DNA of 64,000 nt from Candidatus Aminicenantes bacterium (GTDB lineage: Bacteria; Acidobacteriota; Aminicenantia; Aminicenantales; UBA4085). The notes under the pieces were generated by a model, which worked only from the letters and a program-made list of their open reading frames with translations, did no database searches and had not been told where the DNA came from. Each line of letters opens with the position of its first letter. The first letter of the stretch is position 1. Below are positions 1 to 64,000 of this stretch, piece by piece. Position numbers and translations under genes: made by a program. Location: assembly GCA_963729855.1 (NCBI GenBank), contig CAVSPT010000004.1, forward strand, positions 165,206 to 229,205, in the 5' to 3' direction.

Positions 1-1663
1 GGAGGGACTTGAAGACGTCGAAGACGACGAAGAAGCCGGCGTCCTTCACATAGACGATGACCCGGTCGGACTGGGCGCCCCAATTGTCGTCGATGACCCG
101 GACGCGGCCGTAATCGACGTCGGGCAGGCTCAGGAAATCGACCTTCTGGGTGCGGACCCTGCGGTAGGCCCCCGAATCATGCAGGAAATCGAGGATGCCC
201 TGGCCCGGGACGGCGTCGCGGACACTGTAGCGGAATTCGCCTTCCTTCTGGCCCATGTAGATCTTTTCCGGGCGGACGCAGAGGCGGTTGTGAAAGTAGT
301 CCTGGCGGAACTGGCCGTAGGGTCCGCTGGGCATGTAATCGCGGTATCCGGCGTCATGAAGGAGGACGGAGCGGCCGGCCATGAGCAAGGGGATGGAATT
401 CTCGTCGGCGTGGCCGTGCGTCACCTTCTCCTCCTCGATCGGGATCGTGTCGCGGAGGTAGTCGCGGAAGTTGAGTCCGCCGTCGCCCTCGTCCCGGTAG
501 TTCCACAACAGGTAGGTGGAAGACGGCTCCCAGCCGTTGCGGAAGACGATCTTCTTCCCCTGCACATCGTCCATTACTTCCCGGGAAAGACCTTCGGGCC
601 GGGCGACCGGAACGGCGTCCGACCCCCAGTTGACAATGTCCATGAACATGTATCCGAGGCCGACATTGGTCGGCGTCTTGAAATCCACGTTTTTCCAGGC
701 CAGTAGGGCGGCCGCCCATTTCAGGGCCGGGTTCTTGTATTGAGCCGCGGCGGCTTCGAAGAAAACGAGGTAATGCGTCCAATTCGCTTCCCAGTGGGCG
801 TCCCCGAAATCCGGGATCATGCCCGCCGGGCTCATCAGGTTGAGGAAGTACTGGGCGTAATAATAGATGGTCGGCGTGCGGAAGAGCTCGTCGACGCGGC
901 GCCGGGCTTCGGCGTATCCGAGGAGCGCGTAGAGCCAGACGCCGTGGTAGATGGTGGCGTCTTCGATCTCCCAATGGCCCCAGTTGTCGTCGCCCAGGGC
1001 TTTCCGCTGCATGTCCCAGACCTTCGCCTGCGGATGGGCGGGCAGCGCCCGCACCGCCCAGGCCAGGTTCTCCGCCCGCAGGGCCGAGCGGTTCATGGCT
1101 CCCCATTCCTGGGTTCGGAGCATGTAGCCGACGCTCTCGGCGATGAGCGTCTCGCAGCGGATGCATTCGGCGGCCGAAAGGCGGTTCAGCCTGTGCAGGA
1201 CCTCGTAGGCCCGGATGTAGCGCATGACGGTGAAGAAATCGGGCAGGGCGGGCACGGCGTCCTCGTAATCGAAGCGCAGCTTGCGGGCCCAATCGGGGAA
1301 CTCGGAGCGATAGTCCCCGTAGGCGAGGAGAACTTTTCGGGCCCGGACGGCATATTCGGGATTTTTCTCCCGCTCGTAGAGCGAGGCATAAATCGAGGCC
1401 ATCTCCAGAAGCCCGCCGGGAGAACGATATCCGAAGACGTTCCTGGGATCGAAGGATTTGCGCCAGGCGGCCAGGGATTCGTCATAGTGCTGCCAGGCCC
1501 AGTCGGCGGAGGCCCGGGCATAAGCCAGGTATTCGGCCAGCCGGACGGGGGATGGAAGCGGCGCCGGCGCCGCCGGGACGGGGGCTTCGGCGGCCGCGCC
1601 CATGAGGCCGCACGTTCCCAGGAGAATGACGACGGCCGGAACGATCGGGCATTTTTTCATCAT
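1..1663 (-). CDS. Secreted heparinase II/III-like (polysaccharide lyase-type) protein, 3' end runs off the window; missing from the ORF track
   Basis: Read by hand on the minus strand: GGAGG RBS, then MMKKCPIVPAVVILLGTCGLMGAAAE (signal peptide). The frame is open to base 1 and contains 'PDFGD', 'IVFRNGW', 'HGHADENS' and 'YFHNRLCV', as in heparinase II/III C-terminal domains. Confidence 0.7.
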   Translation of the reverse strand, partial: MMKKCPIVPAVVILLGTCGLMGAAAEAPVPAAPAPLPSPVRLAEYLAYARASADWAWQHYDESLAAWRKSFDPRNVFGYRSPGGLLEMASIYASLYEREKNPEYAVRARKVLLAYGDYRSEFPDWARKLRFDYEDAVPALPDFFTVMRYIRAYEVLHRLNRLSAAECIRCETLIAESVGYMLRTQEWGAMNRSALRAENLAWAVRALPAHPQAKVWDMQRKALGDDNWGHWEIEDATIYHGVWLYALLGYAEARRRVDELFRTPTIYYYAQYFLNLMSPAGMIPDFGDAHWEANWTHYLVFFEAAAAQYKNPALKWAAALLAWKNVDFKTPTNVGLGYMFMDIVNWGSDAVPVARPEGLSREVMDDVQGKKIVFRNGWEPSSTYLLWNYRDEGDGGLNFRDYLRDTIPIEEEKVTHGHADENSIPLLMAGRSVLLHDAGYRDYMPSGPYGQFRQDYFHNRLCVRPEKIYMGQKEGEFRYSVRDAVPGQGILDFLHDSGAYRRVRTQKVDFLSLPDVDYGRVRVIDDNWGAQSDRVIVYVKDAGFFVVFDVFKSL

Positions 1664-1766
1664 GGAAAAGGCCTCCCGGGAGTTGTCATGAGGGCTGGAC
1701 CCTTATCATATGAAAACACGTCCCGGGATGCAAAGCTCGACATTTTCATTATAATAAGATCCGTCG

Positions 1767-2387
1767 ATGAACGAACTGCCCGACCACATCCGCCGGATCG
1801 GCCGCGAATCGGCCTTCGCCAAGGGGACTTTTCTCTTCCAGGCCGAGGAGGAAGCCGGCGTCTTCCACTATGTTTTGAGCGGCGAAATCCGGGTCTTCAA
1901 AATGGACGAACAGGGCCGCGAGCTGGAAGTCACCCGCCTCGGGAGCGGCGACTTCGTCGGCGAGGCCTTCGCCCTCGTCCACGGGCGTTATCCTTTTTTC
2001 GCCCAGGCGGCGTGTGAAACCCGGGCCTTGGTCTTCGGCGCTGATGCGGCCGAAAAGGCCATCGCGGCGGACCCTGATGCGGCCCGCTTCTTCGTCCGGC
2101 TCCTGGCCCGCAAGTGCGTCCAATTGAGCGGCCGGGTCGAGAGCCTGGGCATGAAGACCGTCCGGCAGCGGCTGGCCGCATACCTCCTTTCCGGCTGCCG
2201 CGGCGGAGGGTCCTGTGCGATCGTCCTGCCCATGAAAAAAGGTGATCTGGCCAAGGCCCTCGGCACGGTCGGCGAGACGCTTTCGCGCGCCCTCCGCCAG
2301 ATGCGCAACGAAGGTCTGATCGGAGTTGAAGGCAGGACCATCCGGGTCATCGACGGTGCCGGCCTGCGGCGCGAATCGGGCGACTGA
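1767..2387 (+). CDS. Crp/Fnr family transcriptional regulator (HcpR/Dnr-like)
   Basis: cNMP-binding fold (GEIRVFK, GDFVGE) and C-terminal HTH 'LAKALGTVGETLSRAL' with the E-x-x-S-R recognition motif. Confidence 0.92.
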   Translation: MNELPDHIRRIGRESAFAKGTFLFQAEEEAGVFHYVLSGEIRVFKMDEQGRELEVTRLGSGDFVGEAFALVHGRYPFFAQAACETRALVFGADAAEKAIAADPDAARFFVRLLARKCVQLSGRVESLGMKTVRQRLAAYLLSGCRGGGSCAIVLPMKKGDLAKALGTVGETLSRALRQMRNEGLIGVEGRTIRVIDGAGLRRESGD

Positions 2388-2390
2388 GGA

Positions 2391-2433
2391 TTTGACTTCG
2401 GTCAAAGACCGCCCCGGCATGATCCTGTAGAAT
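2391..2433 (+). promoter_or_regulatory. FNR/Crp-type box TTTGAC-N4-GTCAAA plus -10 TAGAAT (class II activated promoter)
   Basis: Perfect palindrome at 2391-2406 and TAGAAT at 2428-2433. The box centre lies ~41.5 bp upstream of the predicted start near 2440. Confidence 0.75.
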
Positions 2434-2469
2434 CCCCTGGCCGACGACCTTTACAGGGAGAAGAACCAC

Positions 2470-3246
2470 ATGGCCAAACGGAAAATCATCGAAATCGACC
2501 GCGGCCTCTGCAACGGCTGCGGGTTGTGCACCACCGCCTGCGCCGAGGGGGCGCTTCAACTCGACGCCGAGAACAAAGCCGTCCTCGTCCGTGAGCTTTA
2601 TTGCGACGGCATGGGGGCCTGTCTGGATGTCTGCCCCACGGGCGCTTTGAAAGTGATCGTGAGGGACAGCGCGGCGTACGACCCGAAAGCCGCGTATGAG
2701 CATGTCCTGAAAACCCGGGGCCGGGACGCGGCCCGGCACGTCCAGGGGATCGACGACCCTACGGAATCAAATCCGCCGAAGAAAAGGAACCCGGCGGCTC
2801 CGGCCTGCGGATGCCCGGGCAGCCTGGCCCGGGAGATCAAGCGGGACGAAACGGCCTCCGACACGAGCGTCTCCGGCCGGTCCGAGCTGACCCAGTGGCC
2901 CATCCAGCTCCATCTCGTCTCGCCTCTGGCGCCTTACCTCCGCAACGCCGATCTGCTCGTGGCCGCGGATTGCACCGCTTTCGCCCTGGGCAGCTTCCAC
3001 CAGGACCTGCTCAAGGGAAAGAAGCTGGTCATCGCCTGCCCCAAGCTCGACGACACCGAGAATTACGTCGAGAAGCTGGCCGAAATCATCAAAATCAACA
3101 CGATCGAATCCCTGACCGTGGCCATCATGACCGTGCCCTGCTGCTCCGGCCTTTGCCTCATGGTCCGGGAAGCCGTCGAACGGTCGGGCGCACCGCTGAA
3201 GCCGAAGAACGTCATCATCGGCATCGACGGCCGGATCGCCGTCTGA
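2470..3246 (+). CDS. 4Fe-4S dicluster ferredoxin-domain protein (family often linked to hcp/HcpR regulons)
   Basis: CNGCGLCTTAC and CDGMGACLDVCP motifs, plus CGCPGS, 'QWPIQLHLV', 'AADC', 'ACPKLD' and 'VPCC'. Confidence 0.85.
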   Translation: MAKRKIIEIDRGLCNGCGLCTTACAEGALQLDAENKAVLVRELYCDGMGACLDVCPTGALKVIVRDSAAYDPKAAYEHVLKTRGRDAARHVQGIDDPTESNPPKKRNPAAPACGCPGSLAREIKRDETASDTSVSGRSELTQWPIQLHLVSPLAPYLRNADLLVAADCTAFALGSFHQDLLKGKKLVIACPKLDDTENYVEKLAEIIKINTIESLTVAIMTVPCCSGLCLMVREAVERSGAPLKPKNVIIGIDGRIAV

Positions 3247-3289
3247 ATCGGCCGCCGAAGCGGCCGTTCCCGGCCCGGTCAGGCGCCCT

Positions 3290-6112
3290 TCAGTTCGTCG
3301 CCGCGGTCCGAGCCGCGGCGCAATAGATCCCGTTGAAGAGCAGCTTGAACGTGCCGTGGGGCTGGCCGCGGAAGAGGATCTCCGGTCCGAACAGGTAGAT
3401 GCGCCCCTTCCCGAAGGGGGCTTCGACGGCTTCCACCCCGCGCCAAAGATATTGATCGCCCCAGACCCAGCCGCTGCGAAGCGGATTGCCGGTCTCGAAC
3501 CAGAGGATGGGCTTGAGGCCCTGGAGCTGCGCTTGGGGGAGGAGATCGAAGACCGGGCTGTTGTCGAAGAAGACGTCGACCTGATCGGGGAGTCCATAGG
3601 CCAAAGGCCGGCTGTTGTCCGCGCTGACCCGGAGAATCGACCCCGGGACGTAGAATTTCTGGTTGGAGACGGGGATTTCCCTGCCTTCGGCGGTCTTTTC
3701 CACCAGGTGATCGGCGATCGGAAGGCCTAGATGATAGGCCAAGCCGGTGGATCCTCCGACGGCCAGGATCGTGCCGCCGTCCTCCAGATATTTTTTAAGG
3801 GCCGGGATGGTCTTCTCGGCCGTGACCCGCCCGACCATGAATTGAAATTCCGGGGGGATGTTGGAGGGGGCTCCGCCGCCGAAGCCGCCCCGGGCCGCCC
3901 GCCCTCCTTGAGGAGGCGCGGGAATGGCGCCCGAAGGGAAGAGGAGGATATCGTATCGGGCGGCCAGGTTGCCGGCATCGAGAGCGGGGGCGAAGACGAG
4001 CTCGAAGGGGAATTCGAATTGCTCCAGGAGCCAGCGCGTCCAGCCCGAATCCATCGAGCCGCCGTACGTGTCCCAAAGCCCGATGCGGGCCGGCTTCAGC
4101 TTGAGCAGGTCGACCGCGGGTTTGAAATCGAGGGCCAGAAAGGGGAGTCCCAGCTCGCGGGCGGCCCTGTCCATCACCGGCAGGGCCGATGCCTGGGCCG
4201 GAATGTAGATGGCCCCCGCGGGATAGGACTTGCCGTAGATCGAGAGGGGCACCTGGGTCCAAAACACGGCGGCGCCGATCTTGAGAAGGCGGTTGGTGAC
4301 GATCGCCGCGTCGTTGAGCTCGTGGCTCAACAGAAAACCCGCGGCCGCGGCGTTCGCCGAAGGGAGCGCTTGGGCCGGCGGCTTGGCGAAACCCTTGATC
4401 TCTTCGAACGGCCCGTCGAAGCCGTCAAGCACGCGGTCGAATCGGATTCCCATCTGGAAGGCGACCGTCCAGCCGGCGCTGTCGTAGGGCGGGCGGGGAG
4501 GGCCGCCGGGATAGGCGAAATCGTTGGGATGGTCCTGGGGCTCGAACATGGAGATGAGATGGGCCCGGAAGGCCTGCGCCGATTTGACCACCAACGAGCC
4601 GGCGGCGTAGGATTTCCCGGCCACCGTGAACGGCCGGACCGCGCGATGCACCTTGATGCCGCTTTTGATCAGGGTGTTGACGAATTTGACCGCGGTCGGG
4701 AAATCGGGTTGGTCGAGAGGGATGATGAACCCGCGCGGGTCGCGTTTGGACGGGTCGCGCAGGGCGTCGTAAAATTTCAGCGGCGCGGCCCCGCCGCCGC
4801 GCTGGTAGCCCGGCCCGGCCGGTCCGGCCGCCGTTCCGGCTCCCGAGGACGGGCCGCGCTCTTTATCGACCTGGACCTGGATTTCGGCCACGGCCTTCGG
4901 CTGGAACGTCCACGTGTCGCGCGAACCCTTGTCGATGGCGTTTTTGCCCATGACAAAGCGGTTCCAGAGGACCTCTTCGCGCCGCCGGGCGGCGAAATCG
5001 AGGATGGCCTTGTCCGCCGTGATGGAGTAGTCGATGCTCTGCTTGAAGTGCCACGTCTGGGGCATGATGGGGAAGGGATAATCGCCCTTGGGCAGGATCC
5101 GGTCGGGGATGAAGGGGATGTCCATGGGCGTGGGATTGCCGATGATCTCGGTCAGGATGCCGATGACATTGTGGAAATATCCGGCGCTGCGCAGGCCGCC
5201 GTTCCACCAGGTCGAATAATTCGCCCCCGAGCGCATGATCGCGCCGGGCTTGCCCTCAACGGCGAAGCGCTCGTGCATGGCCAGTCCGAGCAGATCGGTG
5301 CCCAGCGGGACAAGCGGGTCGAAGTAATAGTAGAACGGATCGCGGAACGGCGGGCAGAAGATGACGGTCCCGGCGGGTCCGGCCTGATGATGGTTGTAGA
5401 GGAATTGGGGATGCCAATCGATGTACAGCTCGCGGCTGACGGCCTCGGTCTCGGGCTGAGTGATCATATAGAAGTCGCGGTTGTTGTCGTGCCCGACGTA
5501 TTTCTGGTAGAGCCGCGGCAGGCCGTTCATGGACCGCTTCAAGGGGTCTTTTTCGCGCATGTACCAGTCGGCGACGAGCTCCAGGCCGTCCGGATTGACC
5601 GGACAGGCCAGCAGGATGACTTCGTCCAGGATGCGCAGGGTCTCGGCGTCCCCGCGGCTGACCATCTGCCAGACGAGCTCGACCAGGGATTGCGAGCCGA
5701 CGATCTCCGTGGCGTGCAGGCCGCCGTCGATCCAGACGACGGCCTTGCCCTCGGCGGAGAGGCGATGGGCCTCGGCATCGGTCAGCCCCTGGGCCAGGGC
5801 CAGGCGGCGGGCGATCGATTTGTAGAAGTCGAGCTTTTTGATGTTCTTGGGCGAGGTGACGACGGCCATGACCATCGGCCGGCCCTCGGCCGATTTGCCG
5901 ATATTAACCAGCGTCATCCGGTCGGATTCGCCGGCCAGCTTCTTCCAGTAGGCCAGGAGCTTCGTGTAGTTGAAGAGCTGATAATCGTCGCCGATGGCGA
6001 AGCCGAACTGCTTCTGCGGCGGCGTCGGGCCTTCCGCGGCCGCGGCCGCGGCCAGGGGAAGTCCGATCGCCAGGACGAGAATGAATAGCGGAATCCGTTT
6101 CCAGACAGGCAT
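3290..6112 (-). CDS. Secreted M14 family zinc carboxypeptidase
   Basis: GGAGGTG RBS before the ATG at 6112, signal peptide, 'HATE' (HxxE), 'NPDG', 'DNNRD' and 'HHQ'. Confidence 0.88.
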   Translation of the reverse strand: MPVWKRIPLFILVLAIGLPLAAAAAAEGPTPPQKQFGFAIGDDYQLFNYTKLLAYWKKLAGESDRMTLVNIGKSAEGRPMVMAVVTSPKNIKKLDFYKSIARRLALAQGLTDAEAHRLSAEGKAVVWIDGGLHATEIVGSQSLVELVWQMVSRGDAETLRILDEVILLACPVNPDGLELVADWYMREKDPLKRSMNGLPRLYQKYVGHDNNRDFYMITQPETEAVSRELYIDWHPQFLYNHHQAGPAGTVIFCPPFRDPFYYYFDPLVPLGTDLLGLAMHERFAVEGKPGAIMRSGANYSTWWNGGLRSAGYFHNVIGILTEIIGNPTPMDIPFIPDRILPKGDYPFPIMPQTWHFKQSIDYSITADKAILDFAARRREEVLWNRFVMGKNAIDKGSRDTWTFQPKAVAEIQVQVDKERGPSSGAGTAAGPAGPGYQRGGGAAPLKFYDALRDPSKRDPRGFIIPLDQPDFPTAVKFVNTLIKSGIKVHRAVRPFTVAGKSYAAGSLVVKSAQAFRAHLISMFEPQDHPNDFAYPGGPPRPPYDSAGWTVAFQMGIRFDRVLDGFDGPFEEIKGFAKPPAQALPSANAAAAGFLLSHELNDAAIVTNRLLKIGAAVFWTQVPLSIYGKSYPAGAIYIPAQASALPVMDRAARELGLPFLALDFKPAVDLLKLKPARIGLWDTYGGSMDSGWTRWLLEQFEFPFELVFAPALDAGNLAARYDILLFPSGAIPAPPQGGRAARGGFGGGAPSNIPPEFQFMVGRVTAEKTIPALKKYLEDGGTILAVGGSTGLAYHLGLPIADHLVEKTAEGREIPVSNQKFYVPGSILRVSADNSRPLAYGLPDQVDVFFDNSPVFDLLPQAQLQGLKPILWFETGNPLRSGWVWGDQYLWRGVEAVEAPFGKGRIYLFGPEILFRGQPHGTFKLLFNGIYCAAARTAATN

Positions 6113-6174
6113 GGTCACCTCCGGAGGATCGATCGCCGAATGGGGATATATATCAGACGGGCGGCGGGGAAGTC

Positions 6175-6218
6175 AAAAAAGTCCTGCCCGGGGCCGTCCG
6201 ACAGCCCCGGGCGGGACT
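6175..6218 (-). terminator. Intrinsic terminator after the DUF6305 gene
   Basis: Minus strand reads AGTCCCGCCCGGGGC-loop-GCCCCGGGCAGGACT followed by a T-run. Confidence 0.75.
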
Positions 6219-6224
6219 GAACGG

Positions 6225-6881
6225 TCAGTTGAACAGTTTTTTGACGATGTCGACGAGGCCGAGGGCGTAATCGACCTGGGCGAAGGGGACCTTGGTCTTC
6301 TCCACGATTTTGGAGAAGCGGCCGTCTTTGTTGCTGTCCTTGGTCACGACGATGTAATCGGCGAAGGGGGCCACGGCGTCGATCATGCGCTCGTTGTCGC
6401 TGCCCGCCGGGCCGCGGGTGGCGGTTCCTCCGGCGTGCACGGCGACGAGATAGAGGCCGTTCTTCTTGCAGTATTCGACGAGCTTCTTGACCCGGGCTTC
6501 CTCGGTGTCGACGGTCAGCCCGGAGGCGCCCATGCCCTTGAGGCTGGCCCCGATGGCGATGATGACGGTCTTGTAGGGCGTCCCCTTGGGGAATTTGGCC
6601 GTGTCCGTGTTGACTTCGACGTGGAAGCCGGACGCGGATTCCTTGCCCGCCAATCCGACGCCGGCCTTGACCAGATCGGCCGTCGGGACGTCGCAGTAAT
6701 CGTACTTGATGTCGGCCTCTTCCATGACGATGTTGAGGGCGTTGATGTCGTTGCTCTGGCCCGCCGACGTCGTCAGGACGGGCAGCTTGGCCTTGGGCGC
6801 GGCCGTCTGGCCCGCGGCGAGGACGGCCGCGGCGGCCAGCAGCGCCAGACCGAGGATCGATGACAGGGTTTTGCTTTTCAC
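6225..6881 (-). CDS. Secreted DUF6305-like protein
   Basis: AAGGAG RBS before the GTG at 6881, signal peptide, 'TSAGQS', 'IGASLKGMGASG', 'HAGGTATRG' and 'NKDGRF'. Confidence 0.75.
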   Translation of the reverse strand: MKSKTLSSILGLALLAAAAVLAAGQTAAPKAKLPVLTTSAGQSNDINALNIVMEEADIKYDYCDVPTADLVKAGVGLAGKESASGFHVEVNTDTAKFPKGTPYKTVIIAIGASLKGMGASGLTVDTEEARVKKLVEYCKKNGLYLVAVHAGGTATRGPAGSDNERMIDAVAPFADYIVVTKDSNKDGRFSKIVEKTKVPFAQVDYALGLVDIVKKLFN

Positions 6882-6914
6882 GATCATTCTCCTTAAGTTC
6901 TTCTCTATAAGACC

Positions 6915-6944
6915 ATTATATAGAGCCGCAAGAGCCGAATTCAA
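6915..6944 (-). promoter_or_regulatory. Internal sigma70-type promoter for DUF6305
   Basis: TTGAAT-N18-TATAAT on the minus strand. The spacer contains CGGCTCT twice. Confidence 0.55.
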
Positions 6945-6965
6945 CTCGGGCCCGTCTCCCGGCAT

Positions 6966-8687
6966 TCACCGTTGTTCTTTTTCGAACCAGGCGTCGACCA
7001 TTTTTACGGCCTTTCGCCAGGTCTCGGAATAGGCTTGGACGCGCTCGCGGCTGCGTTTGGCCGCGTCGTAGAAGCCGAGGTGATTGTACTTGACCAGCAG
7101 CTTATCGCCCAGTTCCCACCAGGCATTGACGATCATGTCGGCCTGTTCGATGCAGGTCCTGGTCAGAAATTCGCGGGCCTTGGCCTGGCTCTGGGCATAG
7201 AGGGCCTGGGCCCGCTTGTCGATGTCCGGGACCTTGGCCACCGCGCCGCCTTCCCACTCGACCTGCGCTTTCTTGACGTCTTCGATGGCCAGGTTGTAGG
7301 CGACCTGGGTGTGATAATCGACATAGTCAAAAGCCCAGCGGGCCGAGGCCCGATTGAAGACGAAGTGGTCGCCGACGGTGAAGGACTTGGGGATGGCCGT
7401 CATCCCGGCGTAGAGGGGGATGTAGCAGGAGGTATCCTGGGGTCCGAAGGCCAGCCAGACGATGCCGCCGATCGGGGCCGGCAGGCCGGGGCGGCACTGG
7501 ACGAGGCTGGTGTACTCGACGTTGGCCACGCTGATTTTGCGGGTGCCGCCCCAATAGTTGGGGTTCTGGAAGGGGCCGCCGCGGATGCCCTGGACGGGGT
7601 CGAAGATCGTCCCATAGGATTTGTCCCGGGTCAGGTTCATGACGTCCTGCACGGAGATCTTTTTGTCGGGCTTGACCGAGAAGGGCAGGTCCATGTTCGG
7701 AGTGTTGGGATTGAGCTTGAGCGAGGGGGCGCAGGCGTCGAGGAACCGCCACATCCGCTGGCGCCGGCCCTGGCTGCTCAGGGCGCTGCCTTCGGCCGGG
7801 GAGTAGGCCTTTTTCCAGCTGAAGGGTTTGCCCGAGGCCGGGTCGTAGAGCTTGTTGTCCACGGCGCAGGAGATGACGTTGGGCGAGGCCATGAAGAAGT
7901 CTTTGTTGGCCAGGTTGATCTCGCCGATGCGGGATTCGTTGGGGCAGACCGAGACGTGGTCGTCCGGCAGGCGTTCCGCGCACCAGACCGCGCCGGGCTT
8001 TCCGCTTTCAGGGATCCAGAGCGGGCCGACGGGCATGATTTCGAAGATCCAGACTTCGTTGGGGTCGGACACGGCGAACATCTCGCCGTCGTCGTTGAAG
8101 CCGTAGCCGTAAGTTTCGGCCAGGGAGCCCATCGTTTGGATGCACTCGCGGGCCGTACGGGACCGCTCCATCCCTAAAAGGGATAGCATGGTCAGGTCGA
8201 TCTTTGCCGAAGGCGTGTTGTTGACCAGCTTGCGCACCGTTCCGATCGTGGATTCGGAAATGGCCACCTGGTTCTCATTCATGTATCCGAACATGCCGTG
8301 GTGGTAGGCGTAGGTGTGGGCGGCTTCCGGAATGGAGAAGCCCGTGTCGCCCTTCTTCGGGGCGACCGCCCATTTCGGACCCTCCGGCCACGTCGTGTAT
8401 TGGTTGATGTGCCAGATGGGACGCACCGCGCCGGGCTTGTGATCGGCGGCCGGGACATGTCCCCAGGTCCAGTCGCACGTCCCGCAGTCGCAGGTGTGCG
8501 TCGTCATGGTCGAGCCGTCCACCGAGGCGGCCTGTCCGACCATGATGACCGTGCAGGCCTCGGATTTCGGGCCGAGGACGTCTTCGCCCGCGGGCCGGGT
8601 CCGCTGGGAGAAGACGATGAGAGCGGCGGCCGACAGAACGACGGCCGCCAGCAGGCCGATGACCGGTCCGCGTTTGCGATGATGCAT
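6966..8687 (-). CDS. C69 family dipeptidase (Ntn hydrolase), paralog 2
   Basis: N-terminal anchor, 'ACTVIMVG' nucleophile Cys, 'MNENQVAISEST' and 'ARWAFDYV'. Confidence 0.88.
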   Translation of the reverse strand: MHHRKRGPVIGLLAAVVLSAAALIVFSQRTRPAGEDVLGPKSEACTVIMVGQAASVDGSTMTTHTCDCGTCDWTWGHVPAADHKPGAVRPIWHINQYTTWPEGPKWAVAPKKGDTGFSIPEAAHTYAYHHGMFGYMNENQVAISESTIGTVRKLVNNTPSAKIDLTMLSLLGMERSRTARECIQTMGSLAETYGYGFNDDGEMFAVSDPNEVWIFEIMPVGPLWIPESGKPGAVWCAERLPDDHVSVCPNESRIGEINLANKDFFMASPNVISCAVDNKLYDPASGKPFSWKKAYSPAEGSALSSQGRRQRMWRFLDACAPSLKLNPNTPNMDLPFSVKPDKKISVQDVMNLTRDKSYGTIFDPVQGIRGGPFQNPNYWGGTRKISVANVEYTSLVQCRPGLPAPIGGIVWLAFGPQDTSCYIPLYAGMTAIPKSFTVGDHFVFNRASARWAFDYVDYHTQVAYNLAIEDVKKAQVEWEGGAVAKVPDIDKRAQALYAQSQAKAREFLTRTCIEQADMIVNAWWELGDKLLVKYNHLGFYDAAKRSRERVQAYSETWRKAVKMVDAWFEKEQR

Positions 8688-8705
8688 GCCTCTGCTCCTT
8701 AGGAA

Positions 8706-10469
8706 TTATTGCTTTTCGATCCAGGCGTCGACCGTGCGCACCGCCCGGCGCCAGAGCTCGCCGTAAGGCTGGATGCGCTCGCGCGAGCGCTTGGCCGCGT
8801 CGTAGAAACCAAAGTGATCGAACTTGACCAGGAGCTTGTCGCCCAATTCCCACCACGCCGCCACGACCCGGCCGGCGTTGTCGTTGCTGAAACGGGTCAG
8901 GAATTCGGCGGCCTGGGCCGGGCTCTTGTCGTACAAAACCCGGGCCTGCTTGTCGACGTCGGGAATTTTCGTCACGGCCCCGCCCTCCCACTCGAGCTGG
9001 GCCTTTTTGACGTCCTCGATGGCCTGGCCGTAGACGACTTGGGCATGGAAATCGACGTAGTCGAAGGCCCAGCGGGCCGAAGCCCGGTTGAGCTCGAAGT
9101 GATCGCCGATATTGAAGGACTTGGGAACGGCCGTCACCCCGGCATAGAAGGGCATGTAACAGGATGTGTCCTGGGCGCCCCAGGACAGCCAGACGATGCC
9201 GCCGATCAGATCGGGGAGCCAGGACCGGCATTGGGTCACCGTCGTGTACTCGGCGTTGGCCACGCTGATCTTGCGGGTGTTGGCCCAATAGTTGGGGTTC
9301 TGGAAGGGGCCGCCGCGGATGCCTTGGACGGGGTCGAAGATCGTCCCGTAGGATTTGTCCCGGGTCAGGGCCATGACGTCCTGCACGGCCAGCTTCTTGT
9401 CCGGCTTGACCGCGAAGGGCAGATCCATGTTGGGCGTATCGGCCTTGAGCTTGAGCGACGGGGCGACCGCGTCGAAGAAGCGCCACAGCCGCTGGCGCCG
9501 GCCCTGACTGCTCAGGGCGCTGCCCTCGGCCGGAGAATAGGCCTTCTTCCAGCTGAAGGGTTTTCCCGAAGCCGGGTCGAAAAGCTTGTTCTCCACGGCG
9601 CAGGAGATGACGTTGGGCGAAGCCATGAAAAAATCTTTGTCGGCGACGTCGATCTCGCCGATGCGCGACTCGTTGGGGCAGACCGAGACGCGGTCGTCCG
9701 GCACCCGCTCCGCGCACCAGACCGCGCCGGGCTTGCCGCTGTCCGGGGTCCAGAGCGGGCCGACGGGCATGATTTCAAAGATCCAGGCCTCCCGGGGATC
9801 GGTCACGGCCAGCATCTCTCCGCTGTCGACGAAGCCGTAGCCGTATTTCTCGGCCAGCCCGCCCATGAAGGCGATGGCCTCGCGGGCGGTCTTGCAGCGC
9901 TCCATGGCCAGCAAGGTAAGCATGGTCAGGTCGGTCTTGGCCGCGGGCGTGGAATTTTCCAGCTTGCGCACGGTGCCGATCGTCGATTCGCCGAAGGCCA
10001 GCGACTGGTCGTTCATGTAGCCGAAGACGCCGTGCATGTAACCGTAGGTGTGGGCGGGTTCAGGGATCTCGACCCCGGTGAAGTCCTTCTTGATGAGGTC
10101 CCACTTCAGCCCTTCCTTGGGCGGCCAGGCTTTGATCTGGGAAATGTGATAGAGCTTTCGCAGCTCGCCGGGCTTGTGGTCGGCCGCGGGCACTTTCCTC
10201 CAGGTCCAGTCGCAGGACCCGCAGTCGGCCGTGTGGGTGGCCATCACCGATCCGTCGGCCGAAGCTTCCTTGCCGACCAGAATGGCGGTGCAGTGGTCGT
10301 TGGGAGGGGAATCGTATTCGCCGATGGTTTCAGGGGCGGCGGCAGGGGCCCCAGGCCCTGCCTGGGGATCATGGTCCGCCATGCCCGTCGGCGTGATCGA
10401 AACGCAGACGAGAGCCCCTCCGAGGATGAGGAGGAAGGTCAAAAGGGGTCTAGGGGCGATGCGCTTCAC
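8706..10469 (-). CDS. C69 family dipeptidase (Ntn hydrolase), paralog 1
   Basis: AAGGAG RBS before the GTG at 10469, signal region, 'HCTAILVG' nucleophile Cys. Highly similar to 6966-8687. Confidence 0.88.
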   Translation of the reverse strand: MKRIAPRPLLTFLLILGGALVCVSITPTGMADHDPQAGPGAPAAAPETIGEYDSPPNDHCTAILVGKEASADGSVMATHTADCGSCDWTWRKVPAADHKPGELRKLYHISQIKAWPPKEGLKWDLIKKDFTGVEIPEPAHTYGYMHGVFGYMNDQSLAFGESTIGTVRKLENSTPAAKTDLTMLTLLAMERCKTAREAIAFMGGLAEKYGYGFVDSGEMLAVTDPREAWIFEIMPVGPLWTPDSGKPGAVWCAERVPDDRVSVCPNESRIGEIDVADKDFFMASPNVISCAVENKLFDPASGKPFSWKKAYSPAEGSALSSQGRRQRLWRFFDAVAPSLKLKADTPNMDLPFAVKPDKKLAVQDVMALTRDKSYGTIFDPVQGIRGGPFQNPNYWANTRKISVANAEYTTVTQCRSWLPDLIGGIVWLSWGAQDTSCYMPFYAGVTAVPKSFNIGDHFELNRASARWAFDYVDFHAQVVYGQAIEDVKKAQLEWEGGAVTKIPDVDKQARVLYDKSPAQAAEFLTRFSNDNAGRVVAAWWELGDKLLVKFDHFGFYDAAKRSRERIQPYGELWRRAVRTVDAWIEKQ

Positions 10470-10524
10470 GCAAAATCTCCTTGGGGTCGGCCGGGCGGAC
10501 GCCGCGCCGGGCTCTGGCCGTGGT

Positions 10525-11688
10525 TCATTCGTAATAGACCGATTTCGGATCGGCCTTGGCCGGGTCGTGATAATACGTTCCGATGCCGTTCCGGACGATC
10601 TCGGCATAGCGGGGGAATCCGCTCAGCGTGATGGCCCGCTGGGGATTCTTCTTGCTGAACTGCCTCAGGATCTCCAGGACGACGCTGGCATGCTGGCCGA
10701 CCCGCTTGTCCATGGGCCAGCCGGTCTCGTCGTAGGGGACGAACAGCTTCTTCTTTCCGGCCAGGCTCAGCAGGAACGGATCTTTGCCGTCGAGCAGAAG
10801 CTTGACCGTTTTGGGCCCGGTCGGCTGGTCGAGGAAGGGAATGGGGGCCTCCAGCAGGAAGGGCAGGGTGTCGGAATAATCGCCGATTTCCCGGTGCGAC
10901 AGCCCGCGGAAATTCGAAGGCGACGGCTCGACGTGATTGTCGAAGCCTTCCATGGCCTTGACCGTCATCGAGGCCATCGTGGCGATCTTGGCCGATTTTT
11001 GCGGGGCGACGATGCAGTTGGTGACCGGAAACATGGTTTCCGCTCCGTGAAGATCGAAGGCCACGTCGATCTTTTCCCTGCGCATCAGCTCCATGGCCGC
11101 GTACGTGACCCGTTCCATGAGCGGGCCGTTCGGCCGCCCCGGCCAGGTCCGGTTGGTGTTGCGGACGTCGACGTAAGAGAGGGCCTGACGTTCGGGGTAA
11201 TGAATATAGACGTCGGGGTCCGGCCACTGGTCGAGCGGCGAGGCGTCGCGGTTGCCCAAGCGGAAGCGGATCCTGCCCCAGTCCGTGGGAATATCGAAGT
11301 AGAGGGGGTAGCCGTCGCCGGGCTTGGTGTTGCGGCCGCCGGAGGCGTTGAACGTCGGGATCACATAGAGCGTGCCCTTGTCGACGACGGCGTTCTCGAT
11401 CACGGCCATCATGGCCAGCAGGCCGGCCGGCTCGTTGGCGTGGGTGTTCGACATGATGAGGGCTTTGCCGCCGGGCTCTTTTCCCTCCAGGACGAAGACG
11501 TCGATGTCGGCCATGGTGCCTTTGAGGGTCGGCGCGTAATCGCTGAGCTTGATGACCTTGGTGACCCCCGGCCCGGCCACGAAGGGTGTCCCGGCATGGC
11601 GGTGCCGGTAGAGCGGCACGGCGCCCCAGACGGTGATCGCGCCGATGACGGCGACAAGGACGATCTTGACGGTGAGTTCGTTCTTCAT
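10525..11688 (-). CDS. Succinylglutamate desuccinylase/aspartoacylase-family (M14-like) deacylase
   Basis: 'THANE' (HxxE), 'NTNR', 'DLHGA' and an N-terminal membrane anchor. Confidence 0.8.
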   Translation of the reverse strand: MKNELTVKIVLVAVIGAITVWGAVPLYRHRHAGTPFVAGPGVTKVIKLSDYAPTLKGTMADIDVFVLEGKEPGGKALIMSNTHANEPAGLLAMMAVIENAVVDKGTLYVIPTFNASGGRNTKPGDGYPLYFDIPTDWGRIRFRLGNRDASPLDQWPDPDVYIHYPERQALSYVDVRNTNRTWPGRPNGPLMERVTYAAMELMRREKIDVAFDLHGAETMFPVTNCIVAPQKSAKIATMASMTVKAMEGFDNHVEPSPSNFRGLSHREIGDYSDTLPFLLEAPIPFLDQPTGPKTVKLLLDGKDPFLLSLAGKKKLFVPYDETGWPMDKRVGQHASVVLEILRQFSKKNPQRAITLSGFPRYAEIVRNGIGTYYHDPAKADPKSVYYE

Positions 11689-11707
11689 GGTCGTATCCTC
11701 GGACGCG

Positions 11708-11863
11708 TCACTTGACCCGCAGGATCCGCAGCAGGAGCGGGACGATGACGAGCAGGTAAAGGATCATGTCGTTGACGCTTTTTTTCTCGCGGACGAAATT
11801 CCAGCCGAGCAAGCCGACGACGAAAGCGGTGATGATGTAATAGAGGATGGTGATGAGGGGCAT
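11708..11863 (-). CDS. 51-aa two-helix membrane protein, below the ORF-track cutoff
   Basis: AAGGAG RBS, then MPLITILYYIITAFVVGLLGWNFVREKKSVNDMILYLLVIVPLLLRILRVK*. It fills the gap between the permease and deacylase with operon spacing. Confidence 0.75.
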   Translation of the reverse strand: MPLITILYYIITAFVVGLLGWNFVREKKSVNDMILYLLVIVPLLLRILRVK

Positions 11864-11875
11864 ATCCGTTCTCCT

Positions 11876-13189
11876 TCACATGCTCCAGCGGACCAGGAAC
11901 GACAGCTTGGCGCTGAAGACGATCATCAGGATGCTGGCCACGGTGATGACGAGCCAGGGCAGCCAGAGCTTCTTGAGGAACGAGCCGTAGCTGCCCTTGT
12001 AGTCCGAGACCATGACGCTCAGCCGGCCCATCAGGGCGGTCGGCGGCAGGGCGCTGCCCAGCGGCCAAAGGATGCTCAGGGCGGCGATGACGACCGTGGC
12101 GTGCAAGCCGATCGAGTTGAAGAACCAGACCAGCGGAATGCCGAGAATGGCCGCCGCCCCGAAGGTCAGGACGCCTTCCGAGACCGGGATGATCACGGCC
12201 AGCAGGATGTAGAGCAGGACGAGCGGCGTGCTGATCACGGCGAAGGAGAGCAGGCCGCGGACGCCGGTGGCGGTCATGATCTGCTGGAGCATGCCGACGA
12301 CGATCATCGTCGCCAACAGCGGCAGCAGCTTCCTGACCGTTTCGCGGGAAAGCCTCAACACGTCGATTTTCTTGGGGCTGACCAGATAGGCAACCAGGCC
12401 GGCGGCCGTGAATTCGAGCGGCAGGCCGAAGATGGGCGTCCCGAACGGCCAGATGCGGTAGGCGATGATCATGCCGAAGAAGGTGAGAAAAGGCAGGAGG
12501 ACGCGCCACCAGATCATACCGGCGGGGACCTCGGGCATGGCCGCCAGGGCCTCCTCGCGGGACATGCCGCCCTCTTTTTTCAATCCGAAGAACAAAACGG
12601 TGAACGTGCCCAGGATGAGGACCGGGATGGCCAGGGTGTAGGTGAAGCCGACGTAGGGGATGGCCGTGCCCGCGCAAAGGATCATGGCGTAGATGTTGAC
12701 CGGCGGGGCGGCGGCGGCCAGGCCGGCCACGATGAAGAGCAGGGCGGCCCGCTTCCGTTCGGGGACGCCCATGAACTTCAAGGCCATGGCCACCGGGGCT
12801 CCGACGACCAGGATGGACATGCTTCCGGCGCCGGTCAGCGCGCCGGGGATGAGGGTGATGAGCATCAGGACCAGCAGGGCCACGGCCCGGGTGTTGTAGA
12901 ACGTCCGGATCGTGCCGCGGACGATGTAATTGATGCCCCCCGATTCCCCGACGATGGCCATGAAAATCGAGGCCGTGGAGAAGACGAGCATGACGTCGAG
13001 GTAGGGAAACATCCCCTCGACAAGGTGACGGGGGAGCTCGCCGATGGGCGGCGTCTTGAGGAAGGCCCCGCCGATTCCTCCGGCCACGGCCGCGGCCAGA
13101 ATGCTCAGCTCCACGGACAGTTTTTTCGCCTTGGCCGCGGCGTACGCGACCACCATGAGGATGAGTATGAGGAGGACTTGAAGGGTCAT
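11876..13189 (-). CDS. TRAP large-subunit (DctM)/IT-superfamily permease
   Basis: About 11-12 hydrophobic segments, 'IPGALTG', 'AAPPVN' and 'ALPPTAL' hairpin motifs. Confidence 0.8.
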   Translation of the reverse strand: MTLQVLLILILMVVAYAAAKAKKLSVELSILAAAVAGGIGGAFLKTPPIGELPRHLVEGMFPYLDVMLVFSTASIFMAIVGESGGINYIVRGTIRTFYNTRAVALLVLMLITLIPGALTGAGSMSILVVGAPVAMALKFMGVPERKRAALLFIVAGLAAAAPPVNIYAMILCAGTAIPYVGFTYTLAIPVLILGTFTVLFFGLKKEGGMSREEALAAMPEVPAGMIWWRVLLPFLTFFGMIIAYRIWPFGTPIFGLPLEFTAAGLVAYLVSPKKIDVLRLSRETVRKLLPLLATMIVVGMLQQIMTATGVRGLLSFAVISTPLVLLYILLAVIIPVSEGVLTFGAAAILGIPLVWFFNSIGLHATVVIAALSILWPLGSALPPTALMGRLSVMVSDYKGSYGSFLKKLWLPWLVITVASILMIVFSAKLSFLVRWSM

Positions 13190-13207
13190 GTCTTTAGCCT
13201 ATGCGGC

Positions 13208-13293
13208 ATTGTATGCCCCCGCCCCGACCAGGGTCAAGCGCGCGGAGCCGGATCCATCCTCCCGTTGACCGGTCCGCGCATCTCGCTTAAGAT
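13208..13293. promoter_or_regulatory. Back-to-back sigma70-type promoters
   Basis: Minus: TTGACC-N18-TACAAT (13237..13208). Plus: TTGACC-N17-TAAGAT (13265-13293). Confidence 0.55.
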
Positions 13294-13302
13294 GAACTCC
13301 CC

Positions 13303-15048
13303 ATGACCCGCCACTCCCCGCGCCGGCGCGCCGTCGCCGTTCTCATTCCGGCGGTCCTCGCCGCATGCTGCGTCTCGGCCTGTCGGACCTCGCGCCTGGC
13401 CTTCTTCGACGACCAGGTCCGCGACATTCTCCGGGCGCGTTTCCTATTGGCCGAAAAAAACTCCGCTTCCTGCGGCGGCGGCATCGAGCTTTGGTCCGCC
13501 CCAGCCATTCGGGATTTATATATCCGCCGAAATGGCCGGCCCGCCTGGACCCGCGGCGGCGCGCTCCGGCCCGAAGCCGCCGCCACGTTGGAAGCGATCC
13601 GAGGCGCGCGGGCCGAGGGGCTCGATCCGGACGATTATCATTTCCGCGATCTGGACCGGCAGGCCGGCGCGTTCAACGCCAAGCCCATGGTCGGGATGGC
13701 CGAACACTGGACCGCCGCTCCGGCGGCCGCCGATTTCGACGCGGTCCTGACGGACGCGTTCCTGCTCCTGGCCTCCCATTACGCCGATGGAAAGGTCGAC
13801 CAGGACGCCAAGACGGCCCGCTGGGATGCCCTCAGCCGGAGAGTTGATCCGGTCGAAATCCTGGAACGGGGTCTCGAAGAGAAAGACCCGGCGGCGGCGC
13901 TGGCCCGGCTGCTTCCCCAGCACGGTTATTACGCGGCCCTTAAAAAAGGATACGCCCGCTATCGCGCCTTGGCCGAGAGCGGAGGATGGCCGTCAATGCC
14001 GCCGCTTCAGGCCGGCGTACGGGACCGGCGGGTCGCCATCCTGCGCGCGCGCCTGGCCGTGGAATCCGGCGAGTCATTGCCGGCGGCGAAGGCGCCCGAC
14101 GTTTTCGACGAGGCGCTGGCCCGGTCCGTCTGCGCCTTCCAGCAGCGCCACAGCCTGCCGACGACGGGAATCGTTGATGAGCCCACGCAAGCGGCTTTGA
14201 ACGTTCCCGCATCCGAACGGGCCCGGCAGATCGCCTTGAACATGGAGCGCTGGCGCTGGCTGCCTTCCGATTTCGGCGCCGCTTATGTGCTCGTCGACGT
14301 CTCGGCGTTCGAGCTGTTCGTGGTCGAGCGCGGGATCGAGCTCATGCGCATGAAAATCGTGGTCGGCACCACGGCCTGGCCGACGCCGTGCTTTGCCAGC
14401 GTCATGACCGATTTCGTCATCAACCCGTCCTGGCTGGCCCCCCAAAGCGTCCTGGCCAGGGAGCTGGTCAATTACATGAAGGCCGATCCCAACTATCTTC
14501 CCTCCAACAAAATGTTTCTCTTCCGCGGCTGGGGGGAGGAGGAGCTTCCGCTCGATCCCAAGGCCATCGATTTCGGGGCGGTCACGGAGGCCAACCTCGA
14601 TTTCCATCTCGTCCAGATGCCTGGCCCGGCCAACGTTCTGGGCCGATTCAAATTCAGCCATCCCAACCGCTACGACATCTACCTGCACGACACGCCCTAC
14701 CAGTCGGATTTCGGCCAGGCCATGCGGACCTTCAGCCACGGCTGCATCCGCATCGCCCGGCCGCTCGAGTTCGCCCTCTTCCTGCTCGGCGGAAACCGGT
14801 ATTGGACCGCGGAACGCCTGCAGGCCAAGGCCGATTCGGAGGAAGAAGGCATGGTGCCGGTCCCCCGGCGGGTCGACGTCATCGTCTATTCGGGAACAGC
14901 CTGGCCCCTCGTCGACGGATCGATCCAATTCCGCCCCGACATCTACAACGCCGATGGCTGGCTGGAGGAGGCGATCGAGGACAGGCCCCATGCGGAGATC
15001 GGGGATGAGTCCGAAAAATCAGTGATCAAGGCGGGCAAGATCAAATAG
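13303..15048 (+). CDS. L,D-transpeptidase, YcbB/LdtD-like, with peptidoglycan-binding domain
   Basis: 'FQQRHSL...GIVD' PG-binding motif, 'NMERWRW' and 'YLHDTP...SHGCIR' catalytic His/Cys. Confidence 0.9.
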   Translation: MTRHSPRRRAVAVLIPAVLAACCVSACRTSRLAFFDDQVRDILRARFLLAEKNSASCGGGIELWSAPAIRDLYIRRNGRPAWTRGGALRPEAAATLEAIRGARAEGLDPDDYHFRDLDRQAGAFNAKPMVGMAEHWTAAPAAADFDAVLTDAFLLLASHYADGKVDQDAKTARWDALSRRVDPVEILERGLEEKDPAAALARLLPQHGYYAALKKGYARYRALAESGGWPSMPPLQAGVRDRRVAILRARLAVESGESLPAAKAPDVFDEALARSVCAFQQRHSLPTTGIVDEPTQAALNVPASERARQIALNMERWRWLPSDFGAAYVLVDVSAFELFVVERGIELMRMKIVVGTTAWPTPCFASVMTDFVINPSWLAPQSVLARELVNYMKADPNYLPSNKMFLFRGWGEEELPLDPKAIDFGAVTEANLDFHLVQMPGPANVLGRFKFSHPNRYDIYLHDTPYQSDFGQAMRTFSHGCIRIARPLEFALFLLGGNRYWTAERLQAKADSEEEGMVPVPRRVDVIVYSGTAWPLVDGSIQFRPDIYNADGWLEEAIEDRPHAEIGDESEKSVIKAGKIK

Positions 15049-15117
15049 TCGGGCCTGCGGACGAACCGTCGCACTGGATTCCTGACCCCATCGACAGCCC
15101 GCGTCGGATGAAGGGGA

Positions 15118-15870
15118 TCAATAGAGCAGTTGGAAGGCGATGCCGTATTTGTTTAGCGCTAGGGCGTATCGCTCTCCGCGCTCGCGGAAGAAAGCATCGG
15201 TCAGCGCCGCGCCGAGCCCCAGCCGCTCGTAGATCCCGCGGACCTGGTGGACATAGTTCATGCGGTCGACCAGGGCCTCGTCGACGGCGCCGGCCAGGCG
15301 CTCGACCAGCCGCTCCGGATCTCCGAGCAGGATCGGACCGATGAAGGCCGCCGTTCGGATCCCGGCTTCGTGAAAGCGGGCCAGCGCGGCGATCCGCTCG
15401 GCGACGGTCGAAGCCCCCGGCTCGAAGCGGCGGGCGATCGCCTCATCCCCGGTGGCGATCGAGAACGTGACGCGGGCCTCGGGGAACCGGCGGATCACGT
15501 CGAGGTCGGCCAGAGCGCGGGCCGACTTGGTTTGAACGAGGACCGGGCGGCCGGCTTCGAGCAGTTGAATCAGGCAGCGGCGGGTCAGGCCGAAGCGCTC
15601 TTCCGCGGGCTGGTAGGGATCGCAGACGGAGGAGACCCACACGTTTCCGGGCTTGGCCCGCTGGAGCTGCCGGCGCAGGACGTCGGGAGCGTTGACCTTG
15701 GCGTCGACGAACGTCCCCCAGGGCTCGGCGTGGCCGGAGTAGCGGGGGATGAACAGCCGGGCGTAGCAATACAGGCAGCCGACGCCGCACCCGGTATAGG
15801 GATTGACGCAGTAGTCGTGGATCTTGGAGGCGTTGAGGATCGACTTGGCCTGGATCTCCCGGATGATCAC
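15118..15870 (-). CDS. Radical SAM protein, SplB/Rv2578c-like
   Basis: 'NPYTGCGVGCLYCYA' (CxxxCxxC), 'DPYQPAE', 'QTKS' and 'FEPGA'. Confidence 0.85.
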   Translation of the reverse strand: MIIREIQAKSILNASKIHDYCVNPYTGCGVGCLYCYARLFIPRYSGHAEPWGTFVDAKVNAPDVLRRQLQRAKPGNVWVSSVCDPYQPAEERFGLTRRCLIQLLEAGRPVLVQTKSARALADLDVIRRFPEARVTFSIATGDEAIARRFEPGASTVAERIAALARFHEAGIRTAAFIGPILLGDPERLVERLAGAVDEALVDRMNYVHQVRGIYERLGLGAALTDAFFRERGERYALALNKYGIAFQLLY

Positions 15871-15950
15871 CTGTTCATTGTGCTTGCTTTTTTCGCCCTG
15901 ATCAATATAAAAAAGGGCGGGACGAAAATTCGCCGGAATGGAGGGCGGCC

Positions 15951-17354
15951 ATGAAACGTGATTCCATGCTCCGCACGGGCTCGATGCTCGTTCTCTGCGC
16001 GCTGGGGGCGGCGCTCCTCATCGGATCCGCCGCGGCCGCCGAAACCCCGGCTCAAAAGGAGGCCCGCATGAAATGGTGGACCGAGGCCCGCTTCGGCATG
16101 TTCATCCACTGGGGGTTGTACGCCCTGCCGGCCCGCCACGAGTGGGTGAAGAACAACGAGCACATCACCGACGCCGAGTACCAGAAGTACTTCGACCACT
16201 TCAATCCCGATCTTTATGACCCCAGGGCCTGGGCCAAAGCGGCCAAGGCGGCGGGGATGAAATACTTCGTCGTCACCACCAAGCACCACGAGGGCTTCTG
16301 CCTGTTCGATTCGAAGTTCACGGATTACAAGGCGACCAAGACCCCTTACGGCAAGGACCTCATCGCCCCGCTGGTTGCGGCCATGCGCGAAGAAGGGCTC
16401 AAGGTCGGCTTCTATTATTCGCTCTTGGATTGGCACCATCCCGAATACCCCGTCGACGAGAACCATCCCCAGGCCGGCGACGCCGCATTCCGGGACAAGG
16501 CCAAGGGCCGCGACATCAAGAAGTATGCCGAATACGTCCGCAACCAGGTCCGCGAGATCCTGACCGGCTACGGCACGATCGATTGCCTTTTCCTCGATTT
16601 TTCCTTCCCGGGCAAGGACGGCAAGGGCCGGAACGACTGGGAATCGGAAAAGTTGCTGGCCATGATCCGCGAGCTCCAGCCGAACATCGTCATCAACGAC
16701 CGCCTCGACCTTCTGGACGTCCCGGGCGGCTGGGACTTCCGCACGCCCGAGCAATTCATGCCCCGGGAGTGGGTGACGATGAACGGACAAAAAGTCCCCT
16801 GGGAGACCTGCCAGACGTTCTCCGGAAGCTGGGGCTATCATCGGGACGAGGCCACCTGGAAGAGCGTCCGCCAGCTGGTGGCCATGCTGATCGAGGTCGT
16901 CAGCAAGGGCGGAAATCTGATCCTGAATGTCGGCCCGACCGCCCGGGGCGCGTTCGATGCCCGGGCCCTGGAGCGGCTGGAAGGGATCGGCCGGTGGACG
17001 AGCCTGCACGGCCGTTCGATCTACGGCTGCACCGAAGCGCCCGCTGAATTTCCCAAGCCGGACAATTGTCTGCTGACGTACAATCCGGCGGCCAAACGCC
17101 TTTACGTCCACGTCCTGGAATGGCCGATGGGCGCCCTCGTCCTCGACGGCTTCGGCGGCAAGGTCCAGTACGCCCAGCTCCTCAACGACGCTTCGGAGAT
17201 CCCCTTCCGCGATTCTTCGAAGGGCGGCGATCTGGGTTACGAGGGCTTCCTGCCCGGCGGGAAGAAGGGGCCCGACGGAGGCGCGGTCGTCCTGCGCCTG
17301 CCCGTTCTCAAGCCGAACGTCGAAGTGCCGGTCATCGAGCTGTTTCTGAAATAA
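15951..17354 (+). CDS. Alpha-L-fucosidase (GH29), secreted
   Basis: 'RFGMFIHWG', 'KHHEGF', 'YYSLLDW', 'SWGY' and 'GGNLILNVGP'. Confidence 0.92.
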   Translation: MKRDSMLRTGSMLVLCALGAALLIGSAAAAETPAQKEARMKWWTEARFGMFIHWGLYALPARHEWVKNNEHITDAEYQKYFDHFNPDLYDPRAWAKAAKAAGMKYFVVTTKHHEGFCLFDSKFTDYKATKTPYGKDLIAPLVAAMREEGLKVGFYYSLLDWHHPEYPVDENHPQAGDAAFRDKAKGRDIKKYAEYVRNQVREILTGYGTIDCLFLDFSFPGKDGKGRNDWESEKLLAMIRELQPNIVINDRLDLLDVPGGWDFRTPEQFMPREWVTMNGQKVPWETCQTFSGSWGYHRDEATWKSVRQLVAMLIEVVSKGGNLILNVGPTARGAFDARALERLEGIGRWTSLHGRSIYGCTEAPAEFPKPDNCLLTYNPAAKRLYVHVLEWPMGALVLDGFGGKVQYAQLLNDASEIPFRDSSKGGDLGYEGFLPGGKKGPDGGAVVLRLPVLKPNVEVPVIELFLK

Positions 17355-17390
17355 GCGAACCGGACGAAACGACGCGGCCGGCCCGCCGCC

Positions 17391-18173
17391 TTAAACTTTC
17401 TGCCAGTCCGGCTTGTGATCGTAGACCCAGCGGTAATAATCGGACCTGGTCAGCGCCGAGGCCGCTTCCTCGTCCAGAAGCAGGACGGCCCGCGGATGCA
17501 TCTGAAGGACCGAGGCCGGGACCATGGCCGTGATCGGTCCCTCGGCCATGGCGGCGACGGCCTTGGCTTTCTTGAGGCCGAAGGCCAGGAGAAGGCAGGC
17601 GCGGCTTTCCATGATCGTCCCGATGCCCATGGTGATGACATGGTAAGGGACCTGCTCCGGCCTGGAGAAAGCGGCGGAATTGTCGCGGCGCGTCCTTTCC
17701 GTCAGCGTCTTGATGCGTGTCCGCGAGGCCAGTGACGACGTCGGCTCGTTAAAGCCGATGTGTCCGTCGGATCCCACGCCCAGCACCTGGATGTCGATCC
17801 CGCCGCAGGCCCGGATCTCCTCCTCGTAGGCCCGGCATGTCCGCTCGACGTCGGGGGCGGTGCCGTCCGGGATGTGGACGCCGGCCGGCGGGACGTTGAT
17901 ATGGTCGAAGAGGCGGGCCTTCATGAAGGCGTGATAGGACGCCGGATGGTCGGGAGACAGGCCGATGAATTCGTCGAGGTTGAACGTCCGGACCCGGACG
18001 AAATCAAGGCGTTCCTCCCGGTGCATCCGGGCCAGCTCGGCGTACAGGGGGATGGGCGAGTTGCCGGTGGCCAGCCCGAGGACGGAATCGGGCCGCCGGC
18101 GGATCTGGCGGGCGATGATGCGGGCCCCGATCCGGCTGGCCGACGCCGGGTCCGGCTGAATGATGATTTCCAT
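17391..18173 (-). CDS. nagB: Glucosamine-6-phosphate deaminase
   Basis: Likely start MEIIIQ at 18173, 'GLATGNSP', 'FNLDEF', 'DGHIGFNEP' and 'TMGIGTI'. Confidence 0.93.
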   Translation of the reverse strand: MEIIIQPDPASASRIGARIIARQIRRRPDSVLGLATGNSPIPLYAELARMHREERLDFVRVRTFNLDEFIGLSPDHPASYHAFMKARLFDHINVPPAGVHIPDGTAPDVERTCRAYEEEIRACGGIDIQVLGVGSDGHIGFNEPTSSLASRTRIKTLTERTRRDNSAAFSRPEQVPYHVITMGIGTIMESRACLLLAFGLKKAKAVAAMAEGPITAMVPASVLQMHPRAVLLLDEEAASALTRSDYYRWVYDHKPDWQKV

Positions 18174-18202
18174 GGCACTTCGTCCTTTCCTCGGGACGCG
18201 GG

Positions 18203-19054
18203 TCAGGGGGAATGCTTGCGGATCCGGGCTTCGACGTCGCGGCGGAAATCGTCGATATGCCCGAGCACGAATTCGCGGATGTCCAGAGCGTCGTCCCGGA
18301 CGAGCGGGGTCAGATCCATGGCGAACCAGAGAGCCTCGGCCTGGTCTGTGGCGTGGGACTCGAAATAGGTGGCATTGGCCCGGCGGCGGCCCAGAGTGGC
18401 CAGGTCGTAGCGCTTTCCGCCGGCCACTTGGGAGTCGTAGACGCCGATCAAAGAGGCGGCGATGTTCTCGTGGCCGGAGACGTCCAGGGCCACCTTCCGG
18501 CCGTCCGGGAGCCAGTCCAGGTTCCGCCAGACCTCGCAGCCGTAGACGGCCCGCGGCCGCCGGTCGGCGGGCAAAGCGCGGATGGCCCGGACGGCGGTCA
18601 GGCCGACGGCCACGTGGGTCTCGTGCTTGTCGGCGGGGTTGTGCGTGTAGACGACCTGGGGACGGCATTCCGACAGGATGGCCGCGAGGTCCTCCCGAAG
18701 TCCCTGGTTGCGCGCGTCCTTGACGGCGGCGCTGAGGTGGTTCAACTGGACCATGGCCCCGTAATTGCCGACGAGGGCCGCCTTGTCCTGCTCACGGCGG
18801 CGCAGACGGGCCATTTCCTCGTCCGAAAAGGAGGCGTATTCGCCGCGGCGGGGGCTCCCGCTCCCGTTCGTGCAGGTGACGGCGCCGAACCAGAGGTCGG
18901 GCCGGTGAAAGCAGGTCAGAACGCCGTGGAAAGCCATGATCTCGCAGTCGTCCTGGTGGGCGCCGATGGCCAGGTGGGTGATCCGAGCCAGGGCCCCGTC
19001 CATGGGGGTCCCGTCGGGAATCATGACCGTTGCCGCGGGATTGCTCAATTTCAT
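18203..19054 (-). CDS. PIG-L/LmbE family N-acetyl deacetylase
   Basis: 'AHQDD' and 'THNPADKHETH' zinc motifs; adjacent to nagB. Confidence 0.85.
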   Translation of the reverse strand: MKLSNPAATVMIPDGTPMDGALARITHLAIGAHQDDCEIMAFHGVLTCFHRPDLWFGAVTCTNGSGSPRRGEYASFSDEEMARLRRREQDKAALVGNYGAMVQLNHLSAAVKDARNQGLREDLAAILSECRPQVVYTHNPADKHETHVAVGLTAVRAIRALPADRRPRAVYGCEVWRNLDWLPDGRKVALDVSGHENIAASLIGVYDSQVAGGKRYDLATLGRRRANATYFESHATDQAEALWFAMDLTPLVRDDALDIREFVLGHIDDFRRDVEARIRKHSP

Positions 19055-19137
19055 GGCCGTCTCCTTTCCCCAAGGGCCGCACCCGCCCTCGGCCGCCCGG
19101 CCGCGGCGCGCGCCCGTCCCTTCGGCGGCCGCCGCCC

Positions 19138-20616
19138 TTACAATTCCTTTATATAGATGTTGCGGAAGAACGGGGGCGACGTGCTGTCGTGGTTCTGCAG
19201 TCCGATGTATCCCTCCGGTGAGAGGTCCTTGACCTTGCCGCCGGGCACGGAATTCCAGTCCATGATCAGGACGCCATTCAGCTCGATCTTGAGATGCACG
19301 CCTTTAAACTCGATCTTGATGTGGTTCCATTCGCCGGCCGGCTTGGCAGGGAAAGCGGACGGCGCCTGGATGTCGTAGGCCGCACCGGTGGCGTGGATGC
19401 CTTCGCCGGCGTCATAGATCTGGACCTCGATGGAGTGATAGATGTAGTCGTCGCTCACCGGCACCTCGGGCACGCGGACGAAGATCCCGGAGTTCGTTTC
19501 CTTGGTTGAGCACAGATAGTCGCATTCGACGATGAAATCCTTGAATTTTTTTCCGTACCAGAGCAGGCCCATACCGCCCTGGCCCTTGAGGATGCCGGTC
19601 TTGAGATCGCATTCGAACCAGCCCGGCCCATAGTGGTTCCAGCCGTGCTTCTCGTAGCTCCCATCGGACCGAGAGAGGAGCTGTTGGTAATCCTGGTAAT
19701 AGGTGATGCTCTTGACGAACTCGATGCTCTTGCGGAAGGCCGGCACCGGGTCCTTGACCTGGGACTCGTTCTCATACTCCATGGCCAAGTAGCCGTCGTA
19801 ATCCTGGAGGGTCAGCTCGGCCAGCACGTCGCGGATGTTCCCTTTCCCCGCCCCCCAAGGCGTGTCGTCCGTGCCCTTGGCCGTTCCGTAGTCGCTGCGG
19901 TCCTTGAGATGGACGTCGAGGATGCGCCCGGTCAGGAGCTTCAGGGCCTCCCGCGGGTCATTCAGGCCCCGCATCCAATGGCCGATGTCGGCGCACGAGC
20001 CGATCCGGGGGTCCTTGCCGTCGACATGCCGGAAGACCGTCTCCGGCAGATTGTACTTGGCGGGCGCCGGGTGGTTATGGATGGCGATCCGGATGTCGTA
20101 TTCCTTGACCAGCTTCTCCAGTAGGGTGAAATCGTCGTCGGCCGGTTCGCAGACCACCGTCCGGATGCCCATCGTCCGGGCGAAGTCAAAGACCTTGCGC
20201 ATGCTCTCTTCGGTCGTTCCGATGTCGACGACGCCGATCCCGTACAGCGTCACGCCGGCGGCCCGGAGCCATTCCTTGACCTTGGCGATCTGCTCGTGCG
20301 TCATGCCGACGTTGAATTGGACGCCGGGGAATTCGGCCGAGAGGGCCTGCCCGGTGAAGGCTTCGAGGCCCGTGACGCCCAACTCTTTGAGCTTCGTCAA
20401 CATATCGGCGAAGGTGAAGGCGCGGAACGTCCAGGCCTCGGAGGCGATGGGGAACTTTTTGATTCGGACGCTCTGGTAATCCGTTTCGGCGACGGCTTTC
20501 TGCAGCTCCGGCGAAATGTGCCGGATCTGCGGGCCCGCCGCCTGGGCGGACACGAGCGGATGGAAGATCAGGATCAATGCAGCGAGCAGAATTCCCATGA
20601 GAACGTTCTTTTTCAT
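19138..20616 (-). CDS. Secreted sugar-phosphate-isomerase-like TIM barrel fused to DUF1080 (3-keto-disaccharide hydrolase-like)
   Basis: TIM barrel motifs 'AIHNH', 'DIGHW', 'VHLKD' and 'AMEYE'; C-terminal 'NSGIFVR', 'EVQIYD', 'GEWN' and 'GYIGLQNH'. Confidence 0.85.
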   Translation of the reverse strand: MKKNVLMGILLAALILIFHPLVSAQAAGPQIRHISPELQKAVAETDYQSVRIKKFPIASEAWTFRAFTFADMLTKLKELGVTGLEAFTGQALSAEFPGVQFNVGMTHEQIAKVKEWLRAAGVTLYGIGVVDIGTTEESMRKVFDFARTMGIRTVVCEPADDDFTLLEKLVKEYDIRIAIHNHPAPAKYNLPETVFRHVDGKDPRIGSCADIGHWMRGLNDPREALKLLTGRILDVHLKDRSDYGTAKGTDDTPWGAGKGNIRDVLAELTLQDYDGYLAMEYENESQVKDPVPAFRKSIEFVKSITYYQDYQQLLSRSDGSYEKHGWNHYGPGWFECDLKTGILKGQGGMGLLWYGKKFKDFIVECDYLCSTKETNSGIFVRVPEVPVSDDYIYHSIEVQIYDAGEGIHATGAAYDIQAPSAFPAKPAGEWNHIKIEFKGVHLKIELNGVLIMDWNSVPGGKVKDLSPEGYIGLQNHDSTSPPFFRNIYIKEL

Positions 20617-20712
20617 AATTTTCTCCTTGTTCGTTATTCCTTGGAATCAGGCAATGGATTTAATCGCATGACTCGAAAAGTTCGAAGGCAAAGCTCGAAA
20701 AGGGGCCGATTT

Positions 20713-20749
20713 AAAAAAGCGAGGGCTTGAGAAACATGCTTCTCCGCCC
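20713..20749 (-). terminator. Possible intrinsic terminator for the MFS/oxidoreductase transcript
   Basis: Minus strand has a GGGC/GCCC plus GAGAAG/TTTCTC hairpin followed, after 4 nt, by T6. Confidence 0.4.
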
Positions 20750-20765
20750 ATGCAGCTCTCCGAAG

Positions 20766-20989
20766 AGGGATCAACTGGAATGGCCGATGCGACCTTTGAG
20801 GGTTTAGCCGTTTCGAGTCGTTTTCGAGGGAAGCCGGATCGGAAGGAAGACGGCCGGCGAAGATGTTTGAGCGGCCCGGGCCACATCCGTAATATCGAGT
20901 ACGGGACGCGAGTTCTGAGCCGCCGAGAAAACGACGTGGAAACGGCGTGAAGAACCCGAAAGGGAGCGAGGCCATTCCGGTTGATCCCT
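20766..20989 (+). ncRNA. Structured ~220-nt element, copy A (candidate ncRNA or structured repeat)
   Basis: Closing stem AGGGATCAACTGGAATGGCC/GGCCATTCCGGTTGATCCCT with nested stems. Core 20798-20964 is colinear with 62949-63115 and shows compensatory changes. Confidence 0.65.
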
Positions 20990-22241
20990 ATTTCTTCTTC
21001 GGATTCCACTTCCCGCGGGCCACGGCCGGGACGAAGGCGTCCAGACCCTTGGGGGGGAAGGCGACGGTCTTGCCCAGCTCGGCGCTTTGGTAGGCGGCCA
21101 TAAGAAGCTCGGTCACGCCGACGCCGTCGCTGAAATTCTCTTCGGGCCGGACGCCCTTGAGAAACGATCGGACCATGTGGCGGTTCTCGGCGATATAGCC
21201 GTATTCCGCAGCCTCGTCGGCGACCACGGGCATGAGCCCGATCTCGGCGTTCTGCTTCTCGACGAGGTCCTCGCCGGCCCTGCCTTTGACTTCGCGGCTG
21301 AAAAAGACCTTCAAGCCGGCGTCGAGCGTGTTGATCTGGAGGGCGTACTCGGGGCCCAGCAGCTCCATGCTCAAGCGCAGGCCGGCGCCGACATAGCACC
21401 ATGAGGTGGTCGTCTCGACCACGATGATCTTGCCCCGGCGGTCCTTGTACTCGACGAGCGAGCGGGCGAAATCCTCGGCCGGGCGCTTGAGGTAGTCGGT
21501 CTTCCCGCCGCTGCGCCTGGAAAGAAGGGCGGCGTACTTCGGCTCCTGCCATTTGAGGCAGTTGGTGTAGGCCGTGACGCTGACCGGCGTCAGAACGCCG
21601 CGCGGCGCGCCCGGGGGGGTCAGCATGAAGCGGGCCTCCTCGACCGAATGGCACATCATGTCGTTTAACACGCCGCCGCCTTGGAGGGCCCCCTCCCAGA
21701 ACCAGGGCATGTGCGGGCCGCTGTGCTCCTCGGCGGCCCGGGCCAGGTAGGGCGGCCCGGCGATGGCCGCCCCGCGGGCCCAGACGATTTCCTTGCCGCG
21801 GGTCACGGCCGGGGAAAAAACCTGGTTTTCCAGGTAGCCGTCGAGCAAGCCGGCCTTCTGGGCCAGGGCCAGCATCTTCTTGGCCTCCCGGACGTTGCGG
21901 CCGAGCGGCTTCTCGCAGGTCACGCCGATGAGCTCGGCCCGGCCGGACGCGACGGCATGGGCGATCTCTTCCATGACTTCGGTCCGGGTATAGTTCGGGG
22001 CGCAGATCCAGAGGGCTCCGATGGCCGGATCGGCGGCCATGGCCGCGATCGATTTGTAGGGCTTGGCCTCGCCGCAGCCGAGCGAGCGGACCAGGGCGCA
22101 GGCCTCCTTGGCCCGCTTGGCGTCGGGGTCGAAGACGCCCAGGATGTCGGCATCGCGGACGCCGACCCAGGACTTGATATGGAAGCGGGCGATGAACCCG
22201 CCGCCGATGATGCCGACGCCGAGCGATTCGGGTTTGTGCAT
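20988..22241 (-). CDS. Gfo/Idh/MocA family NAD-dependent oxidoreductase
   Basis: 'GIIGGGFIA', 'CEKPL' and 'GGGVLNDMMCH'. A GAGGT RBS favours the ATG at 22241 (alternative 22286). Confidence 0.9.
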   Translation of the reverse strand: MHKPESLGVGIIGGGFIARFHIKSWVGVRDADILGVFDPDAKRAKEACALVRSLGCGEAKPYKSIAAMAADPAIGALWICAPNYTRTEVMEEIAHAVASGRAELIGVTCEKPLGRNVREAKKMLALAQKAGLLDGYLENQVFSPAVTRGKEIVWARGAAIAGPPYLARAAEEHSGPHMPWFWEGALQGGGVLNDMMCHSVEEARFMLTPPGAPRGVLTPVSVTAYTNCLKWQEPKYAALLSRRSGGKTDYLKRPAEDFARSLVEYKDRRGKIIVVETTTSWCYVGAGLRLSMELLGPEYALQINTLDAGLKVFFSREVKGRAGEDLVEKQNAEIGLMPVVADEAAEYGYIAENRHMVRSFLKGVRPEENFSDGVGVTELLMAAYQSAELGKTVAFPPKGLDAFVPAVARGKWNPKKK

Positions 22242-22278
22242 GATTGACCTCTTTGGATTGATCTGCGTTTTCCGGGGG

Positions 22279-23520
22279 CTAGGCATGGGAAACGGCGGCC
22301 GTTGTCTTCAGGCGGAAGAAAGCGATGAAAATCACCAGGCAGAGAAGCGTCAGGGCGGTCGGGACGAGGAATGTGCCCCTCCAGTTGATCGCTTTGACGG
22401 TGTGGCCGGCCGCATCCAGGCTTTCGACCGTGAAAAGCTTCTGGGTCCAGCCGCAGAAGAGACTTCCGACGAAATTGCCCAGGCCGAGGATGATGACGGC
22501 GATGAGGCTCTGGGCCGAGGCCCGGACGTCCTTGGGGGCCACGCTGTCCACGTAGATGTAGGCGGCCGTGAAAAAGAAGACATAACAGAATCCATGAAGG
22601 GCCAGGGAGGCGACAACCAGCCAGGAGGGCCCGCCGATGACGAAGATGATGTAACGGATGGGCCAAGCCAGGATGCCCAGGGTCATGGTCTTCCCCGTGC
22701 CGAACTTGCGCAGGGCCCACGACAGCATGAAAGCCATGACGAAGATTTCGGCGAACTGACCGATGGTCATGACGGCCGTCACGGATTTCTGGCTGACTCC
22801 GATGGCGGCCGAGGTGAGGAAGGGCGAGGTCAGCACGTAGTAGAACTGGAGCTCGGTGGCCACGACGAAGGAGATGATGGTGAAGACGAGAAAGTCGCGG
22901 TCCTTCAGCATCTTGAGCGCTTCGAGAAAAGCCCAGGGCTTGGCGCCTTCTTTCTTGGGGGGGGTGGGAGGCAGGCCGAACGAGAGGACTCCCATGATCA
23001 GGGAGAAGATCCCGGCCAAAATGAGCATGTCGCCCTTCATGGCGATGTCCTGCGGCGATTTGGCCAGCACCCGCCAGGCGGCCAGGGCCCATCCGGCGGC
23101 GATCCAGCCGATCGTTCCCCAGACCCGGATCTTGCCGAAATCCTTCTCCGAATCCTTGAGATTGATGAAGGCGATGGAATTGGTCAGGGCCAGGGTCGGC
23201 GCGTAGATCAGGCAGTAGAGGAGCATCAGCCACATCATGGTCGAAAAGGCCGTGACGCTGGCGATCAAGATGAGGATGACGCCTCCGACAAGCTGCAGGA
23301 CGGCGATGACCTTCTGGCTGGAAAAATAGCGGTCGGCGAACTGGCCTCCGATGAAGGGCGAGATGATCGTGGCCAGCGGAAGCAGACTGAAAATGAGCCC
23401 GAGCTCCCAGCCGCTGAAACCGAGGTTATTCTGGAGATAAGCCGATAAGGCGGTCGCCCAGGAACCCCAGATGGCATACTGGAGAAACATCATCATGCCG
23501 AGGCGGAATCTTGCGCTCAT
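22279..23520 (-). CDS. MFS transporter, nucleoside:H+ symporter (NupG/XapB) family
   Basis: 'MMFLQYAIWGSW', 'IRVWGTIGW', 'GQFAEI' and 'LHGFCY'; about 12 TM segments. Confidence 0.9.
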   Translation of the reverse strand: MSARFRLGMMMFLQYAIWGSWATALSAYLQNNLGFSGWELGLIFSLLPLATIISPFIGGQFADRYFSSQKVIAVLQLVGGVILILIASVTAFSTMMWLMLLYCLIYAPTLALTNSIAFINLKDSEKDFGKIRVWGTIGWIAAGWALAAWRVLAKSPQDIAMKGDMLILAGIFSLIMGVLSFGLPPTPPKKEGAKPWAFLEALKMLKDRDFLVFTIISFVVATELQFYYVLTSPFLTSAAIGVSQKSVTAVMTIGQFAEIFVMAFMLSWALRKFGTGKTMTLGILAWPIRYIIFVIGGPSWLVVASLALHGFCYVFFFTAAYIYVDSVAPKDVRASAQSLIAVIILGLGNFVGSLFCGWTQKLFTVESLDAAGHTVKAINWRGTFLVPTALTLLCLVIFIAFFRLKTTAAVSHA

Positions 23521-23653
23521 TCCTTCTGTCCTTTCTCCGGATGGCGGCGATTCGTCAAGAGGAAAGCCAGACCAAAATTATTAGAAACTCGCGGCTTTGT
23601 CAATTCACGGCCGATATGGTATAGAGGATTCCGGCAGAAAGGAGAGAGCGGAG

Positions 23654-25480
23654 ATGACCTTCCGTCGCGGCGTCCCGATGATCGCCTTCCTTGCCGCCCT
23701 TCTGGCCGCTTCGGCGGCCGGAGCCGGGGCGGCGGTCAAGGACTTCCATTTTCCCGATGTCCGGATTGAAATCGCCGTTTCGGCCGACGGGGCCTTCACC
23801 GTCGAGGAGTTCCGCACCTTCGATTTCCGCGGGCGTTTCACCTGGGCCGCGTTCTGGCTTCCGACGCGCGCCGAGGGGCCGGGCGGGCCGCGGGACCTGG
23901 TCGTGGACGACGTCGCGATCGCGGACGAAAACGGCGAGCCGTTGAGAGCGGCCATCAGCCGGTCTACGGGGCGCCTCGAGGCCAAGTGGTATTTTGAGGC
24001 CTCCAACGAGCGCCGGACTTTCCATTTCCATTATCGGGTCTCTCGGGGGATCGTCCGCTATCCCGACGTCTGCGAGCTCTACTGGAAGGCCATCGGGGCC
24101 GGCTGGGACAAGCGGACGGACGCGGCCACGGTGACCGTGCGCCTGCCCGCGCCCGCCGCGGACAGGAGCGGACTTCTCGTCTACGGACATGGGCCTCTCT
24201 CGGGCGTTTCCGAGATCCTGGACGCGCAGACGGTCCGCTTCCACGCCTCGGCCATTCCGCCCCGCCAATTCCTGGAAATCCGTTTTCTCTGGCCGCCGGG
24301 GCTCACGGACGGGGTCCCCTCCGGCGCCCGAACGCTGGAGACGATCCGGGCCGAGGAGGCGCGCTTTGTCCGCGAGACCATCGACGGGCAGCGGAAGGCG
24401 ATCGCGGAGGCCGATCGGCGCGCGGCCCGGATGCGGCGCTGGATCGTCCTTTGGCTGGCCGGTCTGGTCGTCATTCCGCTGGCCTGGCTGGCCTTTTTCA
24501 TCCCGGCCTGGCGCCGGGACGGCAAGGACTATCGCTTCGACGACATCTCCCCTTACGTCCATGAGCCGCCCTCGGATCTGCCTCCCGCCTTGATGGAATC
24601 GCTGCTGAAGGAAGGCGAAGCCCCGACGCCCCGTTCGTTCACGGCCACCATCTTCGACCTGGCCCGAAAAGGATTCATCGAGGTGGAGGACGTCCGGGTC
24701 GAGAAGCATGGATTATTCGGGCCGAAAGCTTCGGTCGACACGAACCTGACCTTGCGCCGGGATTATCGCGGCGACGGCGCTCTCCTGCCCTTTGAAAAAG
24801 CCGTCCTCGATTGCCTTTTCGATCTGGCCTGGCACGAGCCCGCTCCGGGCGCCCGGATCACTCTGGAAGAATTTAAAAAGCGTCTGAAGGGCCATCCGCA
24901 GGACTTTCAGACGTGGTTCCAATCCTGGACCAAGGCCGTCAAGGCCGAAGCCAAAGCCAGGGGTTTCATCGAACCCGCCAGCCTGCACCGGCGTAACGTC
25001 TTCCTGGCGGTCACCGTTCCCCTGGCCCTCCTGACCTTGAATGTGGTGCTGATCGTCCTGGCCGGCCTGCTCATCCCGACGATGAAGCGGCGGACCATGG
25101 CCTGGGCCCGGGAATACGAGATGTGGAAGGGACTGAAGAGATTCCTGGACGATTTTTCCGAATTCAAGGACCTTCCTCCCGAAGCGTACGAGCTTTGGGA
25201 GCGCTATCTGATCGCCGGAATGATTTTCGGCAACGCCAAGCGGATCCTGAAAACCCTGCCCATCGTCCTGCGGGACGAACGAGCGGCCTCGCCCGTTTGG
25301 TACGCGGGATCCGGCCGTTCCGCTTTCCTCCAGTCCGGCGGAATCGAATCCATGATCAGCCATATCGATGCGCTGTCCGCGTCGATCACCAGCGCCGCCC
25401 ATTATTCCTCGGGAGCGGGCGGCGGATTCAGCGGCGGGGGAGGGGGCGGCGCGGGGGGCGGAGGAGGCAGCGCGGGCTGA
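23654..25480 (+). CDS. DUF2207-like membrane protein
   Basis: Signal peptide, 'ELYWKAIG', 'ATIFDLARKG', 'LWERYL' and a Gly-rich C-terminus GGGFSGGGGGGAGGGG. Confidence 0.85.
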   Translation: MTFRRGVPMIAFLAALLAASAAGAGAAVKDFHFPDVRIEIAVSADGAFTVEEFRTFDFRGRFTWAAFWLPTRAEGPGGPRDLVVDDVAIADENGEPLRAAISRSTGRLEAKWYFEASNERRTFHFHYRVSRGIVRYPDVCELYWKAIGAGWDKRTDAATVTVRLPAPAADRSGLLVYGHGPLSGVSEILDAQTVRFHASAIPPRQFLEIRFLWPPGLTDGVPSGARTLETIRAEEARFVRETIDGQRKAIAEADRRAARMRRWIVLWLAGLVVIPLAWLAFFIPAWRRDGKDYRFDDISPYVHEPPSDLPPALMESLLKEGEAPTPRSFTATIFDLARKGFIEVEDVRVEKHGLFGPKASVDTNLTLRRDYRGDGALLPFEKAVLDCLFDLAWHEPAPGARITLEEFKKRLKGHPQDFQTWFQSWTKAVKAEAKARGFIEPASLHRRNVFLAVTVPLALLTLNVVLIVLAGLLIPTMKRRTMAWAREYEMWKGLKRFLDDFSEFKDLPPEAYELWERYLIAGMIFGNAKRILKTLPIVLRDERAASPVWYAGSGRSAFLQSGGIESMISHIDALSASITSAAHYSSGAGGGFSGGGGGGAGGGGGSAG

Positions 25481-25583
25481 CGGTTTGAACCGCGGCGCTT
25501 TCCCCGGCGGGCCATTGAACCATCGGGCCGCGCTTTCCGTATGATGGATTGTCGCCCGATGAACATCGCTCCTGGAGGAGACC

Positions 25584-25856
25584 ATGACCGACGAAAAAAA
25601 TGCCAACAAAACACGGTCCGAGGAATTCAAGATCAGCGGCAACGAAATTCTCAATAAGATCAAGGAGCTGATCCACGAAGGCAACATCCGCCGCATCATC
25701 CTCAAGGACGAGAACGGCAAGACCTTCCTGGAAATCCCCCTGACGGTGGGCCTGGTCGGCGCGGCCCTGGCCCCGATTCTGGCGGCCATCGGCGCCGCCG
25801 CCGCGCTGGTCACCAAGATGACCATCGTGGTCGAGAAGGTGGACGAGCCCAAATAG
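25584..25856 (+). CDS. DUF4342 family protein
   Basis: 'IKELIHEGNIRRI...LEIPLTVG...APILAAIGA'; GGAGGAG RBS. Confidence 0.85.
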   Translation: MTDEKNANKTRSEEFKISGNEILNKIKELIHEGNIRRIILKDENGKTFLEIPLTVGLVGAALAPILAAIGAAAALVTKMTIVVEKVDEPK

Positions 25857-26050
25857 CGCTCCGGCGTTTGCCCTCCGCCCTCCGGGCCTCCTCCCTTTTG
25901 CTCCCCTTGATTGCCGAATGACGGAAGAACAACGGAGAAGTCTTCCTCGCAGGATCAGGCCGAGGGCGGATCGGCGGCTTTGATTTCGTCTATCGAAACC
26001 GATACAATCGAGCGGCAGTGACGATCCGCCGTCCTGAGGAGGAGTTTGAC

Positions 26051-27907
26051 ATGAAAGAAATCCGCCTCCTGAAAGCGTCCGGTGCCGCAGCGGCCGCCGC
26101 GATGCTCCTCGTCCTGACCGCCGCCGGGGCCGCCCCCCAGCGCACGGAGAAGCCGATCCTCCACGGCCGCCATTGGGCGGCCATCACCGGAAAGCCCATG
26201 GCCGCCACGGCCGGGGCCATGATGTTCGAGAAAGGCGGCAACGCCGTCGACGCCGCCTGCGCCATGCTCGCGGCCGTCTGCACGATGTGGGACGTCCTGA
26301 GCTGGGGCGGGGAGACCCAGGCGCTCATCTTCAATCCCGAGACGAAAAAAGTGGTGGCCGTCAACGCCCTGGGAGCGGCTCCTTCCGGCGCGACGCCCGA
26401 ATTCTACAAGCGGAAGGGCTACAAGTATCCGCCCGCCACCGGACCGCTTTCGGCGGTGACGCCGGGAACGCCGGGCGGGCTTCTGACCATGCTGGCCGAA
26501 TTCGGGACCCTGAGCCTGAAGGACGTCCTCGGGCCGGCCTTGCAGCTGGCCGAGGGCTATCCCATGGAAAAGGACACCGCCGACCGCATCGAAAAGGACC
26601 GCGCCGCGCTCCGGTCCTGGCCGTCCTCGAGGCTCATCATGCTGCCCCATATCGGAGAGACGCGCGAGGGCCCCGTCCCGGGCGAGATCTTCCGCCAGCC
26701 GGACCTTCGCGCCACGCTAAGGCGCCTGATCGACGCCGAACAGGAGGCCCTGGCCCGGCGACGGCCGCGGGCGGAAGCCATCTACGCCGCCTACGACTTG
26801 TTCTACAAGGGCGCGCTGGCCCGCGACTTTGTCCGGGGCGCCCAGGAGAACGGAGCCCTGATCACGCTCGAGGATCTGGCCCGCTGGCGGGTCTATCTGG
26901 AGGAGCCGGTCCGGACGACATACAAGGGCATCGAGGTCTGCAAGCTCAATTCCTGGGTCCAGGGTCCGGTCATGCTCCAGATGCTCAACATGCTCGAATC
27001 GATCGACCTGAAAGGTCTGGGATTCAACTCGGCGGCCTATATCCATACGCTCTACCAGATCATGAACCTGGCCTTCGCCGACCGCGATTTTTATTACGGC
27101 GATCCCTATTTCCCGCCCGAGGAGCCGATGCGCGGCCTCCTGTCCAAGGAGTACGCCAAGTCCCGTCTGGCGCTCGTTGATCCGTCCCGCAACAATCCGG
27201 CGGTCAAGCCCGGCGACCCCTATCCCTTCCAGGGGCAGAACAACCCTTACCGGCGCTTTCTCGAGCAATGGCCCCCGTCCGATGCGGAAAAATCCGGCCC
27301 CGGCCTCTCGACCGAGAGCTTCTGGACCGGAACGACCTCGATCGAGGCGGCCGACGAGAAGGGCTGGGTCGTATCGGTGACGCCCAGCGGCGGCTGGGTC
27401 CCGGCGGTCATCGCCGGAGGGACGGGCATCGGCCTCAGCCAGCGGGCCCAAAGCTTCGTCCTGGACGAGGCCGACAATCCCTTCAACGTCATCGTCCCCG
27501 GCAAGCGGCCCCGTTCCACGCTGACGCCCGGCCTGGCCCTCAAGGACGGCAGGCCGTTCCTGTCCTTCGCCGTCCAGGGAGGGGATACCCAGGACCAGAA
27601 CCTGCTCCAGTTCTTCCTCGACATCGTCGAATTCGGGATGAATGTGCAGGAGGCCTGCGAAGCGCCCAACATCAACAGCTACCAGATGCGCAACTCCTTC
27701 GACGATCACCGGGCCATTCCCGGCCGGATGGACATCAACGCCCGGACCCCGGCCTCCGTGCTGGATAAGCTCCGGGCCATGGGTTATTCGCTCGACCTCA
27801 AGCCTTACACGTCCGGTCCCATCAACGCCATCTTCTTCGATCACGCCCATAAGACGTTCTGGGGCGGATCGAGCAACTACGGGGACGATTACGGGGTTGT
27901 CTGGTGA
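26051..27907 (+). CDS. ggt: Gamma-glutamyltransferase family protein, secreted
   Basis: 'GGNAVDAA', 'AFADRD', 'GTTSI' Thr nucleophile, 'PGKRPRSTL' and 'GGDTQ'. Confidence 0.88.
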   Translation: MKEIRLLKASGAAAAAAMLLVLTAAGAAPQRTEKPILHGRHWAAITGKPMAATAGAMMFEKGGNAVDAACAMLAAVCTMWDVLSWGGETQALIFNPETKKVVAVNALGAAPSGATPEFYKRKGYKYPPATGPLSAVTPGTPGGLLTMLAEFGTLSLKDVLGPALQLAEGYPMEKDTADRIEKDRAALRSWPSSRLIMLPHIGETREGPVPGEIFRQPDLRATLRRLIDAEQEALARRRPRAEAIYAAYDLFYKGALARDFVRGAQENGALITLEDLARWRVYLEEPVRTTYKGIEVCKLNSWVQGPVMLQMLNMLESIDLKGLGFNSAAYIHTLYQIMNLAFADRDFYYGDPYFPPEEPMRGLLSKEYAKSRLALVDPSRNNPAVKPGDPYPFQGQNNPYRRFLEQWPPSDAEKSGPGLSTESFWTGTTSIEAADEKGWVVSVTPSGGWVPAVIAGGTGIGLSQRAQSFVLDEADNPFNVIVPGKRPRSTLTPGLALKDGRPFLSFAVQGGDTQDQNLLQFFLDIVEFGMNVQEACEAPNINSYQMRNSFDDHRAIPGRMDINARTPASVLDKLRAMGYSLDLKPYTSGPINAIFFDHAHKTFWGGSSNYGDDYGVVW

Positions 27908-27943
27908 TCGACGGCCGCAAGTTTCCCACGTGAGGAGAACTCC

Positions 27944-30622
27944 ATGCGCGCTCTGCGTCTCATCCTTCCGCTTTCTTTGGCCCTGACGCTGGCCGCCGGC
28001 ATCCTCTTCGCGCCGGCCGGCTGCGCCAGGAGGAGCGACGGAAAGGCCGTTTATTGGGACAGCGATGCCCCGCTCGACAAGCGGGTGGACGATCTCGTCG
28101 CCCGGATGTCCCTCGAGGAAAAGACCTCCCAGATGATGAACGCGGCCCCGGCCGTCGAGCGCCTGGGCATCCCCGCTTATAATTGGTGGGGCGAGGCTCT
28201 CCACGGCGTGGCCCGGGCCGGCCTGGCCACGGTCTTTCCTCAGGCCATCGGGCTGGCCGCCACGTGGGACGCCGGCCTCATGGGACGGGTGGCCTCGGCC
28301 ATCTCCGACGAAGCCCGGGCCAAACACCACGAATTCGCCCGGCGGGGGAGACGCGGCCTCTATCAGGGGCTGACGTTCTGGTCGCCCAATATCAACCTCT
28401 TCCGCGATCCGCGCTGGGGACGGGGCATGGAAACGTACGGCGAGGACCCTTTTCTCACCGGCCGCATGGGCGTTTCCTTCATCCGGGGACTACAGGGCGA
28501 CGATCCCAAGTACCTCAAGGTCGTGGCCACGCCCAAGCATTACGCCGTCCACAGCGGTCCCGAGCCGGACCGCCACAGCTTCGAGCCGGAAATCGACGAG
28601 CGCGATTTCCGGGAATCCTATCTGCCCCATTTCCAGGCCTGCATCGAGGAGGCCAAGGCCTTCTCCATCATGTGCGCTTACAACAGCTTCGGGGGTTTTC
28701 CCTGCTGCGGCAACCCGCGGCTCCTGCTGGACATCCTGCGCAAGGAGTGGGGGTTCGGCGGATATGTCGTCTCGGACTGCGGCGCGGTCGACGACATCAA
28801 GAACGGGCACAAGAAAGCCGCCACGACGCCCGAGGCCGCGGCCATGGCCGTCAAGGCCGGTTGCGATCTCGACTGCGGGAACGAATACCAAAGCCTGCTG
28901 GAAGCCGTCCGGCAAGGCCTTCTGACCGAGAAGCAGATCGACGTTTCCGTGCGCCGACTGTTCCGAGCCCGCTTCAAGCTGGGCCAATTCGATCCCCCGG
29001 AATCCGTGTCCTATGCCCGGATCCCCTATTCCGTGGTCGACTGCGACGCCCACCGCCTTCTGGCCCTGGAAGCGGCGCGCAAATCGATCGTGCTTCTCAA
29101 GAACGAGAAATCCGTCCTTCCGCTGGCCAAGGACATCAAGACCATCGCCGTGATCGGGCCGAACGCCGCCGACCCGAGCGTCCTGCTGGGCAATTACAAC
29201 GGGACGCCGTCGGCGTCCGTGACGCCGCTCCAGGGAATCATGGACAAGGTCGTTCCGGGCACGAAAGTCCTCTACGCCCTGGGATGTCCGCCGGCCGCCG
29301 GTCTGCCGGCCTTGGAAGTCGTCCCCTCCACCGTGCTGATGGTCATGAACGGGAGCCGACGGGAAAACGGACTGCGCGGCGAGTATTACGGGCGGGACGA
29401 GTTCAAGGGCGAGCCGGCCTTCGTCCGCATCGACAAGAAGATCGACTTCCAGTGGCCGGATTCATCCCCCCACGAAAGCTTCGCGCCGGACGATTACGCC
29501 GTCCGTTGGACGGGCATGATCGTTCCTCCGGCCGACGGCGATTATGCCATCGGCGGCGAGGGGTTCAACGCCTTTAAGATCTATCTCGAGGACAAGCTGC
29601 TCGTCGAATTCGACGGGAACCATCAACCCGGCCGGCTGTCCAGGAACGTTCCCCTGCGTGGCGGCGTGCCCTATCAAATCCGCGTGGAAATGGCCGCCCG
29701 CACGACGAACGGCATGATGCATCTGCTGTGGAGCCCTCCGGCCGCGGGCCTGAAGCGCGAGGCGCTGGACAAGGCCTCCCGGTCCGACGCCGTCATTCTC
29801 TGCCTCGGCCTCACGCCGCAGCTCGAGGGCGAGGAGATGGACGTCCCGGTGGAAGGGTTCCGGGGCGGCGACCGGCTGACGCTCGACCTGCCCCGCGTGC
29901 AGGAGGACCTGATCGAAGCCGTGGCCGCTCTGGGCAAGCCGACCATCCTCGTGCTGCTGAATGGAAGCGCGCTGGCCGTGAATTGGGCGGCGGAGCACCT
30001 GCCGGCCATCCTCGAGGCCTGGTATCCCGGTCAGGCGGCCGGCGACGCGCTCGCCGACGTGCTTTTCGGAGACTACAATCCAGCCGGCCGGTTGCCCGTC
30101 ACTTTCTATACCTCGGCCGACGAACTGCCGCCCTTCAAGGATTACAGGATGCAGGGAAGGACCTACCGGTATTATAAGGGCCGGCCGCTCTTCCCCTTCG
30201 GATTCGGTCTGAGCTATACGCGGTTCGAGTATTCCAACCTGACCCTGCCGCGGACGGTCGACCCCGGCAAAGATTTCGAGGTGCGCGTGGACGTCCGCAA
30301 TTCCGGAGGAAGGGCGGGGGAGGAAGTCGTCCAGCTTTATATCGCCCACGAGGGAGCGTCCGTCCCCGTCCCCCTGCGTTCGCTCCAGGGTTTCAAGCGG
30401 ATCATGCTCAATCCCGGCGAGTCGCAGACCGTGGTCTTCTCCGTCCAGCCGGGCCAATTGTCCGTCCTGGACAAGGACTTCAAGAGGGTGGTCGAGCCCG
30501 GACGGATCGAGATCGCCGTCGGGGGGGGCCAGCCGGGAGCCGCGGACCGTTTTACGGCGCCGGCGGGAGCGGTGCTGACCGGTACGATCCGGGTCGGCTC
30601 GCCCGCAGGGCGGACGACGTGA
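27944..30622 (+). CDS. GH3 beta-glucosidase/beta-xylosidase with PA14 insert
   Basis: 'EALHG', 'RDPRWGRGMETYGED', 'KHYAVH', 'VSDCGA', 'WYPGQ' and a C-terminal Fn3-like domain. Confidence 0.92.
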   Translation: MRALRLILPLSLALTLAAGILFAPAGCARRSDGKAVYWDSDAPLDKRVDDLVARMSLEEKTSQMMNAAPAVERLGIPAYNWWGEALHGVARAGLATVFPQAIGLAATWDAGLMGRVASAISDEARAKHHEFARRGRRGLYQGLTFWSPNINLFRDPRWGRGMETYGEDPFLTGRMGVSFIRGLQGDDPKYLKVVATPKHYAVHSGPEPDRHSFEPEIDERDFRESYLPHFQACIEEAKAFSIMCAYNSFGGFPCCGNPRLLLDILRKEWGFGGYVVSDCGAVDDIKNGHKKAATTPEAAAMAVKAGCDLDCGNEYQSLLEAVRQGLLTEKQIDVSVRRLFRARFKLGQFDPPESVSYARIPYSVVDCDAHRLLALEAARKSIVLLKNEKSVLPLAKDIKTIAVIGPNAADPSVLLGNYNGTPSASVTPLQGIMDKVVPGTKVLYALGCPPAAGLPALEVVPSTVLMVMNGSRRENGLRGEYYGRDEFKGEPAFVRIDKKIDFQWPDSSPHESFAPDDYAVRWTGMIVPPADGDYAIGGEGFNAFKIYLEDKLLVEFDGNHQPGRLSRNVPLRGGVPYQIRVEMAARTTNGMMHLLWSPPAAGLKREALDKASRSDAVILCLGLTPQLEGEEMDVPVEGFRGGDRLTLDLPRVQEDLIEAVAALGKPTILVLLNGSALAVNWAAEHLPAILEAWYPGQAAGDALADVLFGDYNPAGRLPVTFYTSADELPPFKDYRMQGRTYRYYKGRPLFPFGFGLSYTRFEYSNLTLPRTVDPGKDFEVRVDVRNSGGRAGEEVVQLYIAHEGASVPVPLRSLQGFKRIMLNPGESQTVVFSVQPGQLSVLDKDFKRVVEPGRIEIAVGGGQPGAADRFTAPAGAVLTGTIRVGSPAGRTT

Positions 30623-30768
30623 AACAAAGGATCGCATCCGAGCGTTATCTAATCGGGTGTCCCCTCGGGAGGACGGAGGGACGTTCTCGGGCCGACCCGC
30701 CCAGGAGAAGAGATCTGGCACATTTCTTGATGTTCATCCGGAGATGCGCAAGATATTCAAACCCATAA

Positions 30769-30797
30769 TTGACAAATCCTATAGGAATTAATAATTA
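30769..30797 (+). promoter_or_regulatory. Sigma70-type promoter with an internal palindrome
   Basis: TTGACA at 30769-30774, an AT-rich -10 region, and a TCCTATAGGA palindrome at 30777-30786. Confidence 0.5.
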
Positions 30798-30845
30798 TAG
30801 ACGTGCGGCGGAACGGCCCCGAGGCGCCCGCCGAGGAGGAGTGCA

Positions 30846-33800
30846 ATGCGTTTTCCCAGACGAAAAGCTCCGTGGACCCGCTTCATTCTGAGCATCCTCC
30901 TGGCTGCGGCGGGGACAAGCGTCTGCCTGAAACCGGCCCTCGGCCAGTATTTCGGCCGGAACAAGGTCCAGTGGGAGAAATTCGACTACCGGGTTCTCAA
31001 GACCGAGCATTTCGACATCTATTTTTATCCCGAGGAAGAACAGGCCATCCGAGTCGCCGCCCAGATGGCCGAGCGGTGGTACAAGCGCCATGCCCGCCTG
31101 TTCAACCATGAACTGCGCGGCCGGCAGCCGCTCATCATGTACGCCAGCCACCCTCAGTTCGAGCAGACGACCGTCCTCAACGAAGTGATGAGCGAGGGGA
31201 CGGGCGGCGTCACCGAATCGGGCAAGCGCCGCATCATCCTGCCCTTCGGCGCGACGCTCGAGGACACGGACCACGTCATCGGGCACGAGCTGGTCCACGC
31301 CTTCCAGTATGACATCGCTTCCGGCCCCGGGACGAAATACGCCCAGCCGGGGGGAGGACAGGGCGGCGGCCTGGAGCGAGCCCCGATGTGGATGATCGAA
31401 GGTTCGGCCGAGTATCTGTCCCTCGGGCCGATCGACGCTTTGACCGCCATGTGGATGCGGGATTTGCTGCACAAAAAAAAGCTGCCCACGATCAAGGACC
31501 TCCAGAACCCTTATCGATACTTCCCTTACCGATACGGCCAGGCCGTCTGGGCCTACATCGGCGGCCGCTACGGCGATCTGGCCGTGGCCAAGCTGCTCAA
31601 GGACGTCGTCCGCGGATTCGATTACGAGAAGGCCATCGTGGCCGACCTCGGAGTGGACATCAAGAAGCTGTCCGAGGACTGGCACGCCTCCCTGAAGAAG
31701 GACTATGGGCCCATCGAGAAGGCCACGGAGATGCCCACGTCCCTGGGCAAGGTCCTGCTGCCGGGATCGGAGGAGGATCCCTACAACATCGCCCCGTCGC
31801 TGAGCCCCGACGGAAAGCGCTTCATGTTCATCTCCTCGCGCGACCTCTACTCCATCGACATGTTCATCGGCGACGCCAAGACGGGGAAGATCACCCGCCG
31901 GATCACCAGCACGGCCGTCGATCCCCATTTCCAGAGCATTGAATTCATCAATTCGTCCGGCTCCTGGAACGCCGCCGGCGACCGTTTTGTCTTCGGAGCG
32001 GTGACCCAAGGCAAGCCCATGCTGACCTTCCTCGACCAGGAGGGACGCCCCGTCGGCGAAGAGATCCGCTTCCCGAACCTGGGCGAGATCCTCAACCCGT
32101 CCTGGTCGCCCGACGGGCGGCGGATCGTCTTCTCGGCCCTGGCCGGGGGAACTTCCGATATCTATATCTACGACCTGACGGCCAAGACCCTGAAGAACAT
32201 GACCTCGGACATTTATGGCGACATCCAGCCGGCCTGGTCGCCCGACGGAAAATGGATCGCCTTCGCCACGGAGCGGTTCACGACCCAGATGTCCATCCTG
32301 AACGTGGGCAATTATCAGCTGGCCCTGCTCAACCCGGACACCGGTGAAATCAAGCCGGTTCCGGGGTTCAAAGGGGCCAAGCACATCAATCCCCAATGGT
32401 CGGCCGATTCGAAGAGCCTTTACTTCGTTTCCGACCGGAACGGGATCTCCAACCTGTACCGTCTGGATATGGCCTCGAGCCGCCTCTTCCAGGTGACCGA
32501 TCTTTACACCGGCGTCTGCGGGATCACCGGCCTGAGCCCGGCCCTGTCGATCGCCTCCAAGTCCAATGACGTCCTCTACTGCGCCTACGACCAGGGCAGC
32601 TACAGCATCTACGGACTGGACGCCAAGTTCCTGGCGGGCAAGCCCGTCCTGGAGGGCGATCCCGCCTTCTACGCGGCCGTCCTCCCGCCCAAGGACCGCT
32701 CCGGCTCCGAGGTCCTCGGCCTGCTGAAAAACAGCCTGTTCGGCCTGCCCGACGCTTCGAAATTCTCGAGCGAGCCCTACAAGGCCAAGCTGAGCTTGGA
32801 TTATTTCGCGCCGCCCTCCATCGGCGTCGGCGTCGACCGCTTCGGCACATACGCCGCCGGCGGCGTGGCCGCCTTCTTCAGCGACATGCTGGGATACTAC
32901 AACGTGATGGCCATGGCCCAGGTCAACGGCCAACTGGTCGATTCGGCCGTCCAGGTCGCCTACTACAATTCGGCCAACCGGCTGAACTGGGGGGTCTCCC
33001 TCCAGCGCATCCCCTACATCTACGGCGGGTACAGCATGGGAGAGGCCGTCGTCGGGAACGAGCTGCTCTATCTCGACCAGGAATACATCTACCGCCAGAT
33101 CTACTACGACGCCAGCGCCTTCGCCTCCTACCCGTTCAGCCAGTTCCAGCGGGTCGAAGTCACGGCCGGATACACGTATCTCGACTTCCAAAACACCGTC
33201 TATACCACGGCCACCTCGGCCGCCGACGGTTCCTTTGTCTACAACGACAGTGAGGACCTTCCCGCTCCGGCCGGCATCCAGATGCCCCACGTGGGCGCGG
33301 CCCTGGTCTATGACAGCTCGCTGTTCGGGGCCACGGGGCCGATCCTCGGTCAGAGCTACCGCTTCGAAGTCACCCCGACGTTCGGGACGCTCGACTTCAC
33401 GACACTCCTGGCAGATTACCGCAAATACATCGTTCCCGTCCGTCCCTTCACCCTGGCTTTTCGCGTGACGACCTACGGGCGCTACGGCTCGGGGGCCGAC
33501 GATCCGCGGTTCTACCCGCTTTACATCGGCTACGATTCGCTGATCCGCGGCTACAACTACGAATCGTTTTCCGCGACGGAGAAATTTGATATCAACCGCC
33601 TCTTCGGCTCCAAGATGGCCTTGGCCAATGTCGAGCTGCGCTTCCCGCTCTTCGGATTGCTGGGCCTTGGCAAGGGCTACTACGGCTTCTTCCCCGTGGA
33701 TTTCATCGCCTTTTACGACGCCGGCTGCGTCTGGGGCGCGGACCTTGACGGGAAGATGCACTCCTTCAGCGAAGCGGTCCGCAATCCGCTGACCAGCGCC

Positions 33801-33920
33801 GGCGTCGGCCTGCGGGTCAACGTCTTCGGCTACATGGTCCTGGGCGCCAACTATGTCGTGCCGTTCGCCCGGCCCGACGTCAAGCCCTACGTCCAGTTCA
33901 GCTTCTACCCGGGATTCTGA
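30846..33920 (+). CDS. Omp85/BamA-type barrel fused to an N-terminal zincin (peptidase MA-like) domain and a TolB-like PD40 propeller
   Basis: 'HELVH...EGSAE' gluzincin motif, repeated 'PxWSPDG', 'IRGY', 'ANVELRFP', 'FYDAG' and a terminal Phe. Confidence 0.82.
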   Translation: MRFPRRKAPWTRFILSILLAAAGTSVCLKPALGQYFGRNKVQWEKFDYRVLKTEHFDIYFYPEEEQAIRVAAQMAERWYKRHARLFNHELRGRQPLIMYASHPQFEQTTVLNEVMSEGTGGVTESGKRRIILPFGATLEDTDHVIGHELVHAFQYDIASGPGTKYAQPGGGQGGGLERAPMWMIEGSAEYLSLGPIDALTAMWMRDLLHKKKLPTIKDLQNPYRYFPYRYGQAVWAYIGGRYGDLAVAKLLKDVVRGFDYEKAIVADLGVDIKKLSEDWHASLKKDYGPIEKATEMPTSLGKVLLPGSEEDPYNIAPSLSPDGKRFMFISSRDLYSIDMFIGDAKTGKITRRITSTAVDPHFQSIEFINSSGSWNAAGDRFVFGAVTQGKPMLTFLDQEGRPVGEEIRFPNLGEILNPSWSPDGRRIVFSALAGGTSDIYIYDLTAKTLKNMTSDIYGDIQPAWSPDGKWIAFATERFTTQMSILNVGNYQLALLNPDTGEIKPVPGFKGAKHINPQWSADSKSLYFVSDRNGISNLYRLDMASSRLFQVTDLYTGVCGITGLSPALSIASKSNDVLYCAYDQGSYSIYGLDAKFLAGKPVLEGDPAFYAAVLPPKDRSGSEVLGLLKNSLFGLPDASKFSSEPYKAKLSLDYFAPPSIGVGVDRFGTYAAGGVAAFFSDMLGYYNVMAMAQVNGQLVDSAVQVAYYNSANRLNWGVSLQRIPYIYGGYSMGEAVVGNELLYLDQEYIYRQIYYDASAFASYPFSQFQRVEVTAGYTYLDFQNTVYTTATSAADGSFVYNDSEDLPAPAGIQMPHVGAALVYDSSLFGATGPILGQSYRFEVTPTFGTLDFTTLLADYRKYIVPVRPFTLAFRVTTYGRYGSGADDPRFYPLYIGYDSLIRGYNYESFSATEKFDINRLFGSKMALANVELRFPLFGLLGLGKGYYGFFPVDFIAFYDAGCVWGADLDGKMHSFSEAVRNPLTSAGVGLRVNVFGYMVLGANYVVPFARPDVKPYVQFSFYPGF

Positions 33921-33938
33921 GCCCCGCGCCCGCGGTCC

Positions 33939-33990
33939 CAAGTCCCCCTGTCCGGCCCCATGGGCCGGGCGGGAGGGGCTTGAGGTTTTT
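33939..33990 (+). terminator. Intrinsic terminator candidate
   Basis: Long GC stem (CAAGTCCC..CCGGCCC/GGGCCGG..GGGCTTG) followed by a T-run. Confidence 0.5.
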
Positions 33991-34034
33991 CCAGCCGAAA
34001 GCGTAGAATGGTTATTCTTCGCGGAGGATTTTCC

Positions 34035-35138
34035 ATGATCAGAAAAGCCGCCCTGGCTCTCGTCGTTCTGGCCCCGGCGTTCGGCCTGGCCCAGGCTCCG
34101 ACCAAGGTCCCGGAGCCGAAGACGCCTTACGACCCGCGGACGTATATCTGCTACCGGGCCGCCGCGCCCGTCGTCGTCGACGGCAATGTCGATGAGGCCG
34201 TTTGGGACAAGGCGCCCTGGTCGGACGCTTTCCTGGACATCGAAGGGAGCGGCCGGCCCAAGCCGCGCTTCCGGACCATGGTCAAGATGCTCTGGGACGA
34301 CGATTATTTCTACGTCGCCGGCTACCTGGAAGAGCCGGATATCTGGGCCACGCTGACCCGGCGGGATTCGATCATCTTCCTGGACAACGACTTCGAGGTG
34401 TTCATCGACCCCGACGGCGACACCCATAATTACTACGAATTGGAGATGAACGCCCTGAATACGGTCTGGGACCTTTTCCTGGTCAAGCCCTACCGCGACG
34501 GCGGGCCGGCCATGACCGCCTGGGACATCAAGGGCCTGAAGACGGCCGTCAAGATCAACGGCACCCTCAACGATCCCCGCGACAAGGACAAGGGCTGGTT
34601 CGTCGAGATCGCCCTGCCTTGGGACGTCCTCAAAGAAGCCGCCGTTCCCAAGGCCGCCCCCAGGGCCGGCGACCGGTGGCGGGTGAATTTCTCGCGCGTG
34701 GAATACCGCATGGACATCAAGGACGGCCAATACGTCAAGACGGCGGGACCGGACGGCAAGCCTCTGGCCGAGGACAACTGGGTCTGGTCGCCGACCGGTT
34801 TGATCAACATCCATTATCCGGAGATGTGGGGTTTCGTCCAGTTCTCCGGCCGGATCGCCGGCCAGGGCCGCGACTCTTTCCAGGAAAAGCCCGAGGACGA
34901 CGTCAAGTGGGCGCTGCGCCGCATTTATTATAAGGAATGGGCGCTCAAGGCGGCCAAAGGCGCGTTTTCCGCCGATTGGAGGGCCCTCGGACTGAAGGAG
35001 AAAGATCTCAAAGTCAAAGACTTCATGTTCCCGCCCGTCATCCAAACGACCGAGACGCTTTTCGAAGCCGTCTATAAAGGAAAGGACGGCGGCGTTTGGC
35101 GGATCACCCAGGACGGCCGGGTGTTCAAGGATTCCTGA
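34035..35138 (+). CDS. Secreted CBM9-like/DOMON carbohydrate-binding protein
   Basis: 'VDGNVDEAVW', 'DNDFEVFIDP', 'YYELEMNALNTVWDL', 'WRVNFSRV' and 'NWVWSP'. Confidence 0.82.
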   Translation: MIRKAALALVVLAPAFGLAQAPTKVPEPKTPYDPRTYICYRAAAPVVVDGNVDEAVWDKAPWSDAFLDIEGSGRPKPRFRTMVKMLWDDDYFYVAGYLEEPDIWATLTRRDSIIFLDNDFEVFIDPDGDTHNYYELEMNALNTVWDLFLVKPYRDGGPAMTAWDIKGLKTAVKINGTLNDPRDKDKGWFVEIALPWDVLKEAAVPKAAPRAGDRWRVNFSRVEYRMDIKDGQYVKTAGPDGKPLAEDNWVWSPTGLINIHYPEMWGFVQFSGRIAGQGRDSFQEKPEDDVKWALRRIYYKEWALKAAKGAFSADWRALGLKEKDLKVKDFMFPPVIQTTETLFEAVYKGKDGGVWRITQDGRVFKDS

Positions 35139-35142
35139 GGCC

Positions 35143-36312
35143 ATGAGCTTCGATTTCGACGCTTTGCTCGACCGGCGCGGAACCGGATCGATGAAATGGG
35201 ACGCCGCGCCCCGGATCTACGGCATCGACGACGTCATCCCCTTGTGGGTGGCGGACATGGACATCGCCGCGCCGCCGGCGGTCGTGGACGCCTTGAGACA
35301 ACGGGCCGAACATCCGATCTACGGATACCCGATGCTGTCTCCGTCCTATTGGGACCCGGTCGTCCGTTGGCTGGACGTTCGTCAAGGCTGGACCGTTCGG
35401 CGCGAATGGATCGCCGCCTGCCCCGGCGTCGTGCCCGCGCTCAACCTGTGCGTCCAGGCCTTCAGCCGGCCGGGCGACAAAGTCGTCATCCAGACGCCGG
35501 TCTATCATCCGTTCTATTCCGCCGTGGAGAACAACGGACGCCGGCTCGTTGAACACCCGCTCCGCTTCGAGGACGGACGCTGGACGATGGACCTCGACGA
35601 CCTGGCCCGGCGGATCGATGACCGGACCCGGATGGTGGTGCTGTGCAGCCCCCATAATCCCGTCGGCCGCGTCTGGACGGCCGCCGAGCTCGATGCGTTC
35701 GGGCGGCTGGCCACGGACCGGGGCTTGGTGATCATTGCCGATGAAATCCATTCCGACCTGGTCTTCGACGGCCGCCGCCATACGCCTCTGGCCTCGCTCG
35801 ACGACGGCCTGGCCGCCCGGACGGTGACCCTGCAGGCGCCCAGCAAAACCTTCAACACGGCCGGCCTGACCTCGGCCTTCGCCGTCATTTCCGATCCCGG
35901 ATTGCGGCTCCGGTTCGACGCCCAGCTCGATTGCGCCGGCCTGTCCATCGGCAACGTCTTCGGCCAGGCCGCCCTGCGGGCGGCTTATGCCGAGGGCGGC
36001 CCCTGGCTCGACGGCCTGCGCGCCTACTTGGAGGGCAATTTCGATTTCGCCGACACGTATTTCCGGGAGCGCCTGCCCGGCCTGCGTTTTCTGCGGCCCG
36101 AAGGGACCTACCTGGCCCTGGTCGACGCCCGCGGCCTGGGCCTGGAGCCGCCGGCGTTGTTCAAGTTTTTTTTGGAAAAAGCCCGCGTCCATGTGGACGA
36201 CGGGACAAAGTTCGGCCCCGCTCTCGCGGGGTTCCTGCGGATGAACATGGCCTCGCCGCGCGCGCTCCTGGCCCAGGCCTTCGAACGCATCAGGCGGGCC
36301 CTCCAATCCTGA
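35143..36312 (+). CDS. PLP-dependent C-S lyase, PatB/MalY family
   Basis: 'KWD', 'LWVADMD', 'CSPHNPVGRVW', 'DEIH', 'APSKTFN' and 'EGTYL'. Confidence 0.9.
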   Translation: MSFDFDALLDRRGTGSMKWDAAPRIYGIDDVIPLWVADMDIAAPPAVVDALRQRAEHPIYGYPMLSPSYWDPVVRWLDVRQGWTVRREWIAACPGVVPALNLCVQAFSRPGDKVVIQTPVYHPFYSAVENNGRRLVEHPLRFEDGRWTMDLDDLARRIDDRTRMVVLCSPHNPVGRVWTAAELDAFGRLATDRGLVIIADEIHSDLVFDGRRHTPLASLDDGLAARTVTLQAPSKTFNTAGLTSAFAVISDPGLRLRFDAQLDCAGLSIGNVFGQAALRAAYAEGGPWLDGLRAYLEGNFDFADTYFRERLPGLRFLRPEGTYLALVDARGLGLEPPALFKFFLEKARVHVDDGTKFGPALAGFLRMNMASPRALLAQAFERIRRALQS

Positions 36313-36330
36313 GGGGGGACCCTTCCGAAA

Positions 36331-36359
36331 TTGACTTCACCGGGAGCGCTGTGTTAAAT
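36331..36359 (+). promoter_or_regulatory. Sigma70-type promoter for the USP gene
   Basis: TTGACT-N17-TTAAAT, followed by a CACCCCGGTC/GATCGGGGTG hairpin before the RBS. Confidence 0.45.
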
Positions 36360-36409
36360 AAGGAAACTGCCACCCCGGTCCTGATCGGGGTGATGGAAAG
36401 GAAGAACCG

Positions 36410-36859
36410 ATGCTGACGATCAAAACCATCCTCTGCCCGACGGACTTCAGCGAGCCTTCGCTCTTCGGCCTGAGTACGGCCGTCGAGCTGGCCGAGCTGT
36501 TCAAAGCCGGGCTCAAGCTCGTGTACGTCCTTCCCGTTCTCCCGACCTCTCCGACCGACCCGAACTTCGAGTTCGAAATCCCCGAATACGAAAACATCCT
36601 GCGCAGGGATTCCGAGAAGAAGCTGGACGAAATCCTCAAGACCAAGGTCCCGGCCGCGATCAAGGCCACGGCCGTCGTCGGCCACGGCAACGCGGCCAAG
36701 GAGATCGTCCGCATCGCCGAGGAAGACAAGGTCGATCTCATCGTCATCGCCACGCATGGTCACGCCGGCTGGCACCGCCTCGTCTTGGGCTCGGTGGCCG
36801 AGAAGGTCATCCGCCACGCCCCCTGCCCGGTCTATGCGGTGCGCGAACACCGGCTCTGA
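36410..36859 (+). CDS. Universal stress protein
   Basis: 'ILCPTDFS', 'DLIVIATHG' and 'GSVAEKVIRHAPCPV'. Confidence 0.93.
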   Translation: MLTIKTILCPTDFSEPSLFGLSTAVELAELFKAGLKLVYVLPVLPTSPTDPNFEFEIPEYENILRRDSEKKLDEILKTKVPAAIKATAVVGHGNAAKEIVRIAEEDKVDLIVIATHGHAGWHRLVLGSVAEKVIRHAPCPVYAVREHRL

Positions 36860-36893
36860 GGCCGACGGCGAACCGCGTGGGCCTTTTCCGCTC

Positions 36894-38099
36894 ATGAAAA
36901 AGAAACTGGCCGCCGTCCTCGTCGTCGGACTGGCCTTCGCCGCCTGCGGCCGAAAGGCCGTTCCCTCGGGCGACGCCTCCGATGTCGGCATGGACGGCGA
37001 CCGGCTGAACCGGGCCGCGGCCGTCGTCCGGGAGGCCGTCGAGCGGCGCGACGTTCCCGGCGCCGTCCTGCTCGTGCTGCGCAAGGGCAAGACTGTCCTG
37101 CGCGAGGCTTTCGGCGACAGCCAATGGGTTCCCGAACGGAAGCCCATGACGGCCGACATGATCTTCGATCTGGCCTCGCTGACCAAGCCCATCGCCACGG
37201 CGACCGCGATCATGATCCTGGCCGAGCAAGGCCGGCTCAGCCTTCATGAGAAGGTCAACACCTACATTCCCGACTTCATTCCCTATGCCGATGATAAGGG
37301 CAAGCCGGCTGAGGACGTCCGCCTCTGGCACCTTATGACCCACACGTCCGGCCTTCCGCCTTACACGGACGCGGCCGAGATCGAGAAGCTGTACGGAAAA
37401 CCCTGTCCGGTGGAGTCCCTGGTCGTCCATATCGGGCACCTTCCCAAGACCGGTCCGCCGGGGGCCCAATTCACCTACAGCTGCCTCAACTACATCACCC
37501 TAGCCGGCATCGTCAAGAAGATCACCCGTATGTCCATCGCCGAATTCGCCGCCCAGGCCATTTTCAAACCCCTGGGCATGGCCCGGACGTTCTACAATCC
37601 GCCGGCCGAGTTCCTCAAGCTCTGCGTCCCGACCCTGGTCGTCGACGGAAAACCCCTCCTCGGCGTCGTCCACGATCCCTTGGCCCGCGTCCAGGGCGGG
37701 ATCTCCGGCAACGCCGGGCTGTTCTCCACGGCCGACGATCTGGCCGTCTTTGCCGAGATGCTTCTGAACAAAGGGGAATACAACGGCGTGCGCATCCTCT
37801 CCCCCTTGACGGTCGAACGGATGACTTCGATCTACCCCAAGGTCCCGGCTTTCGGGCGCGGCCTTGGCTGGGACCTGGCTTCGCCGTACGCCAGCGTGGC
37901 CGGCGATCTCTTCGGCCCGGGGTCCTATGGGCACTCCGGGTATACCGGGACCTCGATCTGGATGGACCCGGAGACGCAGACGGCGGTCATTCTGCTGACC
38001 AACCGGATTCATCCCGACGATCCGAGCACGGGGCCCATCATCGCCTTGCGCAGCCGGGTGGCCAACGCGGTGGCGGCGGCGATCATCAGCAAGAAGTGA
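36894..38099 (+). CDS. Serine hydrolase, beta-lactamase/class C fold, probable lipoprotein
   Basis: Lipobox-like 'FAAC', 'ASLTK' (SxxK), 'THTSG', 'YSC', 'VHDP' and 'GHSGYTG'. Confidence 0.87.
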   Translation: MKKKLAAVLVVGLAFAACGRKAVPSGDASDVGMDGDRLNRAAAVVREAVERRDVPGAVLLVLRKGKTVLREAFGDSQWVPERKPMTADMIFDLASLTKPIATATAIMILAEQGRLSLHEKVNTYIPDFIPYADDKGKPAEDVRLWHLMTHTSGLPPYTDAAEIEKLYGKPCPVESLVVHIGHLPKTGPPGAQFTYSCLNYITLAGIVKKITRMSIAEFAAQAIFKPLGMARTFYNPPAEFLKLCVPTLVVDGKPLLGVVHDPLARVQGGISGNAGLFSTADDLAVFAEMLLNKGEYNGVRILSPLTVERMTSIYPKVPAFGRGLGWDLASPYASVAGDLFGPGSYGHSGYTGTSIWMDPETQTAVILLTNRIHPDDPSTGPIIALRSRVANAVAAAIISKK

Positions 38100-38111
38100 C
38101 GCCGGGCGGCG

Positions 38112-38858
38112 TCAGGCTTTTTTCCCGTATTTTCCCCGCCAGGCATAAAGCCTTATGGCCACAAGCTCCCGGAATGAGCTGATCATGGCCCCGACCGTCT
38201 TGACCTTGCTTTCCTCTTCATGGTGCCATTTGACCGGGATCTCGACAACCTCGTATTTGAGGCGACGGGCCAGGAAGAGAGTTTCCGAGTCGTAAGACCA
38301 GCGGTTGATGAGCTGGCGGCCGAAGATGTCCCGGCCGGCGTCCCCGCGAAAGGCCTTCAGGCCGCAGGTGATGTCGGTGAAGTCCAGGCCGAGGATCAGA
38401 TTGGTCAGCTTGGTGAATCCCCGTCCGAGAAAGCTGCGCAGGGCGCCCTGCGACTTCTCCGTCCGGGTCAGGAGGTGCTTTTTCGTGCCGATGGCCGCGG
38501 GAACGCCGTCGAGGGCCTCGATGAAGCGGCCGGTTTCGGAAAGGTCGATGGAAAAATCGGCGTCCATGATGATGATTTTCGCCCCCCGCGACGCCAGGAC
38601 GCCGACCTTGACCGCCCGGCCCTTGCCCCGGTTGGGGGTGTAACGGACGGCGCTGATGGCCAAGGCCGGGAATTTCCGCTCGGCCGCCTTGAGGATCTCG
38701 AATGTGGCGTCGGTGGAGCCGTCATCGACGAAGACGATCTCGAACGGGTACCGGAGCATGGCGCTCAAGGCGGAGATGGACTCCGACAGCCTGGGCTCGA
38801 GGCGGTTCTCCTCGTCGTAGCAGGGAATGATGATGCTGAGCGCGGGCTGGGCGCTCAC
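38112..38858 (-). CDS. GT2 polyprenyl-phosphate glycosyltransferase (dolichyl-phosphate glucosyltransferase-like)
   Basis: 'IIPCYDE', 'DDGSTD', 'NRGKG', 'MDADFS' and 'DITCGLK'. Confidence 0.88.
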   Translation of the reverse strand: MSAQPALSIIIPCYDEENRLEPRLSESISALSAMLRYPFEIVFVDDGSTDATFEILKAAERKFPALAISAVRYTPNRGKGRAVKVGVLASRGAKIIIMDADFSIDLSETGRFIEALDGVPAAIGTKKHLLTRTEKSQGALRSFLGRGFTKLTNLILGLDFTDITCGLKAFRGDAGRDIFGRQLINRWSYDSETLFLARRLKYEVVEIPVKWHHEEESKVKTVGAMISSFRELVAIRLYAWRGKYGKKA

Positions 38859-39832
38859 CGGGCGGCCCGTCCTTTCTGGAAGGCGATGACGGCGTCCAGG
38901 ATCTGGTCGAAGGTCATCGTCGGCCGGAAGCCGATCGTCCGGCGCAGCTTGGCCGTGTCGGGGACGCGGAAGCGGATGTCCTCGAAGTCCTTGCCGTAGG
39001 CCTGTTCATAGGGGATATGGACGATAGGCGACGCCGATCCCGTCTTGGCCTTGATCCGCTCGGCCAGCTGTCGGATGGTGACCGCTTCCTCGCCGCCGAC
39101 GTTGAAGATCTCGCCGTTGGCCCGGGGCTCGTCCATCAGGCCGGTCAGGGCGGCGATCGCGTCCTTGACCCAGGTGAAGCTGCGGACCTGCTCCCCGTCG
39201 CCGTAGACGGTGATGGGCTGGCCGTTCAGGGCCTGGATGACCAGCCGGGGGATGACCATGCCGTACTCGGCGCTTTGGCGCGGACCGACGGTGTTGAAAA
39301 GGCGGACGATGACGGTCGGCAGGCCCATCTTTTTCTGGTAGGAACGGGCCAGATACTCGTCCAGGGCCTTTGTGCAGGCATAGGCCCAGCGAAGCGACGT
39401 GCCCAGGGAGAGGTCCTGGTCCTCGCGGAACTTGCGGATCTTAGGATCGATGTCCTTGCCATAAACTTCGGACGTGGAGATGATCAGGGTCTTCTTGACG
39501 TATTTCAGGGCCGCGTCCAGGACGTTTTCCGTGCCTTTGACGTTGACGAGGATGGTCCGGATGGGGTTCTCGAAAACGAGCTTGACGCCGACGGCGGCGG
39601 CCAGATGGTAGATCTCGTCGCAGCCCTGGACGAGCTCGTCGACCTTGTTCTCCTCGAGGATCGAGCCGAGGACGAACCGGAACCGTGGATGGCCCTTGAG
39701 GGGGAGGATGTTTTCGAGACTGCCGGTGGACAGATCGTCCAGGCAGACGATCTCGTGGTCCTGCTCGAGCAGGGCTTCGGCGAGATGGGAGCCGATGAAT
39801 CCCGCTCCGCCGGTGATCAAAATTTTGCGCAT
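38855..39832 (-). CDS. NAD-dependent nucleotide-sugar epimerase/dehydratase, UDP-glucuronate decarboxylase/ArnA-C-like
   Basis: 'TGGAGFIG', 'STSEVYG', 'RWAYACTK' (YxxxK) and 'RLFNTVGPRQ'. Confidence 0.85.
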   Translation of the reverse strand: MRKILITGGAGFIGSHLAEALLEQDHEIVCLDDLSTGSLENILPLKGHPRFRFVLGSILEENKVDELVQGCDEIYHLAAAVGVKLVFENPIRTILVNVKGTENVLDAALKYVKKTLIISTSEVYGKDIDPKIRKFREDQDLSLGTSLRWAYACTKALDEYLARSYQKKMGLPTVIVRLFNTVGPRQSAEYGMVIPRLVIQALNGQPITVYGDGEQVRSFTWVKDAIAALTGLMDEPRANGEIFNVGGEEAVTIRQLAERIKAKTGSASPIVHIPYEQAYGKDFEDIRFRVPDTAKLRRTIGFRPTMTFDQILDAVIAFQKGRAAR

Positions 39833-39873
39833 CGTGAATCTCCTCGCCCGCGGGCCGCGCCGACGGGCTCTTT

Positions 39874-39902
39874 ATCATAATGAAAACAGGGGCTTTTCTC
39901 AA
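39874..39902 (-). promoter_or_regulatory. Sigma70-type promoter for the epimerase/GT2 pair
   Basis: TTGAGA-N17-TATGAT on the minus strand. Confidence 0.5.
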
Positions 39903-39966
39903 GCCCGGTGGGAAGTTGGTTGAAGATGCTCTCCCCTCGAACAGGGGACGGCCGAACGTCCGCCGC

Positions 39967-40458
39967 TCAGGCCGAGTCGATGATCAGGATTTCGGCCTTG
40001 GACATGCGCCGGGAGCGCCTCTCGTTGCCGATGAGGTTGAGCAATTCCGTTAGAATCGCACACTCGCGCTCTTTTTTCTTCAGGTCCGGATCATTGAGCA
40101 GGTCGCGAAGAGAGACTTCCAGCGCCTCGATAGGCGTACCGGAAGGGATGGCGAGAAGGTAGCGGGCCCGGCTGATCTCGATCATATTGATCCAGGGGAT
40201 CTCTTTCAGGGCTTGGTTGGGTCCGACCACGATCAAAGACTGGCCTGGGGCCATTTCCACGAGCTCGACGGGCTTGAAAGCCCCTTCGCGCGCGCCGGCA
40301 ACAGCCTCGGTGACTTTGACGACGGCCCGCGTGCGGTCCGGATCAATCTGGGCCAGCTGATCCAATATGCGTTCGGGCAGGGTCATGGTCACCGGATGGC
40401 GCGGCTCCAGGAATTTCGGAGGCCGCCCACCGCTCTTGGCGTTGGCTTTCATACCCAT
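39967..40458 (-). CDS. Hypothetical protein, possible ribbon-helix-helix DNA-binding protein
   Basis: 'GGRPPKF' followed by an alternating strand 'VTMTLP' and two helices. Function is inferred. Confidence 0.6.
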   Translation of the reverse strand: MGMKANAKSGGRPPKFLEPRHPVTMTLPERILDQLAQIDPDRTRAVVKVTEAVAGAREGAFKPVELVEMAPGQSLIVVGPNQALKEIPWINMIEISRARYLLAIPSGTPIEALEVSLRDLLNDPDLKKKERECAILTELLNLIGNERRSRRMSKAEILIIDSA

Positions 40459-40624
40459 ACATACATCATAATAAATTGAGGCTCATGTTTCAACATTAAA
40501 ATCAAATGATCCCGCAACGCGTCTTTAACGCGTTCCGATCGACGCGTCCGTTTGTTTTTCGCTGTACGGACCCACGAAACCGGCCATTGGAAAAATACTT
40601 TTTGGAGGATGGATCAAAAGTCGC

Positions 40625-40652
40625 TTGAATTTCCAAATTGGTATGTTACAAT
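40625..40652 (+). promoter_or_regulatory. Sigma70-type promoter with extended -10 in an AT-rich intergenic region
   Basis: TTGAAT-N16-TACAAT, with TG immediately upstream of the -10. Confidence 0.55.
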
Positions 40653-40759
40653 ACGCTTTATTGTTAACTATTAATGTTGATAGTCATGGAACGAGAAACG
40701 GATTGTATGGGAATGAAACCCCGAACCGTTGGCAACGGATTTTAGAAATGGAGGTCGAT

Positions 40760-41938
40760 TTGAAAAAAAACATGCTGGTTTTCGGTTTGATCGTCGCGGC
40801 CGCGCTTTGGGCGGTCCCCGCTCTCTCGGCCCAGAACGCCGGAACGCTCCGTGACGTGACGTTCTCCCAGGCCGACGGCAAAACCATATTCCTCATCAAG
40901 GTCGACGGCGAGTTCACCTACGAGTCGTCCTTGCTGACGATGCCCCGCCGTCTGGTCATCGACCTGACGCCGGTGGAAAAGATCGACGCCCCGCCGTTTC
41001 TGCAGGTGAATGCCTCGGGCGTCCTTTCCGTCCGGACCGGACAGTATAAACCTCAGACGGTCCGGATCGTCTTCGATCTGAACGACCAGAACGCCACCCA
41101 GAGCATGAGCGCGTCGGAAGGCGGGCTGATCGTTTCCTTCAAGCTGGAAGGCGATAAACCGGCCGTGGTGGAACCGGATCGGACGGCCCCGGTGCGCGAG
41201 ACTCCGCGCCAAGAGGTCCGGGCGACCGCGAGCGAACCGGCTGTCGTAAGCGACGAACGCCTGGGCTTCTTCATCCGGGCGGGGGTCGGCATGGATCTTT
41301 TTCTTAAGCCCAACCTGGCGGCCCGCAGCGAGTTCCCCCTCTACGGCGAAACGGGCGCCGTGGACGAAGCTTATACCTACAAGAGCGGCCTGGCTATCGA
41401 AGGCAGCTTCGGCCGTTATTTCCGCCTCTTCGGCTTCCGCCTGAAGGCCGGCGTTGGCTTCACCTATTGGAATCTCCCCCTCGAGGGAGCGTTCACCTTG
41501 ACCCTGCCCAATCCGTTCCTGGCCGATACGCCACGGACGGTCAGCTTCACAGAAGCGAGCGCCCTGAAAAAGAGCGAGGTGAGCTTCTACGCCTTCGCCC
41601 TGTTCCCCCTGCTGGACACAGAAAAATTCTCCATATTCCTCGGTCCGTTCCTGGGCTATTCGTCGGGCAAAATCCTGACGCTCAGTGACTGGGATATCAC
41701 CGAAAAAGCGCCCTTCACCAGCGCCGATGTGACGGTTTCCAACCCGTCTTATTTCGAAGACACGATTTCGGAGCTCCTCTTCGGCGCCGAGCTGAGCCTG
41801 GAGCTGAACCTGGGCCGGTCTCTGGCCGTGGTCCTGGACACGAAGGTGAATTACCTAAATCCGATCGTAACGAACCTGGGGAAGCGGGTCAATCTGCTCA
41901 ACGTCCAGCCGACGCTGGGCATCCAGTTCTCCTTCTGA
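40760..41938 (+). CDS. AMIN-domain protein with a C-terminal outer-membrane beta-barrel
   Basis: GGAGG RBS before the TTG at 40760, signal peptide, AMIN motifs 'PRRLVIDL' and 'VRIVFDL', amphipathic strands ending 'LGIQFSF'. Confidence 0.75.
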   Translation: MKKNMLVFGLIVAAALWAVPALSAQNAGTLRDVTFSQADGKTIFLIKVDGEFTYESSLLTMPRRLVIDLTPVEKIDAPPFLQVNASGVLSVRTGQYKPQTVRIVFDLNDQNATQSMSASEGGLIVSFKLEGDKPAVVEPDRTAPVRETPRQEVRATASEPAVVSDERLGFFIRAGVGMDLFLKPNLAARSEFPLYGETGAVDEAYTYKSGLAIEGSFGRYFRLFGFRLKAGVGFTYWNLPLEGAFTLTLPNPFLADTPRTVSFTEASALKKSEVSFYAFALFPLLDTEKFSIFLGPFLGYSSGKILTLSDWDITEKAPFTSADVTVSNPSYFEDTISELLFGAELSLELNLGRSLAVVLDTKVNYLNPIVTNLGKRVNLLNVQPTLGIQFSF

Positions 41939-41987
41939 CGGGAAAGACGGAAAAGAGACACGAGAGGCACTCCAAAAGGAGACTTTG

Positions 41988-43436
41988 ATGAAACATCAAG
42001 CCGGATCGATTCTCTTGCGGTTCGTCCTGGCCGCCGGTCTTCTGGCCGGAGCCGCCCAGTTTCCTTTCGCCCAGGACTCCCTGAACTACCAGACGAAGGT
42101 GGCCTCGGGCAACGGGCAAGTCCGCTGGAGCAATTGCCAATTCGCCCCGGACGGGACCCTTTATGTCGTGTTTGGGGACGGCGGATTCACCCCCTGGGCC
42201 GCGGTTTCGCCGGACAATCCCATCTGGATGGTCAGTTATGACGGAACATCGGCTTCAACGCCGTTCAACGTCACGGACACGGCCACGGTCGACGCCTACC
42301 AGCCGAATATCGCCATCAACAAATCGGGGATCATGGCCGTCGTCTGGGGCCAGCAGCAATCCGACTCGATCTACCTGCGGATGTACGACACGGTGGCCAA
42401 GACGTGGGGAGACATCGAGACCGTGGCCACGGGCTACGGCAATTACGAGCCGGTTGTGGCGGTCGACAGCCAGGGCAATGTCTTCATGGCTTGGTTCACG
42501 GCCCTGTCGGGCGGGGTCTATACGCGGGCCAAGGTCAATGGGGTCTGGGAAGACATCTACCGCCAGCCGGAGGTCGGCCTGACCAAGCAGCAACAAATGG
42601 CCATCGGCGCGGACGATGTCGTCCACCTGGTTTGGATCGACAAGAACTACGGGACCTTCACCGGCAAATATTCCAAGCGCAGCCGGTCCTTCGCCTGGAT
42701 CGCGCCGGAGGAGTGGGTCATTAAGGTCGAACCGACCCACCCTTCGATCACGATCACGCCCGACAACGTGCCCTGGGTGGCCAGCCAGGAGGCCGTGGAT
42801 CCGCTGGAGCACTTTTCCGAGATCTGGATCATGAATTTAAACGCGCCGTCGCAGCGCACCAAAATCGGCCAGGACATCAGCCAGCATTACCCCCGCATCC
42901 AGGCCGACAGCAACGGCTATCTGCACGTGGCCATCCAGGACGGCGGCAACGACATCGGCATCGGCGTCCTTTACGGCAACAACATCGACGGAAACTTCGA
43001 TAATCTCCAGTATCTGCCGGGGACGTATGCGATGCAGGAAGGCATTCATTCCGACGGGCAGGGGAACACGGCCGTCTGCTGGACCAGCCTCACGTCCGGG
43101 ACCACTTCGGATATCTATGTCGCTTCGCTCCTGCCCATCAGCCCGACCGAGCCGCCGGTCGATCTCGGAATGACGATCTCCACCAGCGGGGTTCTGAAGG
43201 GCACGACGACGACCTACAATCTGAGCTGGGCCAAGAACCCCCTCAACAAGGACGAGAACCTGTCCGGCTACAAGATCTACGGCCAGGATTCGAGCGGGAT
43301 CTGGGTGCCCTATGTCAGCGTGCCCGTGACCTCGCTGTCGACCTCGGTCCAGATCAGCAATCGCTTTCATAAGGTGGAATTCGCCATTGTGGCCGTGGCC
43401 AAAAGCGGATTCGAGAGCGCAAAAGCCCTGTTCTGA
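41988..43436 (+). CDS. Secreted beta-propeller protein with a C-terminal Fn3-like domain
   Basis: AGGAG RBS, signal peptide, repeated 'P-x-I-A-x-D-x-x-G-x-x-H/F-x-x-W' blades, 'LSW...GYKIY...AVAKSGFES'. Confidence 0.7.
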   Translation: MKHQAGSILLRFVLAAGLLAGAAQFPFAQDSLNYQTKVASGNGQVRWSNCQFAPDGTLYVVFGDGGFTPWAAVSPDNPIWMVSYDGTSASTPFNVTDTATVDAYQPNIAINKSGIMAVVWGQQQSDSIYLRMYDTVAKTWGDIETVATGYGNYEPVVAVDSQGNVFMAWFTALSGGVYTRAKVNGVWEDIYRQPEVGLTKQQQMAIGADDVVHLVWIDKNYGTFTGKYSKRSRSFAWIAPEEWVIKVEPTHPSITITPDNVPWVASQEAVDPLEHFSEIWIMNLNAPSQRTKIGQDISQHYPRIQADSNGYLHVAIQDGGNDIGIGVLYGNNIDGNFDNLQYLPGTYAMQEGIHSDGQGNTAVCWTSLTSGTTSDIYVASLLPISPTEPPVDLGMTISTSGVLKGTTTTYNLSWAKNPLNKDENLSGYKIYGQDSSGIWVPYVSVPVTSLSTSVQISNRFHKVEFAIVAVAKSGFESAKALF

Positions 43437-43506
43437 CGGATTTCCGGACGGCTTGGCCGGGCGGTCAGTCGGGAATCGTCCCGGCCGATAGGGTGGAGGA
43501 GGGTGG

Positions 43507-45102
43507 ATGAAGAGCCTCCGGGCGGCGGTCTTTCTCTGGATCGTTCTGGGCGCCGTTCTTCTTCCGCTGTTTCTGCCCTTGATCAATGCCGACGGCACAT
43601 CCTACATCTCCATTGCCGAGAAATATGCGCGCGGGGACTTCCGCGGCGCCGTCAACGGCTACTGGGGGCCGCTCCTCTCCTGGCTGACCGCCCTCCTCAT
43701 CGCCGTCGGGGTAGGTCCCTTCGCCGCGGCGCGGATCATCGTTCTGGCCGCCGGCCTGCCGCTCCTCTGGGCCGTCAGGCGCATTTCCGGCGTCCTCGGA
43801 ATCGAGGAGCCGCTCTCCTCAGTGCTGCTCTTCGCCGGCGTTCCTGTCGGCCTTTACATGGCCTTCACGATGATCACTCCCGATTTCGTGGTCGCGGCCC
43901 TGCTCTTGGCCTACCTGGCCGTTTTCCTGGATGAGGGGTTCCCCCGACGCCCGATGAGCGCGGCGGCCTGCGGCGCGCTGGGCGCCCTGGCCTTTCTGGC
44001 CAAGCCCTTCGCCTTCTTTTTTTTCCTGGCCCATTTCTGCGCCGGAACGGCGGTCCGGTTTCTTTCGCGTCGATCATCCGCTGAACGCCGGCGCCTCCTG
44101 TCCGCGGCGCTTCTCGGTTTGATTGTTTTCGCCCTCCTGGCGGGCGCCTGGATCGGAGTGATCTCCATCAAATACGGCCATTTATTCATCAACGCGGCGG
44201 GCCGCTATAACATGGCTTATCTGCGGCCGGGTTCGCCCGGGCAGCCGATCCAGACCGGCGGGTTCCTCCCCCCCCCGAACTCGACGGCGACCAGCGCCTG
44301 GGAGGATCCCGAGCTCCTGCCCTTGCCGGAGTGGAGTCCGGTCCGGACCGTCGAAGATCGCTCCCATTACGGGCGGCTTCTTCGCCGGAATATCGGACAA
44401 TTCATCCGGAGCCTGCAGGATTTTTCCCGGCTCGGATCGGTGATTTTCCTGGCCGGCCTGGTCTTGGCGGGCATTGCGGCCGTCCGCCGCTTTGCGTCCC
44501 GAAGGTTGAACGTCCTGTCCGGCCTGACCGCGACGCTGCTGCTCTATTCGTGCGGATATGTTCTTCTGCTTGTCGAGGACCGTTACCTCTGGCTGGATGC
44601 CTTTCTCCTGATGATCCTGGCCGCGGGACTGCTCTCCATCGCCCTCAGTCGGGGCCGGAGCCGGGACCGGCATTGGATAAGCGCGGCGGCCGGCATCCCG
44701 GTCCTGGCGACGTTCCTGGTCCTTCCGATCGGCTTTTTTCCGAAATACCGCATATTGTCCGCTTCGGATACCCGGATCCCGGCCCTGGAAACGCGCCGCC
44801 TGGCCTTCCAATTGAAGGCGGATTACGGTTTGCGCGGTCGGATGGCGTCGAGCGGACGCTGGAATGAATCGCTGTTCATCGCCTCATTCGATCGGCTTCA
44901 GTATTTCGGTCAGATGCGGCCGGGGTGGGGAGCGGCGGAGCTCAAAGAAGCCCTGAAGAAGAACGGCATCCGCTATTTTTTTCTTTGGCGGGAAAATGAT
45001 CCCAAATTTGATTTTTTGACGTCTTATATCGAGCTGACCAAGGGCGCCGTCCCCGATTTGAAGATCTTCCTGATGAAGAAACGGCCCGACGCCGGTCCCT
45101 AG
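43507..45102 (+). CDS. Polytopic membrane protein, GT-C fold (ArnT/PMT-like) glycosyltransferase candidate
   Basis: First loop 'NADGTSY...YWGPL', 'TPD', 'LAFLAK' and 'DRYL'; more than 10 TM segments. Confidence 0.65.
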   Translation: MKSLRAAVFLWIVLGAVLLPLFLPLINADGTSYISIAEKYARGDFRGAVNGYWGPLLSWLTALLIAVGVGPFAAARIIVLAAGLPLLWAVRRISGVLGIEEPLSSVLLFAGVPVGLYMAFTMITPDFVVAALLLAYLAVFLDEGFPRRPMSAAACGALGALAFLAKPFAFFFFLAHFCAGTAVRFLSRRSSAERRRLLSAALLGLIVFALLAGAWIGVISIKYGHLFINAAGRYNMAYLRPGSPGQPIQTGGFLPPPNSTATSAWEDPELLPLPEWSPVRTVEDRSHYGRLLRRNIGQFIRSLQDFSRLGSVIFLAGLVLAGIAAVRRFASRRLNVLSGLTATLLLYSCGYVLLLVEDRYLWLDAFLLMILAAGLLSIALSRGRSRDRHWISAAAGIPVLATFLVLPIGFFPKYRILSASDTRIPALETRRLAFQLKADYGLRGRMASSGRWNESLFIASFDRLQYFGQMRPGWGAAELKEALKKNGIRYFFLWRENDPKFDFLTSYIELTKGAVPDLKIFLMKKRPDAGP

Positions 45103-45155
45103 GGATCCGGCCCTGAAGAGGGAGGCCGTCCCAAGCTCCAGGAAAGGAAGAACGC

Positions 45156-47390
45156 ATGAAACTTTGGAAAGACCGGGCTCTGCCCCCGATTCTTTTCGGC
45201 ATTTTCGTAGCTTCGGGTTTTTGCGGGCTCCTCTATCAGGTCGTCTGGCTGAGGCTCGCCTTTGCCGCCTTCGGCATCATCACGCCCGTCCTTTCGGTGG
45301 TCATCTCCGTCTTCATGTTCGGCCTGGCGGTCGGTTCCTGGGCCGGCGGCCGGATCGCCGAACGTCTCCCGGCCCCGAAGCGGTTTTCGGCGATCGTGCC
45401 TTACGCCCTGGCCGAGTTGCTGATCGGGATCGGCGGCCTCGTCGTCCCGGCCCTCTTCGCGGCCGGCCAGACGCTGCTGCTGCCCGCCGGACCTTCCGAT
45501 TCGTTCGCTTACATGGCCAGATCCGGCGTCGTCCTGGGCGTTTCCATCCTGCCCTGGTGCGTCTGCATGGGTGCGACCTTTCCCTTGATGATGAAGTTCA
45601 TCAAGCAAATCAACCGGACCCAGACCTCCGGCTTCAGCTTCCTTTATGTGGCCAACGTCATCGGGGCCCTTTGCGGCACGCTCGTGACGGCCGTCGTCCT
45701 GATCGAACGGCTCGGCCTCCACGGAACGCTGAAGGTGGCGGCGACGGTCAATTTTTCGGTCGCCGCCCTGTCCCTGGTCCTCAACGCCCTTTACCTCCCG
45801 CGCCGCGCCGCGCCAGCCGAAGCGGCGGCCCCCGCCGAGTCATCGGGCGCGGTCGGCCGCATCCGGCCGGGCCTGGCCTTCACCGTCCTGTTCATGACCG
45901 GACTTACATCCATGGGCATGGAGGTCGTCTGGACGCGCGCTTTCACCCCCGTGCTTCTGACCTCGATCTATGCCTTCGCCGGAGTCCTGGCCGTCTATCT
46001 TCTGGCGACCTGGTACGGATCGCGGCTCTATCGCAAGCACCTCCGCGCCGGCAGCGTCCGTAGCCTGCCGTCTCTTCTCGCGGCGCTGGCCGTCTTCGTT
46101 TTCCTGCCGATTTTGGCCGGCGATCCCCGTCTGACCGTCCTCAGTGCGCCGATTGCCATCGAGCTGATCCTGGCCGGGATCTTCCCCTTCTGCGCCGCCC
46201 TCGGCTATCTGACGTCCAAGCTGATCGACGAGGTTTCCCAAGGCCAACCCGGCGCGGCCGGCAAAGCCTATGCCGTCAATGCCGCGGGATGCATCCTCGG
46301 GCCGCTGGCCGCCGGATATCTCCTGCTTCCGGCCGCGGGGGTGAGGGTCTCGCTGATTATCCTGGCCTCGCCGTTCCTCCTGGCCTTCGCCCTCGCGGCC
46401 AAGGCCTACAAATCCGTCCGGCCGGCCCGGGCCGCGGCGACGGGAGCGCTGGTCGTCGTCCTGCTGGCCGGATCGTTCGCCTTTTTTATAAGCTATGAGG
46501 ATGCCGGCTTCTTCAAAGGCAGGGTCATCCGCCGCGATGCCACGGCCACGGTCATATCCTTAGGTAAGGGCATGCGCAAACGCCTCCTGGTCAACGGGAT
46601 CAGCATGACCGAGCTGAAGCCGATCACCAAGTATATGGTTCATATTCCCCTGGGGATCCGGGAGAAGAAGCCGGAGTCGGCCCTCATCATCTGCGTCGGC
46701 ATGGGCACGTCCTTCCGGTCGGCGGCGTCCTGGGGGATCCACGTGACGGGCGTCGAGCTCATCCCCAGCGTCAAGGCGGCCTTCAGCTATTACTTCGACG
46801 ACGCCCGGCGGATCCTGCGCAGCCCGAAGAACCGCATCATCATCGACGACGGCCGGCGCTACCTGCGCCGGACGGCGGATCAATACGACCTGATCGCCAT
46901 CGATCCGCCTCCGCCGGTGGAAGCGTCGGGATCGAGCCTTCTCTACTCGCGGGAGTTCTATCGGACGGCCAAGCTGCGTCTCAAACCGGACGGCATTCTC
47001 CAGCAGTGGCTGCCCGACTGGGACGAGGAGACGCTGGGGGCGGTGGCCGAGTCGTTGTGCGCCGAATTCCCCTACGTGCGGGCCTTCCGCTCTTTGGAGC
47101 GGTGGGGGATCCATTTCTTCGCCTCGTCCACGCCCTTGACCATGCCTTCTCCCGAGGCGTTCGCGGCGCGCCTGCCTGTCCTGGCGGCCCGCGATTTCAC
47201 GGAATGGAATCCGGGCGAGACGCCGGCGCAGATGTACATGAACATCGTCTACCGGGAGCTCCGGATCGAGACCATCCTGAAACCCGAATCGGTGCCGCCC
47301 CTGACCGACGACCGGCCGATCAATGAATACTATCTGATCCGCCGGCTCCTTCACGGCACGGACGTCTTCGCCCTGCGGAACGTCCGTTGA
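45156..47390 (+). CDS. Membrane domain fused to a spermidine-synthase-like SAM-binding domain
   Basis: Repeated TM unit 'SGFCGLLYQVVWLR' / 'TGLTSMGMEVVWTR', then 'VGMGTS', 'VELIP', 'DDGRRYL', 'DPPPP' and 'LYSREFY'. Confidence 0.85.
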   Translation: MKLWKDRALPPILFGIFVASGFCGLLYQVVWLRLAFAAFGIITPVLSVVISVFMFGLAVGSWAGGRIAERLPAPKRFSAIVPYALAELLIGIGGLVVPALFAAGQTLLLPAGPSDSFAYMARSGVVLGVSILPWCVCMGATFPLMMKFIKQINRTQTSGFSFLYVANVIGALCGTLVTAVVLIERLGLHGTLKVAATVNFSVAALSLVLNALYLPRRAAPAEAAAPAESSGAVGRIRPGLAFTVLFMTGLTSMGMEVVWTRAFTPVLLTSIYAFAGVLAVYLLATWYGSRLYRKHLRAGSVRSLPSLLAALAVFVFLPILAGDPRLTVLSAPIAIELILAGIFPFCAALGYLTSKLIDEVSQGQPGAAGKAYAVNAAGCILGPLAAGYLLLPAAGVRVSLIILASPFLLAFALAAKAYKSVRPARAAATGALVVVLLAGSFAFFISYEDAGFFKGRVIRRDATATVISLGKGMRKRLLVNGISMTELKPITKYMVHIPLGIREKKPESALIICVGMGTSFRSAASWGIHVTGVELIPSVKAAFSYYFDDARRILRSPKNRIIIDDGRRYLRRTADQYDLIAIDPPPPVEASGSSLLYSREFYRTAKLRLKPDGILQQWLPDWDEETLGAVAESLCAEFPYVRAFRSLERWGIHFFASSTPLTMPSPEAFAARLPVLAARDFTEWNPGETPAQMYMNIVYRELRIETILKPESVPPLTDDRPINEYYLIRRLLHGTDVFALRNVR

Positions 47391-47466
47391 AGGGGGGCGG
47401 GCCCCCGTTTGACAGTTCCGACGGGGCTGTGATATATACTGCGATTCTCCGACCGAAGGATCGAAT

Positions 47467-48345
47467 TTGAGCCTTGCATTCCACCGTCAATCCGCCCCCT
47501 GCCTTCTCTGCGGCTCCGCGGAAACGTCCCGGTCGCGTTCGATCAAGGGCTATGCCATCGTCGATTGCGCCCGCTGCGGCCACCGCTACGTCCAGGACCG
47601 CGTCCGGGAAGACGAGATCATGCGCTATTATCAGCATGATTACTTCCAGCCGGGAGACGATCCGACCAACGGATACGAGGATTATTTCCGGATCCGCAAG
47701 GAGCGGGAGAAGACGTTCCGTCTTTATCTCAAGAAGGCCCTTCGCCACGTCACCCGTTTCCAGGAAGTCCTGGACATCGGCTGCGGCGCGGGCTATTTTC
47801 TGAACGCGGCCAAGCCCCATTTCCATCATCTGACCGGGGTCGATGTTTCTCCGGACGCCCTGGCCCGGGCCGATGCCTCGTACAACCTGATCTGCAGCGA
47901 CTTCCATGCCGGGCTCTTTCCGCCCGGACACGCCGACCTGATCATGCTCTGCGACGTCATCGAGCACGTCTACCATCCCAAGGAATTTATCGGCGAGGTC
48001 CGGAAGGTCCTCCATCCCGAGGGCATCGCCTGCATCGTCACGCCCAACCGCTCCAGCCTCCTGGCCCGCCTGAGCGGAAAGCGCTACGTCTCGTACAAGC
48101 TGCCCGAGCACGTCTCCTACTTCAACCCGCCGACGCTGGCGGCGGCCCTGCGCGAGGCCGGGCTGGAGATGATCGCTTGGCATACCTGCGGCCAATACGC
48201 CACGATCGACTACGTGGGCCGGCGGGTCAGCTCGCTCCTCTTCGGAAAACGCGAGGCGCTGCCCATCCCGCGCTTCCTCGGCGAGAGGACCTTCCACGTC
48301 AATACGGGATCGATGCTTGTCCTGGCCCGGCACATCCGGTCCTGA
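47467..48345 (+). CDS. Class I SAM methyltransferase with an N-terminal Cys knuckle
   Basis: CLLC...CARC, 'LDIGCGAG', 'DVIEHV', 'TPN' and 'PEHVSYF'. TTG start is uncertain. Confidence 0.85.
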   Translation: MSLAFHRQSAPCLLCGSAETSRSRSIKGYAIVDCARCGHRYVQDRVREDEIMRYYQHDYFQPGDDPTNGYEDYFRIRKEREKTFRLYLKKALRHVTRFQEVLDIGCGAGYFLNAAKPHFHHLTGVDVSPDALARADASYNLICSDFHAGLFPPGHADLIMLCDVIEHVYHPKEFIGEVRKVLHPEGIACIVTPNRSSLLARLSGKRYVSYKLPEHVSYFNPPTLAAALREAGLEMIAWHTCGQYATIDYVGRRVSSLLFGKREALPIPRFLGERTFHVNTGSMLVLARHIRS

Positions 48346-48419
48346 CCCCGGCCCCCTTTTTTTCTGTTGTTCCCGGGCGGTTTCTTGTCTAAGATAGGGA
48401 CGCTCACGGGCTCTCTCCC

Positions 48420-50198
48420 ATGAAAAAAAGCATCTTTTCGGCGCTTCGTTTCCTGACTGCGAAGAGCGGCCTGGTCGCCGTATTCACCCTCTTCACCGCC
48501 CTCTTTCAGGTTTTCGTCCTGACCCGGGCCCGGGCCTTCTATCCCGTGTTGCGCCTTCTCTTCGCTTTTCTCGTCCTTCAGCTCCTGGCCGCCTTCGTCC
48601 GGGCGGCGTCCCGCCGCCGGATTCTTTGGCTCGCCGTCATTCTCATCGTCCTGGTCCGGATCCCTTTTTATGTCCATGCCGATGGGGCCATGCTGACTTC
48701 GGACAACGCCCACGAAGCCCTCCAGGGCGTCGAGATGCGCGACAGCCATCTGGCCCCCTACTTCCTCCTCGGGGCGGTCAAGCACATGGGGACGATCAAG
48801 TACATGACCGTCGCCTTTCTCATGGATTTGATCGGCAACCGCTATCTGGCGTTCCTCCTGATCCAGATCCTTCTCTTCATCGTCCTCCTTTTTGTCCTCG
48901 AGGACTTGCTTCGCGAATCGCTCCACCCTCCGGTCCTGTTCATTTTTCTCTTCCTGACCCAGTTCGCCTTCATCGAAACGGTTTTCGATTTTTCCCTGTC
49001 CCTGCGCGGGGCGCCGTACCTGGAGATGCTCTTCTACGTCATCTTGGGAGCGGGCCTGATCGACCGGAGTTTCAAGGCCCGGGGCCGGACCTTCCTGGGC
49101 TATTATTTTTTGTTCTTCTCCATTTATATCCATCCTCTGGGCGCGGTCCTGGTCGGCAGCTTCGGGCTCGTGTTCCTGGTCCTTTCCCTTGTCCGCAAAC
49201 GTTTCTGGGCCGACGCCCTGGCGGCCGCGGCCGGCCTGGCCGCCGGTCTCTGCCATTGGTTCTATTATCTTGCGTTCCTGCCCAAGCCGCTCGCCAGCGG
49301 GGGATGGGAGCAGATGGGGCTGGTGCCGTTGTCGCGGATTTCTTGGGCCTATCTCAAGGACTACGTCCGGATTCTTCATGAGACTTTCCAAAACGTCTTC
49401 AATTTCGAGTTCTCTTATCTCTCCCCGTATTTCAACGCCGGACGGGGCGCCCTGTCCGGATCCGTCGTCAATCAGGCCCTGGTTTGGATCTCCCTGGCCG
49501 TGACCCTGGCGGGGATCGTCCTGGCCGTCCGCAAGATCGTCCGCCTGGTCCTCCGCCGGGACAAGCTGATGGACGGGGACTGGCCCTGGCTCCTGGCCGC
49601 CATATTGGCCGCGGCGTTCGCCGCCAAGGCTTTTCTGTTCTATCCGCCGCATACGGAGCCCCGGCACAATTTCGACCTCGTCTTTCTGATCATCCTCGGC
49701 TATCTGCTCGTCTTCTCGAAGCTGGCCCGGCCGCTCCGGATCCGGTCCCTCATGACCGCGGCCGTCCTGGCGCTGGCCGTGATCGCCGCCCTGCCCCATG
49801 TCTTGACCTTCGACCGGCTGGTCCGGGATAAGGAGCGAGCCTACCATGGCCTCCTCTCCATCCTGGAAAAGGGCCGCGTCCGCTACCTGACCACGGATTT
49901 CATCGTCGCCTACCCGATCTATTTCCTGTCCGGGCGGACGATCCTGGTCTCGGATTCCCTCGGCCCTTTGACGCTTCATAACTTCTATCGGGACATGCGG
50001 GACGAAGTCGACGCCGTGCCCCCCGGCGGCAAAGCCTACATGTTCTTCAGCGAGCGGGCGCCCAACAGGCCTTGGCACAAGGAGGCCACCCGGATTCTTT
50101 TCCGCCGGACGCTGAACGAATTGGCCGCGGACGGAATAACGTTCCGTACCCATAAGCTCGGCAGCTACATCCTGGTCATTCCCCGCCGACGGGACTGA
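48420..50198 (+). CDS. Polytopic membrane protein, GT-C-like glycosyltransferase candidate
   Basis: 'TSDNAHEAL' acidic first loop, more than 10 TM segments, 'PRH' and a C-terminal periplasmic domain. Confidence 0.55.
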   Translation: MKKSIFSALRFLTAKSGLVAVFTLFTALFQVFVLTRARAFYPVLRLLFAFLVLQLLAAFVRAASRRRILWLAVILIVLVRIPFYVHADGAMLTSDNAHEALQGVEMRDSHLAPYFLLGAVKHMGTIKYMTVAFLMDLIGNRYLAFLLIQILLFIVLLFVLEDLLRESLHPPVLFIFLFLTQFAFIETVFDFSLSLRGAPYLEMLFYVILGAGLIDRSFKARGRTFLGYYFLFFSIYIHPLGAVLVGSFGLVFLVLSLVRKRFWADALAAAAGLAAGLCHWFYYLAFLPKPLASGGWEQMGLVPLSRISWAYLKDYVRILHETFQNVFNFEFSYLSPYFNAGRGALSGSVVNQALVWISLAVTLAGIVLAVRKIVRLVLRRDKLMDGDWPWLLAAILAAAFAAKAFLFYPPHTEPRHNFDLVFLIILGYLLVFSKLARPLRIRSLMTAAVLALAVIAALPHVLTFDRLVRDKERAYHGLLSILEKGRVRYLTTDFIVAYPIYFLSGRTILVSDSLGPLTLHNFYRDMRDEVDAVPPGGKAYMFFSERAPNRPWHKEATRILFRRTLNELAADGITFRTHKLGSYILVIPRRRD

Positions 50199-50264
50199 GG
50201 GCGGGATCGATTTCCGGGAGGATCCATGATGAAGGACTCAACGGCCCCGATCAAGGAGGGTCCC

Positions 50265-52757
50265 ATGAACCATCGGCGTTCTTCGTTCGTTCTCGGCATT
50301 CTGATCCTGGCCGCAGCCGTGCTGGCCTTCGGCCAGGCGGACAAAGCCCGCGCCAGGGATTACACCGCCCGGCTCGTCGGCCATGCCCACATCGACCTGA
50401 GCTGGCTGTGGCGCTGGGAAGAGACCGTCCACGACATCGCCGTCCAGACATTCAAGGGGACGCTGGCCCAGATGGAGAAGATGAAGGGGCTGACCTTCGC
50501 CCAGAGCCAGGCCGGCCTTTACGAGGCCGTCGAGCGCGAGTATCCCGCCCTTTTCGCCGCCATCCGGGAAAAGATCAAGGACGGGACCTGGATCCCCGTC
50601 GGAGGCATGTGGGTCGAGCCGGACCTGAACATGCCCGACGGCGAGTCCCTGGCCCGCCAGCTCCTCTACGGGAAGCGCTATTTCCTGGACAGGTTCGGCG
50701 TGGACGTCCAAATCGGCTGGAACCCCGACAGCTTCGGCCACAACGCCCAGCTGCCGCAGATCTACAACAAAGCCGGCATCCGGTATTACGTTCTCGGACG
50801 TTGCGCTCCGGACAATACGCCCGCCTTCCGTTGGAAAGGGCCGGACGGCTCCGAGGTCCTGTGCTACGTCCCTCCGGGCTGGTACAACGTCGGCCTAAAC
50901 GAGGACCTGCGCAAGATCGTCCTGGATGCGGGGAAGAACTCTCCGCTCAAGGACTTCATGATCCTCTACGGCGCGGGCGACCACGGCGGCGGACCGCGCG
51001 ACTCCGATCTCGAGGCCATCCGCCGGATGCGCAAGGACCGGACCCAGCCCCATTTGGAATTCGTCAATCCGAATGAATATTTCCGCATGATCGAGGACCG
51101 GAAATCGGCCCTCCCGATCATCGCCCGCGAGCTGAATTATACATTCCCGGCCTGCTACACCACCCAGGCCGAAACCAAGAAGAACAACCGCCAGATGGAG
51201 TCGCTCCTGACGACGGCGGAGAAATTCTCGGCTCTCGCGGTGACGGGCGGGTACCGCGATTATTACCCCGAGCGCGACTTGGACGAGGCCTGGAAGATCG
51301 TCCTGCGCCATCAGTTCCACGATATCCTGGCCGGTTCAGGCATCGGGCCGGTTTACGACGAGGTCCGCCGCTTCTACCAGGATGCCCGGGGTCGGGGCCA
51401 GCGGGCCCTGGATTTTTCCCTTGAAACAATCAGCAACGCCGTCGACACGCGCGGCGAAGGCGAGCCTCTCCTGGTCTACAATCCGCTGGCCTGGGAGCGC
51501 ACGGATATCGTGTCCATGGCCCTGCCCGGCCCGGCCTCGCCCGCGCCGAAAATCGTGGATGCGCGCGGGACCGCCGTTCCCGCCCAGGTCCTGGCGCCCC
51601 AGGAAAGCGGAAGCCGGGCGCTGGCCCGACTGATCTTCGTCGCCGACCATGTGCCGGCGCTGGGGTACAAGATGTTCAGGCTGCTGAGAACGGGGGAGGC
51701 GGAGATGGCCGCGCCCTCGGACGCCGCGCTCAGGGTCTCTTCCGCGGGGCTGGAGAACGAGTTCCTCCGGATCGGTCTGGATCCGAAAACGGGGTGGATC
51801 ACCAGCCTGTACGACAAAACAGCCGGGCGGGAGCTCCTCCGGGGACCCGCCGTCCTGCAGGCCATCGCGGACGAGCCCGAATCGATGTCGGCCTGGGAGC
51901 TCAAGCTGAAGGACCTCATCGAAACGGTGGGGGAGAAGGGGGCCAGGATCGAAGTGGTCGAATCGGGGCCCGTCCGGGCCGCCGTTCGCGTCCGCTCCAT
52001 GTTTCGGGGATCGGCCTTCACCCAGGACATCGTCCTGCACCGCGGCTTGGCCCGGGTCGATTTCCGGCTGGCTGTCAACTGGCAGGAACGCAACGTGATG
52101 ATCAAGGCCGCCTTCCCTCTGGCCTGGAAGCCCGCGGCCGCCGATTTCGAGACCCCTTACGGCTCCGTGGCCCGGCCGGTCGACGGGACCGAAGTCCCGG
52201 CCCTACGCTGGGTGGATGCCGCCGATCCCTCCGGCCGGTTCGGGATGACGCTGGTCAACGACGGAAAATACGGCTTCGACATGAAGGACAACGTTCTCCG
52301 GATGTCCATCGTCCACGGGGCGACCAACCCCGACCCGGAGGCCGATCGCGGGGTCCAGGAAACCTCTTACGCCCTTGTCCCTCACGAAGGAAGCTGGAAA
52401 GAGGGCCAGGCCTTGCGGCGGGGCTATGAATACAACGCGGCCTTATTGCCGCGTTTGGCCCTCGTCCATCCCGGTCCGCTCCCGGCCGAAAGCGCTTTCA
52501 TCAAGGCCGGTCCGGACAATGTCGTCCTGTCCGCCCTGAAAAAGGAGACCGGCTACTATGAACGGGCCATGATCGTCCGTTTGTACGAGGCCTTCGGGAA
52601 GAAGACCGCCGCGACGCTCGAGCTGCCATGGGAGGTTCGGGCCACGGAGACCGACCTTATCGAGCGGCCTCTCAACAAGCCGCTGGGCGATGGCCGGACG
52701 CTGACGATCCCGCTCGAGCCCTACGAAATCAAGACCATCCGGCTCGAACGGAAATAG
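50265..52757 (+). CDS. Alpha-mannosidase (GH38), secreted
   Basis: 'HAHIDLSWLW', 'WVEPD', 'PDSFGH', 'GDHGGGP' and 'QFHDILAGS'; AAGGAGG RBS before 50265. Confidence 0.92.
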   Translation: MNHRRSSFVLGILILAAAVLAFGQADKARARDYTARLVGHAHIDLSWLWRWEETVHDIAVQTFKGTLAQMEKMKGLTFAQSQAGLYEAVEREYPALFAAIREKIKDGTWIPVGGMWVEPDLNMPDGESLARQLLYGKRYFLDRFGVDVQIGWNPDSFGHNAQLPQIYNKAGIRYYVLGRCAPDNTPAFRWKGPDGSEVLCYVPPGWYNVGLNEDLRKIVLDAGKNSPLKDFMILYGAGDHGGGPRDSDLEAIRRMRKDRTQPHLEFVNPNEYFRMIEDRKSALPIIARELNYTFPACYTTQAETKKNNRQMESLLTTAEKFSALAVTGGYRDYYPERDLDEAWKIVLRHQFHDILAGSGIGPVYDEVRRFYQDARGRGQRALDFSLETISNAVDTRGEGEPLLVYNPLAWERTDIVSMALPGPASPAPKIVDARGTAVPAQVLAPQESGSRALARLIFVADHVPALGYKMFRLLRTGEAEMAAPSDAALRVSSAGLENEFLRIGLDPKTGWITSLYDKTAGRELLRGPAVLQAIADEPESMSAWELKLKDLIETVGEKGARIEVVESGPVRAAVRVRSMFRGSAFTQDIVLHRGLARVDFRLAVNWQERNVMIKAAFPLAWKPAAADFETPYGSVARPVDGTEVPALRWVDAADPSGRFGMTLVNDGKYGFDMKDNVLRMSIVHGATNPDPEADRGVQETSYALVPHEGSWKEGQALRRGYEYNAALLPRLALVHPGPLPAESAFIKAGPDNVVLSALKKETGYYERAMIVRLYEAFGKKTAATLELPWEVRATETDLIERPLNKPLGDGRTLTIPLEPYEIKTIRLERK

Positions 52758-52783
52758 AACGGACGCCGGCGGACGGCCCGCGT

Positions 52784-54319
52784 TCAGCGGGCCTTGGCCT
52801 GTTCGACGAGGATCTGGAGAATCTCCATCTCATCGGCGTCGAACCAGATCCGCTCGCAGGAGAGGCATTTTTCGACCGGGATGAAGTACTGGTAGTTGTA
52901 CGGCCGAGAGGCCAGGCGGTAGCCGCAGGCCGGGCAGACCGGGGCGTCCGTCGCCCGGTCTGATTCCTTCTGCGATTTGAGCGGGTTCCTCTTCAGGTTT
53001 TCGCGGAACTCCCCGGCCTTGCGGACAAGGGCGGGGGAGAAGCCGATCTCGGTCCGGGCCAGGATCCGATCCATGACGTCCTGATCGACGAGCTTGCCCA
53101 GGCACTGGCGGCAGACGCGGACGGGGACGCCCTCGTAGAGCGTGTCGGCCAGCGGAATGCGGCAACGAGGGCAGAGGCCTATGGAGGAGGCGGCGGACCC
53201 GGCCGGCGGACCCGTGGGAGGGGCCGCTCCCCCATGGAGCTCCTCGTACGCCGGAAAGACAAGCTTGGCCCTGTCCCGATCGCGGCGCATCTCTCCGATT
53301 TGAGCGACGATCGCCTCCGGGGTCGTATGGGCCATTTCCGCCAGGACCGCGATCCGGCGCGCGACGGGAGGGTGCGTGCTCGTCCAACGGGCGGCCGTCT
53401 CCGCAGACTCTCCTTTGGCCTTCGGCGGAACGATGAACAGCGGTCCATACGTCCGGTTGAAATCCCCGACGAAGGAATTGTGCACGTCGGCCTTGTAAAT
53501 GGCCCGGGCCAAGGCGGCCGGACTCCGTCCCAGCTCGACGGCGGCGGCGTCGGCCAGGAGCTCACGCTCGCGGCTGACCAGGACACCGAGCATGCGGACC
53601 ACAAACGAGGACAGGGCGGCGAAGGCGGCGACCATCGATCCGCCCGCCTCGGACCGCCTGGATCCGGGGCCGGCGTCCTCCTCGAAATGAGGCTCAAAGA
53701 TCTCCCGGATCCGCTCAAAGAAATTGGCCATGGCGCAGATGAAGGTCAGAAAAAAAGCGTCGCCGCGGGCGATGTGGGCGATCTCGTGGGCGGCCACGGC
53801 CTCCATCTCGTCCGCCGTGAACTCGGCCAACAGGCCTTCGGTGACGGCCACCGCCGGCGTCCCGTCGGCCTCGATGACGGCCAGGGAATTGACCGCCCAA
53901 TCCGGCAGAATATAGGCCTTGACCTTCGGCAGGCCGGCGGCCAGGCGGATCTCCTCGACCGCGTTTTCCAGGGCCATGTGGTAGCGGTCGGACCGGTCCG
54001 GGGGCCGGGCGGACAGGCGTTTAAGAATATACGATCCTCCGAATTTACGGGCGTCGTAATATTGCAGGAGGGCGATGAGGACCGACACGGCGGCGTCGAT
54101 CATCCAAAAATTCGTCCAAAATCCGGGATTATAAAACGGCACCCGCCCGCCCATGGCGCCGACGGCCGTCCAGACGATCAGGATCAATCCACCGAAGGCG
54201 ACGATATAGAAAGCCAGGATAAGGGCGAAAACGGCCAGACTTTTGGCTTCCTGCCGCTTCTGGATCTCGTAGAAGTCGAGGGGAGCGCGGTCCGGACGGG
54301 GATGGGCTCCATCGGTCAT
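52784..54319 (-). CDS. HtpX/M48 membrane zinc protease with two C-terminal zf-TFIIB-like ribbons
   Basis: 'AHEIAH', 'SRERELLAD', 'STHPP', CPRC..CRQC and CPAC..CLSC..WFD. Confidence 0.87.
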   Translation of the reverse strand: MTDGAHPRPDRAPLDFYEIQKRQEAKSLAVFALILAFYIVAFGGLILIVWTAVGAMGGRVPFYNPGFWTNFWMIDAAVSVLIALLQYYDARKFGGSYILKRLSARPPDRSDRYHMALENAVEEIRLAAGLPKVKAYILPDWAVNSLAVIEADGTPAVAVTEGLLAEFTADEMEAVAAHEIAHIARGDAFFLTFICAMANFFERIREIFEPHFEEDAGPGSRRSEAGGSMVAAFAALSSFVVRMLGVLVSRERELLADAAAVELGRSPAALARAIYKADVHNSFVGDFNRTYGPLFIVPPKAKGESAETAARWTSTHPPVARRIAVLAEMAHTTPEAIVAQIGEMRRDRDRAKLVFPAYEELHGGAAPPTGPPAGSAASSIGLCPRCRIPLADTLYEGVPVRVCRQCLGKLVDQDVMDRILARTEIGFSPALVRKAGEFRENLKRNPLKSQKESDRATDAPVCPACGYRLASRPYNYQYFIPVEKCLSCERIWFDADEMEILQILVEQAKAR

Positions 54320-54420
54320 GCCCGTATCGTATTGAAATCCCGGGACCGTGGCAAGCGGACGGCGCTGCGATTGATCCGGGAGGGAGGCTATGATATACCT
54401 GCGAATATTCAGGAGGAACC

Positions 54421-57400
54421 ATGATCCGCACCCGCTTTCGGAACGTCGGCATCGCCCTTCTTCTGGCGTCCGTCTCGGCCGCCGCTCTCTTCGCCGTGGA
54501 TGTCCGCGATACCCGTCTCTTGTCCCAGCCGGCCATCAGCCGGGACCATATCGCTTTTTATTATGCCAACGATCTCTGGGTGGCCGATCTCGACGGCCGC
54601 AATGTCCGGCGCCTGACGTCGGATCTGGGCGTCGCGGCCAATCCCGCCTTCTCGCCGGACGGCGCCCTGATCGCGTTCACCGCCCAATACGAGGGCAACA
54701 CGGACGTGTACATCGTGCCCACGGCGGGCGGCGTTCCCAAACGGCTGACCTGGCACCCGGGCGCCGACGTCGTCCAGGGTTTCACGCCCGACGGCCGGTC
54801 CGTCCTTTTCACGTCCTCCCGGGCCAGCTTCACTCCCGCTCATCAGCAGCTCTATACCGTCCCCATTGAAGGCGGCTTCCCCCAACAGCTCAAGATTCCC
54901 AACGCCGCCCGGGCCGCGCTGTCTCCGGACGGGACGAAGATCGCCTACAATCCGCTCCCGGACGCTTTTACCGAATGGAAGAATTACCGCGGCGGCCGCA
55001 ATTCGGAAGTCTGGATCGTCCAGCTGAACGATCTGTCCCTGGAAAAAATTCCCCAGCCGTCCGGCCGCTCCAACGACCCCAATCCCATGTGGATCGGCGA
55101 GGCCGTCTATTTCCGGTCGGACCGCAACGGCGAATTCAATCTTTTCTCCTATGACGCGCGGACCAAAGAAGTCCGCCAGTTGACGAACCACCGGGATTTT
55201 CCGGTTCTGAACGCCTCCGCCGGCGGCGGCCGGATCATCTATGAGCAGGCCGGGCGCCTGCACATCTATGATCCGCGGACCAAGGTCTCCACGGCGCTGA
55301 CGATCGGCATCGCCACCGACCTGGCCGAGCTACGCGAGCGATATGCCAAGGGTGCGCGCTGGATCCGCGACTGGGCGGTTTCGCCTTCCGGCGCCCGGGC
55401 GGCCTTCGAGTTCCGCGGCGAGATCGTGACCGTTCCCGCGGAGAAAGGCGATCCCCGCAACCTGACCCAGACCCCTGCGGTCCACGAACGGTCTCCGATC
55501 TGGTCGCCGGACGGAAAATCGATCGCCTATTTTTCCGACGCCTCGGGGGAGTATGAGCTCCATGTCCGGGCCCAGGACGGCAAAGGCGAACCGCAGCGTT
55601 TCAAGCTGAACGGTGCGGGGTTCTATGAATCGCCGGTTTGGTCGCCGGACAGCCGGAAGATCAGCTTCGCCGACAATTCGGACAGCCTCTATTGGATCGA
55701 CCTGAAGACGGGCGCGGTCAGGAAGATCGCCTCTGAAAAGCTCTACAGCCCGGCCGGTTTCAAGCCCGACATCGGCGCCTGGTCCTCCGATTCCCAATGG
55801 ATCGCCTATACGATCATGACGGCGACCTATTTCCAAAGGATTTATGTCTACTCGCTGGCCTTGGACCGCTCGACCGCGATCACCGACGGCTTGAGCGACG
55901 CCTCGGAGCCGGTTTTCGACGCTTCGGGCAAGTATCTCTATTTCTTCGCCTCCACGGACGCGGGCCCGGTGCGCCAGTGGTTCGACCAGTCCAACGCCGA
56001 TATGCGCAAGACGGATTCGCTCTACCTCGCGGCCTTGACCAAAGAGGCGCCCAATCCGTTGGTCAAGGAAAGCGATGAAGAGAAGCCAGCGGTCGACAAG
56101 ACGGCCGATAAGCCGGCGTCCGCGGCTCCGGCCTCCAAGCCCGCGGCGGCTGCCCGGCCGGCCGTGGCGGACGATAAAGCTAAGTCCGCCGAGACCGCCG
56201 TCCAGATCGATTTCGATGGGCTCGACCGCCGCATCGTGGCCGTCCCCGTTCCCGCTGGGAGCTACCGCGGCCTGGCGGCCGGCGAAGCCGGCCAGATCTT
56301 CTACCTCGAGAACGCCCCCGACATCGGCTCGGCTTCGGCGCCAGGGGCGACGCTCCATAAGTACGACTTCAAGGCCCGCAAGGATGAAGTCCTGCTCGGT
56401 GGCGTCCCTGGCTTCATGCTAACGGCCGACAAGAAGAAATTGGCCTACGGGGGCCCCGGCGTAGGTTCCTTTATCGTTCCGCTGGTCCCGAAACCCCAGC
56501 CCGGCCAAGGCCGACTGGCCGTCGATTCCATCGAGGTCCGGGTTGTCCCGGCCGTCGAATGGCGGCAGATCTTCGAGGAAGCCTGGCGCATCAACCGCGA
56601 TTATTTTTATGATCCGGCCATGCACGGCGCCGACTGGCCGGCCATGAAGAAGAAGTACGAGCCCTTCCTCGACCACTTGGCCTGCCGGAACGACCTCAAC
56701 CGGGTCATCATGTGGATGTGCTCGGAGCTGGCCGTCGGCCATCACCGCGTCGGCGGGGGCGACTTCATCGCCGAGGCCAAGTCCGTTCCCGGAGGACTCC
56801 TGGGGGCCGACTACGCGGTTGAAAACGGCCGTTACCGGTTCAAGAAGATCTACGGGGGATTGAACTGGAACCCCTCGCTCCGCTCGCCTCTTACCGAGCC
56901 GGGCGTGGACGTCAAGGCCGGTGAATACCTCCTGGCCGTCAATGAACGGGATATCCGTCCCCCGGCCGATATCGACGCGCCCTTCGAGAACACCGCCGGG
57001 AAAATCGTCGAATTGACCGTCGGGCCGAATCCGGACGGGACCGGAAGCCGCGTTGTGCAGGCCGTGCCCATCCCCAGCGAGGCAGGTCTGCGCAATCGGG
57101 ATTGGATCGAAGGAAACCTGAAAAAAGTGGATCAGGCCACCAACGGCCGGGTGGCCTATGTCTACGTTCCCGACACTTCCACGCCGGGCTGGATCTCTTT
57201 CAAGCGCTACTTCTATCCCCAGGCCGACCGGGAGGCGATCATCGTCGACGAACGTTTCAACGGCGGCGGATCGCTGGCCGATTATTACATCGACCACCTG
57301 CGAAAGCCGGTCACCGCCTACTGGAATATGCGCTACGGCGACGATCTCAAGACGCCCAGCGCCTCCATCCAGGGCCCCAAGGTCATGATCATCAACGAGG

Positions 57401-57750
57401 TCGCCGGATCGGGGGGCGATTTCCTGCCCTTCATGTGGCGGAATTTCAAAATGGGCCCCCTCGTCGGCAAACGGACCTGGGGCGGGCTGGTCGGAACCCT
57501 CGGCTATCCGGTCCTCATGGATGGCGGCGGAGTGACCGCCCCCAATGTGGCCATATGGACGGAAAACGGCTGGGTCGTGGAAAACGAAGGCGTGCCGCCC
57601 GACGTCGAGGTGGAGCAGACACCGTCCGACGTCATCGCCGGGCATGATCCGCAATTGGAGAAGGCCATTCAGATCGCCCTGGACGAGCTGGCCAAGAACC
57701 CGCCCAAGAAGGCCCAGCGGCCGCCTTATCCGGTGCGGGTGAGGAAATAG
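54421..57750 (+). CDS. Tricorn protease (S41) with beta-propellers and PDZ domain
   Basis: PD40 repeats, 'GLLGADY', 'DERFNGGG', 'GSGGD' catalytic Ser and 'ENEGVPPD'. Confidence 0.93.
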   Translation: MIRTRFRNVGIALLLASVSAAALFAVDVRDTRLLSQPAISRDHIAFYYANDLWVADLDGRNVRRLTSDLGVAANPAFSPDGALIAFTAQYEGNTDVYIVPTAGGVPKRLTWHPGADVVQGFTPDGRSVLFTSSRASFTPAHQQLYTVPIEGGFPQQLKIPNAARAALSPDGTKIAYNPLPDAFTEWKNYRGGRNSEVWIVQLNDLSLEKIPQPSGRSNDPNPMWIGEAVYFRSDRNGEFNLFSYDARTKEVRQLTNHRDFPVLNASAGGGRIIYEQAGRLHIYDPRTKVSTALTIGIATDLAELRERYAKGARWIRDWAVSPSGARAAFEFRGEIVTVPAEKGDPRNLTQTPAVHERSPIWSPDGKSIAYFSDASGEYELHVRAQDGKGEPQRFKLNGAGFYESPVWSPDSRKISFADNSDSLYWIDLKTGAVRKIASEKLYSPAGFKPDIGAWSSDSQWIAYTIMTATYFQRIYVYSLALDRSTAITDGLSDASEPVFDASGKYLYFFASTDAGPVRQWFDQSNADMRKTDSLYLAALTKEAPNPLVKESDEEKPAVDKTADKPASAAPASKPAAAARPAVADDKAKSAETAVQIDFDGLDRRIVAVPVPAGSYRGLAAGEAGQIFYLENAPDIGSASAPGATLHKYDFKARKDEVLLGGVPGFMLTADKKKLAYGGPGVGSFIVPLVPKPQPGQGRLAVDSIEVRVVPAVEWRQIFEEAWRINRDYFYDPAMHGADWPAMKKKYEPFLDHLACRNDLNRVIMWMCSELAVGHHRVGGGDFIAEAKSVPGGLLGADYAVENGRYRFKKIYGGLNWNPSLRSPLTEPGVDVKAGEYLLAVNERDIRPPADIDAPFENTAGKIVELTVGPNPDGTGSRVVQAVPIPSEAGLRNRDWIEGNLKKVDQATNGRVAYVYVPDTSTPGWISFKRYFYPQADREAIIVDERFNGGGSLADYYIDHLRKPVTAYWNMRYGDDLKTPSASIQGPKVMIINEVAGSGGDFLPFMWRNFKMGPLVGKRTWGGLVGTLGYPVLMDGGGVTAPNVAIWTENGWVVENEGVPPDVEVEQTPSDVIAGHDPQLEKAIQIALDELAKNPPKKAQRPPYPVRVRK

Positions 57751-57782
57751 GACCGAACGGGGCCGGACTCGGAACGCCCGGG

Positions 57783-59822
57783 TCAGGACTTAGGGGCCGG
57801 AACGGCGGCCGAGTCCTTGATTTTTTCGTAGAGGAAAGCGGCCCGCAGGTAGGCGCCCCCGGCGTTGTCGATCTCCCTCTTGGCCAGGAAAGCTTGGGCC
57901 TGGTTCTCCGTCTCCCGGGCGTATTCCATCAGCCAGGGATCGATCGTCGCCGGGTTCAGACCCGCCGCTTCGGACTTGAACCCGTCCAGGAGCCTGCGCA
58001 GGGCGGCCGCGCAGGCGTCCTCGCCGGCGCAACCGGGGGCCAGGGCATAGGTCTTCCCCAGAACGATAAAAAGGGACTTGGCCCCGGAAAAATCGTTCTT
58101 GCCCAAAGCGTCCACGGCGTTTCCTTCTTCGTACCGGGCTAGGCGGAAAAGCAGGTTCCTGTCGTCGGCGCCGGCTTTCCGGGCCTGCTCTTTGGCGGTT
58201 TCCATGGCGCCTTTGGCCTTCAGCGCGGCTTCCCGCTCGGCGACCACGCCAAGGAGCTTCTGCATGTCGCCCTGGACATCCCTGGTCTTGTCCGGCGCCG
58301 GGGCGGGCCGGGCGTTCGAGGAAGCCGGCGGGGCCGGACGCCCCTCCGAGGATTTGCGCGCCCGGATCTCGTCGACCAGCTTGTTGTAGGCATCGACGGT
58401 CGGCCCTTTGTCCGGCAGGATGCCTTTTACTGCGCCGATGACCTTTTCGGCGTTATCCAGGTCGCTGGTGTCCGCGGATTTGAGGAATTTGTCGATGGCG
58501 CCGTGCAATGCTTCGCTTCCCAGCGACGGCAGTCCGAAATGAAACCGCCCTCCCTGGCCCTCCTCGGGCGGCCGATCATCACGGTGCGCTTCGGATTTGG
58601 AATCCGACGGGGCCGGGGAGGGCGGCCGGCCGGTGCCGCCGTTCTCCCCGTTTGACCCCGGCGGAGCCATCGGGGAAGCCGAAAAAGGCCGGAGGGAGGA
58701 ATGGCGGCCGGCGTTCCGGAGCATGGGCCATCCCAGGAACAAGGCGAGGATGAGGGCCAGCGCGGCGTAGCGCACGGCTCGGGACCGCCGGGGCTTGAGG
58801 CCGGCCGGTTTCGTCCCGGACGGCGGACGGACCTCGCTCCGGGAGATCTCCCGGACGATCGTGGGCAGGTCCTTCTCCAGATCGGCCAGGGCCGAGGCCA
58901 GCTCGTCGGCGCTCTGGAAGCGGCGGGCCGGCTCTTTTTCCAGACAGCGATAGATGATCCGAACCAGCGGCTCGGGCACGAGCGGATTGGAATCGCGGGC
59001 GTCCGGCGGGGCCTCGGATTTATGTTTGATGGCCACGGCCAGCGGCGTCTGGCCCTCGAAAGGCACCCTCCCGGTGACCATCTCGAAGAGGATGATTCCC
59101 ATGGCGTAGATGTCGGAGCGCGCGTCGACATCGCGCAGCTCGACCTGCTCGGGCGACATGTACTCCGGCGTGCCGAGCATGACCCCGGTGCCGGTCATTC
59201 CCTCGGATTCGATGAAGCGCGACAGCCCGAAATCCATGATCCGGGCCCGGCCCTCGAGGTCGACCATGATGTTCTGGGGCTTGAGGTCGCGGTGGATGAC
59301 ACCCATGCGGTGGGCCTCGGCCAAGCCTTCGGCGACCTGGCGGGCGATGGCGACGGCCCGGCCCGCTCCGATGGGGCCGGCCCGCCGGATGAACTTTTTG
59401 AGGTCCTCGCCCTCGACGTACTCCATGCTGATGAATTGCACGAGCCCGGCCTCGCCCAGGTCGTAGAGACGGCAGACGTGGCGGTGGGCGATCTTGCGGG
59501 CGTTTTTAAGCTCGGTCTTGAACCGCTCCACGGCGGCGGCATTGAAGCTGAGCTCGGGTCGGATGATCTTGAGGGCGACGACTTCCTGGAGCTTCCGGTC
59601 GAAGGCTTTGTAGACCGAGCCCATGCCGCCCTTGCCCAGCTCTTCGATGATCTCGTAGCGTCCGGCGAAGATCGTGCCTCGGGCCAGATTCTCGAACGCG
59701 GCGATCAGGGTCGGCGAATCCGGAGGCGGAGTTCCGGGGGCGGGCGTGGGAAGCGGCGTCGCGCACTGGCGGCAAAAACGGCTGTCTTCGCGGTTGTCCG
59801 CGCCGCATTGGAGGCATTTCAT
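57783..59822 (-). CDS. Hanks-type Ser/Thr protein kinase with N-terminal zinc ribbon, one TM segment and a helical C-terminal domain
   Basis: CLQC..CRQC, 'LGKGGMG', 'VALK', 'HRDLKPQN', 'DFG' and 'GTPEYMSPEQ'. Confidence 0.93.
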   Translation of the reverse strand: MKCLQCGADNREDSRFCRQCATPLPTPAPGTPPPDSPTLIAAFENLARGTIFAGRYEIIEELGKGGMGSVYKAFDRKLQEVVALKIIRPELSFNAAAVERFKTELKNARKIAHRHVCRLYDLGEAGLVQFISMEYVEGEDLKKFIRRAGPIGAGRAVAIARQVAEGLAEAHRMGVIHRDLKPQNIMVDLEGRARIMDFGLSRFIESEGMTGTGVMLGTPEYMSPEQVELRDVDARSDIYAMGIILFEMVTGRVPFEGQTPLAVAIKHKSEAPPDARDSNPLVPEPLVRIIYRCLEKEPARRFQSADELASALADLEKDLPTIVREISRSEVRPPSGTKPAGLKPRRSRAVRYAALALILALFLGWPMLRNAGRHSSLRPFSASPMAPPGSNGENGGTGRPPSPAPSDSKSEAHRDDRPPEEGQGGRFHFGLPSLGSEALHGAIDKFLKSADTSDLDNAEKVIGAVKGILPDKGPTVDAYNKLVDEIRARKSSEGRPAPPASSNARPAPAPDKTRDVQGDMQKLLGVVAEREAALKAKGAMETAKEQARKAGADDRNLLFRLARYEEGNAVDALGKNDFSGAKSLFIVLGKTYALAPGCAGEDACAAALRRLLDGFKSEAAGLNPATIDPWLMEYARETENQAQAFLAKREIDNAGGAYLRAAFLYEKIKDSAAVPAPKS

Positions 59823-59937
59823 GATCCGGATTCTCGTTTCCTAGCATTATCACGGGTCTTCGGGGTTGTCAAACGTATGGCCAATCCCCTCGATTTATGA
59901 TACGTTTTTCCCCTTCATTTGGTTGCGGAGAAGATCC

Positions 59938-60837
59938 ATGAAACCCACGCTCGTCGTCTTGGCCGCCGGTTTGGGCAGCCGCTATGGCGGCCTCAAGCAG
60001 ATGGACGGCGTCGGCCCTTCCGGGGACACCATCATCGATTATTCCATCTATGACGCCCTGCGGGCCGGCTTCGGCAAGGCCGTCTTCATCATCCGCAGGG
60101 ACATCGAGGCCGATTTCCGGGAAGTTTTCCTGGGCAAGCTGTCGGGGAAGATCGCCGTCGAGTCAGTTTTCCAGGAGTTGACCGACCTGCCGGCCGGATT
60201 CCGGTGCCCCCCGGACCGCCGGAAGCCCTGGGGCACGGCCCAGGCCGTCTTTTCGGCCAGGGCCAAGGTCCGCGAGCCGTTCGCGGTCATCAACGCCGAC
60301 GATTTTTACGGCCGGAGCGGGTTCCTGACGATGGCCGAATTCCTGCGCGGCGCGGGCCCCACTCGATATTCCGTCGTCGGCTACGGCCTTCGCGGCACGC
60401 TGTCGGAACACGGATCGGTCGCCAGGGGCGTCTGCGAAGTGGACGCTGCGGGTTACCTGTCGGGCATCGTCGAGCGCACCCGGATCGATAAGACCTCCGA
60501 GGGGATCTTCGATCGCCGCGCCGACGGCCGGACGATGAGGCTTCCCGAGGAGACGGTCGTATCCATGAATTTCTGGGGATTCACTCCCGGCTTCTTCGAT
60601 TTCATCGGCCGGGAATTCGCCCGATTTCTGGGGGAAAACATCGACGATCCCAAGGCCGAGATGTACATTCCCGTCGTCGTCAACGCCTTGATCAAGTCCG
60701 GGGAGGCCACGGTCAAGGTCCTTCCCACGCGCGACCAATGGTTCGGCGTCACCTACAAGGAGGACCGCCCGCGGGTCATGGCCGAGCTGGAAAAACTCGT
60801 TGCGGGGGGAGAGTACCCCCGCTCGTTGTGGGCTTGA
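59938..60837 (+). CDS. Sugar-1-phosphate nucleotidyltransferase family protein
   Basis: 'LAAGLGSRYGGLKQ', 'KPWGTA', 'INADDFYG' and 'WFGVTY'; GGAG RBS before 59938. Confidence 0.88.
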   Translation: MKPTLVVLAAGLGSRYGGLKQMDGVGPSGDTIIDYSIYDALRAGFGKAVFIIRRDIEADFREVFLGKLSGKIAVESVFQELTDLPAGFRCPPDRRKPWGTAQAVFSARAKVREPFAVINADDFYGRSGFLTMAEFLRGAGPTRYSVVGYGLRGTLSEHGSVARGVCEVDAAGYLSGIVERTRIDKTSEGIFDRRADGRTMRLPEETVVSMNFWGFTPGFFDFIGREFARFLGENIDDPKAEMYIPVVVNALIKSGEATVKVLPTRDQWFGVTYKEDRPRVMAELEKLVAGGEYPRSLWA

Positions 60838-61039
60838 CCCGGTTCTCCCTCGGCCGGTCCCCGGCGCTTTCGGCGTTTCGATCCCTCTTTTTAGCTTGCT
60901 CATGACAAACCGCACGGGCCGAATCGGGACCGGGAGGCGCGCCATACCGAAAATGCATGGCGATCGAGGGACATGGCAATGGAAGCCGGTTCCGGGTATA
61001 AATAGATGAACGATTTGATGGGCTGGGGAGCATTGGACC

Positions 61040-61888
61040 ATGACGACGTTCAAGCGACGCGAATTTCTGATGGCCGCCGGATTGGCGGCCGGGGCAGCTC
61101 CGTGGGCCGAAGCGAAGCGAGCCGGGGGATGGGCTCATTCAGGATCTCCGTCTGGTCTCCGATTGGGTATGGCGTCCTATACGTTCCGTGCCTTCAGCCT
61201 GGACGAGACGATCGTCATGACCAAGCGCCTGGGCTTGATGAGACTGTCCGTCAAAAGCATGCATCTTCCGCTGGAGGACTCGGCCGGGGAAATCCGGGCG
61301 GCCGCGGCCAAGATCCGCGCCGCCGGCTTGGAGCCCTACGCCGGGGGGGTCATCTACATGGCCAAAGAGTCCGAGATCGAACAGGCCTTCGTCTATGCCG
61401 AGGCCGCGGGTATGGAGATGATCATCGGCGTTCCCGACCCTGAGCTTCTGCCCCTGGTCGAGAAAAAGGTCCGACAATACGACCTCCGGCTGGCCATTCA
61501 CAACCACGGCCCTACGGACAAAACCTATCCATCTCCGCAAAGCGCCTATGACCGGATCAAGAATCTCGATCGCCGGATCGGGTTGTGCCTCGATGTCGGC
61601 CACACCCAGCGGTGCGGAATCGACCCGGCGGATGCCGCGGAGAGGTGCTTCGATCGCCTTCTCGACGTCCATATCAAGGACGTTACGGCCGCGACGGCGG
61701 AGGGCTGGACGCTGGAGGCGGGCCGCGGGGTCGTCGATCTGCCCAAGTTTCTGGCGACCCTCCGGCGCTTGAAATATGCGGGAACGGTCAGCCTGGAGTA
61801 TGAAAAGGACGAGAAGGATCCTTTGCCCGGGGCGGCCGAATCGATCGGCTATATCCGGGGCGTCCTGGCCGCCGGAGGGATTCGGTGA
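61040..61888 (+). CDS. Tat-exported sugar-phosphate isomerase/epimerase-like TIM barrel
   Basis: 'KRREFL' twin-arginine signal, 'AIHNHGP', 'LDVGH', 'VHIKD' and 'LEYE'. Confidence 0.87.
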   Translation: MTTFKRREFLMAAGLAAGAAPWAEAKRAGGWAHSGSPSGLRLGMASYTFRAFSLDETIVMTKRLGLMRLSVKSMHLPLEDSAGEIRAAAAKIRAAGLEPYAGGVIYMAKESEIEQAFVYAEAAGMEMIIGVPDPELLPLVEKKVRQYDLRLAIHNHGPTDKTYPSPQSAYDRIKNLDRRIGLCLDVGHTQRCGIDPADAAERCFDRLLDVHIKDVTAATAEGWTLEAGRGVVDLPKFLATLRRLKYAGTVSLEYEKDEKDPLPGAAESIGYIRGVLAAGGIR

Positions 61889-62883
61889 AGCGGACGGAGG
61901 GGATCGCCTACGCCCGGGCCGGCCTGCTGGGGAATCCCTCGGACGGCTATTTCGGCAAGATCATCGCCGTTTCCGTCCGCAATTTCCGGGCCCGGGTCGT
62001 CCTCGAAGAGAACGCCGAGATCGTCATCGTCCCCGCCGCCGAAGACGAGGAGCGCTATGCCAGCCTGGACGAGTTCGCCCGGGGGACGTTCCTCTACGGA
62101 TATTACGGCGGTGTCCGGCTGGTCAAGGCGGCCATCAAAAAATTCCACGACTACGCCCGGGCCGGCGGGTTAAGGCTTGAAACGACGAATTTCTCGGTCC
62201 GCTACGATTCCGACATCCCCCGCCAGATCGGCTTGGCCGGTTCGAGCGCCATCATCACCGCGACTCTCCGCGCGCTCATGGATTTCTACGGCCTGACCGT
62301 GCCCCTGGACATCCAGCCGTCGCTCGTCCTGAGCGCCGAGCGGGACGAGCTCGACATCAACGCCGGCTTCATGGACCGGGTCATCCAGGTCTATGAGGGC
62401 TGCGTGTTCATGGATCTGGATGAGAACCTGATCCGGACCCAGGGGCATGGGCGTTATGAGCGCCTCGATCCGGGCCTCTTGCCGTCCCTATACCTCGCCT
62501 ACAAGCCGGCCCTGGGCAAGGTTTCGGGACGGGTCCTCAACGAAATCCGCGTCAAGGTCGATCGCGGCGACGCCTTCACGATCGGCGTGTTGAAGCAGAT
62601 GGGCGAATTGGCCGAGGAGGGCCGCCGGGCCCTTCTGACCGGCGACCGGAAGACGTTCTCGGCCCTGATGGACCGGAATTTCGAGCTCCGGCGGTCCATC
62701 CAGACCATCAGCCCGGCCAATCAGGAGATGATCGCGGCGGCCCGGGCCTGCGGGGCCTCGGCCAAATATGCCGGGTCGGGCGGGTCGATCATCGGAGATT
62801 ATCGGGACGAGGCCATGCTGGCGGATTTGAAAAGCTCGCTGGAGAAAATAGGGGCCGTCGTCCTGACGCCGATCGTCGCCTAG
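61885..62883 (+). CDS. GHMP kinase, glucuronokinase-like
   Basis: 'ARAGLLGNPSDGYFGK', 'PRQIGLAGSSA', 'AGFMDRVIQVYEG' and 'AKYAGSGG', resembling plant glucuronokinase as I recall it. GTG start overlaps the upstream stop. Confidence 0.8.
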   Translation: MKRTEGIAYARAGLLGNPSDGYFGKIIAVSVRNFRARVVLEENAEIVIVPAAEDEERYASLDEFARGTFLYGYYGGVRLVKAAIKKFHDYARAGGLRLETTNFSVRYDSDIPRQIGLAGSSAIITATLRALMDFYGLTVPLDIQPSLVLSAERDELDINAGFMDRVIQVYEGCVFMDLDENLIRTQGHGRYERLDPGLLPSLYLAYKPALGKVSGRVLNEIRVKVDRGDAFTIGVLKQMGELAEEGRRALLTGDRKTFSALMDRNFELRRSIQTISPANQEMIAAARACGASAKYAGSGGSIIGDYRDEAMLADLKSSLEKIGAVVLTPIVA

Positions 62884-62918
62884 ATAAACGGACGTTTATT
62901 CGATAAAAATTGTTGGTA

Positions 62919-63138
62919 AAATCGAGGGGACGGTCGAAGCGGCCCTTCGAGGGTTTAGCCGTTCTGAGGCGTTTTTTCGGGCAGCCCGCCCGGAATGAGG
63001 CGGGCCGGCGAAGATGTTTGAGCGTCCCGGGCCAAATCCGTTAAATCAAACACGGAACGCGAGTTCTGAGCCGCCAAAAAAACGCCGCTAGAACGGCGTG
63101 AAAAACCCGAGAGGGCCGCAAGGCCGTCTCCTCGATTT
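62919..63138 (+). ncRNA. Structured ~220-nt element, copy B (candidate ncRNA or structured repeat)
   Basis: Closing stem AAATCGAGGGGACGGTC/GGCCGTCTCCTCGATTT. Core 62949-63115 is colinear with copy A. Confidence 0.65.
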
Positions 63139-63150
63139 CACCCCACCGCT

Positions 63151-63729
63151 TTAGTAGTTCTCGCTCTTGATCTCAAAGTAGGCCTGCGGGTGCTGGCAGG
63201 CGGGGCAGACGGCCGGGGCCTCGGGCCCTTCATGGACGTAGCCGCAGTTGCGGCAGACCCAGCGGACGGCCTGGCCCTTTTTGAAGATCTGGCCGGAGCG
63301 GACGTTGTCCAGCAGGGCGCGATAACGCTTCTCGTGCTGGAGCTCGACCTTGGCGATGGACTTGAACGCCGCGGCGACCTCGGGGAAGCCTTCCTTCTCG
63401 GCTGCGGCGGCAAAATCTTTATAAATGGCGGTCCATTCCATTTTCTCGCCGTTGGCCGCCGCCTCCAGGTTTTGGGCCGTGTCGCCGATCACGCCGCCCG
63501 GATAGGCGGCCGTGATCTCCACATCGCCGCCCTCGAGGAACTTGAAGAAGCGCTTGGCGTGCTCCTTCTCGTTGTCCGCCGTCTCCAGGAAAATGGCGGC
63601 GATCTGCTCGAAGCCGGCCTTCTTGGCCACTCCGGAGAAATAGGTGTAGCGGTTGCGGGCCTGCGATTCGCCGGCGAAAGCGGCCAGCAGGTTCTTTTCG
63701 GTCTGGGTGCCTTTCAATGATTTGGCCAT
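63151..63729 (-). CDS. rbr: Rubrerythrin
   Basis: '[12 protein letters not shown]', 'NEKEHA', 'EGF', 'HEKRY' and C-terminal CRNC..CPAC. Confidence 0.95.
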
Positions 63730-63748
63730 GGTCATGTTCCTTTCTGAA

Positions 63749-64000
63749 TCAGGCCTTCCAGAGGCCGTGAAGGTTGCAGTATTCCCGGGCGGAGACCGAG
63801 GCGGCCTTGACGCAGAACGCCGCTTCGGGCGCCTGGCCGGGCTTGAGGAATTCGCGGTAGGACTTGCCGTCGGCGATGAGCTCGATCCAGACGATGTAGT
63901 GCTTTTCCTCCATGGGATGGGGCACCGCGCCGACTTTGACCTTGAAGCCGTCGGCCGTCTTCTCGATGACCGGGACGTGTTTTTCCTTGGACGCGTCGAC
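63749..64000 (-). CDS. dfx: Desulfoferrodoxin/superoxide reductase, 5' end outside the window; missing from the ORF track
   Basis: Hand translation ...EKHVPV...[15 protein letters not shown]...[11 protein letters not shown]. Confidence 0.92.

Follow-up and report, generated by a model that had tools for sequence, protein, structure and literature searches.

Decayed copies of a non-autonomous transposable element with a deeply conserved, structured cargo in a bacterial genome

Introduction

Is a structured, intergenic piece of DNA that recurs within a genome a gene for an RNA, a signal in single-stranded DNA or the relic of something mobile? The question is raised by about 224 nt in the window, by which we mean the whole 64,000-nt stretch that was analysed. 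Our answer is that the genome contains four decayed copies of a non-autonomous transposable element, and that the feature is one of them. It is a MITE, and the structured cargo inside it is unusual and deeply conserved. The probable account in full is this: the shell of the element is of the ISL3 type; its interior, here called the rod, is a cargo that belongs to a family found in about ten phylum-level groups; ISL3 acted in trans; and the two copies of the window, A and B, were inserted after the split from the closest sampled relative.

The copies in the window and in the genome

The features needed for the argument are the following (positions in the window).

20634..20987, no strand: block missing in the closest relative, G005, at the orthologous site; the rod and about 130 bp to its left
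20738..20757, plus strand: degraded remnant of the ISL3-type terminal inverted repeat on the left of copy A; aligns with GGTTCTCTTCCAATTGGTG
20766..20989, plus strand: rod module, copy A (about 224 nt), a long hairpin of several stems with a three-way junction at its apex
20833..20854, plus strand: side hairpin GCCGGAT...AGACGGC, which makes the three-way junction; helix 10 of the 69-copy alignment
20852..20873, plus strand: 5' half of the conserved apical core of copy A (GGCCGGCGAAGATGTTTGAGCG); position confirmed
20872..20910, plus strand: P2, the apical hairpin between the core halves; helix 14 of the 69-copy alignment
20906..20924, plus strand: 3' half of the conserved apical core of copy A (ACGCGAGTTCTGAGCCGCC); position confirmed
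20988..22286, minus strand: gene for a GFO/IDH/MocA-type oxidoreductase (Pfam PF01408 and PF22725); flanks copy A, outside the element
62919..63138, plus strand: rod module, copy B; lies between convergent genes and aligns to copy A
63003..63024, plus strand: 5' core half of copy B, a 22-mer identical to that of copy A
63057..63075, plus strand: 3' core half of copy B, a 19-mer identical to that of copy A
63151..63735, minus strand: rubrerythrin gene (Pfam PF02915); downstream of copy B, outside the element

Positions 20798-20964 of copy A align without a gap to 62949-63115 of copy B. An earlier note, made from the letters of the window, had counted about 31 mismatches in 167 nt; the recount yields exactly 31, and the strings quoted there stand at their expected places, 8/8 in copy A and 8/8 in copy B. 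The chance level is far lower: the best of 200,000 random pairs of segments from the window is identical at 80 of 167 positions. The plus strand of 20760-20995 (236 nt) folds with -120.3 kcal/mol (z -8.98), which none of 200 shuffles equals; the minus strand of the same region reaches -105.9 kcal/mol (z -8.21). Both copies are intergenic. The stop codon of the oxidoreductase gene adjoins copy A and has the same position in G005, which is devoid of the element.

The genome harbours more than the two copies described at first. There are four, and hundreds exist elsewhere. Copy A (C4:185995-186175) and copy B (C4:228149-228320) are joined by two more on contig C6; the four are thus dispersed over two contigs at distances of tens to hundreds of kb. 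The covariance model R1 of the family matches copy A at G000:C4:186048-186137 and has its best match in this genome in copy B (E 7.3e-8). Copy A is the most divergent member of the four-copy alignment. That alignment also corrects the view that the closing stems are largely different in sequence and yet paired: the pairing is indeed kept, but the stems are homologous once all four copies are aligned, with the consensus ATCGAGGGAATGGTCGAAGCG... / ...CGCGAGGCC.TTCCCTCGAT.

Pairing kept by selection

The two window copies form nearly all of the consensus pairs in their own sequence, 62/69 in copy A and 63/69 in copy B; all four copies of the genome lie at 62-63. Random substitution at the observed divergence leaves only 44-55 of the 69, and 0-1 of 2,000 simulations reach the observed figure. 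The same holds for a broader sample. Among 69 copies from related genomes, aligned at the level of the window's order, both partners change in 52 of 70 pairs; 86.6% of the alignment cells are paired, versus 74.0% in shuffles, of which 0/500 reach the observed value, and 36-51% when the partners are slid, the significance of the shuffle controls being overstated because the aligned copies are related to one another. The consensus sequences of the two largest subfamilies have 67/70 pairs in Watson-Crick form with different stem sequences. The earlier proposal that selection acts on structure plus a sequence-specific core is thereby borne out.

The individual helices behave differently. In the P2 apical hairpin both partners change in 7 of 10 pairs, and neither its sequence nor its length is fixed within the family. 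The side hairpin is paired in 97.4% of its cells, with 4 of 5 pairs changing on both sides; it is specific to the window's order, and in other phyla it is absent or replaced by a short bulge. Even the core contains a covarying column pair, 178:236, where A/G faces U/C (AU 53, GC 14).

The conserved apex and its distribution

The signature of the family is a bipartite apical core of about 45 nt: GCGARG..TGTYTGAGC, then the free hairpin P2, then GCGAGTTCYG(C)AGC. It sits atop helices whose sequence is free and whose pairing is maintained by compensatory change. The pattern GCGA.G..TGT.TGAGC is invariant or nearly so in the 69 order-level copies and in 53 cross-phylum representatives, and GCGAGTTC of the 3' half is invariant in both alignments. 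The blocks that had been called invariant from two copies thus turn out to be the universal core of the whole family. The position Y of TGTYTGAGC varies only between C and U, opposite an invariant G. The length of P2, by contrast with the core, lies in other phyla anywhere between about 11 nt and more than 100 nt.

The exact core pattern matched at least 120 stretches, usually several per genome. Judged by record titles, the apex is spread over about ten phylum-level groups; the titles among the matches listed name Patescibacteria, Saganbacteria, Aminicenantes, Beta- and Gammaproteobacteria, Actinomycetota, Bacteroidales, Arcobacteraceae, Lentisphaeria, Polyangiaceae and Eubacterium. Among the matches listed, 108 could be evaluated: a conserved tail follows in 104 of them, a count that takes in 13 'TGAGCCGC' cases added by reading, and at least 25 pairs span the core in 85. 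Out of 121 genomes from a betaproteobacterial order R1 detects the family in 26, and out of 121 from a Patescibacteria class in 15. The apex was not found in a further 150 genomes from the phylum of the window.

Mobility and the ISL3 shell

That the element moves is evident from the sites it occupies. Site A is empty in four of five informative genomes of the same genus (G005, G003, G001 and G002); in G007 the same spacer contains a copy of 70% identity, and G006 is not informative there. Site B is empty in all five informative genomes (G005, G006, G001, G003 and G002), G007 being uninformative. Contigs from related organisms in run X4 join 20554/20561 to 20985/20991, leaving out 423-430 bases at site A. 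Of the options offered by the earlier note, the non-autonomous mobile element is the correct one, as the empty orthologous sites at A and B show.

The shell is recognised from relatives. A repeat of 22 bp occurs four times in G019 as inverted pairs exactly 1,325 bp apart, which enclose reading frames with Zn_ribbon_ISL3, HTH_Tnp_ISL3 and DDE_Tnp_ISL3 domains, and it also delimits ISL3 copies in G047, G055 and G035. In a form of about 22-26 bp it is common to ISL3 elements of 1,325-1,340 bp and to 17 of 74 rod copies from relatives; these 17 carry it at both ends, form units of 274-333 bp, and include two from the window's genus. Their 8-bp target duplications are perfect in seven, have one mismatch in four and 2-8 mismatches in the remaining six. 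Derivatives that have lost the apex by internal deletion keep the terminal repeats. The earlier statement that the termini are not conserved, that target duplications are missing and that the element is unlike a classical MITE accordingly applies to the decayed copies of the window, not to the family. In the window's genome none of the four copies shows an 8-bp target-site duplication, and of the terminal repeats only remnants are left: on the left side of copy A, partial ones at the third copy, both but diverged at the fourth, almost none at copy B. The remnant of copy A (20738..20757) is only weakly similar to GGTTCTCTTCCAATTGGTG in L211 and L213, two intact units from the same genus, and its assignment is our own reading.

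The rod itself does not come from the insertion sequence. Rod units share with the ISL3 IS only about 25 bp at each end, and R1, run with filters off, matches 0 of 12 full-length autonomous ISL3 loci, while both positive controls match; a derivation of the interior from the parent IS by internal deletion was thus not found. Nor does the presence of ISL3 track that of the rod. The window's genome (96.3% complete) has 0 matches to the ISL3 transposase (PF01610). Among 61 relatives 11 have both rod and ISL3, 25 the rod only, 10 ISL3 only and 15 neither, i.e., 11/36 rod-positive versus 10/25 rod-negative genomes contain ISL3, counts to be read with the fact that IS copies are often absent from fragmented assemblies. 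In other phyla only two of five rod-bearing genomes have an ISL3 match and the termini differ, so that ISL3 explains the mobility only in the window's order. An outer hairpin, 'H', of the rods in other phyla might correspond to the ISL3 repeat pair; three of the five genomes are without an ISL3 match.

Searches of catalogues and literature

The impression that no known family fits has held up. Rfam 15, which covers the known ribozymes, 6S, SRP and HEARO/IS605-associated motifs, gives 0 matches at gathering score in the whole window and 0 at E up to 1 in five order-level loci; in seven loci of other phyla only flanking SRP RNA and tRNA match, nothing on the element. Copy A has no blastn match among plasmids. 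Of a betaproteobacterial unit, only the 3' tail hairpin matches plasmids, in two records without an annotated feature there, and the unit has no match among phages; the core pattern occurs in 0 viral contigs.

In literature text the motif strings met only with apparent primer coincidences, the search being confined to text outside supplementary motif collections. The accessible parts of two 2026 preprints on non-coding mapping make no mention of ISL3, MITE or inverted repeat, and neither an ISL3-derived MITE nor a shared cargo module was found in the accessible text of a MITE review (PMC10969869). The triplex repeats of PMC4666352, as far as its accessible part describes them, are a different motif. 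Reading of the sequence led us to reject a likeness to hammerhead, SRP, 5S, sarcin-ricin or CRISPR repeat, and also an IS-end junction. A K-turn at the apex was dismissed in the same way: it fails in the CCGCAGC variant and is contradicted by the covarying pair 178:236.

What the rod may do

In the window's order the element consists of ISL3-family terminal inverted repeats that enclose the rod module of about 225 nt. An ISL3 transposase supplied in trans, which makes 8-bp target duplications, probably inserted it, and the rod is a cargo that the autonomous IS does not carry. We lean slightly towards a rod that works as a folded single strand in the sense orientation, in the form of a transcript; the same strand working as single-stranded DNA receives clearly less credit. 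The invariant apex may be a docking or active site for a conserved partner, which the long helices would merely present. Since the transposase needs only the terminal repeats, the function of the rod would lie outside the ISL3 cut-and-paste step and would serve the persistence or spread of the element. This mechanism is much less certain than the mobile-element part. Tentatively, the apex with P1 and P2 might even be a new and widespread functional structured nucleic acid, be it a protein-docking RNA, a small ribozyme or an ssDNA signal, that has reached at least ten phylum-level groups in different transposon shells; on this equally tentative reading, the ISL3 MITE of the window would be one vehicle only.

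The strand is indeed not indifferent. The sense strand is the more stable one in 89 of 109 copies. That G-U wobbles favour the plus strand, as had been noticed, is real but modest: G.U exceeds A.C by 234 to 150 in the copies and by 18 to 6 in the subfamily consensus sequences, a count biased by the derivation of the structure on the sense strand. With respect to neighbouring genes 15 copies are co-oriented, 9 antisense, 9 convergent and 8 divergent; 86 of 127 were unclassifiable with a crude ORF caller, and among the classifiable ones no clear bias is seen. No promoter-like site was seen around the two window copies either. Taken together, the two findings are awkward for an RNA function.

An unlikely competitor of the transcript is a rod that serves as a recombination, nicking or priming signal in single-stranded DNA, recognised by an HUH/Y1 enzyme (RAYT- or IS200/IS605-like), a tyrosine recombinase (attC-like) or a primosome component; the rod would then mobilise itself, and the ISL3 shell would be one of several vehicles. 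The strand-asymmetric stability fits such a signal, as do the near-perfect hairpins of the subfamily consensus sequences, the same apex inside different outer termini in different lineages, the head-to-head doublets in Uhrbacteria and many betaproteobacterial genomes, which are reminiscent of REP doublets, and the GCGAG-N3-CGCAG-like motifs that, in our reading, are repeated on both arms. In G027, moreover, 9 of 10 copies have their sense strand on the lagging-sequence strand. The bias is not consistent, however: the figures are 4/10 in G019, 1/5 in G272 and 14 versus 11 pooled, G041 being left out as its skew could not be called. The candidate enzymes disappoint too. Y1_Tnp (PF01797) occurs in 31/36 rod-positive versus 20/25 rod-negative relatives and in only three of five copy-rich genomes; the TnpB zinc ribbon (PF07282) occurs in 0 of these five, which together with the strand counts does not point to an IS200/IS605 element or a TnpB omega RNA. 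Reverse transcriptase (RVT_1, PF00078) is present in one of the five and in 0 copies in the window's genome, so that a retroelement-borne SINE-like RNA is not indicated. A search for a co-occurring enzyme, as suggested earlier, thus ended without a candidate: neither ISL3, Y1_Tnp, RVT_1 nor the TnpB zinc ribbon tracks the element. Nor does a protein recur within 3 kb of about 120 copies (1,085 ORFs clustered); the largest cross-locus ORF clusters overlap the element itself, and the next ones, by reading only, look like TctC-type binding proteins and short-chain dehydrogenases. And the copies lie dispersed, not arrayed like integron cassettes.

The remaining possibilities are less probable still. 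A new class of self-cleaving ribozyme, riding in non-autonomous elements and processing read-through transcripts, is quite improbable, even if the architecture is in our judgement typical of small ribozymes: an invariant internal-loop/bulge core of about 30 nt (unpaired C/U-U-G opposite G-U, a 3-nt UGA bulge, an A.G mismatch), flanked by P1 and P2 that covary and are free in length, multi-copy, associated with mobile elements and patchy in distribution. Such a ribozyme would not need the long perfect outer rods, and no Rfam ribozyme matches even at E up to 1. Marginally less credible is a palindromic MITE and nothing else, the pairing being kept by hairpin-templated repair or gene conversion, between arms or between copies, or only because a hairpin or cruciform brings the terminal repeats together for the transposase, and the apex being a frozen accident spread horizontally. 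Long stem-loop interiors are typical of prokaryotic MITEs according to the accessible part of PMC10969869, the subfamily consensus rods are almost perfect palindromes, and derivatives without apex still have their terminal repeats. Arm-to-arm copying, though, would erase the asymmetric internal loops and the non-palindromic apex, which are preserved, while the stems turn over completely between subfamilies and phyla. Identity of the apex at no fewer than about 22 positions in lineages whose stems have no sequence in common is hard to square with a frozen accident, and of the two parts of the element in the window's genome only the terminal repeats, not the rods, have decayed. Least of all can we believe in a host-beneficial family of small-RNA genes at fixed, non-mobile loci. 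Strong structure, covariation and intergenic position would suit it. Yet both window loci are empty in close relatives, copies of relatives have terminal repeats and target duplications, related genomes differ in copy number, from 0 to more than 20, and next to the window copies a promoter-like site is missing. The MITE with a structured cargo remains the preferred reading.

Comparison with known systems

Correia/NEMIS, ERIC and RUP are prokaryotic MITEs with long stem-loop interiors, and MITEs are usually treated as eroded IS skeletons, the interiors of which lack information. QMITE2 also has a long stem-loop interior, according to the accessible part of PMC10969869. Like these, the present element is small, non-coding, multi-copy, intergenic and mobilised in trans; its terminal repeats match those of an autonomous IS, it makes target-site duplications, and its predicted transcripts are very stable hairpins. 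Unlike these, it has an interior that is no deletion remnant of the parent IS, as 0 of 12 ISL3 copies contain it, and an apex conserved across about ten phylum-level groups inside different outer shells.

REPINs, too, are dispersed hairpin repeats with maintained pairing and are thought to act as folded single strands, and inverted doublets as in REPINs occur in some rod lineages. REP units, however, measure only about 20-40 nt and are not known to have a complex conserved apex; the distribution of Y1_Tnp, the family of the RAYT transposases, does not follow that of the rod, such a gene was not seen next to any copy, and in the window's order the hallmarks are those of DDE/ISL3. Among widespread elements that are defined by single-strand structure rather than stem sequence and function in a strand-specific manner, the attC sites of integrons come closest to the rod. 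In attC it is the hairpin base that has the conserved boxes, and the tip varies; in the rod the tip is conserved and the base variable, and the copies are dispersed, not arrayed between cassettes. Plant retrozymes carry hammerhead ribozymes (PMC4918200, accessible part). As far as that source describes them, they resemble the rod in being mobile, multi-copy and non-coding, with a small structured core between free flanking helices as the sole deeply conserved part; being eukaryotic retroelements with a known ribozyme, they differ from the rod, which moves by DNA transposition and is accompanied by a reverse transcriptase in only one of five copy-rich genomes.

In the present case it is the interior of the MITE that is conserved: one and the same core, without a counterpart in Rfam, recurs on covarying helices from Patescibacteria to Actinomycetota, Bacteroidales and Proteobacteria. 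Should this core have a definite partner or activity, it would represent a structured element that is both new and widespread, and a rare functional module that moves between transposon families. Minimal versions of about 64 nt are small enough for direct biochemistry. The family is in any case worth masking or annotating in searches for new non-coding RNAs.

A minor observation concerns the assemblies. Many copies sit at contig ends; the family therefore breaks assemblies.

Copies of the rod and their fold

The window holds two copies of a long multi-stem hairpin module of about 225 nt, here called the rod, whose conserved tip of about 45 nt is the apex or core:

20766-20989, plus strand: copy A of the rod
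62919-63138, plus strand: copy B of the rod

The alignment described in the earlier note is exact: 20798-20964 matches 62949-63115 without gaps and with 31 mismatches in 167 positions, and all strings quoted from it are correctly placed. Among 200,000 random pairs of 167-nt stretches of the window, the best shared 80 positions. The element is, however, not limited to the two copies then counted. A covariance model of the core (E up to 1) retrieves exactly four copies and no others from the genome (4.05 Mb, 8 contigs), A and B on contig C4, C and D on contig C6. Once these are aligned, the outer closing stems, formerly thought to be unrelated, prove homologous; copy A is the most divergent.

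The plus strand around copy A (236 nt) folds with −120.3 kcal/mol (z −8.98; 0 of 200 shuffles as good), the minus strand of the same stretch with −105.9 kcal/mol (z −8.21). Both window copies are flanked by ordinary metabolic genes, and no promoter- or terminator-like signal of note was seen at either. On the minus strand of copy B, at 63082-63099, a terminator-like hairpin is followed by T7 (ACGCCGTTCTAGCGGCGT TTTTTTGG), about 50 nt beyond the stop of a minus-strand rubrerythrin gene; chance alone would give roughly one such site in this region.

Compensatory changes

In all four copies, 62-63 of 69 consensus pairs are formed, counted where letters are present. Their six pairwise comparisons reveal 55 pairs changed on both sides and 17 on one side with pairing kept, and 36 in which one copy is unpaired. 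When the observed number of substitutions is placed randomly in paired columns, only 44-55 pairs are left, and 0-1 of 2,000 simulations retain as many as observed.

The same emerges when 69 distinct copies, drawn from about 20 related genomes, are aligned; RNAalifold then yields 70 pairs in 14 helices. Paired cells amount to 86.6%; column shuffles give 74.0%, with none of 500 as high, and sliding the partners by 1-3 columns gives 36-51%. Both sides change in 52 of the 70 pairs, and 618 double-change cells compare with about 215 in shuffles. These controls overstate significance, since the copies share ancestry and the alignment itself supplied the structure. The slid partners and the substitution simulation agree in direction with the shuffles. 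Between the two largest subfamilies the stems differ in sequence, yet in their consensus sequences 67 of the 70 pairs are Watson-Crick. The pairs kept beyond simulation and those changed on both sides thus bear out the earlier claim of compensatory pairing.

Filled and empty sites

Orthologous loci were located via flanking proteins in seven genomes of the same genus. Site A is empty in four of them (G005, G003, G001, G002), the spacer there measuring 0-138 bp versus about 450-470 bp in the window's genome. G007 holds a rod, 70% identical, in this spacer; the contig of G006 stops short of the site and is uninformative. Site B is empty in G005, G006, G001, G003 and G002, and in G007 one side is not alignable. 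Relative to G005, whose flanks are about 90% identical in nucleotides, the extra block is 20634-20987; the stop codon of the oxidoreductase gene next to copy A has the identical position in both genomes. In one soil metagenome, three contigs from related organisms, at less than 95% likeness, run straight from 20554/20561 to 20985/20991, and the filled form is present in the probable source metagenome run. The comparison of orthologous loci, proposed earlier as a check, thus finds both window sites empty in close relatives. The rod element is mobile.

The ISL3 shell

In other genera of the same bacterial family a further inverted repeat, GGTTCTCTTCCATTTTGTGTGG, surrounds the rod. With up to 3 mismatches, this 22-mer is found 8+8 times in G019, 33+24 times in G013 and 15+17 times in G024, but once in the window's genome; its backwards-read control scores zero. 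The solitary match (L186, G000:C6:1058406-1058427, outside the window) has 2 mismatches and no partner within 1.5 kb, the ISL3 Pfam PF01610 has no match in the whole genome, and L186 is probably a relic ISL3 end.

In G019, four pairs of the repeat, spaced exactly 1,325 bp, surround two overlapping ORFs (336 and 147 aa) with the domains Zn_ribbon_ISL3, HTH_Tnp_ISL3 and DDE_Tnp_ISL3. ISL3 copies with these ends also occur in G047, G055 and G035. The splitting of the transposase, common to L180 (G019:C1:423761-425085) and three identical copies of the same size, could be a programmed frameshift or mean that the gene is broken in all four; intact ISL3 transposases of about 420 aa are found in other genomes. 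Repeat pairs about 295 bp apart contain the rod; where the spacing is 86-161 bp, they bound shortened forms of that unit that arose by internal deletion.

Both repeats, with at most 5 mismatches, were found at 17 of 74 rod copies in relatives (units of 274-333 bp), one repeat at 8 and neither at 49. Seven of the 17 are bordered by perfect 8-bp duplications of AT-rich targets, four by duplications with one mismatch and six with 2-8 mismatches. Two intact units, L211 (duplication AAAAAAAT) and L213, stem from the window's own genus; their repeat begins only about 6 nt outside the rod. Compared with these, the copies in the window's genome have degraded or truncated repeats and no duplication. 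The feature is a decayed ISL3-mobilised MITE. "Unlike a classical MITE", as it had been called, describes the worn window copies correctly, but not the family, with its ISL3 repeats and 8-bp duplications. Apart from this and the number of copies, the interpretation as a structure with a conserved core and as a mobile element stands.

Although the terminal repeats needed for transposition have decayed, the rods in the window's genome are 90% paired. Either they are maintained for a role other than ISL3 transposition, or the copies derive from already diverged, selected source lineages.

MITE and IS have only about 25 bp per end in common, and with filters off the core model finds nothing in 12 full-length ISL3 loci and matches both positive controls. 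The rod is cargo, not IS debris. In genus g8 (G014, G020; L035, L038 and other copies) the outer inverted repeat around it is not that of ISL3 but GAAGCGGGCGAACGCTC... / ...GAGAACGTTCGCCCGCTTC, which by its sequence suggests a second shell for the same cargo within one bacterial family. Nested insertions, i.e., extra DNA in or beside the side hairpin of the three-way junction, occur in L056 of G021 (about 47 nt) and, with about 135 nt or more, in L187 (420-bp unit) and L188 (365-bp unit) of G024.

The core in other phyla

The chief interest of the element is its core, shared across phyla. The invariant part reads GCGARG..TGTYTGAGC, followed by hairpin P2 and GCGAGTTC. An exact-pattern scan with one genome per species yielded at least 120 stretches, often on several contigs per genome. 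Among the matches listed are Candidatus Uhrbacteria and other Patescibacteria, Saganbacteria, Aminicenantes (MAG copies of the window's subtype), Lentisphaeria, Polyangiaceae, Eubacterium, Methylotenera, Methylophilus and other Betaproteobacteria, Gammaproteobacteria, Arcobacteraceae, Actinomycetota, Atopobiaceae, Eggerthellaceae, Bacteroidaceae and Bacteroidales. The scan loci contain 122 matches, 14 of them too close to a locus edge. Of the 108 evaluable ones, 104 have the conserved tail (CCRCAGC or CTGAGCC), and in 85 the core is spanned by 25 or more base pairs. Two, L102 and L158, are likely chance matches in coding DNA; L136 and L152 are apparently truncated.

The stem sequences have nothing in common between phyla, and P2 varies from about 11 to more than 100 nt. 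Outside the window's order the termini differ, too: Saganbacteria units measure about 125-160 nt, those of Actinomycetota about 230 nt with ends of their own. In 53 representatives, the 14 pairs of the core are 89.5% paired versus 30-50% when slid, and the variable pairs in P1, the other helix flanking the core, and at the base of P2 covary. The rod, as the interior of the MITE, belongs to a widespread family with conserved apex and covarying helices.

In a betaproteobacterial order the core model has matches in 26 of 121 genomes, with as many as 23 scored copies in a single genome; the figures are 15 of 121 for a Patescibacteria class and 0 of 150 for the window's phylum outside its order. 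Within the window's order, blastn finds the rod in 36 of 61. This patchy distribution fits horizontal spread. The core was not found in 2.9 million viral contigs, and blastn against plasmid and phage collections did not find the element. For the betaproteobacterial unit only the tail has matches, in an Iodobacter plasmid and in a Variovorax replicon, and nothing is annotated at either place.

Strand, partners and possible roles

In 89 of 109 distinct copies the more stable fold is that of the sense strand (mean 9.1 kcal/mol). There are more G.U than A.C cells: 234 against 150 in the copies, 147 against 103 in representatives below 85% identity and 18 against 6 in subfamily consensus sequences. 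Position Y of TGTYTGAGC varies solely between C and U, opposite an invariant G. The single-stranded sense form is favoured only modestly: the plus-strand preference noted earlier is right in direction and small in size. Relative to genes, no clear orientation bias is seen (15 co-oriented, 9 antisense, 9 convergent, 8 divergent), with 86 of 127 copies unclassified. Nor is there a consistent replication bias in the three genomes with a readable GC-skew profile (a fourth could not be called), the sense strand lying on the lagging-sequence strand in 9/10, 4/10 and 1/5 copies. The 9/10 belong to the ten rods of the complete genome G027 (origin at about 1.55 Mb by GC skew); this could be chance or a lineage-specific young burst, considered because several copies have identical scores.

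A recurrent protein neighbour of rod copies was not found. ISL3 occurs in 11 of 36 rod-positive versus 10 of 25 rod-negative relatives, and in 2 of 5 rod-bearing genomes of other phyla; Y1_Tnp in 31 of 36 versus 20 of 25, and in 3 of 5 copy-rich genomes. Reverse transcriptase is present in 1 of these 5, the TnpB zinc ribbon in 0. None of these families tracks the rod, and no HUH/RAYT transposase, reverse transcriptase or nuclease of the kind earlier envisaged recurs next to its copies. In the complete genome G028 a recent burst is indicated by at least eleven identical IS200/IS605-type Y1 transposase genes of 150 aa; there, R1, the covariance model of the core, finds no rod, although blastn with the 3' part of the window copy matched five places.

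How might the rod work? We infer that it would act as a folded sense single strand with the apex as functional site, somewhat probably as RNA and only doubtfully as ssDNA. That it serves as an ssDNA recombination or priming signal is unlikely, and a new self-cleaving ribozyme more improbable still. Slightly less credible again is a palindrome that has no function and persists by mechanism, or solely because it helps synapsis. That the rods are a family of host sRNA genes at fixed loci is contradicted by the empty orthologous sites and hardly deserves belief.

The element behaves like a MITE and, in the window's order, is one; unlike in described MITEs, the conserved part is a cargo common to several phyla and outer shells. 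There is no Rfam match, in line with the earlier failure to assign a family. The features tested do not place the element with REPIN/RAYT, IS200/IS605 or omega-RNA, attC or retroelement SINEs. The literature searched, in which several motif-discovery papers were covered by their listings, contains no prior description; an earlier report is possible.

Further features of rod units

Head-to-head doublets of rods occur in Uhrbacteria and many betaproteobacterial genomes. After each rod in L063, L071 and L074 (Uhrbacteria) and in L090 and L267-L272 (Betaproteobacteria) come a pyrimidine tract, CTTTCTTTGG, and then a small hairpin, TTACTTTCTTT...AAAGAAAGTAA; judged from its letters, such a pyrimidine-pyrimidine-purine order might in principle allow an intrastrand triplex. 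Betaproteobacteria have a further conserved segment (...CTAGCTGCCGGGCTACCCCCGGC) beyond the tail hairpin.

A short motif recurs on both arms of the rod. In Betaproteobacteria it is GCGAG-N3-CGCAG (arms and core of units such as L271); in the window's order the 5' arm has AGCGAC and the 3' arm GAGCGAGG (window 20786-20794 and 20963-20973), which in our reading give a GC/CG step with G.A mismatches on either side. Its orientation is the same on both arms, and the copies therefore face each other in the fold.

One rod of Saganbacteria (L129) lies about 200 nt downstream of the 16S rRNA 3' end (GGATCACCTCCTTTCT) and thus apparently in the rRNA spacer. In L090 (5530-5628) a rod doublet is located some 300 nt upstream of a genuine SRP RNA gene.
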